A DNA stretch of 64,000 nt, taken from the NCBI GenBank assembly GCA_951406725.2, contig OX597821.1, positions 36,456,001 to 36,520,000 on the forward strand, read 5' to 3'. Position numbers and translations under genes: made by a program. The notes beneath the pieces were generated by a model that saw only the letters and a list, made by a program, of their open reading frames with translations, had not been told where the DNA came from and did no database searches. Below are positions 1 to 64,000 of the stretch, piece after piece; position 1 is the stretch's first letter, and each line of letters starts with the position of its first letter. The stretch comes from Octopus vulgaris. Its lineage: Eukaryota.

Positions 1-28
1 TGAAGATGAAGGTGAAGAAGATGAAGAA

Positions 29-67
<39 letters not shown>

Positions 68-359
68 GAAGAAGAAGAAGAACAACAACAAGAACAACAA
101 CAACAGCAACAACAATAACAACATCAATGAGGACGACATCATCAATTTAATTAGTTGATTAGCTTACAGGACATTAACAGAATAAATATATAGCGGAAAA
201 TAACGAATCAACCTTTTGTATTTTTTTTTAGTGATCAAATAGACTGCGCAAATACTTTATAAGAAGTAAACCAAAGTAAGGAAACAACAGAAACTGCGTT
301 GAAATTTATTCGGTCGAACCAAAAATAATCAAAGTTAAATCGCCACGAAAATGCCCGTC

Positions 360-783
360 GGATCTTTTCGGTTTGAACGGCAGTTTTTTCTAGCGGTGTC
401 ATGTGAAATTGTCACCCATAATTATGACCCTAGTATCAATCTATTGAATTTCTATCTGTTTTAGGGTTAGGGTTAGTTAGAGTTAGGGATGGGGGTATCT
501 TTTTTTCTTCACAAATGTAAATAAACCCAATCTGTTTCTTAAATGAGGGACATATTCATACTGCACAAAATGTTTTTTTTACCTCAATAGACTTCAGTGA
601 TTGGTTAAAATTGCAGAAATTGAAGAAGGAAAAACAACAAATATCTAACAAACTATAGAATTTTCTCAATAAAGCCAAGAGAAAAAGATGTTTTATAAAC
701 ACATTCTACCAATATACGAAGTTTAAAAGTGTTTAGTTACGTAGAAATTACGTTAAAAACTGCTGTTCAAACCGAAAAGATCC
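360..783. mobile_element. Non-autonomous DNA transposon (MITE) with ~28-bp TIRs and 8-bp TSD
   Basis: TIRs ggatcttttcggtttgaacggcagttttt / aaaaactgctgttcaaaccgaaaagatcc; TSD tgcccgtc at 352-359 and 784-791. Confidence 0.92.
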
Positions 784-1409
784 TGCCCGTCTAACAACAA
801 ATTCCACAAGCTTAAAACTCAATTCAGAACTTACAATTAATAGAAAAATATGTTTTTAATTTCTGATTCTCTTCCTTCTCGTTTAAGTAACTCTTTGTGC
901 CAAAATATGTATAAACATACATACACACATACATACATACACCCACTTAATCTTCACCTTTTTGATTTTCTTCTCTATACAGTTTTCATCCTCCAACCTT
1001 CTCTAATCCCGTTTTTCTCCCTCTCCTTCCTTCACCGTTTTCTACTTGTCTCTCCTCTCTCTCTTTCCCTCTTTCTCTTTCTCTCTCTCTCTCCCCCTCT
1101 TTCACTTTCTCTCTCTCTCTCTCTCTTCTCATTGCTCACACGTGACCATCGTCCATCTTTATTTTCCTCATGTGACCATCTTTCTTTTCCTGCACGGACG
1201 TTCAAAAGAGCGGACGTTTTTTTCTCCCTCCTCTATATTTTCTCTTTTCAAAAAAATATTTCTCACAGCGTTTTCCTTTAGTTATGGTCTAACGACCATC
1301 CATTTTCGTTTTCGTTCGGTTTCCTCGTATGTCTATACCGTCATGCTTTTGTTCACAACTTTGACCCTCCATAAATCCAAAATTTTATTCTAGAATTTCT
1401 GGGGGCAAG

Positions 1410-1760
<351 letters not shown>

Positions 1761-2666
1761 TATTTACTATATATAAAATCACTGATGTGTTAACAGTATG
1801 TCGTCTCGCTGCTAAAATGTACCATGGAAAAGAAGGTCTCCTTTCCTTGGAATCGTTAATTTTGTGGCCACGCCCCCTCTAGATATTGTTGGTGCAAAAA
1901 TTGCTTCAATTTTGTGATAAATGGCTAGTAGTAGAAATAAGTCAATTTTGAAAAAAATTAAAAACCTTTAATTAAAATAAAATTTTAAAAGAATAACGGA
2001 ATTTTAAAAATTGATTTTAATGAATTTCATCATGTACTTTATTTCTATGAATATTTAAAAATTGATAAATTGTAATGAAAACGCTTTTTGAACAAAATTT
2101 AATAAAATAATAAATATTTTACAAAATTTTATTCAAAGAAGGTCGGTTTTCTATCATTAACTCCAAAAGAAATATCAGTGTCTATTTATTGCACATTTAT
2201 TCTCTATTATTATATTCTACTAAAACAATATTTTGTGGGTTCAACAAAACAACCATTTATAATCATACATTATTTTTCTGATATAGCATGCATAACAAAA
2301 ACTTCTATTGACAACCAGAAAATTAATAGCTTCTTTGAAAAATGGTTATTTTTTAAGCATAAAAATAAAATCCTTTTGCAAAAAAATTTAAATATATAAG
2401 AATCAGGTTATCTTTTAATTGTGTTAATTCTACGAGATCCTCGTGGCTCATGTAGTTTCCGAGGTTTTTCAGTTTCAGGGTCCATGAGTGTTAGAAACAA
2501 ATGAAGATCACCTCTAGATACAATTTTTAAGCGATCGCGAGATTTTGATGGTGAGAAAGGCACTCGGCTAAAACCTGATTCAAGTAGGTAAAAAGTAGGA
2601 AGCGCAATGAAATGTCCTTTTCATTCCTGCTATAGCAATTTCTCTACTTGTTCATAAGTATATATA

Positions 2667-3035
2667 GGCGTAGAAGTGGCTGTGTGGTAAGTAGCTTGCT
2701 TGCGAACCACATGGTTCCGGGTTCAGTCCCACTGCGTGGCACCTTGGGCAAGTGTCTTCTACTGTAGCCTCGGGCCGACCAAAGCCTTGTGAGTGGATTT
2801 AGTAGACGGAAACTGAAAGAAGCCCGTCGTATATATGTATATATGTGTATGTTTGTGTGTCTGTGTTTGTCCCCACCAACATCGCTTGACAACCGATGCT
2901 GGTGTGTTTACGTCCCCATAACTTAGCAGTTCGGCAAAAGAAACCAATAGAATAAGTACTAGGCTTACAAAGAATAAGTCCTGGGGTCGATTTCCTCGAC
3001 TAAAGGCGGCGCTCCAGCATGGCCACAGTCAAGTA
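2667..3035 (+). mobile_element. tRNA-derived SINE family A
   Basis: A-box tggctgtgtgg, B-box ggttcagtccc; multiple near-identical copies in the window. Confidence 0.9.
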
Positions 3036-3074
3036 AATGAGTAAGTTATTGATCCCATGAATAAATTTACCTTG

Positions 3075-3560
3075 TGTTTTTTGATTACAAGAAAGCTTTG
3101 CTATTCAACAAAACTTTCTTGTAGTCTGACATCAACATCAGTCATGCTTGTCCCAAATGGGTCTACAACCCATTTTGTTAATGTTGAAATAATCTGCTTC
3201 TCTAAAGTGGACAAAGACGGAAACACAGGAAATATATAGAACATGGAAGCGATTCACGATGCCTAGTGCATCGACAAATTTCACTTACCAAGAAAGGAAG
3301 AAAATAGTGGTTTCTTAAACGCAGATGACACCATCAGTACAGCGATATTAGTTTCGAAAAAAACTATGTAGTGAGTAGTGAAAGAAGAATTTTGCCTGCG
3401 CCCAGAGACATCTAAAAGGTCACTGGAACAGTAAGAGCTGAAGAGATTACGATCGACATAAGTGACAATTGTTCTTGTGGTAAATGGTGCACTTGGCACA
3501 ATTCCCAAGCTGCAACTTATGGAACTAAAAGATGCTGGAACCGAGCGCGTCTTCTGGTTT
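3075..3560 (+). mobile_element. Decayed R4/Dong-like non-LTR retrotransposon fragment
   Basis: gattacaagaaagctttg (DYKKA, RT motif) and VTIVLVVNGALGTIPK, typical of the restriction-like endonuclease C-terminus. Confidence 0.55.
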
Positions 3561-3668
3561 AAAGATGATATATTATGCTAAATTTCCTCCATTTTCATAG
3601 TTTCAACTCTTGCTTAGGTGGAATAAGGAAAGCTTCCATCGTCGTCGTCGCCATCATCCTCATCACTC

Positions 3669-3721
<53 letters not shown>

Positions 3722-4033
3722 AAAACAAAACAACAGCAGAATAAAATATATAACATTAATGATGCATATAGCTATTTATAATACGTATATTTTAATAATA
3801 GTTTATACTTTAAGAATTGTTTATGCGCCATTTTCAAGCCTAGCCAGGCTCATGGGCCCGGTTTCCCGGTTTCAAAGAATAAGTCCTGGGATAGATTTGC
3901 TCGACTAAAGGCGGTGCTCCAGCATGGCCGCAGTCAAATGACTTAAACAAGTAAAAAGAGTATACATACATCGAAACGAAATAGTGATTTAAACACCTAC
4001 AAAGTCGATAAAAGATACCATAGTAGTGGCAGC

Positions 4034-4099
<66 letters not shown>

Positions 4100-4581
4100 T
4101 GTAGTAGTAGCAGCAGCAGCAGTTACAAAGAAAGCAGTGATAATAAACAACGACAATACGGGTGTATATAATAAAATATAATAATCTGTTCTTTTGTAAA
4201 AGAAAAAATATATATATAAATACATGGTTAAATGCTCCTGGCGGTGGCGTGGGAAATTGTAATGCACGGGTCATTTATGGCAGCTCAAGTATCATCCATG
4301 ATACGTACACCAGTGAAGCTTAGAGAAGGGTAAAGCTTCGTGTTCGTGTAACACTTTACCGTGGTCTGTTGAATACGAGCTGAAACAGGGAACTGAGTTG
4401 AGAGCCGGTCACGATGCGTGTGATATCAAATTCTTGGTATTGGTCTTACTTTCACCAACGCACTGTTTTGTACGCTCTGATTACATTGCGCTTTTCTCGG
4501 CAATGATATACATTTCTTTCTTTCTTTCTATCTATCTTTCACCCCCACTATCTCTCTTTCTCTCTCTCTCACTATACATAC

Positions 4582-4654
<73 letters not shown>

Positions 4655-4746
4655 TATATATGTATATATATATGTATATATATATATATTGTATATATAT
4701 GTATACATATATATGTATATATGTATATATATATATATATTATATG

Positions 4747-4777
<31 letters not shown>

Positions 4778-4802
4778 GTATGTATATATGTATATATATA
4801 TG

Positions 4803-4839
<37 letters not shown>

Positions 4840-5487
4840 GCACACACACATACACACATATGCAATACACATATACATATATGCATACAAGTGCATGTGA
4901 ATGTGTGTGCGCGTGTTTGTATGTGTGTGTGTGTCTGTGCGTGTGTGTGCGTGTGTGTGTGTACGTGTGTTCAGGCATGTGTAATCGAGTGTTGTGAATA
5001 TATTTGTATCGTGAATTAACACCAGATATACGAGTCTACGATTGTAAAATGATGAACTCGCTGCCATTGGAGTCGATGACTCGACACCATTCGTGCCGAG
5101 TCATACAAACTAACTTGACATATTTAAGTGCATTTGGCAGTTTTAAAGAGAGAGAGACAGAGAAAGCAAAAGTAAGTGGCAAATATTAAAAATATAGAAA
5201 AAAAAAGCAATAAATATAACAAAGCAACCCAATGGGATAATGGGTAGAGCTTCAGACAATATAAATACATGGAATCTACGTTCTTTACTTTCAGCATTCG
5301 AATTGTATCCGTAATCAATCATTCATTCATTCCTAGATCATTAAAAGAGTAGCAGTCGTCATAAGTGCACTTTAATGAGAGAGATTCTATTATGTAATAC
5401 ATTCTTGATGAAATAACGTTACAGAACGAAAAAAAAATTGTTAAAATCGACATGAACTCTTCATACCATTCACTAAGAATAAGTACA

Positions 5488-5605
5488 AGGTAAAAATTAC
5501 TACTACCTGCTGTTATAACAAGTTGATGCAGGTAATTTATCCTGCCTCCTCCGACTTATATTTCATGCATTTGAAAAACCCGCATTATTTATGAGATAAC
5601 CCAAT

Positions 5606-5606
<1 letters not shown>
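5488..5606 (-). mobile_element. Mariner end fragment with TIR
   Basis: Reverse complement tattgggttatctcataaataatgcgg matches the TIR at 59454; actacctgc...ttgatgcaggta is also seen at 61451-61483. Confidence 0.6.
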
Positions 5607-5674
<68 letters not shown>

Positions 5675-5704
5675 CGTACGCGTGTGTACATATATATTTT
5701 TTTT

Positions 5705-5758
5705 AACAAAAACTGTCCGACGAACGGGAACGTGAAACTCCGAGTAACAGGTTTTGTT
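5705..5758 (+). ncRNA. Type I hammerhead ribozyme-like motif (U4C core variant)
   Basis: Stem I aacaaaaactgt/acaggttttgtt (11 of 12 bp), core CCGACGA, stem II acg-ggaa-cgt, GAAA, stem III region actccgagt, GUA site. Confidence 0.75.
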
Positions 5759-5824
5759 GAATTTCTGCTGTTTTTAAATAAATTATATATATATATATAA
5801 TATATATATATATACAATATATAT

Positions 5825-5883
<59 letters not shown>

Positions 5884-6059
5884 ATAAATATTAGGGAATA
5901 AAGCCAAATTTACAGGGAAAAAATCAGATTTAGGATTAAATCCAATTTTATAGTAAAATATTATATAATATTAATTCGAGACAAAACCACTATTTTGCAA
6001 AACAAACAAGGAAAGACTTAATCAATACATAAAAATTTTTAATATAAAGAAATAAACCG

Positions 6060-6102
6060 CCACTACAATCGTTTCATGTCTTCAATGACATTCGTCAGGT
6101 GG
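6060..6102 (-). ncRNA. Type I hammerhead ribozyme motif (inverted copy of 6343-6385)
   Basis: Exact reverse complement of the 6343-6385 motif. Confidence 0.85.
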
Positions 6103-6342
6103 ATTTTCGATCTCCTAATCTGTTTTAATTTGTACACCCCTCTGTCCGGCATTCGTCATGATTGATCGCTAGCCACTACACATTCTTTATTTTCTCTCCT
6201 TGTTTCTTTCTGTGTTCCTTTCTGTGGAATAGCATATTAAAAATTTTTATGTATTGATTAAGTCTTTCCTTGTTTGTTTTGCAAAATAGTGGTTTTGTCT
6301 CGAATTAATATTATATATTAAACAGATTAGGAGATCGAAAAT

Positions 6343-6385
6343 CCACCTGACGAATGTCATTGAAGACATGAAACGATTGTAGTGG
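6343..6385 (+). ncRNA. Canonical type I hammerhead ribozyme motif
   Basis: ccac-CTGACGA-atgtc(attgaa)gacat-GAAA-c gatt g-TA-gtgg. All core nucleotides and three stems are present. Confidence 0.85.
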
Positions 6386-6481
6386 CGGTTTATTTCTTTA
6401 TATTAAAATTTTTTATGTATTGATTAAGTCTTTCCTTGTTTGTTTTGCAAAATAGTGGTTTTGTCTCGAATTAATATTATA

Positions 6482-6572
<91 letters not shown>

Positions 6573-6581
6573 GTGTGTGTG

Positions 6582-6790
6582 TAGGGAGAATTCACAAATA
6601 AACAAAAGACGAAGACAGGTGGTGTAAACAACAAACAGATGTATTAGTTTAATGCTCGGGAAGTGAAAAAAGTCTTCAACGTTTCGAGCCTATGCTATTC
6701 CACAGAAAGGAACACAGAAAGAAACAAGGAGAGCAAATAAAGAATGTGTAGTGGCTAGCGATCAATCATGACGAATGCCGGACAGAGGGG
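6582..6790 (-). mobile_element. Penelope-type terminal repeat, CTGTNGA-hammerhead family
   Basis: Homologous to 7238-7447, 35238-35425 and 58521-58710; decayed hammerhead at 6673-6710 on the minus strand; ends at a microsatellite. Confidence 0.7.
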
Positions 6791-7235
6791 TGTACAAAAA
6801 AAGTTTAGAAATTATAAAAAAGTTACGAAAAGTTCAAAAGTTTCAAAAGCTTCTTGGTGTATTGGAGCGATTTTTCATCAACAGGAGTCCAGTATAATCC
6901 ATGGGCAGAAGAGATATATACACCCACCCACACCACGCTGTTGTAATGCTTCAAACAGCTTACAAGGACGCTGCCATATGCAAAACACAAATTTACGGGT
7001 GGTTTCCACGCTTTAAAAATTGACACTTGTCGCTTGAGAACCAACCTCGTTCAGGGCGACTGTCGATCTCCCGAACGAATGAAAACATCGAGAAAATTCA
7101 TGAACTGATATTGGAGAACCACCAGCGAACATTTGATGAATTTGTTGATATGACTGGTGTGTCCTGGAACCCCTGCCAACGAATTCTGAGCGAGGAATTA
7201 CGAATGAAAATAGATGCAGCAGAATTTGTGGTCAG
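6790..7235 (+). mobile_element. Mariner transposase 5' fragment (pseudogene)
   Basis: Translation SLENQPRSGRLSISRTNENIEKIHELILEN..RT..E...GVSW..CQRILSEELRMK resembles the mariner N-terminal HTH region. Confidence 0.8.
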
Positions 7236-7237
7236 GA

Positions 7238-7447
7238 CGCCATGATAGATCGTTAGCTCCTTCACGCATTTTTTTCTCTCCTTGTTTCTCTCCTTATTTT
7301 TTTTTCTGTGTATCTTTCTGTCGAAGAGCGTAGGCTCGAAACGTAAAAGACTTTTTCTATTTCTATTCCTGAGCGCTATACTAATACATTTGTTTGTTTG
7401 TACTCCACCCGCCTTCGTCTTTTGTTTATTTTCGTAAACTTTCCCGT
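7238..7447 (+). mobile_element. Penelope-type terminal repeat with hammerhead variant at 7313-7350
   Basis: tcttt-CTGTCGA-a-gagc(gtag)gctc-GAAAC-GTA-aaaga; ends in a (TATG)n tract. Confidence 0.75.
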
Positions 7448-7550
7448 TATGTATGTATGTATGTATGTATGTATGTATGTATGTATGTATGTATGTATGT
7501 ATGTATGTATGTATGTATGTATGTATGAGCACTCTACAGATATTTATACC

Positions 7551-7755
7551 CTTAATGTAGTTCTCGGTGAGATTCAGCGTGACACAGAATGTGACCAGGC
7601 TGTCCCTTTTAATTAGAGGTACAACTTATTTTTGCCCTTTGGGTGAACTGGAACAACGTGAAACAAAGTGTCTTGCTCAAAGACACAATACGACGTTGAG
7701 AATTGAACTCAGGACCTTACGATCATGGGTCGAATACCCTAACCGCTGATCGACG
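7551..7755 (-). mobile_element. tRNA-derived SINE family C
   Basis: Homologous to 11470-11678; B-box gagttcaattc on the minus strand. Confidence 0.8.
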
Positions 7756-8065
7756 TATATGTGCGTAATACACACACACATAAACACACCGAATCGATAC
7801 AAGTAAAGGAAGCCAATCGGAAGATAGCCACACAACTCACAAACACACTCACACACACATACACACACACACACACACATATTAAATTTGTTTTGGGGAT
7901 TGGATCTCGAACTACATATGAAACTGTATATTACACCATGTAAATATTGGGATGAAAAAGCATTTTTGATAGAAAAATTTTTTAAGGTTGCACATCTATC
8001 TCACGATCTATCTATTTGTATATCTATCTGTCTGGGTTTCTCTCTCGGGGTATCTCACGATATAA

Positions 8066-8130
<65 letters not shown>

Positions 8131-8223
8131 TGTGTGTGTGTACGAATGTGTTTCCATTCGGACGTGTCTACCTGTTTGTATGCACGTGTGTGCATGTGTA
8201 TATATATATATAAAGTATATTTA

Positions 8224-8277
<54 letters not shown>

Positions 8278-8696
8278 TATACATACGCACACACACATGC
8301 ATAACTCACTTATTTTCCCTATGCGTGATACGAAAGGAAAACCGCCAGAGGATTTTATTACTAAATACGGTACAAAGTTTATGAAGAATTTCTAAAGCAA
8401 ATTCAAGCTAGAAAAGAAAACCTTTAAAAGAAGGAAAGAAAAATAAATAGAAACACTTTATGTTGTTAAATGTAGCCATTTTCTGGTTGAATAGTCAAAC
8501 ATTTAAAGCACATTATAGTATTTTTGTGTTGGAGAAGATATCGCTTTGGTTTAAAATGTTTTCTTATCTGCTTCTTTGCTTTTCATTCTGATATTCTTTG
8601 AAAAACAAGATTTTGTCTTTTCTTTTATCAGACTAAGAATACGTTGTGTCCGTGTGTACGTGCGTGTATTCATACCCGCTTACATACCTATATATA

Positions 8697-8781
<85 letters not shown>

Positions 8782-8849
8782 CACACACATACATATATGT
8801 AGTATGTATGCATATATATATTTACATTCATATAGACATATGTATATGC

Positions 8850-8896
<47 letters not shown>

Positions 8897-9522
8897 AATA
8901 TATATGTATATATATACAAACTTACACACACATGCACACGCTCACACACACACACCTATTGTATTAATTCATTTTACTAGGATTACAACAAACATTATAT
9001 AAGTGACAGATTTTTGGTCTGTAAAAGGTTTTTTTCGTTTCTTTGTTTCTTTTCTTTTTGCTTCACGACTGCGTTCGATTTATCTTCATAATTACATGTG
9101 TTTACATTCATCCTGTGAGTTATGGTGATATGCTTATGACGCTGAAAGAGCATTAAAATAATGGTCACTTCATTAATTTATTATTGTTTGTTTTCTGTAT
9201 ATTTTTGATAGTAAATGTCTTCTTGTCGACCATCCTTAATCTTTACAAGGTGCTGTTATTGTCTTTAGTTACATAAGTTGTGAGAGTGAACACAACTTCT
9301 TTCTTCGTTATAATGGCAACACTGTAAGAATATATTATGCTACTACATTCCACAACACTATTCAAGCTTAGTCTCGAATTCTTACATTTCCATATAGTGG
9401 TACGCTGTAAAACAAATGAACAACAGAGCCTCTTTCAAGTCGCTCGATGCGTTAAAACCGGCAGCCAAATCTCCCTCAGAATATACTTGCCGTTTATTTA
9501 TGGACACGAAATAATATAGTGA

Positions 9523-9839
9523 TATCACATGATCACATGACCAACCAGGCTATCAGATGTCGATACACATCGCTGGTCACAATGCACTTCGCATTGTTTT
9601 AGTCTTCAAATGACGCCATCCCGCTGGCTAAGCGAGCAGGCCAACAGAAGAAAGAGTGAGAGAAAGATGTGGCGAAAGAGTACAGTAGGGATCGCCACCA
9701 CCACCACCCCTGCCGGAGCCTCGTGGAGCTTTAGGTGTTTTCGCTCAATAAACACTCACAACGCCCGATCTGGGAATCGAAACCGCGTTCTTACGACCGC
9801 GAGTCCGCTGCCCTAACCACTGGGCCATTGCGTCTCCAC
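9523..9839 (-). mobile_element. tRNA-derived SINE family D
   Basis: Minus-strand head tggcccagtggttagggcagcggactcgcggtcg...ggtttcgattccc; its 3' part recurs at ~12800-12910 and ~49295-49398. Confidence 0.85.
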
Positions 9840-10461
9840 AATATATGCTTCTAAAATACGTAATACCTTATAGTTGGAATACCTTTGTTCAGAGGACTGC
9901 TTTTATAGAGATGACTGTTGGCCTAAAGAACAACACAAGTACGACGGTTACTACACCAACCTCAGTCTTTCTAAACAAGACCACCTCTAATAAAACAGTA
10001 TTCTTTAAGAACGAAACATAAGTTCCAAGCTAAAGCAAAACCTGATGCGTTTTAGACATTTGCTTGAAATAATTTTATTATATGTATGTATGCCAGCAAT
10101 GTAACAGAAGCAAGAAAGTTTCAACAGCCAATGTAACTGGATGAAAATGAATTTACTGATAATTACCGTACGCTGAACGTCTAGTGAACTTATTATATGT
10201 TTGTAGCATTTCCTTCAAAATAGCACACTATCATACTGGATTCAAATTGTAGCCGATACATTAGATTATTCAGTTCACAAGCAAGTGACCAGTTGAAAAA
10301 CAGGTATGCTAGAAAACTAAACTTAATGTCGTACATCTACAGAAAGGGTTTTCAGTGTTTAGAATTCTATCTCATACAGTAAAAGGTGCTGTACCTAGTG
10401 AATATATATAGCCACGGGCTAACCGATGCCTTGTAACTGAATTTAGTAGCCGGAGGCCCAT

Positions 10462-10493
<32 letters not shown>

Positions 10494-11046
10494 TGTATGT
10501 ATGTATGTATCTATGTATGTATGTATATATGTATGTATGTATGTATGTTTGTATGTATGTATGTATGTACGTTTGTATGTATGTATGTATGTGTGTTTGT
10601 ATGTATGTATGTATGTACGTGTGTATGTATGTACGTTTGTATGTATGTATGTATGTATGTACGTTTGTATGTATGTATGTATGTATGTACGTTTGTATGT
10701 ATACCTATATATATTATATATATGTATATGTATATATATGTTTGTGTATGTGTGTGTAAGTGTGTGTTTGTGCGTGTGTCTGTGTGCGTGCGTGCGTGTT
10801 CGAGCGTTTGTATGTGTGTGTATCTGTGTCTGTGCTTGAGTTTATGGTTGTGTTTGTCTACAGCGATTAACAACTAGTGTTGGCTTTGTTATTCCCCCCG
10901 TAACTTAGCGGTTCGATGCGAGAGAAGGAAAGAATAAGTACCAGACTTGAAAAAATTATTGAGGTTGATATTTTTGACTAAACCGCTCGAGATGGCGCTC
11001 CAGCATGGCTGCAGTTCAATGGCTTGAACATGTAAAAGATAATACG

Positions 11047-11148
<102 letters not shown>

Positions 11149-11469
11149 GAGAGAGAGAGAGAAAGAAAATGAGAGAGAGAGGGTGGTACTTTTCCGTGAA
11201 GGTAAGATCAACAAAAAAGTTCTCCATCCGGTGAGAGATAAATATTGTTTAATGTACACAGGATACAGTTATAATAGTATCCTAATAGTTTCATACGTTG
11301 AAGATATTATTTAGGCAGGTTTTAACACAAGCCTAGTGTCTCCAAGCAATCTTCGGGCTTAGACCATATGACTTATACAAGTCACAAATCAGGACAATAG
11401 AACAATAATGTCTAGATTTGCGACTTGCACAGGCAATATGCATACGGCATTCCACAGACACTTATACCT

Positions 11470-11678
11470 TTAACGTAGTTCTCGGGGAGGTTCAGCGTGA
11501 CACAGAATGTGACAAGGCTGGCTCTTTGAAATACAGGTACTACTCACTTTTGCCAGCTGACAGGATTGGAGTAACGTGAAATAAAGTGTCTTGTTCCAGG
11601 ACACAACGCGTCGCCGGGAATTGAACTCACGACATTGCAATCGTACGCCAAATGCCTCAACCACTAAGCGACGCGCCA
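11470..11678 (-). mobile_element. tRNA-derived SINE family C
   Basis: Minus-strand head ggcgcgtcgcttagtggttgagg...gagttcaattccc; core gtgtcttg..caggacacaac. Confidence 0.85.
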
Positions 11679-11707
11679 TACATACATGTGTGTGTGTGTT
11701 TGTGTGT

Positions 11708-11752
<45 letters not shown>

Positions 11753-12613
11753 CGTGTGTGTGTGTGTGTACAATTGTGTGTGTACGTGTAAACGAGCGGG
11801 ATTCGCAACATAAAGGCAATATTTATAATAGATTGTGAAGTTTGAATACCATCTAATAGAAGAAAACCATAACTCACGAGAACTCTTCTTCTAGGCTCCT
11901 TACACCGGAAAAAACGACGAGATGATCTCAGGAAGTATCCTTAATATTCCCGACAAATTAACCGCAAGAATTAGCGGGAATCGGAAATATATTTAAGGCT
12001 TAAATCATAAATGTGACGCTATGAATAGAGAAAATCCCAACAGATTCTGTAATATAAAAAAAAAAAACAACGATAAAACCCTGTGTTAAATAAACTTAAG
12101 CAACAAATAACGAATAAGATTTTATACCGATATACATATTGATTTTGATGCAATGGTATAACAATATAATAAACCCATAACATTTACATTCACATGTATA
12201 TTGTATATGTATTGATTGTTCTATGTGGATAACGAGTTTCAGATTTATAGGAAAGAAGAGAGATGGCAGTGTTAAAGTTGGTTGCTTTATTATGAACACT
12301 ACAGAAATAGATGTAAGCAATGTATGATCACCAGAACCAGGCATTGAAACCTTATAGCTAAATCAGCTCACCGGAAACTTGTTCAACTTCCACTCTACAC
12401 TTCTTTGCACACGTACAAATACATAGAATTTGACAATCATACATTGTTTTGTTTTTTCGTTTTGTTTTGTTTTTTTACTTAGATATGCATCTTCCACATT
12501 CTTTGCAGAGGATAAATAGGAAATTATGACGTCCACATATAACAAAAAAAAAATAAAAGAAGAAAATTTTTGTAAATTAAATGTGGCTTGATTTTTTTTT
12601 CTTAAGTTATACT

Positions 12614-12929
12614 GAGTGGCTGTGTGGTAAGTAGCTTGCTTACCAACCACATGGTCCCGTGTTCAGTCCCACTGCGTGGCACCTTGGGCAAGTGTCTTCT
12701 ACTGTAGCATCGGGCCGACCAAACCCTTGCGAGTAGATTTGGTAGACGGAAACTGAAAGAAGCCCGTCGTATATATATATATATATATATATATTATCAT
12801 CGTCACCGCCCAGGCTATCAGATGTTGCTACACATCGCTGGTCACAATGCGCTTCGCATTGTTTTAGCCTTCAAATGACGCCACCTCGCTGGCTAAGCGA
12901 ACAGGCCAATATATACACACATATATATA

Positions 12930-12965
<36 letters not shown>

Positions 12966-13168
12966 ATGTCTGTGTTTGTCCCCAACATCACTTGACAACC
13001 GATGCTGGTGTGTTTACGTCCCCGTAACTTAGCGGTTCGACAAAAAAGACCGATAGAATAAGTACTAGGCTTACAAAGAATAAGTCATGGGGTCGATTTG
13101 CTCGACTAAAGGCAGTGCTCCAGCACGGCCGCAGTCTAATGACTGAAACAAGTAAAAGAGTAAAAGAA
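12614..13168 (+). mobile_element. SINE family A with a nested family D 3' fragment in its internal (TA)n
   Basis: Matches 2667-3035; 12800-12910 matches 9545-9645. Confidence 0.88.
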
Positions 13169-13700
13169 TATATAAGTTATATAAGTTTTACTCATAATAT
13201 ATATATATAAATTTCTATTTTTTAGTTATTCCTACTCAATATTGGCCATATCGGAACACGGACTTATAAGATTATAAGTCGATAGTATCAACTTCACTTG
13301 CTATTTATATTTGGTATTTATTTTATATTATACTTTTTGTCGATTTGCTAGGTTACACGACATTCAGGCGTATAGCATAACACTAGATTTTAAAGCTGAG
13401 AAAACATAAATACAGACATGAACACAGGAGCGTGCAAGCATGCATACATACATACATACCTACATACATACATGCACACATACATACATACATACATACA
13501 TACATACATACATACATACATACATACATACATACATACATACATACATACATACATACATACATACATACATACAAGCTTCACAATCTTGAATCCAGAA
13601 CATTAACCACATTAATTTATTAACTATTTATTGACTGAACTTGTCACAATTCAAGTTCCAAAACGCCAGCTATTAGTGAAACATCCAAGTCCCTATCAAC

Positions 13701-14126
<426 letters not shown>

Positions 14127-14164
14127 TTTTATATATCACAACTCATGTTCCACATCTCCTTTTT

Positions 14165-14263
<99 letters not shown>

Positions 14264-14268
14264 GTATA

Positions 14269-14649
14269 CTAGCAGTATCGCCCGGCGTTGCTCAGGTTTG
14301 TAAGGGAAATAACTATAAAGCATTTTTAGAGAGTTATAGCCAAAAAATAGCAAAAAAAATGGAAAAAAATGATGGTAAATTTTTTTTGAGATTTAAAAAA
14401 GGTGGAGTTGCGTCCCCTAGACAGTTTGTGGTTCGTGTTTCTGATTCGCGACCCCATGTCGAATTTATCGATTTTTTTCAGAACTGGGGGAACTTTTCAA
14501 AATTTTCGCTGGGTTAGTTTTGAATTATGACATTGGGCTATGTGTGTGTCAAGTTTCATCAGAATCGGTTGAAAGCCGTGGTCAGAGTGAGGGTACAAGC
14601 AAAGAAACACAGAAACACGCACAGACAAACTGCCGTTTATATAAAGAGA
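14269..14649 (-). mobile_element. Non-autonomous Helitron
   Basis: Minus strand begins TC and ends CTAG, inserted between A and T; GC-rich subterminal hairpin remnant cccggcgttgctcagg; no TSD. Confidence 0.75.
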
Positions 14650-15392
14650 TATGTATATATGTATATATATATACATGTGTATATATATATGTATATATGT
14701 ATGTGTGTGTGTGTACCACATACACACACACACATATATATATGTATGTATATGTATGTATATATATATGTGTGTATGTGTGTGTGTGTGTGTGTGTGTA
14801 TAGTGCAAGATGGGATATCTGAGTCAATAACTTGTTACCAGTAAATTATTATAGTTGATTCCTAGGCGTTTAAACCAGCAACAGCTACAAACTTGCTATA
14901 TAAAGAGGATAAGTTTTTGGTATAACGCGGATTATAAGGTAATTTGTAAAAAAAATTGTCAAAGAATTCAATATTAGTCAAGGAAAACACAAATAGTATA
15001 CCTACAGTCATGCGTATATGTCTTTATTTACAACATTTATATAAATTTGCCAGTGATTTTATTTTCAATTGAAATCTTCATTTGATCTTTGTATGCTTCG
15101 GTTTCTTAACAACTTAACGTATACAAGCATTGAAAGAACCGTACATGAGTTTGTTACAATAAAATTTGATATGTAGTTACGTTTTGGAATAAAACCATAT
15201 TTATTTTTTTTATCAAGCGCAAGTCAAAACTCGGCCCTCTTAGAAACACAAAAGAGGGAATGCCTGTCTTCCATACAGGCATGTATTTGATTATTTCACA
15301 GGATTCGGCGGGTCAGAGTACAGCATCATGTTACAGTGCCTGCTGAATGTGTGTGTTTATACTTATACATAAAAGCATGCATACATACATAA

Positions 15393-15435
<43 letters not shown>

Positions 15436-15599
15436 CTACCAAGAATTCACAACGACCTGACCTCGAACACACAAGTGCAAACAAGAGAGACAGAGAAAGG
15501 CAGAAACAAGGAAAATGCCACTTATATTTGAACACTATACAAATATTCCTTTAAAAAACTTTTCGTTTAATTTATCTAAATTTAATTATTTAATCGTTA

Positions 15600-15637
15600 C
15601 AGTTGAAAAGGTCTCAAAATGAGCGAAACCGGTACTG
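15600..15637 (+). ncRNA. Hammerhead-like motif, U3-A8 covariant core
   Basis: cag-TTGAAAA-ggtctc(aaaat)gagc-GAAA-ccgg-TA-ctg. Confidence 0.65.
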
Positions 15638-15686
15638 AAATGTTCTTTATAAAATTATTTTAGCATTTTCTATCTTGACTTGTTTT

Positions 15687-15764
<78 letters not shown>

Positions 15765-15765
15765 A

Positions 15766-15796
<31 letters not shown>

Positions 15797-15869
15797 ACAA
15801 TTTAATAAATGAAACATATGCATACATACATACATATATGTACATACCTATATCTATATGTATATATAC

Positions 15870-16047
15870 ATGCATATATATGAGTACAGGACACCACAAA
15901 TAAACGTAGAACACAAGAAACAAAAACATAAAATCAAACAAGGAAACGGACTTTTTTAACAAAGAAAAAACAGAGTACAAGACAAACAATACAAGGAACA
16001 TTCCCCTTCTTCAGCTGCCCCTGTTTCGACTCAATGCGTGTTTCGAT
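15870..16047 (-). mobile_element. 'gtcctgtactcata' family terminal repeat
   Basis: Minus strand gtcgaaacaggggcagctgaagaaggggaatgttccttg...gtcctgtactcatatata. Confidence 0.6.
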
Positions 16048-16919
16048 TTATATATATGTATATATACAGCACATACATACACACACACACACGCACGCAC
16101 GCACACACACGTACACACAGATTCATTGCTTTTCATTTGTGTGTATGCGTATGTGTGTGCGCGAGTATGTATTGAAGGGTGTGCGTGTGTGTGTCACTGT
16201 TTAAGTTGTGTTTGGAAACTGTGAACAAGGTGCAAGTTTCGAGTACTTGTCGGTAACTTTTTGTGTTTTTTCTCTCCTCGTCTTCTAATAGTAATTACCA
16301 AACTTTCTTGGTTCTTCTCAAACCTTATCCCATGTTGAAAAATTATACGTCTTTTTAAAAATAAGTAATGTTTTTACATTACGTATACACTAATAGCGAA
16401 TTAAAACTTAAAAGAGAAAGTCAGAGACTTTGCAAATAAAAATGGAATATTCCGCAGTGAATGCAATGAATATTTAAATTTGTGATGAATTGGACGCAGT
16501 AAATGTTTAAATTTGCTAGCAAGCGGAGTTTAAAAAATGCAATAAACTTGAGAAATCGAAATTATAGGAAATTTCTTAGAACATGAATTTATAAAAATAT
16601 TTCCAGACAGTCAACCCTTTAATAATTGCTTTCTTTTTGTACTTTTAGTAATTGCTACATACCTAATTAATAAGCAGCTTTCTCCATTATAGTATAGATT
16701 TCTTCATTTTTTTAAGATATACAAAAAAAATAATAATAAATACACAACTATATTTGTTAATCAAACACAATCCGATGTATACTGTATTTACATAAAAACA
16801 GTAGGCATTCTTGTCGCCAATCTTCACCAGTTCCCAAGATAATATTTCCCTTGCATACCTAAAGACGAATAACCCGTACGTGCTCTCGTGGCATAAACAC
16901 CCACGCACACAACACGCAT

Positions 16920-16980
<61 letters not shown>

Positions 16981-17385
16981 TATGCAAGGGAAGAGTTTCT
17001 TCTTGTGCCCATCAATCAAATTTCTCTTGCAAATATTGATTATAGAAGACAGCAGCTTACAGCTTACGGTGGAAACTAACCCTAAACCATGTGGTTCCGA
17101 AGCGAACCTCAACAAAGGGACATGACTGAAACCTTTATAAAGTAAAATACTAGTTGTCGTCAGCGGGACATGAACTCAGAACACCAGAACAAATATTGTA
17201 ATGCATTCTCTCATGTATTAACGACTCATGTTCAGCACGTCTTATCATTTCCATACCATGGTTTCATAGTATTTTCTAGGTATTTGGACAGGGCAACAGT
17301 ACCCTACTAAAATAATCCGACCATGCTCTTTGTTCTGTGTATATATGTTTATTTATTATTTTTGTTCTCTTATTCGTTTTTTAAG

Positions 17386-17508
17386 GAACTTGGAGTATGG
17401 AGTGTAGATTATATACCCCGAGGGACGAGGTTTGGACCGCTGATCGGTGACATTATTGGCAGTAGTGAATATGTCTACGATATTAGAGATCTGAAGAAAA
17501 TATGGCGG
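17386..17508 (+). CDS. PRDM1: PRDM1/Blimp-1 coding exon, N-terminal half of PR/SET domain
   Basis: Polypyrimidine tract + ttaag acceptor, then ELGVWSVDYIPRGTRFGPLIG...KKIWR, then gtgagt donor. Closely matches the PRDM1 motif GVxSxxYIPKGTRFGPLIG...YFWR; 123 nt, phase 0 at both ends. Confidence 0.93.
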
Positions 17509-17715
17509 GTGAGTTCCACACTAAAGAATTTTAACAATTCAGATATACATAAATGTGTGTGATTGTGCGTGCGTTTGCGCATATGTGTGTATTTGTGTGC
17601 GTTAGTGCTTGTGCAGAAAATGCATGTTTATGTAATGCGCCGCATGCGCTTTCACATTCATGCATATGTACATATATACTGTTATATAAAGTGGCACGCA
17701 TGAATACACAGACAC

Positions 17716-17943
17716 AGAAGAAATGAGGTACTTAGAAATTCGGATGGTTTTATATTTACAGATATTTATTTGTATATTACGTTTTTATACACCATATACC
17801 TTAGATCATGTATTAGCGCTTTCTCCCATTCTAGTGGGGTTTTCAAATCGATCTAAGTTATATGATGTATAAAAACATGTAATATACAAATAAATATTTG
17901 TAAATATAAAACCATCCGAATTTCTGAGTACCTCATTTCTTCT
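17716..17943. repeat. ~92-bp inverted repeat in PRDM1 intron
   Basis: Arms 17716-17807 and 17850-17943; a single copy of the same arm is at 35746-35840. Confidence 0.92.
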
Positions 17944-17978
17944 AATATAAAATACCTATACATCATCTCCAAACCTTC

Positions 17979-18070
<92 letters not shown>

Positions 18071-19457
18071 CAATCCTGCGAATTATATAAACTAGTTATG
18101 TTCAAACCAGGTCATTAACGCTAACCACACTCCACTGAATTTGCCGTTATAAATGACCAACCATTTTGTATGCTTCTAAGCTTCACTAGGTGAAAGCAGA
18201 GGTAACCGAACCTGGCGAGTCATTAACGAAAGACGAAACTAATCGGCTGGTTTTTCCCTTCATGCAAACCAAATCTTTTGAGATTTATCCTGGGTAATGT
18301 TTTCTCCCAGCCTAACCATATATATCTTTATTAAAGATATTGATTGTGAGAACTGTATATTCGGTTTGATAAATGCTAATACCCAAAAATGTAACCATTT
18401 GAATCAAAAGGGCGGTTAACTCAGTGTAAGTTCAACAACTATTTAATAATATCATGGGATCTCAGAAATTCGGGTTTGGTGTTGTGCAAGACTACTGAGA
18501 GTGAGGTACCTCTCGGCTTTTGTTAAAGTATACCTCTAGGAGAAGGTTACTCTGATATATAACCGAATATGCAAAGGATAGCAGTGTATATTTTAAGATT
18601 CTTAGGCTTGCGGTTGGAATCATAGCACTGCCACATTCTTTAACCTGCGACTCATATTGGCACTAGATATCTTGTCTTTCTTCCAGATCATATCAATAGG
18701 GTAAGAGGATCTATGAGATGTCGCGCAAGCCTTACTGTACCTGAAGATTTTGCACAGGCATTGCTTTGTCAGTGATGGTGGTACTCGTTTATAAGTCGAC
18801 TATCACCATATATGTCTGTCTGTCTGTGTATATATGTATGTATATATGTACGTACTATGTATGTTTGTATGTATGTATGTATGTGTATAGGCTGACGTGG
18901 CATATGTGTGTGTGTGCAGATCAGTCATTCAATTAGCACTAAGCTACTCTTTAATGATAAAAAATGAAAAAAATAAAGAGAGAGACGGAGGAAGATAAAA
19001 AATTTGTTATATTTGATTAATTAAGAAGGTCTCAAACATTTTAGATATGTCCACCATTTTGGAAGATATGGAAGCTAATTCTAGTTTATTTCCTCATTAA
19101 CAAAGCGAGAGAGACGGCGAAAAATATTAGTATCTTTAAGGATATTTGTCAGTTTACAAATCACTGCACTAGGTTGTCTATCTGGACAGTGTGTGAGGTG
19201 TGAAAGAGTCAGCATCGGGGCTAATAGTATATATATATATTGCCAACGTGTGTCGGCACAAGCGTTAGATTTTATGGCCTGCCATTTGGATATGACGCCG
19301 GAGAACAAACAGAGACAGCATTAGCGACGGTAACAATCGAAAAAAACCTAGGAGCTCGCCATACACACACCGTCATATAGACCCGTATATATCTATATAT
19401 GCGTGCTTGTATGTCTTTTTCTGTACACAAGCACAAACCGGTACTCATAAATAGTAG

Positions 19458-19569
<112 letters not shown>

Positions 19570-20203
19570 ATATACACACACAGATATATATATATATGAC
19601 TAATTATAAAAACATTAACATATCAAACGATATGTATGTGTTACACTCAACCCTTACGAGACGTCGTATTTGTAAAAATGTCTACCTTCGTCTCTCTCAT
19701 TTTTACCTCTCTCTTTCCCTTGTTTCTCTCATCGAGATATACACATACACACATGTATACATACATACATACATACACATACACACACACATACACACAC
19801 ACACACACACACACGCAAATATATATATATATATATATATATACACGCACACACAATAGAGAGTAACGATGGGGATGTATAGGTAGACACGTAGATGGAT
19901 GGAAAAGCAGATAGATAGATAGTTCGAGAGATAGAGAGATATAGATATATTTCTCGATATATAACAAGCACATGTGTGCGTATTTACTTTGCAACATATA
20001 TTTGACCAGCTTACTTTAAAAATACCAATTTCTCACGTTGTCAGAAAGACATTGATAGGAAGACTATGGCCCAATTATTGGAACACAAATATAGTTATTG
20101 TTACTCATTCTTCGAATCGTTGTTTGCTGAAAGGCGAAGTTAATGTCTGCGAATTTTGAACTGATAACGTAGAGGTTCAAAATAAAATATACATACATAC
20201 ATC

Positions 20204-20234
<31 letters not shown>

Positions 20235-20242
20235 ACACACAG

Positions 20243-20296
<54 letters not shown>

Positions 20297-20438
20297 ATTA
20301 TTGAAATGGATAAATGAATTATCTTGTTACGGATTATTCAAATGATAACCGATACCTGGGTAGCAAAAATCACAACAGAAAAATATGTAGAAAATAATAA
20401 AAAGGAATTTTGTTAAATCTTCGTTCATCCATTTACAC

Positions 20439-20501
<63 letters not shown>

Positions 20502-20575
20502 GATAGAGTGTAACGATGGGAATATATAGAATATAGAATATATGGAATATAGAATATGGGAATATATAGAATATA

Positions 20576-20615
<40 letters not shown>

Positions 20616-20639
20616 GCGCGCGCGCGTGTGTGTATTAGT

Positions 20640-20847
20640 TTCAAAATTTGACACAAGGCCCGCAAATTCGGGGAAGGGGATAAGTCGATTATTTTGACCC
20701 CAGTATTCAATTGGTAATTAATTTCAAAACCCGAAACGATGAAAGGCAAAGTCGACCACTGCGGAATTTGAACTCAGAACGTGACGACGGACGAAATGCC
20801 GTTACGCATTTTGCTTGGCGTGCTAACAACACTACCAACTCGCCGCT
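20640..20847 (-). mobile_element. tRNA-derived SINE family B (diverged)
   Basis: gaaaggcaaagtcgacc..gcggaatttgaactcagaacg core shared with 58937-59165. Confidence 0.85.
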
Positions 20848-20957
20848 CTATATGTATATATATTGATGTTTGTTTTATGTTATAATAAAAACAGCCTTAC
20901 ATTGAATTTAAGGATTATTCAAAACATCTTAGCAGAAATTTGCTATTCTTTAACAAA

Positions 20958-21020
<63 letters not shown>

Positions 21021-21078
21021 ATGCGTCCGCGCGTATAATTTAACAAGAATAATATCTGTCTATCTATCTAACTATTTA

Positions 21079-21127
<49 letters not shown>

Positions 21128-21143
21128 ACATATATATATATAC

Positions 21144-21201
<58 letters not shown>

Positions 21202-21208
21202 GTGTGTA

Positions 21209-21279
<71 letters not shown>

Positions 21280-21297
21280 GTTATTTACAATTGACAG

Positions 21298-21333
<36 letters not shown>

Positions 21334-22073
21334 GTATTTGCAAACGTTGTTTTAATCGACACTTCAACGATTTCGCCATTCCACTATATTTTTAAATAAT
21401 TTTTTCGTCGTATCCGTATTTGACAAGCTTCAGAATGTAATTCATAAATTTACTACATTACGTTGCTGATATTTATTTTATTGATCTTTAATAAGGGACA
21501 TTGTGCTTGCTGTTGCGTAATCCAATATTAGGCTAGCTGAACTAGTTCTATATTCGAAGTTATTTCTATTTAACGGTTCTTTCATTTTATTTTTCCAAGC
21601 ATAACGTATCTACAAATGTATTACTCAATTTGTGCCTTTGACAAAGACATTAGAATAATTTTTAGCATTTTAAAGGAAATTTGGCGATTTCTAACAGGTT
21701 GGCTGAGCAGCTAGAGCGATAGTGCTACAGCTCGTGTAGTGCTACAGCTCGTGTTAATGTGACTGTTATGTAAATTAAAGAGCGTTATAGGTATACATAT
21801 AGTTGTGGAATATATATCCTTACGCATAAATTCACAGATACATTCAAACACGCGCGCAACGCGTGTGTGTGTGTGTGTACCTGCGGGTACATATCTATGT
21901 ATGATTTATCTATCACTCTCTCTTTCTTTCTATATATAAAAACTTAGATAAAACTTAGATATGTTTCGACCAAAGATTGGTCCAGGCCATGTCTAACTTA
22001 ATAGCACCACCTGATAGGATTATTCGAATCCTGTTTAAGTCAAGTTTTGTTCAAGTAGTGAGTTCTTGTTGGG

Positions 22074-22117
<44 letters not shown>

Positions 22118-22479
22118 TGAGACTTTCACGCATGCTAGTGCCTTGGTAGTTTAGCGGCTTCGAACAAAGTGCCTTGCAGCATTTTTCCAACTTGTTTTCT
22201 ACTAAATTCAAATCCCGCTATGATCAGCCTGATTTTGATAAAATGAAATACAAGCTATTTCGGTGGACTGGCACTATAAGAGAGTTGGAAAAAAATTACC
22301 TGTGGTATTTGTTCTGGCTGTTTACTGTCCGGGGGATTAGAAAAGTGTTGAGAATTTGTTTGTATCTAGCCGACACCATGATTTCACGTCAAATTACACC
22401 CTGTATTATTAAAAGAAGAAAATAGTATTTGAAAATTTTCTCTTAAATGTATGAAAAACAAGGTTAGATAGTCATAAAT

Positions 22480-23285
22480 GGAAAGTATTCTAGCATAGAA
22501 CTGCACCTGTGCAGCTGAATTGGACCTAAATATCAGCAAGGGTGTCCAACGTAAAGACATTTTATCTGAGTTACCAGGGACGCTTTTGCGTAATCAATCG
22601 ACTTGCTATAAAATAAAACCAAATCGCCCTCAAAAAAACAATATACTCTTATTAAAAAAAAAAAACAGAACGAATTTTCATTGAATAGTATAGTTCTGCA
22701 TACATCTTGTGAAAAAACAAAAGGGGGAATATACATGGTTGGAATGCCTTTGACCTTAGGTCTGCTCGATCAGAGCCAACCTGGTACTGAATAACAGCTG
22801 TTATAACAAAAAACAAAGTAAAACATCAGATTTTAAACTGACTGGCTTGATATGTTAGAGATAACAGTGAAATATTTCACCCGCAAACCACGCCGTACTC
22901 TCTAAGCAAAATTACATGGTATAATCTGTTCCGATAGTTCTATTCCTGAAAACAATAACGATTGGATTATTATAGCTGGAAAACCTGGCCAAGTGGTTAA
23001 ACCTCAGTCTGCTAGAAATAGAAATATAGCCAAGTCTCAGTAAGTTCATGTCTAGTGCATTTGATTGAAAAATCTAGTTCAGGATATACCAGAAGACAGT
23101 TTGAACAAAGTCAGATGCCTTTTTCTAACGTAGAGCTACTCAACCAGAGTTGGGCTGGGGTGCGTGCTAAACCATTACCTTCTACATAAAGCAGTTATGT
23201 AGGATAGAATAGTCACATTCTGAATGCCTTTGATCGTAGATTTGCTTGACCAAAGGTATACAAAAGTCAAACGACATTAACAACT
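22480..23285. repeat. Cluster of old degenerate repeat units (gaatgcctttga...ggtctgctcgatcagagc family)
   Basis: Motif recurs at 22741 and 23221, and at ~46415, ~46940, ~48030 and ~48365. Confidence 0.55.
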
Positions 23286-23507
23286 CTCTGTCAACTCGAA
23301 AAGACTAAAAAGCACAGATTTACAAACGTTTAAGTTCGAGAATAAACTCATTTGTTGTAACATTTCCATTTCCAAATTACGTTGATTTTGCACAAAATAA
23401 TTTACTGCACTATAAAATGAACATTACTCAATGTCATTTTCTGGCGTATAATCCACATACTGCTATGAATATTGTTTATGTTGGGAATTATTATTATTAT
23501 TATTATT

Positions 23508-23945
23508 GAGTGAGAGAGCAGTTCATGCCATCAAAGTGACACTGGGGTAAAATATACGAAGCCCAATATACCCATCATGACTACCCGTCTGATAAGAGTA
23601 CACCAGGCACATGCATCACAACCATATGTGCGCGACATGGTGATCTCATATCAAGATAAACAGCACATGACCTTGCAGGTGGGGCCCAGTTAGAATTTTC
23701 TTCAGGTTGAGTAGCCCATCCCGCTCAAAAGGTCCCCGAATGAGGGTTGTTTAAGGATGTTGAACGAAACACCCATGTTTCCAGAGGTGAATTATTCAAG
23801 CCCCAAAGAATCCCTCTCAACACATGGCTATGATGCTCCCTCATTACTTCTGCTCGTGATCAGAGATGCATATATACTATGCTCAACTGGTAAAGTCAAA
23901 CAACTGACAAGCAAATTGTGGTATTGAGCAGAATATTTGCTGTAT
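23508..23945. mobile_element. ~440-bp interspersed element inserted in (ATT)n
   Basis: Highly similar to 40508-40950, with the same junction (att)n-gagtgagagagcag. Confidence 0.85.
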
Positions 23946-23960
23946 TATACCAAGACAATA

Positions 23961-23994
<34 letters not shown>

Positions 23995-24015
23995 CATCAT
24001 CATCATCATCATCAC

Positions 24016-24084
<69 letters not shown>

Positions 24085-24085
24085 G

Positions 24086-25423
24086 TTTTCGTTGTTGCCG
24101 CTGCTTTGTTTAGTACGAACTACTCAAAGTCTCATCCAGAAACCTCAAGAGACAGCAAGTTGGACGTTTTAATGTGGGTGTAATTTATGAGTAGTAATGA
24201 TATATTACACTGAAAGGATACCGAATACTGGTTTCGCTCAAAATTTGCCACAACGTTTGCGACTTCGAACGATTACAAAAGGTTACAAAAGATTCCCAGG
24301 CTGATATTTTTTTACTTGGAATGTGGGCAGTACTCACGAGATCCAATTTTTGTAGTTCTGATAACTTTGTGTTTCCATAGCATTTAAAAACACCATTTGA
24401 GATTATCCCCAGAACTCCGATGGTCATTAGTATAGTTGTTGTTCTTCGATGCCACATGTTTGAGACCTCTATTTCAAGATCCTTGTATTTACTCAACTTT
24501 TCAAACATTTTCACAGAAGTGTTACAGTCTGCTGAGATTAATATATCCATGAGCAGAGATCTTCTATCAATCTAATTTTCCATTACAATATGTCGTCTGT
24601 TAGTCAAAATAGCTCGATAATTTTGAATACCCACTACCATTGACCAGTGATGTGCGGCTTTTTTTAACTTTGGCAGGCTCATCTTTCCACCAGTTCTTCT
24701 CATACAGAAGTCCATACTGACGGCATATATTTTTGTGCAAATACTGATCACGGCGATTAAAATACTCAAATGGAGCAAACACAGAACAGCCAGAGATTAT
24801 GTGGTCAATTGTTTTTCTGGTTATACCACAAAAACTACTGGAATGATCCGCACTATTTTAAGACTGATGGCTTGGTAATTTCTAGTCGATACACGCTCAT
24901 CCCGAGTTGCTATAATAAAGCTCCCCTTTTCTGATTTAAGTCCATATGCATTCAGTCTTCGATGGACATATTTGTATCAACATCTGAACCGCTGGTTTTT
25001 GTATGTTAATCACCACGTAAAGCCTTATTTTTACCCAGTTACGTAGCTCTGAAATTCCATTTGATTTAGCCTGTGATTTTATTTGTTTTATCATAGTACG
25101 TTCGTCTGTGTCACTCTCGGCGATCTTTTACAAACTCATTTGCTTTTAATATTTAGCGTAGTTTCTTGGTATGTTCATACCTGCAGAAAGATTCAACCAT
25201 CTATTCACTAGTGTCCAACAGATGGGTGTCTAAACCTATGGTTGCTTTTCTTTACAGGAAATTTCATCTCCCTCAGTCCATGCCCTCCATCCTTTCGTTG
25301 GATGTACGTCCGTCTACATCTTGCTTTGGGTAATGCCTGCGGTATATCGTTAGATACTTGCGTATTTTCGAGTCAAGTTTACTTATCTCATTGATGGTCC
25401 ATTAATATTATATTAAAACTGTA
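24086..25423 (-). mobile_element. 5'-truncated R4/Dong-clade non-LTR retrotransposon (pseudogene)
   Basis: Minus-strand remnants WTINEISKLDSKIRKYL..H.PK..V...YIQRKDGGHGL and EKLSKYKDLEIEVSNMW...IGVLG...LQK...TAHI (RLE domain); flanked by (ATT)n on both sides. Confidence 0.85.
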
Positions 25424-25424
25424 G

Positions 25425-25495
<71 letters not shown>

Positions 25496-25518
25496 CATTA
25501 TTACTATTATTATTATTA

Positions 25519-25587
<69 letters not shown>

Positions 25588-25589
25588 CA

Positions 25590-25960
25590 TCGTAACACAG
25601 CGTAGGTAAAAATGCACCGGAGTCTTTAGTCATCTGTCAAGTCACAACAAGGACCCTCAGAAAGATAATACTTTCTTTAAGATGTGCGCCGTTTCAGACC
25701 TTGTGGACGCCAGAGAACTTCAAGGATGTGGAGATATTATTTCTAGCATAACCCGCAACCACATAAAGGTTCTCTAGTTGGCTTGACACAGACGTGTATG
25801 AGTAAGGGCATATAACAGGCCAAGGAATTATGTCGTTCTTCAAAGGACGACGGTTGTTCATTGTTCTTATACATCCGACTGTAGATTTTTCAGTCATATT
25901 GCAGTTGATTTATTAATTAACACATACCCAGGTATTTCTGCAATAGTCTTCCTTATATTG
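25590..25960 (-). mobile_element. Second R4/Dong-like fragment (internally deleted)
   Basis: Minus strand encodes KYLG and the C-terminal ETAHILKKVLSF*, followed by the TAA array. Confidence 0.65.
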
Positions 25961-26238
25961 ACGTTGTTGATGTCGTTATTATCGTTGTTTAAAGCCGATT
26001 AACAGAACACCTTGCATACTTGTTACATTCCGTTTTCAAATATAATTTACTCGTTACTCTTCTTTTCCTCCTCCTCCTCCTCCACTTTATCATCATCATC
26101 ATCATCATCACCATCGTCATCATCATCATCATCATCATCATCAATAATAACAAGAACAGCGAGATAAAAGAAATATCACTGAGTGCAAGTAATTTTAGTA
26201 TACATTTACTTACACACTAACATGTGTATGTATGTGTG

Positions 26239-26273
<35 letters not shown>

Positions 26274-26810
26274 CTTGCGTGTGTATTTGTACATGTGTGT
26301 GTGTGTTTGTGTGATTGTGTGTGTTTGTGTTCGTACGTATGTGTGAAAGCAAAAATAATAATAATTTCATTGTTGAAAAAGAAATTTTATTAGTATTTAT
26401 CGTCTACAATGAGGTGAAAGGACGATTCGTTGTGCTTCTGATACAACTCCAGTGCACTTGGTTGTAAACAATACAAGATTTGAGCGAAAGTGAATGCAAC
26501 AGATTTTGTACGTTTTTCGAACATTAATAACCTTATTTTATTTTCAACACATTATACAGATGAGTCACTTGCCAAAGAATTAATGCATAGACATGCTGTC
26601 CACACCCGCATATATGTGTTTAAGTATATGTAGATATTTCGTTATGGAGATACGTTTATATGTGTGTAAGTATGAATGAGCTAAGCAGACTTTGGAAAGC
26701 AAAGAATCTGATGTACGTACTTACAGAACTTATTCAATCAGGCAACAAAATTACTAAGGTATACGTGTGTATGTGTGTATATATATGTGTGTGTCTATGT
26801 GTGTATACAT

Positions 26811-26868
<58 letters not shown>

Positions 26869-26978
26869 GCATATATATATATATATATATTTATGTAAGT
26901 ATGTATGTATGTATGCATGTATGTATGTATGCATATGTATTACATGTGAATTGTTGGCGATTTTTTCCTGCGGCTCCT

Positions 26979-27013
26979 GTTTCTGAAGAAGAGCTTTGCT
27001 CGAAACATAAGAC
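26979..27013 (+). ncRNA. Minimal hammerhead motif (CpG-decayed stem III) in a Penelope-type repeat
   Basis: gttt-CTGAAGA-a-gagc(ttt)gctc-GAAAC-ATA-agac. Confidence 0.7.
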
Positions 27014-27089
27014 GCCCTTTTTTACCTTTCCTGAGCGTCTTGTTAATACCTAACATATACCTTTTTTCTCCTTTTGGGGGACATTAATT

Positions 27090-27183
<94 letters not shown>

Positions 27184-27194
27184 GTACATACTTA

Positions 27195-27355
27195 CATATG
27201 CATATATGAGTACAGGACGTCAAAAAACGTGAACAACATGAAAAACGAGAACATGAAATTCAAAAACATAGAAAGTGAACATTTTTCGAACAATGAAAGA
27301 AACAAATAGAAAAGCGAGACAGTCAACATAACGAACAATCCCTTCATCAGTTGTA
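27195..27355 (-). mobile_element. 'gtcctgtactcata' family terminal repeat
   Basis: Minus strand caactgatgaagggattgttcg...gtcctgtactcatatatgcat. Confidence 0.6.
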
Positions 27356-27848
27356 AAACATGGGGAAGTGCACGCTCTAGATTTTGTCACAAAGTATTAT
27401 TGTATATACACCGTCCTGATGCCTGAAATGCATTCAAATTATATTCAAATTATCCCAGTATATCCCGACTCAACTCAGAAGCAAACATCACATACTCCAA
27501 CGATATATCTCGCCACACAGGTGTGCCGCCGTACAATGGTTATAAATATTAAACAGTTAATTGCAATATATAAACTACGTCTCGGTATTAACAATAATGA
27601 TTCAACAATCGATTATATATTTTAAAAGAGGCTCTCTTAACTGGAGTTAGGTTAATTACAGGAGCTCGTTTTTTGACCTCCAAAATGAAAATTAAATTTA
27701 AGGGGAATTAAACTCAGAAGGGAAATTTATTGACCTTAAGTACAAGGTATTGTGTCCTACACTCAAGTGATTTTGAATATATTCTTCCATCGGTAGAAAC
27801 AAGCATTACTCTCTTATTACCTCTCGCTCTCTACCTCCCTTTCCTCTC

Positions 27849-27883
<35 letters not shown>

Positions 27884-27899
27884 ATCTGGACATACATAT

Positions 27900-28120
27900 A
27901 TTTCTTTATTACCCACAAGGGGCTAAACATAGAGGGGACAAACGGGGACAAAGTATTAAGTCGATTATATCGACCCCCAGTGCGTAACTGGTACTTAATT
28001 TATCGACCCCGAAAGGATGAAAGGCAAAGTCGACCTCGGCGGAATTTGAACTCAGAACGTAACGGCAGACGAAATACGGCTACGCATTTCGCCCGGCGTG
28101 CTAACGTATCTGCCAGCTCC
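27900..28120 (-). mobile_element. SINE family B
   Basis: Near-identical to the reverse complement of 58937-59165. Confidence 0.9.
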
Positions 28121-28756
28121 CCTGGACATACATAGACGCTCACACACTCAGACACATACACACTCGCATACACACATATGTATATACACCTACACACAGA
28201 CGTGTGCACACATATATACATATATATTTAGCCCTCCGCATACACATACACACAGATACATATTGTGAGAGATAGAGAGTGTGATGGAAGAGAGAGATTC
28301 AGAGCGTAGGAGAGGGGCTAGAGAGATGGTGAGAGAAAAAGACAGCTTCCAAAATAAATATGAGGCCCACCGCCAATACGAACTTGCTGTATTAAAGAAT
28401 ATAAAATGCACTCACGCTTGCACATGAGCATTCACGCATACAAGCACACACAGTCATGTACACGCATGCGTACGAAAAAGCTACGCATCACATACACACC
28501 TACGCATGCACATATACAAACACACGTACAAGCATGCACACAAATACAGCCATACAAAATACTCAGATAAAAAAAATCATAAAATTCTGTGTAATTTTGT
28601 CTTTTCTCCATCGGCCAATATGCCTGTCTTCTTCTCAGCACATTTCCTATGAGATTGTTTGTCTTTTTGCCTGAGTCATAACACGCAGATCTATCTAACT
28701 GTCTGTCTGTCGGTCTGTCTGTCTGTCTATCTATCTATTTATCTATCTATCTATCA

Positions 28757-28846
<90 letters not shown>

Positions 28847-28938
28847 TTATCTATCTATCTATCTATCTATCTGTCTGTCTGTCTGTCTATCTATTTATCT
28901 ATCTATCTATCTGTCTGTCTGTCTGTCTGTCTGTCTAT

Positions 28939-29008
<70 letters not shown>

Positions 29009-29027
29009 GTCTGTCTGTCTATCTATT

Positions 29028-29058
<31 letters not shown>

Positions 29059-29306
29059 CAATCTATCTATCTATCTGCCTAACTAGCTATCAATCTATGT
29101 ATCTATCGATCGATTTATCTATCTGTCTGACTATCTAACTACCCTTCAGTCTGTATATACACACACACGCGCATACAAGCTCACTCATATATACATACAT
29201 GCGTTTATATCATATATCATACACATAGATAAATAGATCGATAGTGAGAGATAGAGAAAGAGTAACAAAGAGCAATGTGTATATATGTGTATGTGAATTT
29301 GTGTAA

Positions 29307-29355
<49 letters not shown>

Positions 29356-30063
29356 CATACATACATACATACATACATACATACATACATACATACATAC
29401 ATACATACATACTCACATACTTGCATACATACATAATACATACATCATATTCATACAAAAAGAAACTAAGAGACAGGGAGACAGATATCATTATAGTATG
29501 TCAGTCGGAAATATTTGAGTTAGATGGAGACTCTATAAATGTGAATGCTGCCAGACCAACAAATGCCAACCCTTCTGTTTGCTTGTATAAGTAGCTATGT
29601 GTAAAAATTTCCCAACGGTATATGACTGATTGCTTCTTTCAAGCAATCATATATGAATATCTTTTGTTATTTCTAGCTATGAAGTTCAGATAGCATTCTG
29701 TTTATAAATAACACTCATTCATTTACATCATTCATAAATATCACCGTCTTGAAAGCCTTGCAACGTGTAACAATTCTTATTAACTTCATCAAATGAGGCT
29801 TGCCGTCGGTTAAATGGCCGACACCAATTGACATTGCTTATCATTTCTTTCTTGTTGAGAATTCAACTCTATCATGCAGAAGGAAAAAGAAACTATCAAG
29901 GTGTATGTATGTATGTATGTATGTATGTATGTATGTATGTATGTATGTATGTATGTACGTATGTGTGTATTTGTGATTATATTCTACTAATAATACGGTA
30001 TATTTTTATTAATATATCTAAAACTACATATCTATGTATATTATACAAACACATGCACATGTA

Positions 30064-30147
<84 letters not shown>

Positions 30148-30214
30148 ACATACATATATACATGTATATACATTATTATATACATATTTAATTATATTTA
30201 TGTATGTATGCATG

Positions 30215-30245
<31 letters not shown>

Positions 30246-30335
30246 CTTGTGTGTGTATACATATATTGATGAATATAAAGAAATTTACATATGCACACAT
30301 ATATAAGAAAGACACATACGTGCGTACATGTGTAT

Positions 30336-31235
<900 letters not shown>

Positions 31236-31245
31236 AAACACACAC

Positions 31246-31278
<33 letters not shown>

Positions 31279-31324
31279 TGTATGCATGTATATATTATAT
31301 AAAGGGTGAATGACCATGTTATTG

Positions 31325-31598
31325 GCACCTAGAAAGTTACTCTCCAAGGCACAAGTCCGAGCAAGATTGTTTATGGAAGACCAGCGTACCAGCCTCCCCG
31401 TTCCACGCCACCGATGTTATCCAAAAGAAAGGTAACAGCTGATGCAGCTTGGCACCAGTGACGTCGCAAATGGTTCCTACAGTTGAGTGAACGAGAAATA
31501 AAGTGTCTTGCTCAGGAACACAACACACAGCCCGGTCCGGGAATCGAACTCACTCCCTCATGGTTGTGAGCCCGTCGTTCTAACCACTTAGCCATGCA
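31325..31598 (-). mobile_element. tRNA-derived SINE related to family C, different 3' body
   Basis: Head gcatggctaagtggttag...gagttcgattccc; core aagtgtcttgctcaggaacacaac. Confidence 0.8.
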
Positions 31599-32295
31599 CT
31601 AACATATATATGTATATGTATATATATATGTATGTATATTATACACATATATACAGAAAGAGAGAGAGAGAGAGAGAGTAAAATTCTTGTATATTGTAAC
31701 AATGTATAGTATAATGATCGCTGTAACACACATACTCAAACACGAGATTTATATTTCATGCATGGATGCACACCTCGTTTCACCAACCCTGACACAGGTA
31801 CACACTGGCACACGCTGGCACACAGACACACACAAATACGCTCTCTCAAAATCACTCCAACAATTTCCTGTTAAGATTTGTTTTATTTATTTACATATAA
31901 TTTTTTTTTTCTGTTTAATTTCTTTAAGTCAATTTCCTTTCATTTGATGTGCTGATTACAACGGTTAATGCATAAATCAGGTGTTTAATTAACGACAAAA
32001 TGCTAATTTTTAAGTTTAATAAGTACAAGGCTAAATCTGAAAATATGTCAATATTTACAAATAAAGTACGTTTAATCGGGTTGAACACTGATCGTCATCA
32101 AATAACTCATTAATGGAGATGCACATAAATATATATCAAGAAAAATGAATGCATCAATGACTCAATGGATTAAAGATTATGCGACTTTTTTTTGGAATAC
32201 ATTTCCTTGATTTAGTTCAATTGTATAACTACGTAAATGCCGATTTGCTTGTCTTAACTCTTGCCGTGCTGAGAATTCAAAAGAAGGATGAAACA

Positions 32296-32416
32296 GACTT
32301 ATTCTTTGTAAGCCTAGTACTTATTCTATCGGTCTCTTTTGTCGAACCGCTAAGTTACGGGGACGTAAACACACCAGCATCGGTTGTCAAGCGATGTTGG
32401 GGGGGGACACACAAAT

Positions 32417-32469
<53 letters not shown>

Positions 32470-32633
32470 GACGGGCTTCTTTTCAGTTTCCGTCTACCAA
32501 ATCCACTCACAAGGCATTGGTCGGCCCGAGGCTATAGTAGAAGACACTTGCCCAAGGTGCCACGTAGTGGGACTGAACCCGGAACCATGTGGTTGGTAAG
32601 CAAGCTTACTTACCACACAGCCACTCCTACGCC
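32296..32633 (-). mobile_element. SINE family A
   Basis: Reverse complement of 2667-2980. Confidence 0.9.
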
Positions 32634-33105
32634 TACCTGCAAGTAGAAAGTTTATGAACTTTTATAACGAGTAGAAAAAATATTAAATGTTATGCTTTGC
32701 ACACCTTCTTTACTCTTTGATGTATATTCCACACCTTCAAATCTGCTTCAACTTATCTTAATCTATAGGAGACTGTCTTCCTTTTGATAGCTGACCAACA
32801 GGAGCATACTACACATTTGCACTTCTGTTTAAATATCAAGAAATTATCCACCACATAACGAGTGGAGATGAAGCCGAGCGAAAAGTAGTGTAGATGTAAA
32901 CGTTACAAAATATTTCCTCCCTAATGATGAGGTTTAGTTCGAAAATTTTTTAAAATTTATAACCAACACATCCGGAATACTTATACAAAATCTATTTTGA
33001 AAATTGAGACGATTAATTACATAACGAACAAACTAAATATTGCTATGTCTCTTCTATATAATTAATTTTTTTAATATTTTCTATTTTCTGATTTTTTATA
33101 CTTAG

Positions 33106-33385
33106 ATATACAAACATGGCGTCCAGCAGTCAGTCGATGTAAGCCGTGAATCTCACAGCAACTGGATGCGTTACGTGAACTTCGCTTTCAGTACGCGTCA
33201 ACAGAATTTGATAGCTTGCCAGATCGGTACAGACATTTATTTCTATACAATCAAGACGGTTCCTCCGGATACCGAACTACTGGTATGGTTCTGTGAAGAC
33301 TATGGAGAACGGATACATCGAAGTATGTGTTCATCATTGATGATCCGTGGCCACTATCAACATGAAACGACAACTATTCTATCAG
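33106..33385 (+). CDS. PRDM1: PRDM1/Blimp-1 coding exon, C-terminal half of PR/SET domain
   Basis: cttag acceptor, then IYKHG...SNWMRYVNFAFSTRQQNLIACQIGTDIYFYTIKTVPPDTELLVWFCEDY, then cag|gtaaac donor (phase 1). Joins in frame with WR of the previous exon. Confidence 0.93.
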
Positions 33386-33573
33386 GTAAACTTTAAGAGT
33401 CGTACCGCTTTCACACACACACACACACACATACACGTACACACATATACACATGCACACACACACATATATATCAATGTGTCTACATTTCAACATATAC
33501 TCATTATTGAATAATTCTTTAAAGCAGTTTTACTTCCCATATATAACAAATTACGTTAAGAAAGACAGGAATA

Positions 33574-33777
33574 TAGTAGTCACTCGCCATATTGCGGTTC
33601 ACATATCGCGGTTTCAGAATATTTCCTCTGTGGTGTTGTTTTGCATTTATAATAAAATAAGTATATACAAATTATAAAAATACTAAAAAAATATACAATA
33701 CAGTACTGTGTCTACTTCACGGATTTTCACCTATCGCATGAGGTGGGCGTAGCACTCTCGATAGTCGAGGGATTATG
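33574..33777. mobile_element. Degenerate Tigger/pogo-like MITE
   Basis: Imperfect termini tagtagtcactcgccatattgcgg / ctcgatagtcgagggatta. Confidence 0.5.
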
Positions 33778-33983
33778 GAAATGCGTATATTTCTCGCTCA
33801 CAAAACCTCCGACATGTGTGTGTGTGTGTGTATGTGTGCCTCAAGCAACTGGAATTTAATAGACTGATACACCAGTGAGTTAGAAGAAGTAGTAAATTTA
33901 GTTTTGTTTAGCTAAGGACGGAGTTCAAATCAGCGAGAGTCAAATGCAGCTTTTATCTGCTTAGAATCAGTAAAATATATACT

Positions 33984-34212
33984 TATTTCTTTATTACCCA
34001 CAAGGGGCTAAACACAGAGGGGACAAACAAGGACAGACATGGGTATTAAGTCGATTACATTGACCCCAGTGCGTAACTGGTACTTAATTTATCGACCCCG
34101 AAAGGATGAAAGGCAAAGTCGACCTCGGCGGAATTTGAACTCAGAACGTAACGGCAGACGAAATACCACAAAGCATTTCGCCCGGCGTGCTAACGTCTCT
34201 GCCAGCTCGCCA
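33984..34212 (-). mobile_element. SINE family B
   Basis: Full-length match to the family. Confidence 0.9.
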
Positions 34213-34416
34213 CCAATCAAATACTGTTTAACTAAGCTCAGCATTAAAAATATTGAACCTTTGTTCCGATGTGAAACGTAATACACGGCATTCAAATGTT
34301 ATCAGTTATGTAGGTGCGAATCTTTCCTGGAATTCATATATAATTCCACTCTGTCACAATCATGAAACATCATTCACAATGAGTAAACAAAATAATTTAC
34401 AAGTATCGCTGACAGA

Positions 34417-34590
34417 TCTATTATATAAAATCCGTTCTGTCTGTGTGTGTGTCTTCTAGGATCTCCGGCATCCTCCACCCGATTGCGCTCAAATTTGATA
34501 TGTAGATACCAACGGTCTCAGGACGTGTATAAGTCTTCAAAAAATTACAAAAATCGATTCCAAGTGAGAATGCGATCGATAAAGCATTCT
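34417..34590 (+). mobile_element. Helitron-like 5' fragment
   Basis: a|tctattatataaaa...tctgtctgtgtg and ccgatt..ctcaaatttg motifs parallel the 5' end of the 14269-14649 element. Confidence 0.45.
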
Positions 34591-35103
34591 TTGGAATAGA
34601 AAAAAGTCTATGTTTATTTCTTCTTTTGTTGGTGTCTCAAATTTAGAATAAATCAGTGTTTCTCAAAGGGAAGACCTATGGGACGGTCGGACAAGTTGTT
34701 TTGAGAAAATTTGGTTTAAATGTTTGACAACTCAGCACAGTCCATTGGACGGGGGTGGGCGTTTTGCTCATAAATATATATGGTGGAATACTCAGAGAGA
34801 TAACTAAGTTAGCGAAAGGAAATAATAGAGAAGAGTCTGAATTTTTTGTGGGAGAGGACACAAATGATATCGACTCCAGTGTTTTACTGCTACTTAATTT
34901 ATCGATCCCACCAAAGGATAAAAGACAAAGTCGACCTAGGCGACCTAGGCGGAATTTGAAGTCAGAACATAGCGACGGGCGAAATATCGCTTAGCATTTC
35001 GTCCAGCGTACTTACAGATTCTGCCAGTTCGCCGCCTTAGAGACTAAGTAATTATATCGGCAATAATTAGTTTAACAAATTACAAGCATACATACACGTA
35101 TAA

Positions 35104-35220
<117 letters not shown>

Positions 35221-35237
35221 TAGATATAGATATATAT

Positions 35238-35425
35238 ATATCGTTAGCCGCTACACATTTTTTTCTCTCCTTGTTTCTCTCCTTGTTTTTTCTGTGTCCC
35301 TTTCTGTAGAAGAGCGTAGGCTGGAAACGTAAAATACTTTTTCTATTCTTGCGCGTTATACTAATACATCTGTTTGTTTTGTGCACCACCTGTCTTCGTC
35401 TTTTGTTTTTTTCGTAAACTTTCCT
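35238..35425 (+). mobile_element. Penelope-type terminal repeat with hammerhead variant at 35301-35334
   Basis: ttt-CTGTAGA-a-gagc(gtag)gctg-GAAAC-GTA-aaa; flanked by (GATA)n and (TA)n. Confidence 0.72.
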
Positions 35426-35521
<96 letters not shown>

Positions 35522-36515
35522 TACATGCTTATCAAATCCAAGACAACACACCACCCATGATTTTCGAAATCATTTTTTCACGCTCAGAATTGCTGAAGCA
35601 TGGAATAAACAACCAGCATCATTTCTTAGCTGTTGAGACACTATATCTTTCAAAACGTCCATGCTTCCTGGAAGTTGTAGTGCACCTCAGCACTGTATAC
35701 AATATTTTCCTACATCAAATCATATATATATATATAAGTTATATAGATCTAAGTTATATGATGTATAAAAACATGTAATATACAAATAAATATCTGTAAA
35801 TATAAAACCATCCGAATTTCTGAGTACCTCATTTCTTCTAATATATATATATATAGGCATATCTCGTTTTGAGCTGCATCTTTTTTCAAATTTAGGTCAT
35901 TTTTAAAAGACATTATTAGTAAGATATAAAACTTAACTTCCCCCGATGCACGTTGGTCTTTTCAATTATGTTTAAAAGAATGAAAATCATAAAAATAGGA
36001 GAAAATACTTGAACCGATAATGAAGTGAAAAATAAAATAAAATACGGGTAAATATATGTACTTGATATTTATTAAAATAGATATAAGTTAATAAACTTCT
36101 GTGTGTGTGTTGTGCGTGTGTGTGTTACGACGTTTTTCGAGTTAAGGCGCATGTCTTGGAAGCAATTACCAACGTAAGTTGAGGTACACTTGATTTAAAA
36201 TTCTCTTCAAATGTGTTAGAGATTCACTTTTGTTCAGGTTCCTCAGCTAATGAAGGAATTTTACCACTGTATTTATTCTCCCAAATAATAGAAATTGGGA
36301 CCGCGTCTTCTTTAAGGATTTTTTCGAAGAAAAACATGGATTAAAAATTCTATTGAAGATGATACTAAAAATATGACATAATTTTAATAAGCTTTAAAGC
36401 TCGCTAATTATGGTAACTGTATTTTTAAAAAATGATAAAGTTGGATTTAAATCAAATTTGGCGGCGATGAGGAACCGGCCTGGGTGCCATTTCTATCATA
36501 TGAACATGCTCACAT

Positions 36516-36551
<36 letters not shown>

Positions 36552-36825
36552 CCTCTCTCTCTGTCTTGTGCTCGCTGAAGTTGTCTTTTTCTTGAACACA
36601 TTTCACACAACCATTCACATAAGTAGTTACGCACACAGACGAAATGATAGTTATGAACATGTATGCAAGAGTGTGCGTATGTATGTGTGTGTTTGTGTGT
36701 TTGTGTGTGTGTGAGTGCATGCCTGCGCACGCGTGCACGTGCATGTGTTTTATATATATATATACATACAAATGCACACACGAATATATATATAAATATA
36801 CGTGTATATGTGCGTGAGTGTGCCT

Positions 36826-36861
<36 letters not shown>

Positions 36862-37152
36862 ACGCTATGGAGCTGGCTGCATTACGCCTGGCGATGGACA
36901 AACCAGTCCGCGAAGTGTTCTAACGAGAGTTAAAAGCCATAACTTTCCCTGAAAGTTTTTTTTACTAATCCTACTTTAAAGCATTTCTGACTTGTAGAAT
37001 AGCAGAACCAGTCATGGTCCCTAGGGGGTTGACCTAACGGAGGATTAAGCCAGTTCTGCACAATCTCCTTCACCAGTGCCGCAGCATACACACACATATG
37101 CAAATACGCAAATTGCTCTCACACATCCACACTACGAATGTGTGTACATATA

Positions 37153-37192
<40 letters not shown>

Positions 37193-37388
37193 CGTTTGTA
37201 TGTATGTATGTATGCATGTATGTATGTATGCATGCATGTATATATGAATGAATGTATGTTATATGTGAGGCAAGCAAATACGGTGCTTTGCACTCAGACG
37301 TTTCATTTCTTGTTAAATAATTTTTGCATGTACGTTTGTAATATTTCTTTATATATATATATATATACACACGCACACACACACATAC

Positions 37389-37435
<47 letters not shown>

Positions 37436-37475
37436 TACACGCACACACACATACATATATATACATATATATATA

Positions 37476-37528
<53 letters not shown>

Positions 37529-37581
37529 TATATGCATACATATATTTATGTATATACATAAATATACATATATATATATAA

Positions 37582-37661
<80 letters not shown>

Positions 37662-37676
37662 CTATGTACATACTGA

Positions 37677-37712
<36 letters not shown>

Positions 37713-37764
37713 GATATATGTGTGTGTGTGTGTGTATGTGTGAGTACGTGTGTATGCGTGTTTG

Positions 37765-37812
<48 letters not shown>

Positions 37813-38415
37813 CGTGCGTGCTGTGTTCATAAGTACCTATGCGTTCGTAATTACATTCAGCACTCGCTGTCTTTTAATATCTCCCTCGTTGTTTTTCTCT
37901 CCCTCATTTCTCTCGTTCTCTCTCTCTCTCCCCCACACAACGCACACAAAAACGCAAACACACGCACACAAGCACATAGAGACGAGCGGAATACTCATGC
38001 TACACTTCTTAAAAAAAGCTAATGCAGGTACACGTGCGTATAAATCTATATCTCTAAATAAACTCTAGTAAGCTCGTAAACACTTTCATGAACATTGAGA
38101 TTCCCTTTTCTCCATTTGTGTCCTGGCTCTGGACAATCACAAGAGCAGCAAATTGTGTTCAATATAATATTGAAACAAATATTTTTTCTCCTCCTCACAT
38201 TAGGTTTTGGGGTATTCTCCCGACAATTTAGCATTTTCAGAATTTTTCTTTGTTTATGTTCATTCTCTTATAAAATACTGTTTTACGCGCGGGTTTATAT
38301 CAATGTATAAACCAAATATATAAATTGTGAAGAATACACACAACCATCCAGCCACCCTTACATTCGTCCATCCATCCATCCATCCATATATGTGTGTGTA
38401 TGTATGTATGTATGT

Positions 38416-38486
<71 letters not shown>

Positions 38487-38512
38487 TACATATACACATA
38501 TATATATACATT

Positions 38513-38566
<54 letters not shown>

Positions 38567-38669
38567 CATATGTATATATACATATCTATATACATACATA
38601 AATACATGCATGTATGCATACATACATAGTTACATACGTACATATGGATGCATATATATAATGATCATT

Positions 38670-39245
38670 TCTATTACAAGCACAAGATTTGAAATTTGGG
38701 GATGGAGCTAGTCGATATCTGGTACTTATTGCATCGAAGCTGAAAGAGTGAAAGGAAAAGTCGAAAAGTCGACCTTGGCCGAGATTGAACACAACATGTA
38801 AAGAGGGACGCAACGCTGTTAAGCATTTTGTCTAGTGTGCTGACGATTTTGCCAGCTTGCTTCCTTAATTTATGATGTAATAATCCCTCCTACTATTAGC
38901 ACAATGCCTGAAATTTTTGGGTGATTACATCGAAGGGAGGAAAGGCAAGGTCGAACCTGCCGGAATTTAAACTCAGAACGTAAACACGAACGAAATGCTA
39001 ATAAGTGTTTTGTCCAACGTGCTAACGATTCTTTTTCTACTCTAGGCACAAAGCCCGAAATCTTTGGGGAGGGGACCAGTCGATTAGATCGGCCCCCATT
39101 ATGCTACTGGTACTTAATTTTTCGACCCCGAAAGGATGAAAGGTAAAGTCGACGTCGGCGGAATTTGAACCCAGAATGTAAAGGCAGACGAAATACTGCT
39201 AAGCATTTCACCCGGTGTGCTAGCGATTCTTCGAGCCCAGCTCAC
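38670..39245 (-). mobile_element. Three tandem family B-like SINE copies of different ages
   Basis: The aaaggcaaagtcga...gaatttgaac core recurs at ~38750, ~38940 and ~39140. Confidence 0.8.
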
Positions 39246-39436
39246 CGCTCTTATAATGCTAGGGGAACAAACACATACACACAACCATACACACACTCAT
39301 GTATATACATATATACGATGAGCTTCTTTCAGTTTCCGTCTACCAAATCTACTCACAAGGCTTTGGTCGGCCCGAGGCTATAGTAGAAGACACTTATCCA
39401 AGATTCCACGCAATACATACATATATATATATATAT

Positions 39437-39841
39437 ACTCTTTTACTCTTTTACTTGTTTTAGTCATTTGACTGCGGCCATGCTGGAGCAACGCCTTTAA
39501 TCGAGCAACTCGACCCCGGGACTTATTCTTTTGTAAGCCTAGTACTTATTCTATCGGTCTCTTTTGCCGAACCGCTAAGTTACGGGGACATAAACACACC
39601 AGAATCGGTTGTCAAGCAATGCTAGGGGGACAAACACAGACACACAAATATATATATATATATATATATACATATATACGACGGGCTTCTTTCAGTTTTC
39701 GTCTACCAAATCCACTCACAAGGCTTTGGTCGGCCCGAGGCTATAGTAGAAGACACTTGCCCAAGGTGCCACGCAATGGGACTGAACCCGGAACCATGTG
39801 GTTGGTAAACAAGCTACTTACCACACAGCCACACCTGCGCC
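39437..39841 (-). mobile_element. SINE family A (full length); partial copies adjacent on both sides
   Basis: Reverse complement of the family A sequence. Confidence 0.9.
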
Positions 39842-40255
39842 TATATATATATATATTTCGTCTTTTATCTTTTACTTGTTTCGGTCATAGGACTGAATGA
39901 ATCGACTCCAGTACCTATTTTTAAGAATGGTATGTGTTCTATGAGTCTCTTTTCTGAACCGCTTGTCAAACGCTGCTAGGTGACAGACACAAGCACGAAC
40001 GCACACACACACATATATATACATACATATAGATACGCACATATACAACGGGTTTCTTTCAGTTAACCAAGTCAATTCTCAAGGTTTTGGTCGGCCCCTG
40101 CTCTAGTAGAAGACACCTGCTAGGTGTCACGCAGTGGGACTTCACTCGAATCCATATGGTTTGGTAGTGAACTTGTAACAGCTAAACCACTACTACACCT
40201 ATAAATGTGCGCATTTGTGTGTGTATGTATGTGTGTGCGTGTGTGTGTGTTTGTG

Positions 40256-40323
<68 letters not shown>

Positions 40324-40445
40324 CACATTTGTGTATGTTTAGAACCCTCCTGATAATCCTTCCTGTCCTAAGATACAAATTTTCTGTAGGAACTCTACCG
40401 GACGTTTTATTTCAATCGCCTTCTGCGATTTGTCTATATTTTTGC

Positions 40446-40507
<62 letters not shown>

Positions 40508-40949
40508 GAGTGAGAGAGCAGTTCATGCCATCAAAGTGACACTGGGGTAAAATATACGAAGCCCAATATACCCATCATGACTACCCGTCTGATAAAGGTA
40601 CACCAGGCACATGCATCACAACCATATGTGCGCGACATGGTGATCTCATATCAAGATAAACAGCACATGACCTTGCAGGTGGGGCCCAGTTAGAATTTTC
40701 TTCAGGTTGAGTAGCCCATCCCGCTCAAACGGTCCCTGAATAAGGGTTGTTTAAGGATGTTGAAAGAACCACCCATGTTTCCAGAGGTGAACTATTCAAA
40801 CCCCAAAGAATCCCTCTCAACACATGGCTATGATGCTCCCCCACTACTTCTGCTCGTGATCAGAGATGCACATATCGTCAGCCACTAAGGGACATGCTCA
40901 ACTGGTTAAGGTCAAACAACTGACAAGCAAATCTGTGGTATTGAGCAGA

Positions 40950-40950
<1 letters not shown>
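40508..40950. mobile_element. ~440-bp interspersed element inserted in (ATT)n
   Basis: Second copy of 23508-23945. Confidence 0.85.
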
Positions 40951-41020
<70 letters not shown>

Positions 41021-41024
41021 CATC

Positions 41025-41244
41025 ATTCAGTAGTTTTATTTTTATAGCGTGCTTTCACTTCACTACCGAGCGCAGCTCTGTGTGCCTTGGGTATGTGCTG
41101 TGATTTGTTGTGATGCTCTGATGGTTATTGTATGGAAAGTGTTCTGCGTAGGATGTGTGCAGTGCCTAGTAGTGCAATTTTCTGTATGTTATATGTGTTT
41201 GTAAGTCCTGGTGTTTTTCTTATGTATTTGTCTGAATATTTTTT
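41025..41244 (-). mobile_element. R4/Dong-like 3' end (heavily 5'-truncated)
   Basis: Minus strand encodes KKYSDKYIRKTPGLTNTYNIQKIALLGTAHILRRTLSIQ* plus a 3' UTR running into (AAT)n. Confidence 0.85.
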
Positions 41245-41279
41245 ATTCAGACAAATAAGAATATTTATTATTATTTGAA

Positions 41280-41345
<66 letters not shown>

Positions 41346-41369
41346 GTATCTTTGTTTATGTTTTCGCAG

Positions 41370-43060
41370 GTAACACGAAACCAAATGGAACATCAAGTTT
41401 TCGTCCATTAAGTTCGTCTGAAAGGAGAATGATACCTTTTTCAATAATTGATGAAAAACCAATGATTCGGGATCAAACAGAGCCGCTGATTACTAGTTCG
41501 ATACGGAAACAATCTGAAGAAGATATAATTGATTACAGTGTTCATAAAAACTACGATATCTTATCACGAGCCTCTGCTTTTCATTTGGGTTCCAGGCGCA
41601 CACACGTTCCGGATAAAGCATTCAATGGTCCACCAGCTTTACACTGTCTGTCGGAACTTACAAACGGGCTGGCCACTCCGAAATCAACTGATATATCTAA
41701 GCTTCACCAGACGTCTTCTAAAAATGGAAACCATATTTTAAACGATGATATCATGATAAAGAGTGCGAGATCTAGCCCTCTCATGAACAATGAGCTCGCT
41801 TTAGCTCTAAAAGGCAAAGACTTTAAATACATGTTTGATAAAACAGCTTGTGATAGTTTTCGTGGTAGCAAAAATTATATAAAGTCAGAAATTGGGGAGA
41901 AATATAAAGCTGATAGCACCATGCCACTTTTAGTGACGCCATATAGATCTCCAACAATAATGTCTCCAAACATTTCTCCGGTTTCATCCTTCTGGAGTTC
42001 TTTCCGACCAGAAATGGCACATAATAAACTACCATTTAAGTCATTCTCCACGTCTAATCCTATCTATTTTCCAAGCCCACCAATACCGCCGATTTATCCT
42101 ATACCAAGTATTTACCAGTATTCTGGTTTCCAGTGGCAACTCTTCCCTCCGACAGCATTCCATCAGACTTCAATATCTGGCCATAATTCACCTTCGTCAA
42201 TATCTGGTCCACTAACCGCTAGCATCTCAAGTATTTCTGACCGTCACCATATGCACAGGTCATCTCTACAACCCGAGCAAGTATTGAACCTTAGCAAACC
42301 AAAAATCGACCCAACCACAGGGAACATGAGGGGTTATCGATCACTACCATACCCACTGAAGAAAAAAGACGGTAAAATGCATTACGAATGCAACGTTTGT
42401 TATAAGACATTTGGACAACTGTCGAATCTGAAAGTTCATTTACGCACTCACACGGGTGAACGTCCTTTTGTATGCCAAACCTGCGGCAAGGGTTTCACAC
42501 AGCTAGCTCATCTTCAAAAGCATCATCTAGTACACACTGGCGAAAAGCCTCACGAATGTCAATCCTGTGGTAAACGCTTCAGTAGTACAAGTAACCTTAA
42601 GACACACATGAGACTCCACAGTGGAGAAAAACCATTTCAATGTAAACTTTGCCCGTCGAAATTCACACAATTTGTTCACTTGAAATTACATAAAAGATTG
42701 CACACAGATGAGCGACCTTATGAATGTCCCAACTGCAATCGAAAATATATTAGCCCCAGCGGTTTAAAAACACACTGGAAGGCTGGGAATTGCGTTTCTC
42801 CTGATGGCATCAGCTTTGATATGACAAAATTGATTGATGGCAGTGCAGATTCTGAATTTGATCTTGATGTTGGGATGGATGGTGAAAACGAATCGGACAT
42901 TCAAGAGAAACTGAATATAACAGTTCAATCGCTAGACACCACCGATGATATATCGAGGATCAGTGACGATGACGATAACGAACATGATCTAGAAGAAGGC
43001 GAACTGATCAGGGCAGAAATAGATCTTGATGCAGACGATGAAATGGGAGAAGAAGAAGAG

Positions 43061-43092
<32 letters not shown>

Positions 43093-43396
43093 ACTTGAGG
43101 AAGATGAACATGAAGAATGTGCAGATGAAAATAAAGCAGCCAATGGCAATAACACCATCAATAATAATAATACTAATAGTAACAATGACAATCCAAACAG
43201 GTTGTCTTTCTCATTGACACCTATGAAGAAGTTTAGTAGAGAGGGGTACAATATATTTCAAAACCATATTCCTTCAACATCGCTAATATTAAAAGATAAC
43301 TGGACAAATGGAACTAACAAAATAGACGAAAAACCGCCAATATCCATCTTTGAAAACATGGAAACATGCACATCTACAACAGACGAAATTCATTAA
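41370..43396 (+). CDS. PRDM1: PRDM1/Blimp-1 terminal coding exon: Pro/Ser-rich region, four C2H2 + one C2HC zinc finger, acidic tail
   Basis: ttttcgcag acceptor, phase 1, in frame with ORF 41429-43396. Contains the Blimp-1 signature [23 protein letters not shown]...[40 protein letters not shown], and a final CxxC..H..C finger. Confidence 0.97.
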
Positions 43397-43452
43397 CTCT
43401 CTTATATAATTAAACCCCATCTAATTATTCTTATCATCAGATATTATTATTA

Positions 43453-44900
<1,448 letters not shown>

Positions 44901-44935
44901 CATCATCATCATCATCATCATCATCATCTCCATCA

Positions 44936-44969
<34 letters not shown>

Positions 44970-44986
44970 CATCATCATCATCATCA

Positions 44987-45026
<40 letters not shown>

Positions 45027-45267
45027 TTTTGTTCATCATGTGCCAGTGCGTGTGTATTCATCATTATTTTATTTATTTCATTCAATCTTAGAAAACTTGA
45101 AGCATGCCTTTGACAATTCTGGAGCACATTGAACTTATTTCAGATTTTAATGCTTTTAGTATGTATCAAAATAGTACGGTATCGAGGCAAAAGACGAATC
45201 TTATTTATAGCACTGAGTCTGATATCCTATAAAATTGAAATCATTTGCGGACAATTTGTATCTTATT

Positions 45268-45494
45268 GCTTTATTGCCCACAAGGAGCTAAACATAGAGA
45301 GGACAAACAAGGACAGACAAAGGAATTAAGTCGATTACATCGACCCAGTGCGTAACTGGTACTTAATTTATCGACCCCGAAAGGATGAAAGGCAAAGTTG
45401 ACCTCGGCGGAATTTGAACTCAGAACGTAAAGACAGACGAAAAACTGCTAAGAATTTCGCCCGGTATGCTAACGTTTCTGCCAGCTCGCCGCCT
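45268..45494 (-). mobile_element. SINE family B
   Basis: Full-length match to the family. Confidence 0.9.
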
Positions 45495-47023
45495 TTTTGT
45501 ATCAAACAAAGATTAGTTATTAATTTACTACAAGAGAGGTACAATGCATTCGAATAAATATAGGAATATTCTGTAGATATAAATTAAATAAATAGATTGT
45601 AGGTACTGGTAAAGGGTTCTAGAAAGGAGTATAAGCACGACTGTGTTGTTAAGATATTCGCTTTGCAATCACGGGATTCCGTATTAGATTTCACTCCGTA
45701 GCACTTTGGACGCGTGACTTCTGATCCGTCACCTGATTTCTCGTCACTGTCTGTCCCTTGGATACCTGCAATGGAGTTAACGCCGTTGCAAATATTGGGA
45801 CCAAGACAGCGATCAGAAAATAATATGGTCTCTTAATGCGCTGCTTCTCCCTTCTGTAACATACCCTTTATTTTTTTTTTCTATCCACAGAAACCCAGCA
45901 ATATTCATAGACACTGCTTTGCCACTTACGAGTAGGCCATAAGACATAGCACTCACTAAGATTACTTGTCGTTGTATATCGATCAGGAGAAGTTCAAGTA
46001 GCGTTGGGAAGTGGCTGTAATTCGTAAGTTGAGGTAAATAATAGTAAACGGTGGTACATTTTTAGTTGTAGTAAGTGTTGTTTAATAATGTTTAAATAAA
46101 GGGTGACGATGCAAGTTTCTATTTCTTGTTGTGGTTACATGTTGTCGAGAAATACATGGTGATCGCTCTGCTTCATTATTATCTACTTTTATGAACAATA
46201 ACGGTCTGAGTTGCTGGGTCTGTACTTAATACATATTTGTTAAACAACACTCCACAATCATTAACAACTAACATTACTAGTATTTAAATAATCAACCACA
46301 CTTATCGGTACAGACAGAGAGCCACTGAGTGAATCTTTAAAGTATAGTGCATCGGGTTGTGCGAAACTTGATAAATAGTTTGAAAATGAAACATGTAGGG
46401 GGTGATTTTGAGCAAAGGTCTGCTCAATTAGGTCTGACCTGGAGCTAATCATCAACCATCGTCATAAATTTCATTAAACACATCATTGCCTCCCTCTACC
46501 ATCTCCTCCTCATCCTCATCATCCTCATCATCATCATCATCCTCATGATCATCATCATCATCATTATCGTCATTATCATCCCCATTGCCAAAGAAGCCAG
46601 TTATAATATCATTCCATTCTCACTTTGGAACTCTCTATCTACATATTTTATTGACCTTCAAAGGTCGATAAAACAGGCATCAACATAATAGTTTATATCA
46701 TCATCATCGTCGTCATCGTCGTCGTCGTCGTCATCGTCATTATCATCATCATGTATTACAACAAAAAAACCACCAGCACCACCATGGCCACTACCAAAAA
46801 ATTTAGAATAAAGTATAGAGAGGAGAGTGTTTCAATGCGGTCACTCGAGCAATCATATTCCTTTAAATCTCAAACTGGCATCTTAATTCGAAAATGACAG
46901 ATTGAACAATTCAGTCCTAGGAAGACAGAATGATCAAAGCTTGAATGTCTTCATCTATAGCTCTGCTCCTTTAGAACTGAACTAGAGCTCCTAACACACA
47001 CATGCACACACACACACACACAC

Positions 47024-47128
<105 letters not shown>

Positions 47129-47354
47129 CACTTAAAGGTCACAATACATGTATTAAAGCGCTACCAATAGTTTCATATGTTGAGAGAACTCAAACATATT
47201 CTATCACAGATCAATATATCATATATATATATATATATATATAATTAAGATTCAGTTGAATTAGGTACTTTAATTGAGGCACTAAGCCAGTTTGGTATAG
47301 GCCGCTCAGCTCGAAGTTAGATGAACCAAATGTAACAAGGATGCAAAGCTATCA

Positions 47355-47704
47355 ATTCCAGATGTCAATGTATTACGGCCGTTTCGAGCTGCTGCATTTA
47401 ATCGATCAATGAAAATATTACATCAATTTGAAAGAAACCGCTCTACTCATAAGTAGATGACCATATAGATTTCCAACATAAAGCGTAAACGATTTTAGCA
47501 AATTTATATCAGTACTAGAAACCAAAATAATTACATTGTTTCCTTATGTTATATTTTCGGCAGAATGAATTTGTGGAAGAATGAACTAAACTATATGGTC
47601 ATCTACTGATGAGGAGAGCGGTTTCTTTCAATTTGATGTAATGTTTTCATTGATCAATTAAATGGAGCTGCTTGAAACGGCCGCAATGCATTGATATCTG
47701 AAAT
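47355..47704. repeat. Older inverted repeat carrying a long-stem-II hammerhead remnant
   Basis: Arms ~47355-47468 and ~47591-47704; CTGATGA...GAAA-cggccg at 47606-47685. Confidence 0.85.
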
Positions 47705-47729
47705 CCTTGTTATTTATTTTCATTATATA

Positions 47730-47780
<51 letters not shown>

Positions 47781-47826
47781 TTGTGTGTGTGTGTGTTTGT
47801 GTGTGTGTAAGTGTATGTATGTATGT

Positions 47827-47912
<86 letters not shown>

Positions 47913-49228
47913 TCGTTCGACCTGCTAGAAAAGTAATTAAAGCACCTCCAAATCTTATCTGACTGCCTTGAAAGATGATGGCTATTCTGGATATCATAGT
48001 CCGAGATAAAACGGGATGGTCATGGTTGAAATGCTTTTGATCATAGATCTGTTTATTCACAACTCATCCAGGGATGAACGGTAATATGACTATATTTTGT
48101 CAGTCTGCGCGAAGAAAACCAGACGTCAAGATGTAATTACCACCAACATCACCACCACCACCACTACTACTAATACTGCTGCTGCTACTGCTGCTGCTAC
48201 TACTACTACTACTACTACTACTATAACTACTACTACTTCTACTACTACTAGCAAGATCATGCCAGCACCGAGCAGAGACTCTACCTGCTAAATATAGCAG
48301 AGAAATACATCAGAAAATGTATTTCTCTAGATATATCACTGAAAAGTTGAGATGGCCATACCTGGTAGGTTTGCTCGATCAGAGCCGATCTGTAGCTGAA
48401 CAACAGCAAAAACAACAACGCCCACTTCACACTGTACAAACAGCAATCATCATGTTCACCTATCAACGTCAGTTAGCAAACTACGACAGCAAACACAAAA
48501 CCACAATCACCACCGCCACAATCGCTAACACATTACTATCATCAACATGACTATTCGATTTCATTGACATAAATTATGTTATAGCTATTCTTGTTTTGAT
48601 GTTGACAATCAAATTTTAATTTAATATCTTGTTTGTATGTGAATATCTTTCTAAGTGTCGAAAGCGCTGAAATGACAGCCGTTGGAGCGTTGGATAGAAT
48701 ATTATGTGACTTCCGTTCCGGCTCTTTGTGTTCATAGTTCAATTCATGCCCAGCTCAAATTTGCATTTTATCCTTATGGAGTTGATAAATAAAAGTACCA
48801 GACAAGTACAGGAGTCGTTTTTTTTTTCTTTGTTTTTCCGACTCGATAAGAATTGGGTATAACTTCTAAAGCAAAACTCAGGAGGTTTCTGGTAAGCAAC
48901 TGAAAACTACCATTCTACTTCGCCTGCAAAATTCCAAAACATGCTGATAGAGGTTGTCAAAGATATCACTAACGGGTCATTCGTAGATCTGATGGCGAAA
49001 CGAAGGCAGAAACCCATGTGTATGTATGTACGTATGTAGGTACATATACTTATAAACATGTCATTGTAACGCTGTAACTATTTGATGTGTATATACCCTA
49101 TGTGTGTGTAATCTTCATACATGTAAATATTATTACAAACACAGAAATACATGTACAAATAATAAGTTGACTGGTTTTAAATCCTTACATATACAAAACA
49201 AAAATATATGTACAAACACATAACTATA

Positions 49229-49270
<42 letters not shown>

Positions 49271-49409
49271 TATATATGCATATGTAACGATATAGACCAG
49301 ACTATCGTATGTTGTTATACATCGCTGGTCACAATGCGCTTCACATTGTTTTAGCTCTCGAATGAGCCACCCTGCTTGTTGGGTGAATAGGCCAACATAC
49401 AAATAAACT

Positions 49410-49463
<54 letters not shown>

Positions 49464-49865
49464 AGTTTATTTATATACCAATTTATGGATGATGTATCAT
49501 GACATAAATGTTTCGATGAGAGCCGAATTTGTGGAAGTTAGTCTAAGCATTAACGAAATACCCAGATATCTTCAGGAAAAGTCTGCAAGTATGAAGGAGC
49601 ACCCTTTCGAAAGATTAAGCAAATTGTGTTGAAGTGATTGCGTTAGTTTTGTCTGGTATTTATTTTATCGATATCACCCAGGGGCAAGGTAAAATCGTCT
49701 TAGATTTTAAACGCAGCAGTTTGTAACTGAATTTCACAATGCATTTTGTCCGACGCACCAACGTTCCAGCTGTTCATCCGTTGACACATACACATTCATA
49801 CACACATCAAATATACACGCATGCATACATACTTACATAAATACGTACACGCATATGTATGTGTG

Positions 49866-49920
<55 letters not shown>

Positions 49921-50717
49921 ATATACTTGTGTATATGTATATATACATACACATGTGGGTATAAATATTTGTATATATATATATTTGTATGTGTGTGAAT
50001 AAACACACCCATACGCACATCTACATGGACATCGTTTCCAATTACATAATATATTAATCTTTATTTTATATTCTGTTTCTTTTTGTTGTTTTTTTTTTAT
50101 ATCTTATCTGACTTGATATAAGTAATACATGAAAATACTGGGACCAGTAAATTTAATAATAAAACAACTGTTGATTGTGCAAAAGAGTTGAAATACTACT
50201 GAATCATTGTCAAATTGATGTTCTAGCGGTTCTATACCACCCAACGAATGACAGATATATATCGTAAAAATAATATAAATAAATAAATATATAAATATCA
50301 AAGAAACGGTCCTTGATTTTTTTTATTTTTCATTTTGTTGACTTTTATTTAACAAGATCGCTAAAGTATTTTACAAGGGGCCTTCTAGAATACTTGAAAG
50401 TGAGCGAATACTACTTCAAACAAAAATTAAAGAATTCAAAGGTAAGCGCATTTCACTTTCTATCAAATCTAGCGTCACCTACAACAACCATTTCTAACTT
50501 TTTTTCTCAAGAATAATATCCTTTGTACTATAAGCAAAAGCACTGAAGCTTTGGGGGAAGAGCTAGACGATTTTGTAGACTCCAGTGCTCAGCTGGTTTT
50601 TATTTTATGAGACACAAAAGGACGGAAGGCGAAGAATGCCTTAATGAAATTGCAATTCAGAACGTAAACAACCGGAAGTAATACCACTATGCATTTTGTA
50701 CAGCCTGATGACGATTC

Positions 50718-51138
50718 TTATTTCTTTATTGCCCACAAGGGGCTAAACATAGAGGGGACAATCAAGGACAGACAAATGGATTAAGTCGATTACATCGACC
50801 CCAGTGCGTAACTGGTACTTAATTTATTGACCCCAAAAGAATGAAGGCAAAATCGACCTCGGCGGAATTTGAACTCAGAACGTAACGGCAGACGAAATAC
50901 CTATTTCTATTTCTTTACTACCCACATGGGGCTAAACACAGAGAGGACAAACAAGGACAGACAAAGGAATTAAGTCGATTATGTCGACCCCAGTGCGTAA
51001 CTGGTACTTATTTAATCGACCCCGAAAGGATGAAAAGCAAAGTCGACCTCGGCGGAATTTGAACTCACAACGTAGCGGCAGACGAAATACCGCTAAGCAT
51101 TTCGCCCGGCGTGCTAACGATTCTGCCAGCTCACCACC
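50718..51138 (-). mobile_element. Two tandem SINE family B copies (plus an older one at ~50520-50715)
   Basis: The cccacaaggggctaaac...gaactcagaacgtaacggcagacgaaatac unit occurs twice. Confidence 0.9.
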
Positions 51139-52299
51139 TTTTTCTCAGATACATTATCACGTCTTCTATTTTTTTTTTTTTTTGTTCAAACTGAACCTAA
51201 GGTTTGTTTTTGCTTAGCACCAGATTAACACCAGATTAAGTAAACCTATGCTCTAGGATTATATTTTTCTATATGTCCTTCCTTTGTTAGTATGTTGATA
51301 GCAACTAATATTTAATGCTATTTATGAAGTTATTTCAGATAACAAAGGTGCAGGCCTGACTGTGCAGTTTATTATTTAATTCTGCAATGCTGTTATTTCA
51401 GAGAAAAATATGAAGATATGACTATGTACATAAGTAAATTTAAGTTCACTCTTCAATCACGTTGACTGGAGGTCGATCCCATCATACTTAATCCTTTAAC
51501 AAGAGTCTTCAGCTATAGCCTCTGATTGACCAATAATTTATTAGTAAAATTCGGTAGACGGAAACTACGAGGAAATTTGTAGTGTGATAAATGTTTTCAG
51601 CGATGTATATCGGTGAAAGATCAAAACAAAAGCGAGAAAACAGATAAGCTGGTGCTTTCAAAGGAAAGTGTCTTGAGATATCTGTTTCACTCGAGTAATG
51701 TAGCCACTCCATTAAAATCATCGTAAATGCAGTGAACCAGTGATTGGCTTGTCAGAAACCAGTTACGGATGACGTTACTTTTTCTGTAACGTGATATAAA
51801 AGAAATAAAAATAAGGCAACAATAGAACTTCCTTTCAAATAATTTGTGTATGTGAGATTGACTACGTTGATTATTACCTCATCCGAAACCTTGTACGACA
51901 GACGAGTGATTCTTCCACGGTATTTTAGAGGTAATTATTGGAACCAACGTCTATTACGTGGTTGCATGACCATCGATAACGACCAAATCTCCCTCAAATT
52001 ACAACCAACTGCTTTAAAAGGAACATAATTTAAATTGTAGAACTAAATATACTGTTTAAAAAACAAAATCGGAATGGTAACGACAAGAACACTTTCTGGC
52101 ATGCCATAATGAACCATCTGAATCAGGACTGACCTGGTCCTAAGCGACAGCGATCGGTTTTATATTTAGGAATCTTGTGAGGATTAAATACCAATGGACT
52201 TCGAGCAAACCGGTAATATTTAAAGAACTCAGTGTAAATATAATATAGATACATATTTGATTTTTGTTTCTCACAAGGAAAAAAAGATCTTTGTATACG

Positions 52300-54750
52300 A
52301 CCATTGTAGTACATTGGAGAGTGATGAAATAAACGTGATTTATGTCCAGCATGAATATCTGTAAACTGAAATCTGCAGTAAGTGCATTGGTATGAAGAGT
52401 AATCCTGTGGATCGGTCTTCTGGTGAAGAATAAACAGTTAGGGCGTAGCTTTCGTAAACAGGAGAAACAGGCGAGGTCTTTGGTATCAGTAAAGGTAGTA
52501 CATAACTAGCTTTTTCAAAAGAGTTAAGGATGTTTATCATAGTAATCTAATATGCGAAGATAAGAGACCGTAGAGCAGGAAGAGTAGTGTGTTTCTATGT
52601 GAACCATTGCAAGTTAGACTGTTGGCCTTCTGTTTTGAAGTTATCTAGAATGTGTGTGTAGTAGGTGCACTGTTCCAGATGTAAGAACATATTTCATTGT
52701 TGGTTTCACTTTAGACGCGTTTATCATCAACAATTTATGAATGGCGAAATATGTTTTGGTTTTGAAGAGAAAGGATAGTATTTGAGATACAACTTTAGCG
52801 ATGTTATGGATGTATATTCGCCTGGAAAGGTAACCAGAGATTGCCAAGCTACCCATTTGTAACGATTCTGAAGATTTTACTTGCTCGTTGACCAAGATAA
52901 AATTAGGTACGTTAGCTGTCTTCTTGATATGCACAAGGAGTGTGACTGCTGTTGAAAGAAGCTATATTTTCATTATACTACTGAAAGATATTTTCAAGAG
53001 CTCTATTCGTTGAATTGGTTTGTTGTGTTTAGGATGCATGAGGATGGCATATATGTGTGAAAGGTTAGGAAAAGTTTGAATAGTGATGAGAGTTAATCTA
53101 TCTCTAATATGTAAGAGCGAAGGTCATATGGGAAACAACCAAAATGCTGGAGTTGACAGTGTGTGAATCAGAACGTCTCAGCGCAAACGTCAATGGTGCA
53201 GCCTGATAGAAAGCCTCCAGTTTAAGCAATAATAATGGATGAACTATAGACGGAGATTCCTATGCGAAATTCTTTTCACAGCAGCACCAACACATTGTTC
53301 AAAACTCTTAAGAGAATGAGAACAACACTGAGTGACATAGAATAGCAGGTGACCGATAGATTTGGCTCTAAGCAAGTAGTAAGGAAGGCCAAAGTAAGTG
53401 CTCGTTACCCATTGCTTCCTTCATATTTGGAATTTTGAAAGTTGCAGTTAAGACAAAACTGGTTGACTTTAATGAGACCGGTAAACAATGTCGCTTGTTA
53501 CCAATGAAAAGTTTGGAGAGAGAAAAGATCAACTTTGAAGTATGCCGTTTAAGAGTGCTGCAATGGTGCAAGGGTTATTGACACAATCAGCTGACTTATT
53601 GGTATTATATGTGTACACGTTAGTGAGACTTTTAGAGTGAAGAGAAAAATGTTTGGAAAGATTTTGTTGAGTGGACGTAGCGTGGACTTCAATGATAAGT
53701 GGACACGAAAGATTTTCACAGGATCACTATTTACGGTGACAGTTTATTTGAAGATAAGCAGAATGGAACAATGAGCAAAGTTGGTTGAGGTATTCTTAAC
53801 AAGAAACCAAAGGGAACCAATAGAGCCTGGGAGGTAGGATACATTTCTGCTAGTGTACGCCAATACTTCTGAAGCTACGTAAATGAAGGCAGAATAGAGA
53901 CCGCGCATCAGTAGATTGTACTGCTCCTAAACACTAAAGGGCAAGCTTTGGTATTAAACCAGCCACCGTATTGGACCAACACTTCCAAACGGAACAATAA
54001 GGATTTACCGGATGACTCTCAGTAAATAGAAACATTTGATTTCTGAATGAAACTCATGTTACAGTTGTGGGATTTGCTTATGAATAAAGTGCAAGGGGAT
54101 TTCGATCAATTGCTTAGCTGTCTTCGATGGTGATGGACGAAGTACGTTTTCTGACGTATAGCGTAAAACTGATAGCATTCCAACCAGTTGATTTGAAGCT
54201 CAATAAGGTTCGTTTGACAGCATAAGTATTTCTAGCAGAAAGCCTTAATTATTTAACAGGCAGATAATCTAAAGTTCATTGTCGGTGATAGATAGGTAAA
54301 GGGCTAGAAACGAGGAAGATCGAAGGTATCCGGAGAATCTGAGTGTCAGAACAGTCGATGACAATTGTTATCGGATAAAGAGTGTAGCTTCTGTTCCAGC
54401 AGTATCGGTGTGTAGGGATGAGTACAAGAGCCAAGTGGAGCTTTGAATATTGAAGAAAAGGATTTCAGAGGACACCATGATATACATTTCCTCTTTGCCG
54501 AAGGAAAAGTAGCTGAACAGTTTCGCGTCGTTTCTCGCCGTCAAAAATGTCGACAAAATGTTTGCGATACACAAGAAGATAAAAGACAGCAGCTGGTCTA
54601 GCAATAGGTGTACTTGTGCTTTTTTCGGTGGTGTTTGGCAGCGAGGCACCTTAGTGTGAGGGTTATCTCGCTCGAATGGTACTCGACAAGTACGTGTTTT
54701 AATTCCTGTGTGCACTCCAATCAACTTTTCCCTTCTTTCACTACGCATGT
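52300..54750 (-). mobile_element. Probable highly decayed LINE
   Basis: A 2.4-kb high-complexity, microsatellite-free, purine-skewed tract with only short broken ORFs; no diagnostic motif could be read with certainty. Confidence 0.35.
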
Positions 54751-54781
54751 AAATCTAGATAAACTATTTAAACCTCAATTG

Positions 54782-54825
<44 letters not shown>

Positions 54826-54826
<1 letters not shown>

Positions 54827-55208
54827 CACGATGCTATAGAAAGTATCAATCTTGACACAAACAATCTATGGGAAGATTTCAAAACAAAAGTATTTCAGGC
54901 TGCAAGTTCGTCAGTGGAATTTAAATCGCGTAAGTCCAGTGACTGTTTCTCAGATAAATCAGCAGAAATTCAGGATCTGTTTTTAGAAAAAAAAAACTTA
55001 GGCAATGGACTTCTTTCTCAGTCCTTGAACCTCAACTCAAACGAAGCTTACAGGAAGCTGAAAGAGAAAGTGCAGACTGCTCTAAGGAAAATTAAACAGA
55101 AATGGTGGATTGATAGAGCAAAAAAGGCACAAGAAGCAGCTGATAGAAATAACACCATGGGTCTCTACTCATATGTCAAGGAGATATATGGCCCAAATTC
55201 TTCTTCAA
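54826..55208 (+). mobile_element. RTE-clade LINE ORF fragment (linker between endonuclease and RT)
   Basis: LWEDFK...RKSSDCF...YRKLKEKVQTALRKIKQKWWIDRAKKAQEAADRNNTMGLYSYVKEIYGP; bounded by TA repeats. Confidence 0.8.
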
Positions 55209-55474
55209 TATATACGTATATATGTATACACACACACACAAACACACATATTTCACATAACTAATATATATATATCAACTGTATAAGGTACATGATGTAC
55301 ACACAAATACCAATTGAATATTGAGATAAAAGTAGCAACCCAGTTCAACTCAAAAAGCAACTTTCAATCAATTATTTACATCATGAATTTTAGAAATTTA
55401 TATGACACTCACTCACATACACTCTCATACTCACACACACATATACATATCAATACCTACCTAAACAGACAGAC

Positions 55475-55630
<156 letters not shown>

Positions 55631-55881
55631 TGAAAGGTTCGAGGCGACAGCAGGCAACAAAATTGTACACTGCATTCCTAGAGAGTCGGAAAAAAAATCA
55701 TGAACTTATGTCAACATATATCGATGTAACTTTTTCTCTGTCTTTTGTTATTAATATAATATAAGCGATATTGACAGCCGAGAACCGCCCTCGTAGGTAG
55801 ACACTTTGCTGACAGTAACGTGGAGATTATGAAAGTTACATATCTATCTATCTATCTCTTTATGTTTCTATCTATCATATA

Positions 55882-55962
<81 letters not shown>

Positions 55963-56561
55963 GTAGTAAAATTTTTTTATGTATTGTATAGGGAGTAGTT
56001 TGAAATGCTCACATAATAGCCGGAGACACAAGATATAAAAAATGCTAAAGAGAATTCAAATAGGTCCAACAATTTATATAAACATATATTTCATCGTGGA
56101 TCGATGAATATCAGTTTTTAAATATACAAATGTATCAATCGTTAATATTATTAAAACATTAAAATTCTGTGAAAACATAAATTTATAAAAATTTAATGTA
56201 CCTATGTAAATAGACGAATGGGATTAAGTTGTAAAAGCGTAGATGTATAAAAGTATAGATGTATAAAGATATAAGCAGAGACATTTACAATTACAATCAT
56301 ATTAAAAGGCGTTGTAGAATGGCATTATAAAAACTGTTTAAGAATAAATATGCCCTTACGAAAAGGCGAATAAAATAAAGTCTTACAAAAAGAGCGAATA
56401 AAGAAGAATCGTAGCGTTGAGATTAGATTTTTCAAAAGGCATATGTAAATAATCAAAGAAAATAAGTAATACTGTTTAGATAAACTGCTGGTGGTAGTAC
56501 TCTTACGGCCGTTTCAGGGGTATAGTAATCCATAGATTTTAAGGGTATTTTCACTCCAATA

Positions 56562-56643
<82 letters not shown>

Positions 56644-56646
56644 TAC

Positions 56647-56677
<31 letters not shown>

Positions 56678-56749
56678 TGCATATATAAATATACATATGC
56701 ATTTTTTTTAGTTTCAGCTCAGAGCCTCGGCCATGCTGATGCACCGCCG

Positions 56750-56812
<63 letters not shown>

Positions 56813-56878
56813 GGTCCCGGGTTGATTCGGGGTTAACCACAGTAAATAAGGTACTCAATACATAGCAGAGTAAAATTA

Positions 56879-57003
56879 ATTTATTATATAGAAGGAGTTT
56901 ACAGGACTAGAACTGTTTCATTCAAGAGAAATCTTCAGGAAGCTTCCTGAAGATTTGTCTTGAATGAAACAGTTCTAGTCCTGTAGAAGCTCCTTCTATA
57001 TAA

Positions 57004-57007
<4 letters not shown>
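56879..57007. repeat. Spacerless palindrome with hammerhead-like core
   Basis: Centre aagctt at 56940-56945; the right arm has CTGAAGA...GAAAC. Confidence 0.92.
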
Positions 57008-57044
<37 letters not shown>

Positions 57045-57055
57045 GTTTATATATA

Positions 57056-57151
<96 letters not shown>

Positions 57152-57237
57152 TGTATGTATGTATACATAATATAAAAATGTCTACTCACACACGCGAGTT
57201 AGTATATACATATATATATATATATATATATCTGTTA

Positions 57238-57560
57238 ACCTTTTACTCTTTTACTTGTTTCACTCACTTGACTGTGGCCATGCTGGAGCACCGCATTTAG
57301 TCGAGCAAATCGATCACTAGTACTTATTCCATCCGTCTCTTTTGCCGAATCGCTAAGTTTCGGGGTTGTAAACACACCAGCATCGGTTTCAAGTGATGTT
57401 GGGGGGACAAACACAGATACACAAACATATACATACACATGCATATATATACATATATACGACTGGCTTCTTTCAGTTTCCGTCTAGCAAATCCACTCAC
57501 AAGGCTTTGGTCAGCCCGGGGCTATAGTAGAAGACACTACCACACAGCCGCTCCTACGCC
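57238..57560 (-). mobile_element. SINE family A (internally deleted)
   Basis: Family match with loss of the B-box region. Confidence 0.85.
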
Positions 57561-57589
57561 TATATATATACATATATATATACATACAT

Positions 57590-57622
<33 letters not shown>

Positions 57623-58326
57623 GGGTATGTGCGCGTGCTTGTGAGGGGGTTAGGGGGGGAGCACGCGTTTTTGTAGCAAATCTACAATTCCTTCGATAAA
57701 GAATATCAACCGAACTGCTCATTAAATTATTGTGTAAGTAGCTATGTAGGTAGGCAACCCACAAGCTCATATATTCTTCGCAGAAGACCCAGTCAGACTC
57801 AGACTCAACGTTACACAGTGTAATGAGAATGTCTCTTTGAATTGCAGTTCGTGTTCATCCTGCAGTTAACCACACAATTTACGTCGTCCTAGTTTCATGC
57901 GTATGGCACGGATCTTCGAATTATTATTGAATATCAGAAATTCAGTAATTCAGAGTTTGAAATCTTAGCTTCAATAAAAATACAACGTGGCACATAATAT
58001 TTTGAAGATTTGTAAAACATTTCAGAGTTTCACCATCTGAAATATTTTAGGTTAATAGAAGCACACACTTCGTTGTGGGCATCGACAGCTTAACCAACAC
58101 ACCAATTCAACCACATACTTAAAAACTCAAAAAGTTCTATCACCTTGTTAGAGGCGGGTTTCAAGTCTAATAAGAACTTAAGTAAAACTCCAAGAAAAAA
58201 TATACATACATGTGTGTCTGTGTGTATATGTGTGTGTGTGTACATATAAATGCACACAAACACATATATTTGTGTGCACATACACCGACATATATATTTT
58301 TCATTCTATCGAATTTTCCATTTTCC

Positions 58327-58359
58327 TTTCTGACGAAGAGCTATGCTCGAAACGTCAGA
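58327..58359 (+). ncRNA. Minimal hammerhead motif with intact core
   Basis: ttt-CTGACGA-a-gagc(tat)gctc-GAAAC-GTC-aga; ACGT palindromic stem III. Confidence 0.8.
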
Positions 58360-58466
58360 AACTATCTCTTTGTCCCACCTTAATCGAACGTCATACCAAT
58401 ACTTTCTATGTGCACGTCCACTTGCTGGTTTGTTATTGTTATATTCAATGTTCGATTATTGGATTT

Positions 58467-58520
<54 letters not shown>

Positions 58521-58524
<4 letters not shown>

Positions 58525-58710
58525 AGAGTTTACGAAACAAAACAAAAGACGAAGACAGGTGGTGTACAAAACAAACAGATGTATTAGTATAACGCTCAGG
58601 AATAGAAAAAGTCCTTTACGTTTCCAGCCTACGCTCTTCTACAGAAAGGGACACAGAAAAAACAAGGAGAGAAAAAAATGTGTGTAGTGGCTAACGATCT
58701 ATCATGGCGA
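58521..58710 (-). mobile_element. Penelope-type terminal repeat with hammerhead variant at 58613-58649
   Basis: Minus strand cttt-CTGTAGA-a-gagc(gtag)gctg-GAAAC-GTA-aagg; inside (TA)n. Confidence 0.72.
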
Positions 58711-58713
58711 TCT

Positions 58714-58775
<62 letters not shown>

Positions 58776-58936
58776 CGTATGTATGTATGTATGTATGTAT
58801 GTATGTATGTGTGTATGTATGTATGTGTGTATGTATGTATGTATGTATATATATATGTATGTATGTATGTATGTGTGTGTGTGTATGTATGTATGTATGT
58901 ATTATGTATGTATGTACGTATGTATATACTAGTATA

Positions 58937-59165
58937 GGCGGCGAACTGGCAGAATCGTTAGCACGTCGGGCGAAATGCTTAGCGGTATTTCATCTGCCGC
59001 TACGTTCTGAGTTCAAATTCCGCCGAGGTCGACTTTGCCTTTCATCCTTTCGGGGTCGATAAATAAAGTACCAGTTTTGCACTGGGGTCGATGTAATCGA
59101 CTTAATCCCTTTGTCTGTCCTTGTTTGTCCCCTCTATGTTTAGCCCCTTGTGGGCAATAAAGAAA
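58937..59165 (+). mobile_element. SINE family B, full length with 14-bp TSD
   Basis: TSD tatatactagtata at 58923-58936 and 59166-59179; B-box gagttcaaattcc. Confidence 0.93.
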
Positions 59166-59453
59166 TATATACTAGTATACCCGTGGCAGCAATTTTGCAG
59201 ACAGTTTTACTGTTGATAGAAAATGGTGCATCAACACAATTGTGGAAAATATAAATGAATCTCAACAATCTACTAAATATATGTACATACATAGAATTGA
59301 AGGATTTGAAGAAAATATCTTCAACATAATGTGTGTGCGCGTGCGTGTCTGTGTGTGTGTGTGTGCGTATGTGTGTGTGCGTGTGTGTGTGTGCGTGCGT
59401 GTGTGTGTGCATGTGTGTATGTGTGTGTGTGTGCGTGCGTGTGTATGCATGCG

Positions 59454-60238
59454 TATTGGATCATCCCATAAATAATGCAGATTTTTATACTTGTTTTATT
59501 TTTCAAAATTAAAATAAACCGCTGAAAGATGGTTTACAAGGTCATCTGCTTCCTACGAATGAAAATGAGCAGGAAGCGGTGCATATATATATATATATAT
59601 ATTATTAATAATAAAAGGGTAAAATTAATTAATTAATTATGTTTTTAATTATATAATATTTGCATATATATACATATATATGTTTAAGTAGTTGAATGAA
59701 TTATCCTAGTATGGATAATTCGGTTAACCGATACCCGGGTAGCAAATTTACGTCAGAAAGAACGGTTGAAGCTACATGCCAAAGGCAGAAATCACGTGCT
59801 TTCGTGTGGAAATTTGTGTGTTCTTTTACTATAGATAAATGAAAGAATGGAGTCGAACAACGATTTAACAAAATTCCTTTATTCTCCACACGTGTTTCGA
59901 AGACTGCATATTCTTAATTCCGAAGGAGTAAAGGGTCCATTATGCCGTCTTCTCATTAGGAAAGCCAAGGAACTTATGTCAGCATCATGACGGACAAAAA
60001 CTTTTAGATGACTGCCCACACGGAGTCCATAGTGATAATCACTATGGACTCCGTGTGGGCAGTCATCTAAAAGTTTTTGTCCGTCATGATGCTGACATAA
60101 GTTCCTTGGCTTTCCTAATGAGAAGACGGCATAATGGACCCTTTACTCCTTCGGAATTAAGAATATGCAGTCTTCGAAACATGTGTCGAGAATAAAGGAA
60201 TGTTGTTAAATCGTCGTTCGACTCCATTCTTTCATTTA

Positions 60239-60277
<39 letters not shown>

Positions 60278-61528
60278 TCAATCATTCCATAAATATACTT
60301 CTTTTATTTTTCCAAATTGAGACAAAGTTCTTTTTTAATCTATATTCTCCTTCATTTTCTACAAGGCTGTTCAATTTATCTAGTTGCCTTGTAAGTGTCC
60401 CTTTTCCAAAATTCACTTGTCCGTGACGAAAAATACTCCTCCAGTACTGTTCTGACCTCGTCTACAGAATTCGTGTTTTTCCCGTCCAAATTATTTTGAA
60501 GACTACAGAATAAATAATAATCATATGGGGCAATGCCGGCGAATATTGTGGATAGGGTATCGTTTCCCATTCAATCTGCTCTAGCCTTTGGAATGTCATT
60601 TTCTCTGTATGTGACCGGGCATTATCCTGAGGGAATTACTTCCTTTCCTCTTGAAACCAAAGATGGTCGTTTTTCTTCTGGCGCTGACTTAAGCCGCTCA
60701 AGCTGCTCGCAGTAGATGTCCTTTGTTATCGTTTGGTTGGGGTTTAAAAGTTAAAAGTGGACTAAAACTTCCATATCCCACCAAACAATTAACAACACCT
60801 TGCATGGGTCAAGAGCTTCTTTAGCCTAGGGTGCCGGTGTTTTTATTCTTTCCCTACCTACTGTTTCCAACGCATGACATTTTTATAGAGGTCCCATTTC
60901 TCATCACCAGTCCCTATTCGGTCCAAAACAAAGGTTCATTCATGTTATGTGACAACTAAGAAGGGCACACATTCATTCTCTGCGCGTGATTAGACTCGGA
61001 AATTTGTGAGGAACCCATTGAACCAATTTGCTGACTTTTCCGATGGCACGAAGGTGTCGATGAAAGGATGAATCACCAACTCCAAGTTTTTCCTCCACTT
61101 CCTCAACAACTACGATGGGATTTTGTTCCACCAGGGTTTGCAGGAGGTCCTCGTCGAGCTTCGCAGATCTTCCAGGACGGGGCGCGTCTTCTGGGCTGTA
61201 ATTTCTGGCTCGGGATTTCTAAAAACACCGTTGACACTGGCTTACGCTTAATGTCCAATCCCCATATACTGCATTAATATTCCTCGCACTTTCCGTTGCT
61301 TTGTTGTTTTTATTGGACTTATCAAGCAAAATATTCTGAATCTGCTCCTTTGTTACTTCCATTATAACTTTGAAAAAATAACTGTTAAAATCGAACTGCA
61401 CTCTTCAAAACTTACATTAAGTACACTAAGAACAAATATAAGGTAAAATTACTACCTGCTTTTAATTAAAATTGATGCAGGTAGTTTGTTCAGACCCCCT
61501 TAAACTTTTAGTTCATTCAATTGAAGAA
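59454..61528 (-). mobile_element. Decayed mariner element, interrupted at 59583-60275
   Basis: Minus-strand motifs MEVTKEQI..ATESARNINAVYG, QWVPH, TGDEKW and IAPYDYYLF..LQNNL; TIR tattggatcatcccataaataatgc at 59454. Confidence 0.88.
59830..60244. repeat. 415-bp near-perfect palindrome containing a hammerhead motif in each arm
   Basis: 207-bp arms with a 1-nt centre at 60037 and about 4 mismatches; + strand motif at 60111-60191. Confidence 0.96.
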
Positions 61529-61640
61529 ATTGATTCATATAAATCATATTTGTTGTTAGTATACTTGTGTCTATGTCTACACACACAGACACACTCACAC
61601 ACACGCACACACACATACACACACACATATACATACATAC

Positions 61641-61701
<61 letters not shown>

Positions 61702-61704
<3 letters not shown>

Positions 61705-62561
61705 GGTGAGATGAGTAAACTGTCGCCATTTTATATTTTTTAATTTCGCGCATCTGTTTGTTTAGTATAGTAGGGACAGTTGGGCACCGTCTATGAGAAA
61801 AACAGCACCATGACGCAATTCACTCGACCAGAAATTTGGAAGCGACATACTGCACTGCTTGGCATTCGCACAGGAAGTTCCAAATTCCAATATGAACATT
61901 TCAGAGTGTTTCGGTGTCAATCTGAGGCTTGCCGTGTCCCCAAAACATGTACCGAGAGTGATAAAATTCAAATATCCAGTCAACGTTAGAGTGATCACTA
62001 GTGAAGGCGAAGGTATGCCTTCATTCATCTTCCCATACAGCCTCACACACAACACGAAAGCATACATCAAGTACGTGGAGGAGGTAGTGCTGCCCTGGGT
62101 CAAGAGGGTGGCTGCTGGAAGACCCTTTATCTGGCAACAGGATTTTGCACCATGCTACTCAAGCAGGAGAACCCAGTCATGGCTGTCAAACAATTTCTGC
62201 GACCAGATCACCCCTAACATCTGGACACTTAACTTCCCAGACTGTAACCCACTTGATTATTACGTGTGGGGCGCAGTTGAGCGAGAGACCAACAAAACTC
62301 CTCGTAACACCAAACTGAACTGAAGGCAAGGATTATGACAGCATTTACCAACTTAAACAAGGAGACATCCAGAAGAGTTGCTGAAGATTCCGAAGTCGTC
62401 TGGAGGCCGTGATTGAAGTCAATGGTGATTTATTAACTAAATTTACTTCTAAGTATCTCAAGATATTTTCCTGTAATTTTGGTAAATATATCTGTTAAAA
62501 TGAGATGTCAGTGTTATTTCATTTTTGTGTAATTTAGACGACTATTTATTCACTGCACCTT
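61702..62561 (+). mobile_element. Internally deleted Tc1/mariner-superfamily element (maT/DD37D-like)
   Basis: WQQDFAPC...NIWTLNFPDCNPLDYYVWG; imperfect TIRs cagggtgagatgagtaaa / tttattcactgcacct; inserted at (TA)n. Confidence 0.85.
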
Positions 62562-62594
62562 CTCTCTCTCTCTCTATATATATATATATGTATA

Positions 62595-62625
<31 letters not shown>

Positions 62626-62806
62626 ATTTTAAGATGAAAGTGTATTTAAGTAATTTTTTATATTTTTGAGAACAAATACTGCAGTTGATTTTCCGATGTT
62701 GATCAATAGTGATTCAAAAGCGATAGACTGAAGTACTATCACACACACATACTTGGATCTATACACACATGTGTGCGCATACACAAACGTGTGTGTGTAT
62801 ATAGAT

Positions 62807-62899
<93 letters not shown>

Positions 62900-62930
62900 C
62901 ATACATACTTACATACACGCACACACACAT

Positions 62931-63031
<101 letters not shown>

Positions 63032-63819
63032 TATGCAGCCATAAGTACAGATACAAAAATATACATATATTGACATACGCGCCAGCGCAACATACGGTTT
63101 TTCCTTCGCTTCTTAATCCTGTATGCTTTGTTTTACAATCAGCCAATGTATATTTATGTATGCTCACTACGTGATAAAATATATACGCCTTTTTTTTAAA
63201 TATTGGAAATAACAAAAAGTTTGTCCCAGATTCCGGATATTGCGGTCATGTTTGGTGAATGCAGAGGGCACTTCGTTAAACGAAGAAATGACAAAATATC
63301 ATAGACAATGCAAAGAAACAATATTTGATTGTTCAACGAGCTCCTGTATTATTCTTCAAGTTTGAAGGTGAGAGAAATCGGAAACTTGAGATTATTTTCA
63401 ATAAATGGTGGGACAGGTTTGAGGGGTTGCGCGCTTCAAAAAGTGATGTTACAGTTCAAAACAAGTATCAGGTACCCGATCTGTGGCCGTATGATTCCAA
63501 TGGCAAGTGTCAACAAGTTTCTTTTTGGTGTCTTAACTCCCTTTATGATGCTGATGTCAAGAAAGGTTTAATTTTATTAAATGTTTTTATGAATTTATGG
63601 ACATGTGCTTAATTATAAAATAATTCGTGAGCCCACCCATTCATCATTCGGACATTGCATAATGACGACAACATTATGCAGTGTGGTGACCCTTCAATTT
63701 CGTAACGATGATATCATTTGAGAGAGGGTTGCCTGTTATTTCTTACAGGTTGAGCGACTACGCAGAGACTCCCTTATTGATTCATGCTGACATATTACTT
63801 ATCTTACTTCCTAGGTTAA

Positions 63820-64000
63820 GTAGGCAGAATGGTTAGCACGATAAACGAAGTGATACTTAGCAACATTTCGTCCGTTCTCTGATTTCAAATTCCGCCTGGT
63901 CGACTTTGCATTTCGTTCTTTCGGAATTGGTGTAATCGACAAGATTCCCTCTCCACCAAAAATTTCAGGCCTTGTCCTTATAGGAGAAAGGACATATTAC
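63820..64000 (+). mobile_element. Old SINE family B-like copy
   Basis: ggcagaatggttagcacg...ttcaaattccgcc..gtcgactttgc. Confidence 0.7.

What the first reader, a model, noticed from the sequence alone, without database searches (positions are those of the whole stretch)
5963..6797. Complex A-B-C-A'-B'-A' rearrangement with a block copied from the neighbouring element
Seen: A (5963-6045) and B (6045-6125, hammerhead) recur inverted as A' (6234-6317) and B'A' (6319-6483). Block C (6129-6235) is the reverse complement of 6691-6797 with one mismatch. It carries that copy's private variants (gaatagcata, atcaatcatgacg), which the other family members at 7238 and 58521 lack. Inference: C was templated from local DNA ~500 bp away during insertion, by repeated template switching or Pol theta-like repair.
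Basis: partly seen in the sequence, partly recalled or inferred. Interest (0 to 1): 0.7.

Follow-up and report, generated by a model that had tools for sequence, protein, structure and literature searches.

The report
Penelope insertion sealed with neighbouring DNA
A young jumping gene (Penelope type) sits here as two mirror-image pieces with a flipped 108-letter copy of nearby DNA between them; about 1 in 22 two-armed copies of this family carry such a local patch, likely made when the two freshly copied ends were joined, which gives a clue to how these elements finish inserting.

Summary
Observation confirmed. A-B-C-A'-B'-A' is not a rearrangement of host DNA. It is one very young Penelope-like insertion in (TA)n: a tailed arm (5881-6131) and a tail-less inverted arm (6320-6483), the layout of 128 of 133 two-armed copies in this genome. 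Block C is a 107/108 inverted copy of 6691-6798, the best of 40 scored genome hits, joined by 3-nt microhomologies. New here: it recurs. Six of seven long foreign inserts at arm joints match their own flank end to end (control 23 of 692), or 6 of 133 copies. The arms lack a 1.1-1.6 kb GT-AG intron that the longer copies retain, so they are cDNA of spliced sense RNA. The two arms share their source variant (98 of 102). Best model: one RNA copied from both target strands; the two cDNA ends are joined, sometimes after template switches onto RNA and flank DNA. Enzyme (RT or Pol theta) and timing are not shown, and read support could not be tested. Like L1 templated insertions and R2 snap-backs. 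This scan noted the same patch in other genomes, mostly as one-offs.

The parts
5781..5880 (.). (TA)n target microsatellite, left flank
   Evidence: the family inserts in (TA)n
5881..5962 (-). 'Tail' U: present on one arm only; likely the stretch between two RT start sites
   Evidence: 128 of 133 two-armed copies have exactly one tail, none has two; PMC11167929 main text
5963..6131 (-). Left arm A+B: pLTR copy, element sense on the minus strand; exon-exon junction at 6111/6112
   Evidence: intron in the longer copies
6060..6102 (-). Minimal type-I hammerhead motif, left arm
   Evidence: descriptor match; no Rfam hit
6129..6236 (+). Block C: inverted copy of 6691-6798; shares TTT (6129-6131) with the left arm and ATA (6234-6236) with A'
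6234..6317 (+). Extra A': ends exactly at the tail-less end point, directly before the right-arm tip; the only such joint among 173 loci by this pattern
6320..6483 (+). Right arm B'A' (tail-less); exon-exon junction 6333/6334; hammerhead motif 6343-6385, predicted cut after 6381
6484..6582 (.). (TA)n(TG)n right flank
6585..6791 (-). Older repeat copy of an abundant family (1645 candidates; four copies in the window, 75-84% to this one); it supplied block C
6691..6798 (-). Donor of block C, 208-315 nt from the insertion's right end; includes 7 nt beyond the repeat family's alignable edge

Best explanation
This is one young Penelope-like insertion with two head-to-head arms that lack the parent's intron and have a locally copied block at their joint; the arms were likely reverse-transcribed from one spliced RNA on both cut target strands, and the block was likely added by template switching while the two cDNA ends were being joined. 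Steps: (1, inferred from PMC11167929) the element's enzyme cuts both strands of a (TA)n tract. (2, shown: arms intron-less, one tail, shared variants; inferred: same RNA molecule) each target 3' end primes reverse transcription, one at the tail site and one 82 nt further in, and both run to or near the RNA 5' end. (3, shown) the two ends carry the same sequence, so they cannot pair at length; 87 of 133 joints overlap by 1-14 nt. (4, inferred; preferred path at this locus) the right-hand strand jumped back to the RNA's internal start site and made A' (a partial tandem). It then folded back via ATA onto its own resected flank at 6691, copied 108 nt away from the break, let go and paired via TTT with the left arm. 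The copying enzyme is either the RT or a host end-joining polymerase such as Pol theta; I lean to a mix (RT for A', either for C). The product is inert.
For: Local donor is best and carries locus-specific sequence. Family census of 172 loci: 133 two-armed, 128 with exactly one tail, none with two; 39 single arms of both kinds (16 tailed, 23 tail-less); either arm can be the truncated one. Eleven joints are 40 nt or longer. Six are end-to-end copies of the local flank (L038 = this locus, L071, L086, L091, L189, L206; 108-379 nt, 3 inverted and 3 direct, from either side). One is a piece of another repeat family starting at its (TA)n edge (L122). Two are the element's own upstream sequence (L096, L137); two are decayed or mis-parsed (L153, L200). 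Control: 23 of 692 random flank anchors have such a match; 6 of 7 gives p=9e-9. A single-armed copy with no palindrome, L190, has the same kind of 142-nt inverted flank copy. Arms are RNA-derived: the longer copies carry a GT-AG intron of 1095-1571 nt at this point (10 measured; all 14 loci L239-L252 hold the intron-exon 2 junction). Of 44 tips that reach the commonest end point, 21 add a C that is not in the parent, including 4 of 9 single-armed copies facing (TA)n, as a 5' cap would give. Arms share the subfamily variant in 98 of 102 scored copies (p=2e-20) and share rare variants. Insert-donor and arm-arm divergence do not differ. The parent ORF of 820 aa has RT and C-terminal GIY-YIG-like motifs by eye, with many open copies at 95-98%.
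Against: No read or contig confirms the junctions. The strand and order of the switches cannot be fixed: an all-top-strand path (left tip to right-flank top strand or nascent RNA, then fold-back on its own A) gives the same sequence. The middle A' matches the left arm, not the right, at one site, but that site is a hotspot (discordant in 7 of 10 copies carrying it). Arm concordance also fits fold-back copying, later arm-to-arm conversion, or one active source per cell; 4 of 102 are discordant. 108-379 nt is long for Pol theta patches (recalled). No random expectation was computed for the microhomologies in this AT-rich sequence. In two-armed joints the extra C can come from the other arm. Pfam does not recognise the parent ORF. 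The sample was chosen by an intact B core, so copies with both arms truncated are missing.
Confidence: 0.68

Rival explanations
1. Later palindrome break: a normal two-armed copy inserted first, extruded a cruciform, was cut at its centre and was repaired by end joining with templated inserts (C from the flank, A' from an arm).
For: Near-perfect 164-nt arms with a tiny spacer are break-prone (established knowledge). One-sided central truncations are common. Insert-donor divergence is nominally lower than arm-arm (0.89 vs 1.34%). A' could be a DNA copy of the right arm plus one flank base.
Against: L190 has the same patch with no second arm. A' ends exactly at the tail-less end point. L122 holds the end of another repeat family, as an RT jump would give. 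Patched joints keep near-full tips. The age difference is not significant (p=0.17).
Confidence: 0.2
2. The RT jumped from the element RNA onto nascent host RNA of this locus, so C is an RNA-templated capture rather than a DNA copy.
For: RT jumps to other RNAs are known for R2 and L1 (PMC11371274, passages). L122 suggests RNA capture. Two of the seven local inserts (this one and L071) contain the same repeat family in the same orientation as the tail-less arm. A zinc-finger exon lies 35 kb downstream on the + strand.
Against: Donors lie on either side, in either orientation and always within about 1.4 kb of the joint, as expected for resected DNA. No insert shows splicing. Transcription of the donor was not tested.
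Confidence: 0.07
3. Assembly artefact: a chimeric or fold-back read duplicated local sequence.
For: Inverted repeats beside microsatellites are hard to assemble (PMC8557442, passages).
Against: C differs from its donor at one base, where C keeps the family state. The arms differ at one base. The junctions are clean microhomologies at element-defined positions. Six other loci on other contigs show the same pattern.
Confidence: 0.05

Closest known systems
Endonuclease-bearing Penelope-like elements with inverted pLTRs, one-sided tail, partial tandems, 5'-UTR intron and (TA)n targeting (PMC8557442 passages and section 15; PMC3846280 passages; PMC2377424 passages; PMC11167929 main text)
   Same: Head-to-head arms, one tail, minimal type-I hammerhead, intron just after the likely start site, microsatellite target, RT plus C-terminal GIY-YIG-like ORF.
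   Different: The tail is 82 nt (30-40 in the papers) and the intron 1.1-1.6 kb (75 bp in Penelope). Here over 200 short arms have lost the intron, whereas these papers stress intron retention; PMC3846280 favours self-priming on an antisense template. Flank copies at the inverted joint are not described in the passages read, though host-DNA spacers between pLTRs are (Pen1_Av, Pen3a).
L1 twin priming with internal duplication, template switching and 'templated insertions' (10.1101/2024.08.27.596794, section 4 read whole; PMC11702581 passages)
   Same: Two primers on one RNA, inverted arms joined by microhomology, extra switches at the inversion point, copies of nearby genomic DNA.
   Different: In L1 the overlap of the two cDNAs is short (median 22 bp); here it is nearly the whole arm. 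L1 templates are typically under 250 bp and within 15 bp of the site (22 of about 3,600, not searched for systematically); here they are 108-379 nt, up to about 0.9 kb from the element's edge, in 6 of 133.
R2 'snap-back' and 'extra template' 5' junctions (PMC11371274, passages)
   Same: The cDNA 3' end primes more synthesis on cDNA, nearby target DNA or another RNA before the junction closes.
   Different: In R2 the junction is cDNA to target DNA; here it is cDNA to cDNA, in natural germline insertions.
Pol theta templated insertions, MMBIR/FoSTeS (recalled)
   Same: Short microhomologies; direct or inverted copies of DNA near a break.
   Different: No RNA step. Here the break ends are element cDNA, and the tracts are long for Pol theta alone (recalled).

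Membership tests
EN+ Penelope-like element insertion | Parent ORF with RT and GIY-YIG endonuclease | tested here: inconclusive
   An 820-aa ORF follows exon 2. RT motifs (IDIDNYY, PMGAPDS, YRDD) and a C-terminal VVY..YIG / CYLC / CRH region are seen by eye (motif labels recalled). No Pfam hit, no PDB hit. The 5 homologues found carry PF26215 or PF28514 (their meaning was not looked up).
EN+ Penelope-like element insertion | pLTRs in inverted or partial-tandem arrangement | tested here: met
   133 of 172 loci are two-armed and head-to-head; longer copies are flanked by the same pLTR.
EN+ Penelope-like element insertion | Tail on one end only | tested here: met
   128 of 133 have one tail, 5 none detected, 0 two. 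The sequence past the tail runs on into the ORF in L246.
EN+ Penelope-like element insertion | Minimal type-I hammerhead motif in the pLTR | tested here: met
   Descriptor match, 0 in 10 shuffles. No Rfam match. Cleavage not testable.
EN+ Penelope-like element insertion | Intron retained after transposition | tested here: inconclusive
   Met for the longer copies (14 of 14; 36 of 42 matches stop at the donor site). Not met for the short arms, including this locus, which carry the spliced junction.
EN+ Penelope-like element insertion | AT-rich or microsatellite target | tested here: met
   (TA)n on both sides here and in nearly all loci printed. A target-site duplication cannot be read in (TA)n.
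Retrotransposon templated insertion (L1/R2 type) | Insert is a copy of DNA near the site, placed at the cDNA junction | tested here: met
Retrotransposon templated insertion (L1/R2 type) | Formed during integration | tested here: inconclusive
   Divergence is compatible and L190 lacks a palindrome; no allele or de novo data.
Pol theta-mediated end joining | Dependence on POLQ | not testable with these tools
   Needs genetics.
MITE / DNA transposon with long TIRs | Moves as a DNA unit with fixed symmetric ends | tested here: not met
   Arms are asymmetric, occur singly, have copy-specific joints and carry a spliced junction.

The most novel reading that the evidence does not exclude
Penelope's head-to-head inverted pLTRs arise because one capped, spliced, sense RNA is copied twice, once from each cut target strand at the two RT start sites, with strand displacement and no RNase H. 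The two identical cDNA ends must be sealed by end joining, which patches about 1 in 22 joints with 100-400 nt of flank. For this family that would rule out the antisense self-priming model. It would also recast intron retention: start-site transcripts are spliced but can only yield short dead arms, while long copies come from unspliced read-through RNA.
Probability: 0.4. Interest if true: 0.75.

Novelty: new variant of a known kind. Interest (0 to 1): 0.52.

Why it matters
How Penelope-like elements make their inverted ends and keep their introns is described as unresolved (PMC8557442 section 15; PMC3846280 passages). This family gives about 170 near-identical natural products in one genome: one tail per pair, matched arms, precise intron loss, a likely cap mark, and a measurable rate of flank copying at the joint. 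These are direct predictions for the existing in vitro system (PMC11167929). The single locus is an inert scar; its value is as one member of a countable class. It also shows these elements seeding small local duplications and inversions.

Tried and rejected
Read support: contigs of 5 runs and about 3% of 3 raw-read runs were laid on the junction region. Nothing spans the B|C, C|A' or A'|B' joints, but the raw reads did not cover the B core, one run laid nothing, and the runs need not be the assembled individual. This is no test either way. Rfam gave no hammerhead match, and minimum-energy folding does not give the hammerhead. Pfam, PDB and a homologue search with the endonuclease part did not name the parent protein. 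Two independent RNAs drawn from a mixed pool: rejected by arm concordance. Pure fold-back from the tailed arm for all copies: rejected by tail-less singles and by copies with a short tailed arm and a full tail-less arm. MITE or whole-unit DNA transposition: rejected by the spliced junction. C templated from a ribozyme-cut RNA end: its ends do not lie at a hammerhead cut site (by eye). The raw rate of local matches after a tip (11 of 173) is near the control rate (23 of 692), so only the test on long inserts between arms is informative; L096, L137 (own palindrome), L196 (tandem duplicate) and L154 (about 500-nt duplication, ambiguous) were left out of the count. L122's skipped 112 nt is not GT-AG. 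Literature searches for flank copies at Penelope joints or intron-less Penelope copies (listings only, apart from the papers named) showed no such report. The library lacks most subscription papers, and no supplements were read; Supplementary Fig. 4d of the L1 preprint bears on template distances.

Full report
Observation. The blocks are as described: 164-nt inverted arms (163/164), an extra A' (6234-6317) and block C (6129-6236), which is the reverse complement of 6691-6798 with one mismatch. The window lies in a 2.8-Gb, microsatellite-rich animal genome; I recall such repeats from octopus, which was not tested. Among 40 scored of 1645 candidates the local copy is the best match to C. None of the 28 best distant copies fetched has the donor's edge with its flank, or the 13-mer holding the first 'private' variant; two have the second variant. 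At the one mismatch C keeps the family base and the donor differs, so C is not a mechanical paste of the assembled donor.

What A and B are. A+B has many 100% copies genome-wide. A 27-mer from B occurs 208 times, and a 20-mer 216 times. I held 174 distinct places after dropping 11 duplicate fetches, dropped one segmental duplicate, and could parse 172. Of these, 133 are two arms head to head; 128 of the 133 have an 82-nt tail on exactly one arm and none has two. Thirty-nine are single arms, 16 tailed and 23 tail-less. Either arm can be the truncated one. This is the inverted-pLTR-with-tail layout described for Penelope-like elements (PMC8557442, passages and section 15; PMC3846280, passages). 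It fits the in vitro result that a Poseidon protein cuts and extends both strands and starts at two internal sites that bound the tail (PMC11167929, parts 1-2 of 4). B holds a minimal type-I hammerhead motif. Rfam and energy folding do not recover it, which fits short-stem-III motifs thought to act as dimers (PMC6765202, passages).

The parent, and proof of an RNA step. Two copies extend about 70 nt past the usual tip. Searching with that extension found longer copies in which the first 27 nt of the arm are separated from the rest by a GT-AG intron of 1095-1571 nt (10 measured; 14 of 14 loci hold the intron-exon 2 junction). Exon 2 runs on through the tail into an ORF. An 820-aa open copy shows RT and C-terminal GIY-YIG-like motifs by eye, though Pfam does not name it. 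The short arms, including both at this locus, carry the exact spliced junction. Both subfamily variants occur in intron-bearing copies and in spliced arms, so intron loss happened more than once. Of 44 tips that reach the commonest end point, 21 add a C that the parent lacks, including 4 of 9 single arms facing (TA)n. I read this as a cap mark (inference, small numbers). A 5'-UTR intron next to the start site is known for Penelope (PMC2377424, passages). The papers read stress retention and, in PMC3846280, favour an antisense template; spliced arms need a sense template.

One source for both arms. A one-base subfamily variant agrees between the arms in 98 of 102 scored copies (31 unscored; p=2e-20), and rare variants are shared within copies. 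Two RNAs drawn from a mixed pool are therefore unlikely. Copying one RNA twice is my preferred reading. One active source per cell, fold-back in some copies, or later conversion between arms remain open.

The joint. Of 133 joints, 87 overlap by 1-14 nt, 7 are blunt, 28 have 1-28 extra nt and 11 have 40 nt or more (no null model for the overlaps). Of the 11, six are end-to-end copies of the copy's own flank: this locus, L071, L086, L091, L189 and L206, 108-379 nt, three inverted and three direct, from either side. One (L122) is a piece of another repeat family starting at its (TA)n edge. Two are the element's own upstream sequence, and two are decayed or mis-parsed. Against 23 of 692 random anchors with a comparable local match, 6 of 7 foreign inserts gives p=9e-9. 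The raw rate per tip is not above the control, so only this conditional test counts. A single-armed copy, L190, has a 142/142 inverted flank copy at its tip. Insert-donor divergence is 12 of 1354 (0.89%) and arm-arm divergence 197 of 14675 (1.34%), p=0.17.

This locus. The junctions are TTT (B|C), ATA (C|A') and 0-2 nt (A'|B'), depending on whether the right tip carries a three-T variant seen in L207. A' ends exactly where tail-less arms end and abuts the right tip; no other of 173 loci matched that pattern, though other partial tandems exist (L183). If only resected 3' overhangs serve as DNA templates, the order B-C-A'-B' needs an RNA template for A'. The right-hand strand makes its arm, jumps to the RNA's internal start (A'), snaps back on its own flank 208 nt away (C) and pairs with the left tip. 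An all-top-strand path, using the opposite flank strand or nascent RNA, gives the same letters and is not excluded. The enzyme is not identifiable from sequence.

Comparison and novelty. The patch works like L1 templated insertions and twin-priming switches (10.1101/2024.08.27.596794, section 4 whole; PMC11702581, passages) and like R2 snap-back junctions (PMC11371274, passages). This scan has noted flank copies at Penelope joints in several other genomes, mostly as one-offs (unchecked notes). My searches showed no paper on this for Penelope-like elements, within a library that lacks most subscription journals. Read support remains untested. Verdict: real, a new variant of a known kind, inert at this locus, and useful as mechanistic evidence; interest 0.52.

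Noticed in passing
L239-L252 (e.g. G000:C5:127789455, C4:98410751) versus the short arms: Longer copies keep a 1.1-1.6 kb 5'-UTR intron while over 200 short arms carry the exact spliced junction. Only two spliced copies extend about 70 nt upstream of the usual tip (L096, L137), with both arms ending at nearly the same point, perhaps a second start site.
   Followed up: partly
L142:4945-5066 (G000:C9:583444): The joint holds about 120 nt of another repeat family that begins exactly at its (TA)n edge (best match on C4, 98%, with 112 nt skipped); possibly an RT jump to another element's RNA.
   Followed up: partly
L086/L147, L206, L154: Extra local duplications beside insertions: a short inverted flank copy at the outer junction (L086), an inverted duplicate in the flank itself (L206), and an approximately 500-nt direct duplication ending at the target site (L154).
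   Followed up: no
L153 (G000:C11:62718903): The tailed arm is interrupted by many short insertions and expanded (TA)n/(TTA)n runs while the other arm is 99% intact; unexplained.
   Followed up: no
window 5713-5750 (+): A second, different minimal hammerhead motif with a CCGACGA core just left of the target microsatellite; likely an older Penelope-like end.
   Followed up: no
window 6800-7230 (+): Decayed mariner-like transposase piece (weak HTH_48 match, E 0.056, below the cut-off) between two inverted copies of the donor repeat family (6585-6791 and 7238-7440).
   Followed up: partly
window 41279-43396 (+): Large exon with four to five C2H2 zinc fingers, resembling Blimp-1/PRDM1 (recalled); the finding may lie upstream of this gene or in one of its introns.
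   Followed up: no
G000-wide: Dozens of long open frames at 95-98% to the parent RT region, so the family looks recently active; Pfam does not recognise the protein, which has an asparagine-rich linker like the rotifer elements in PMC3846280.
   Followed up: partly
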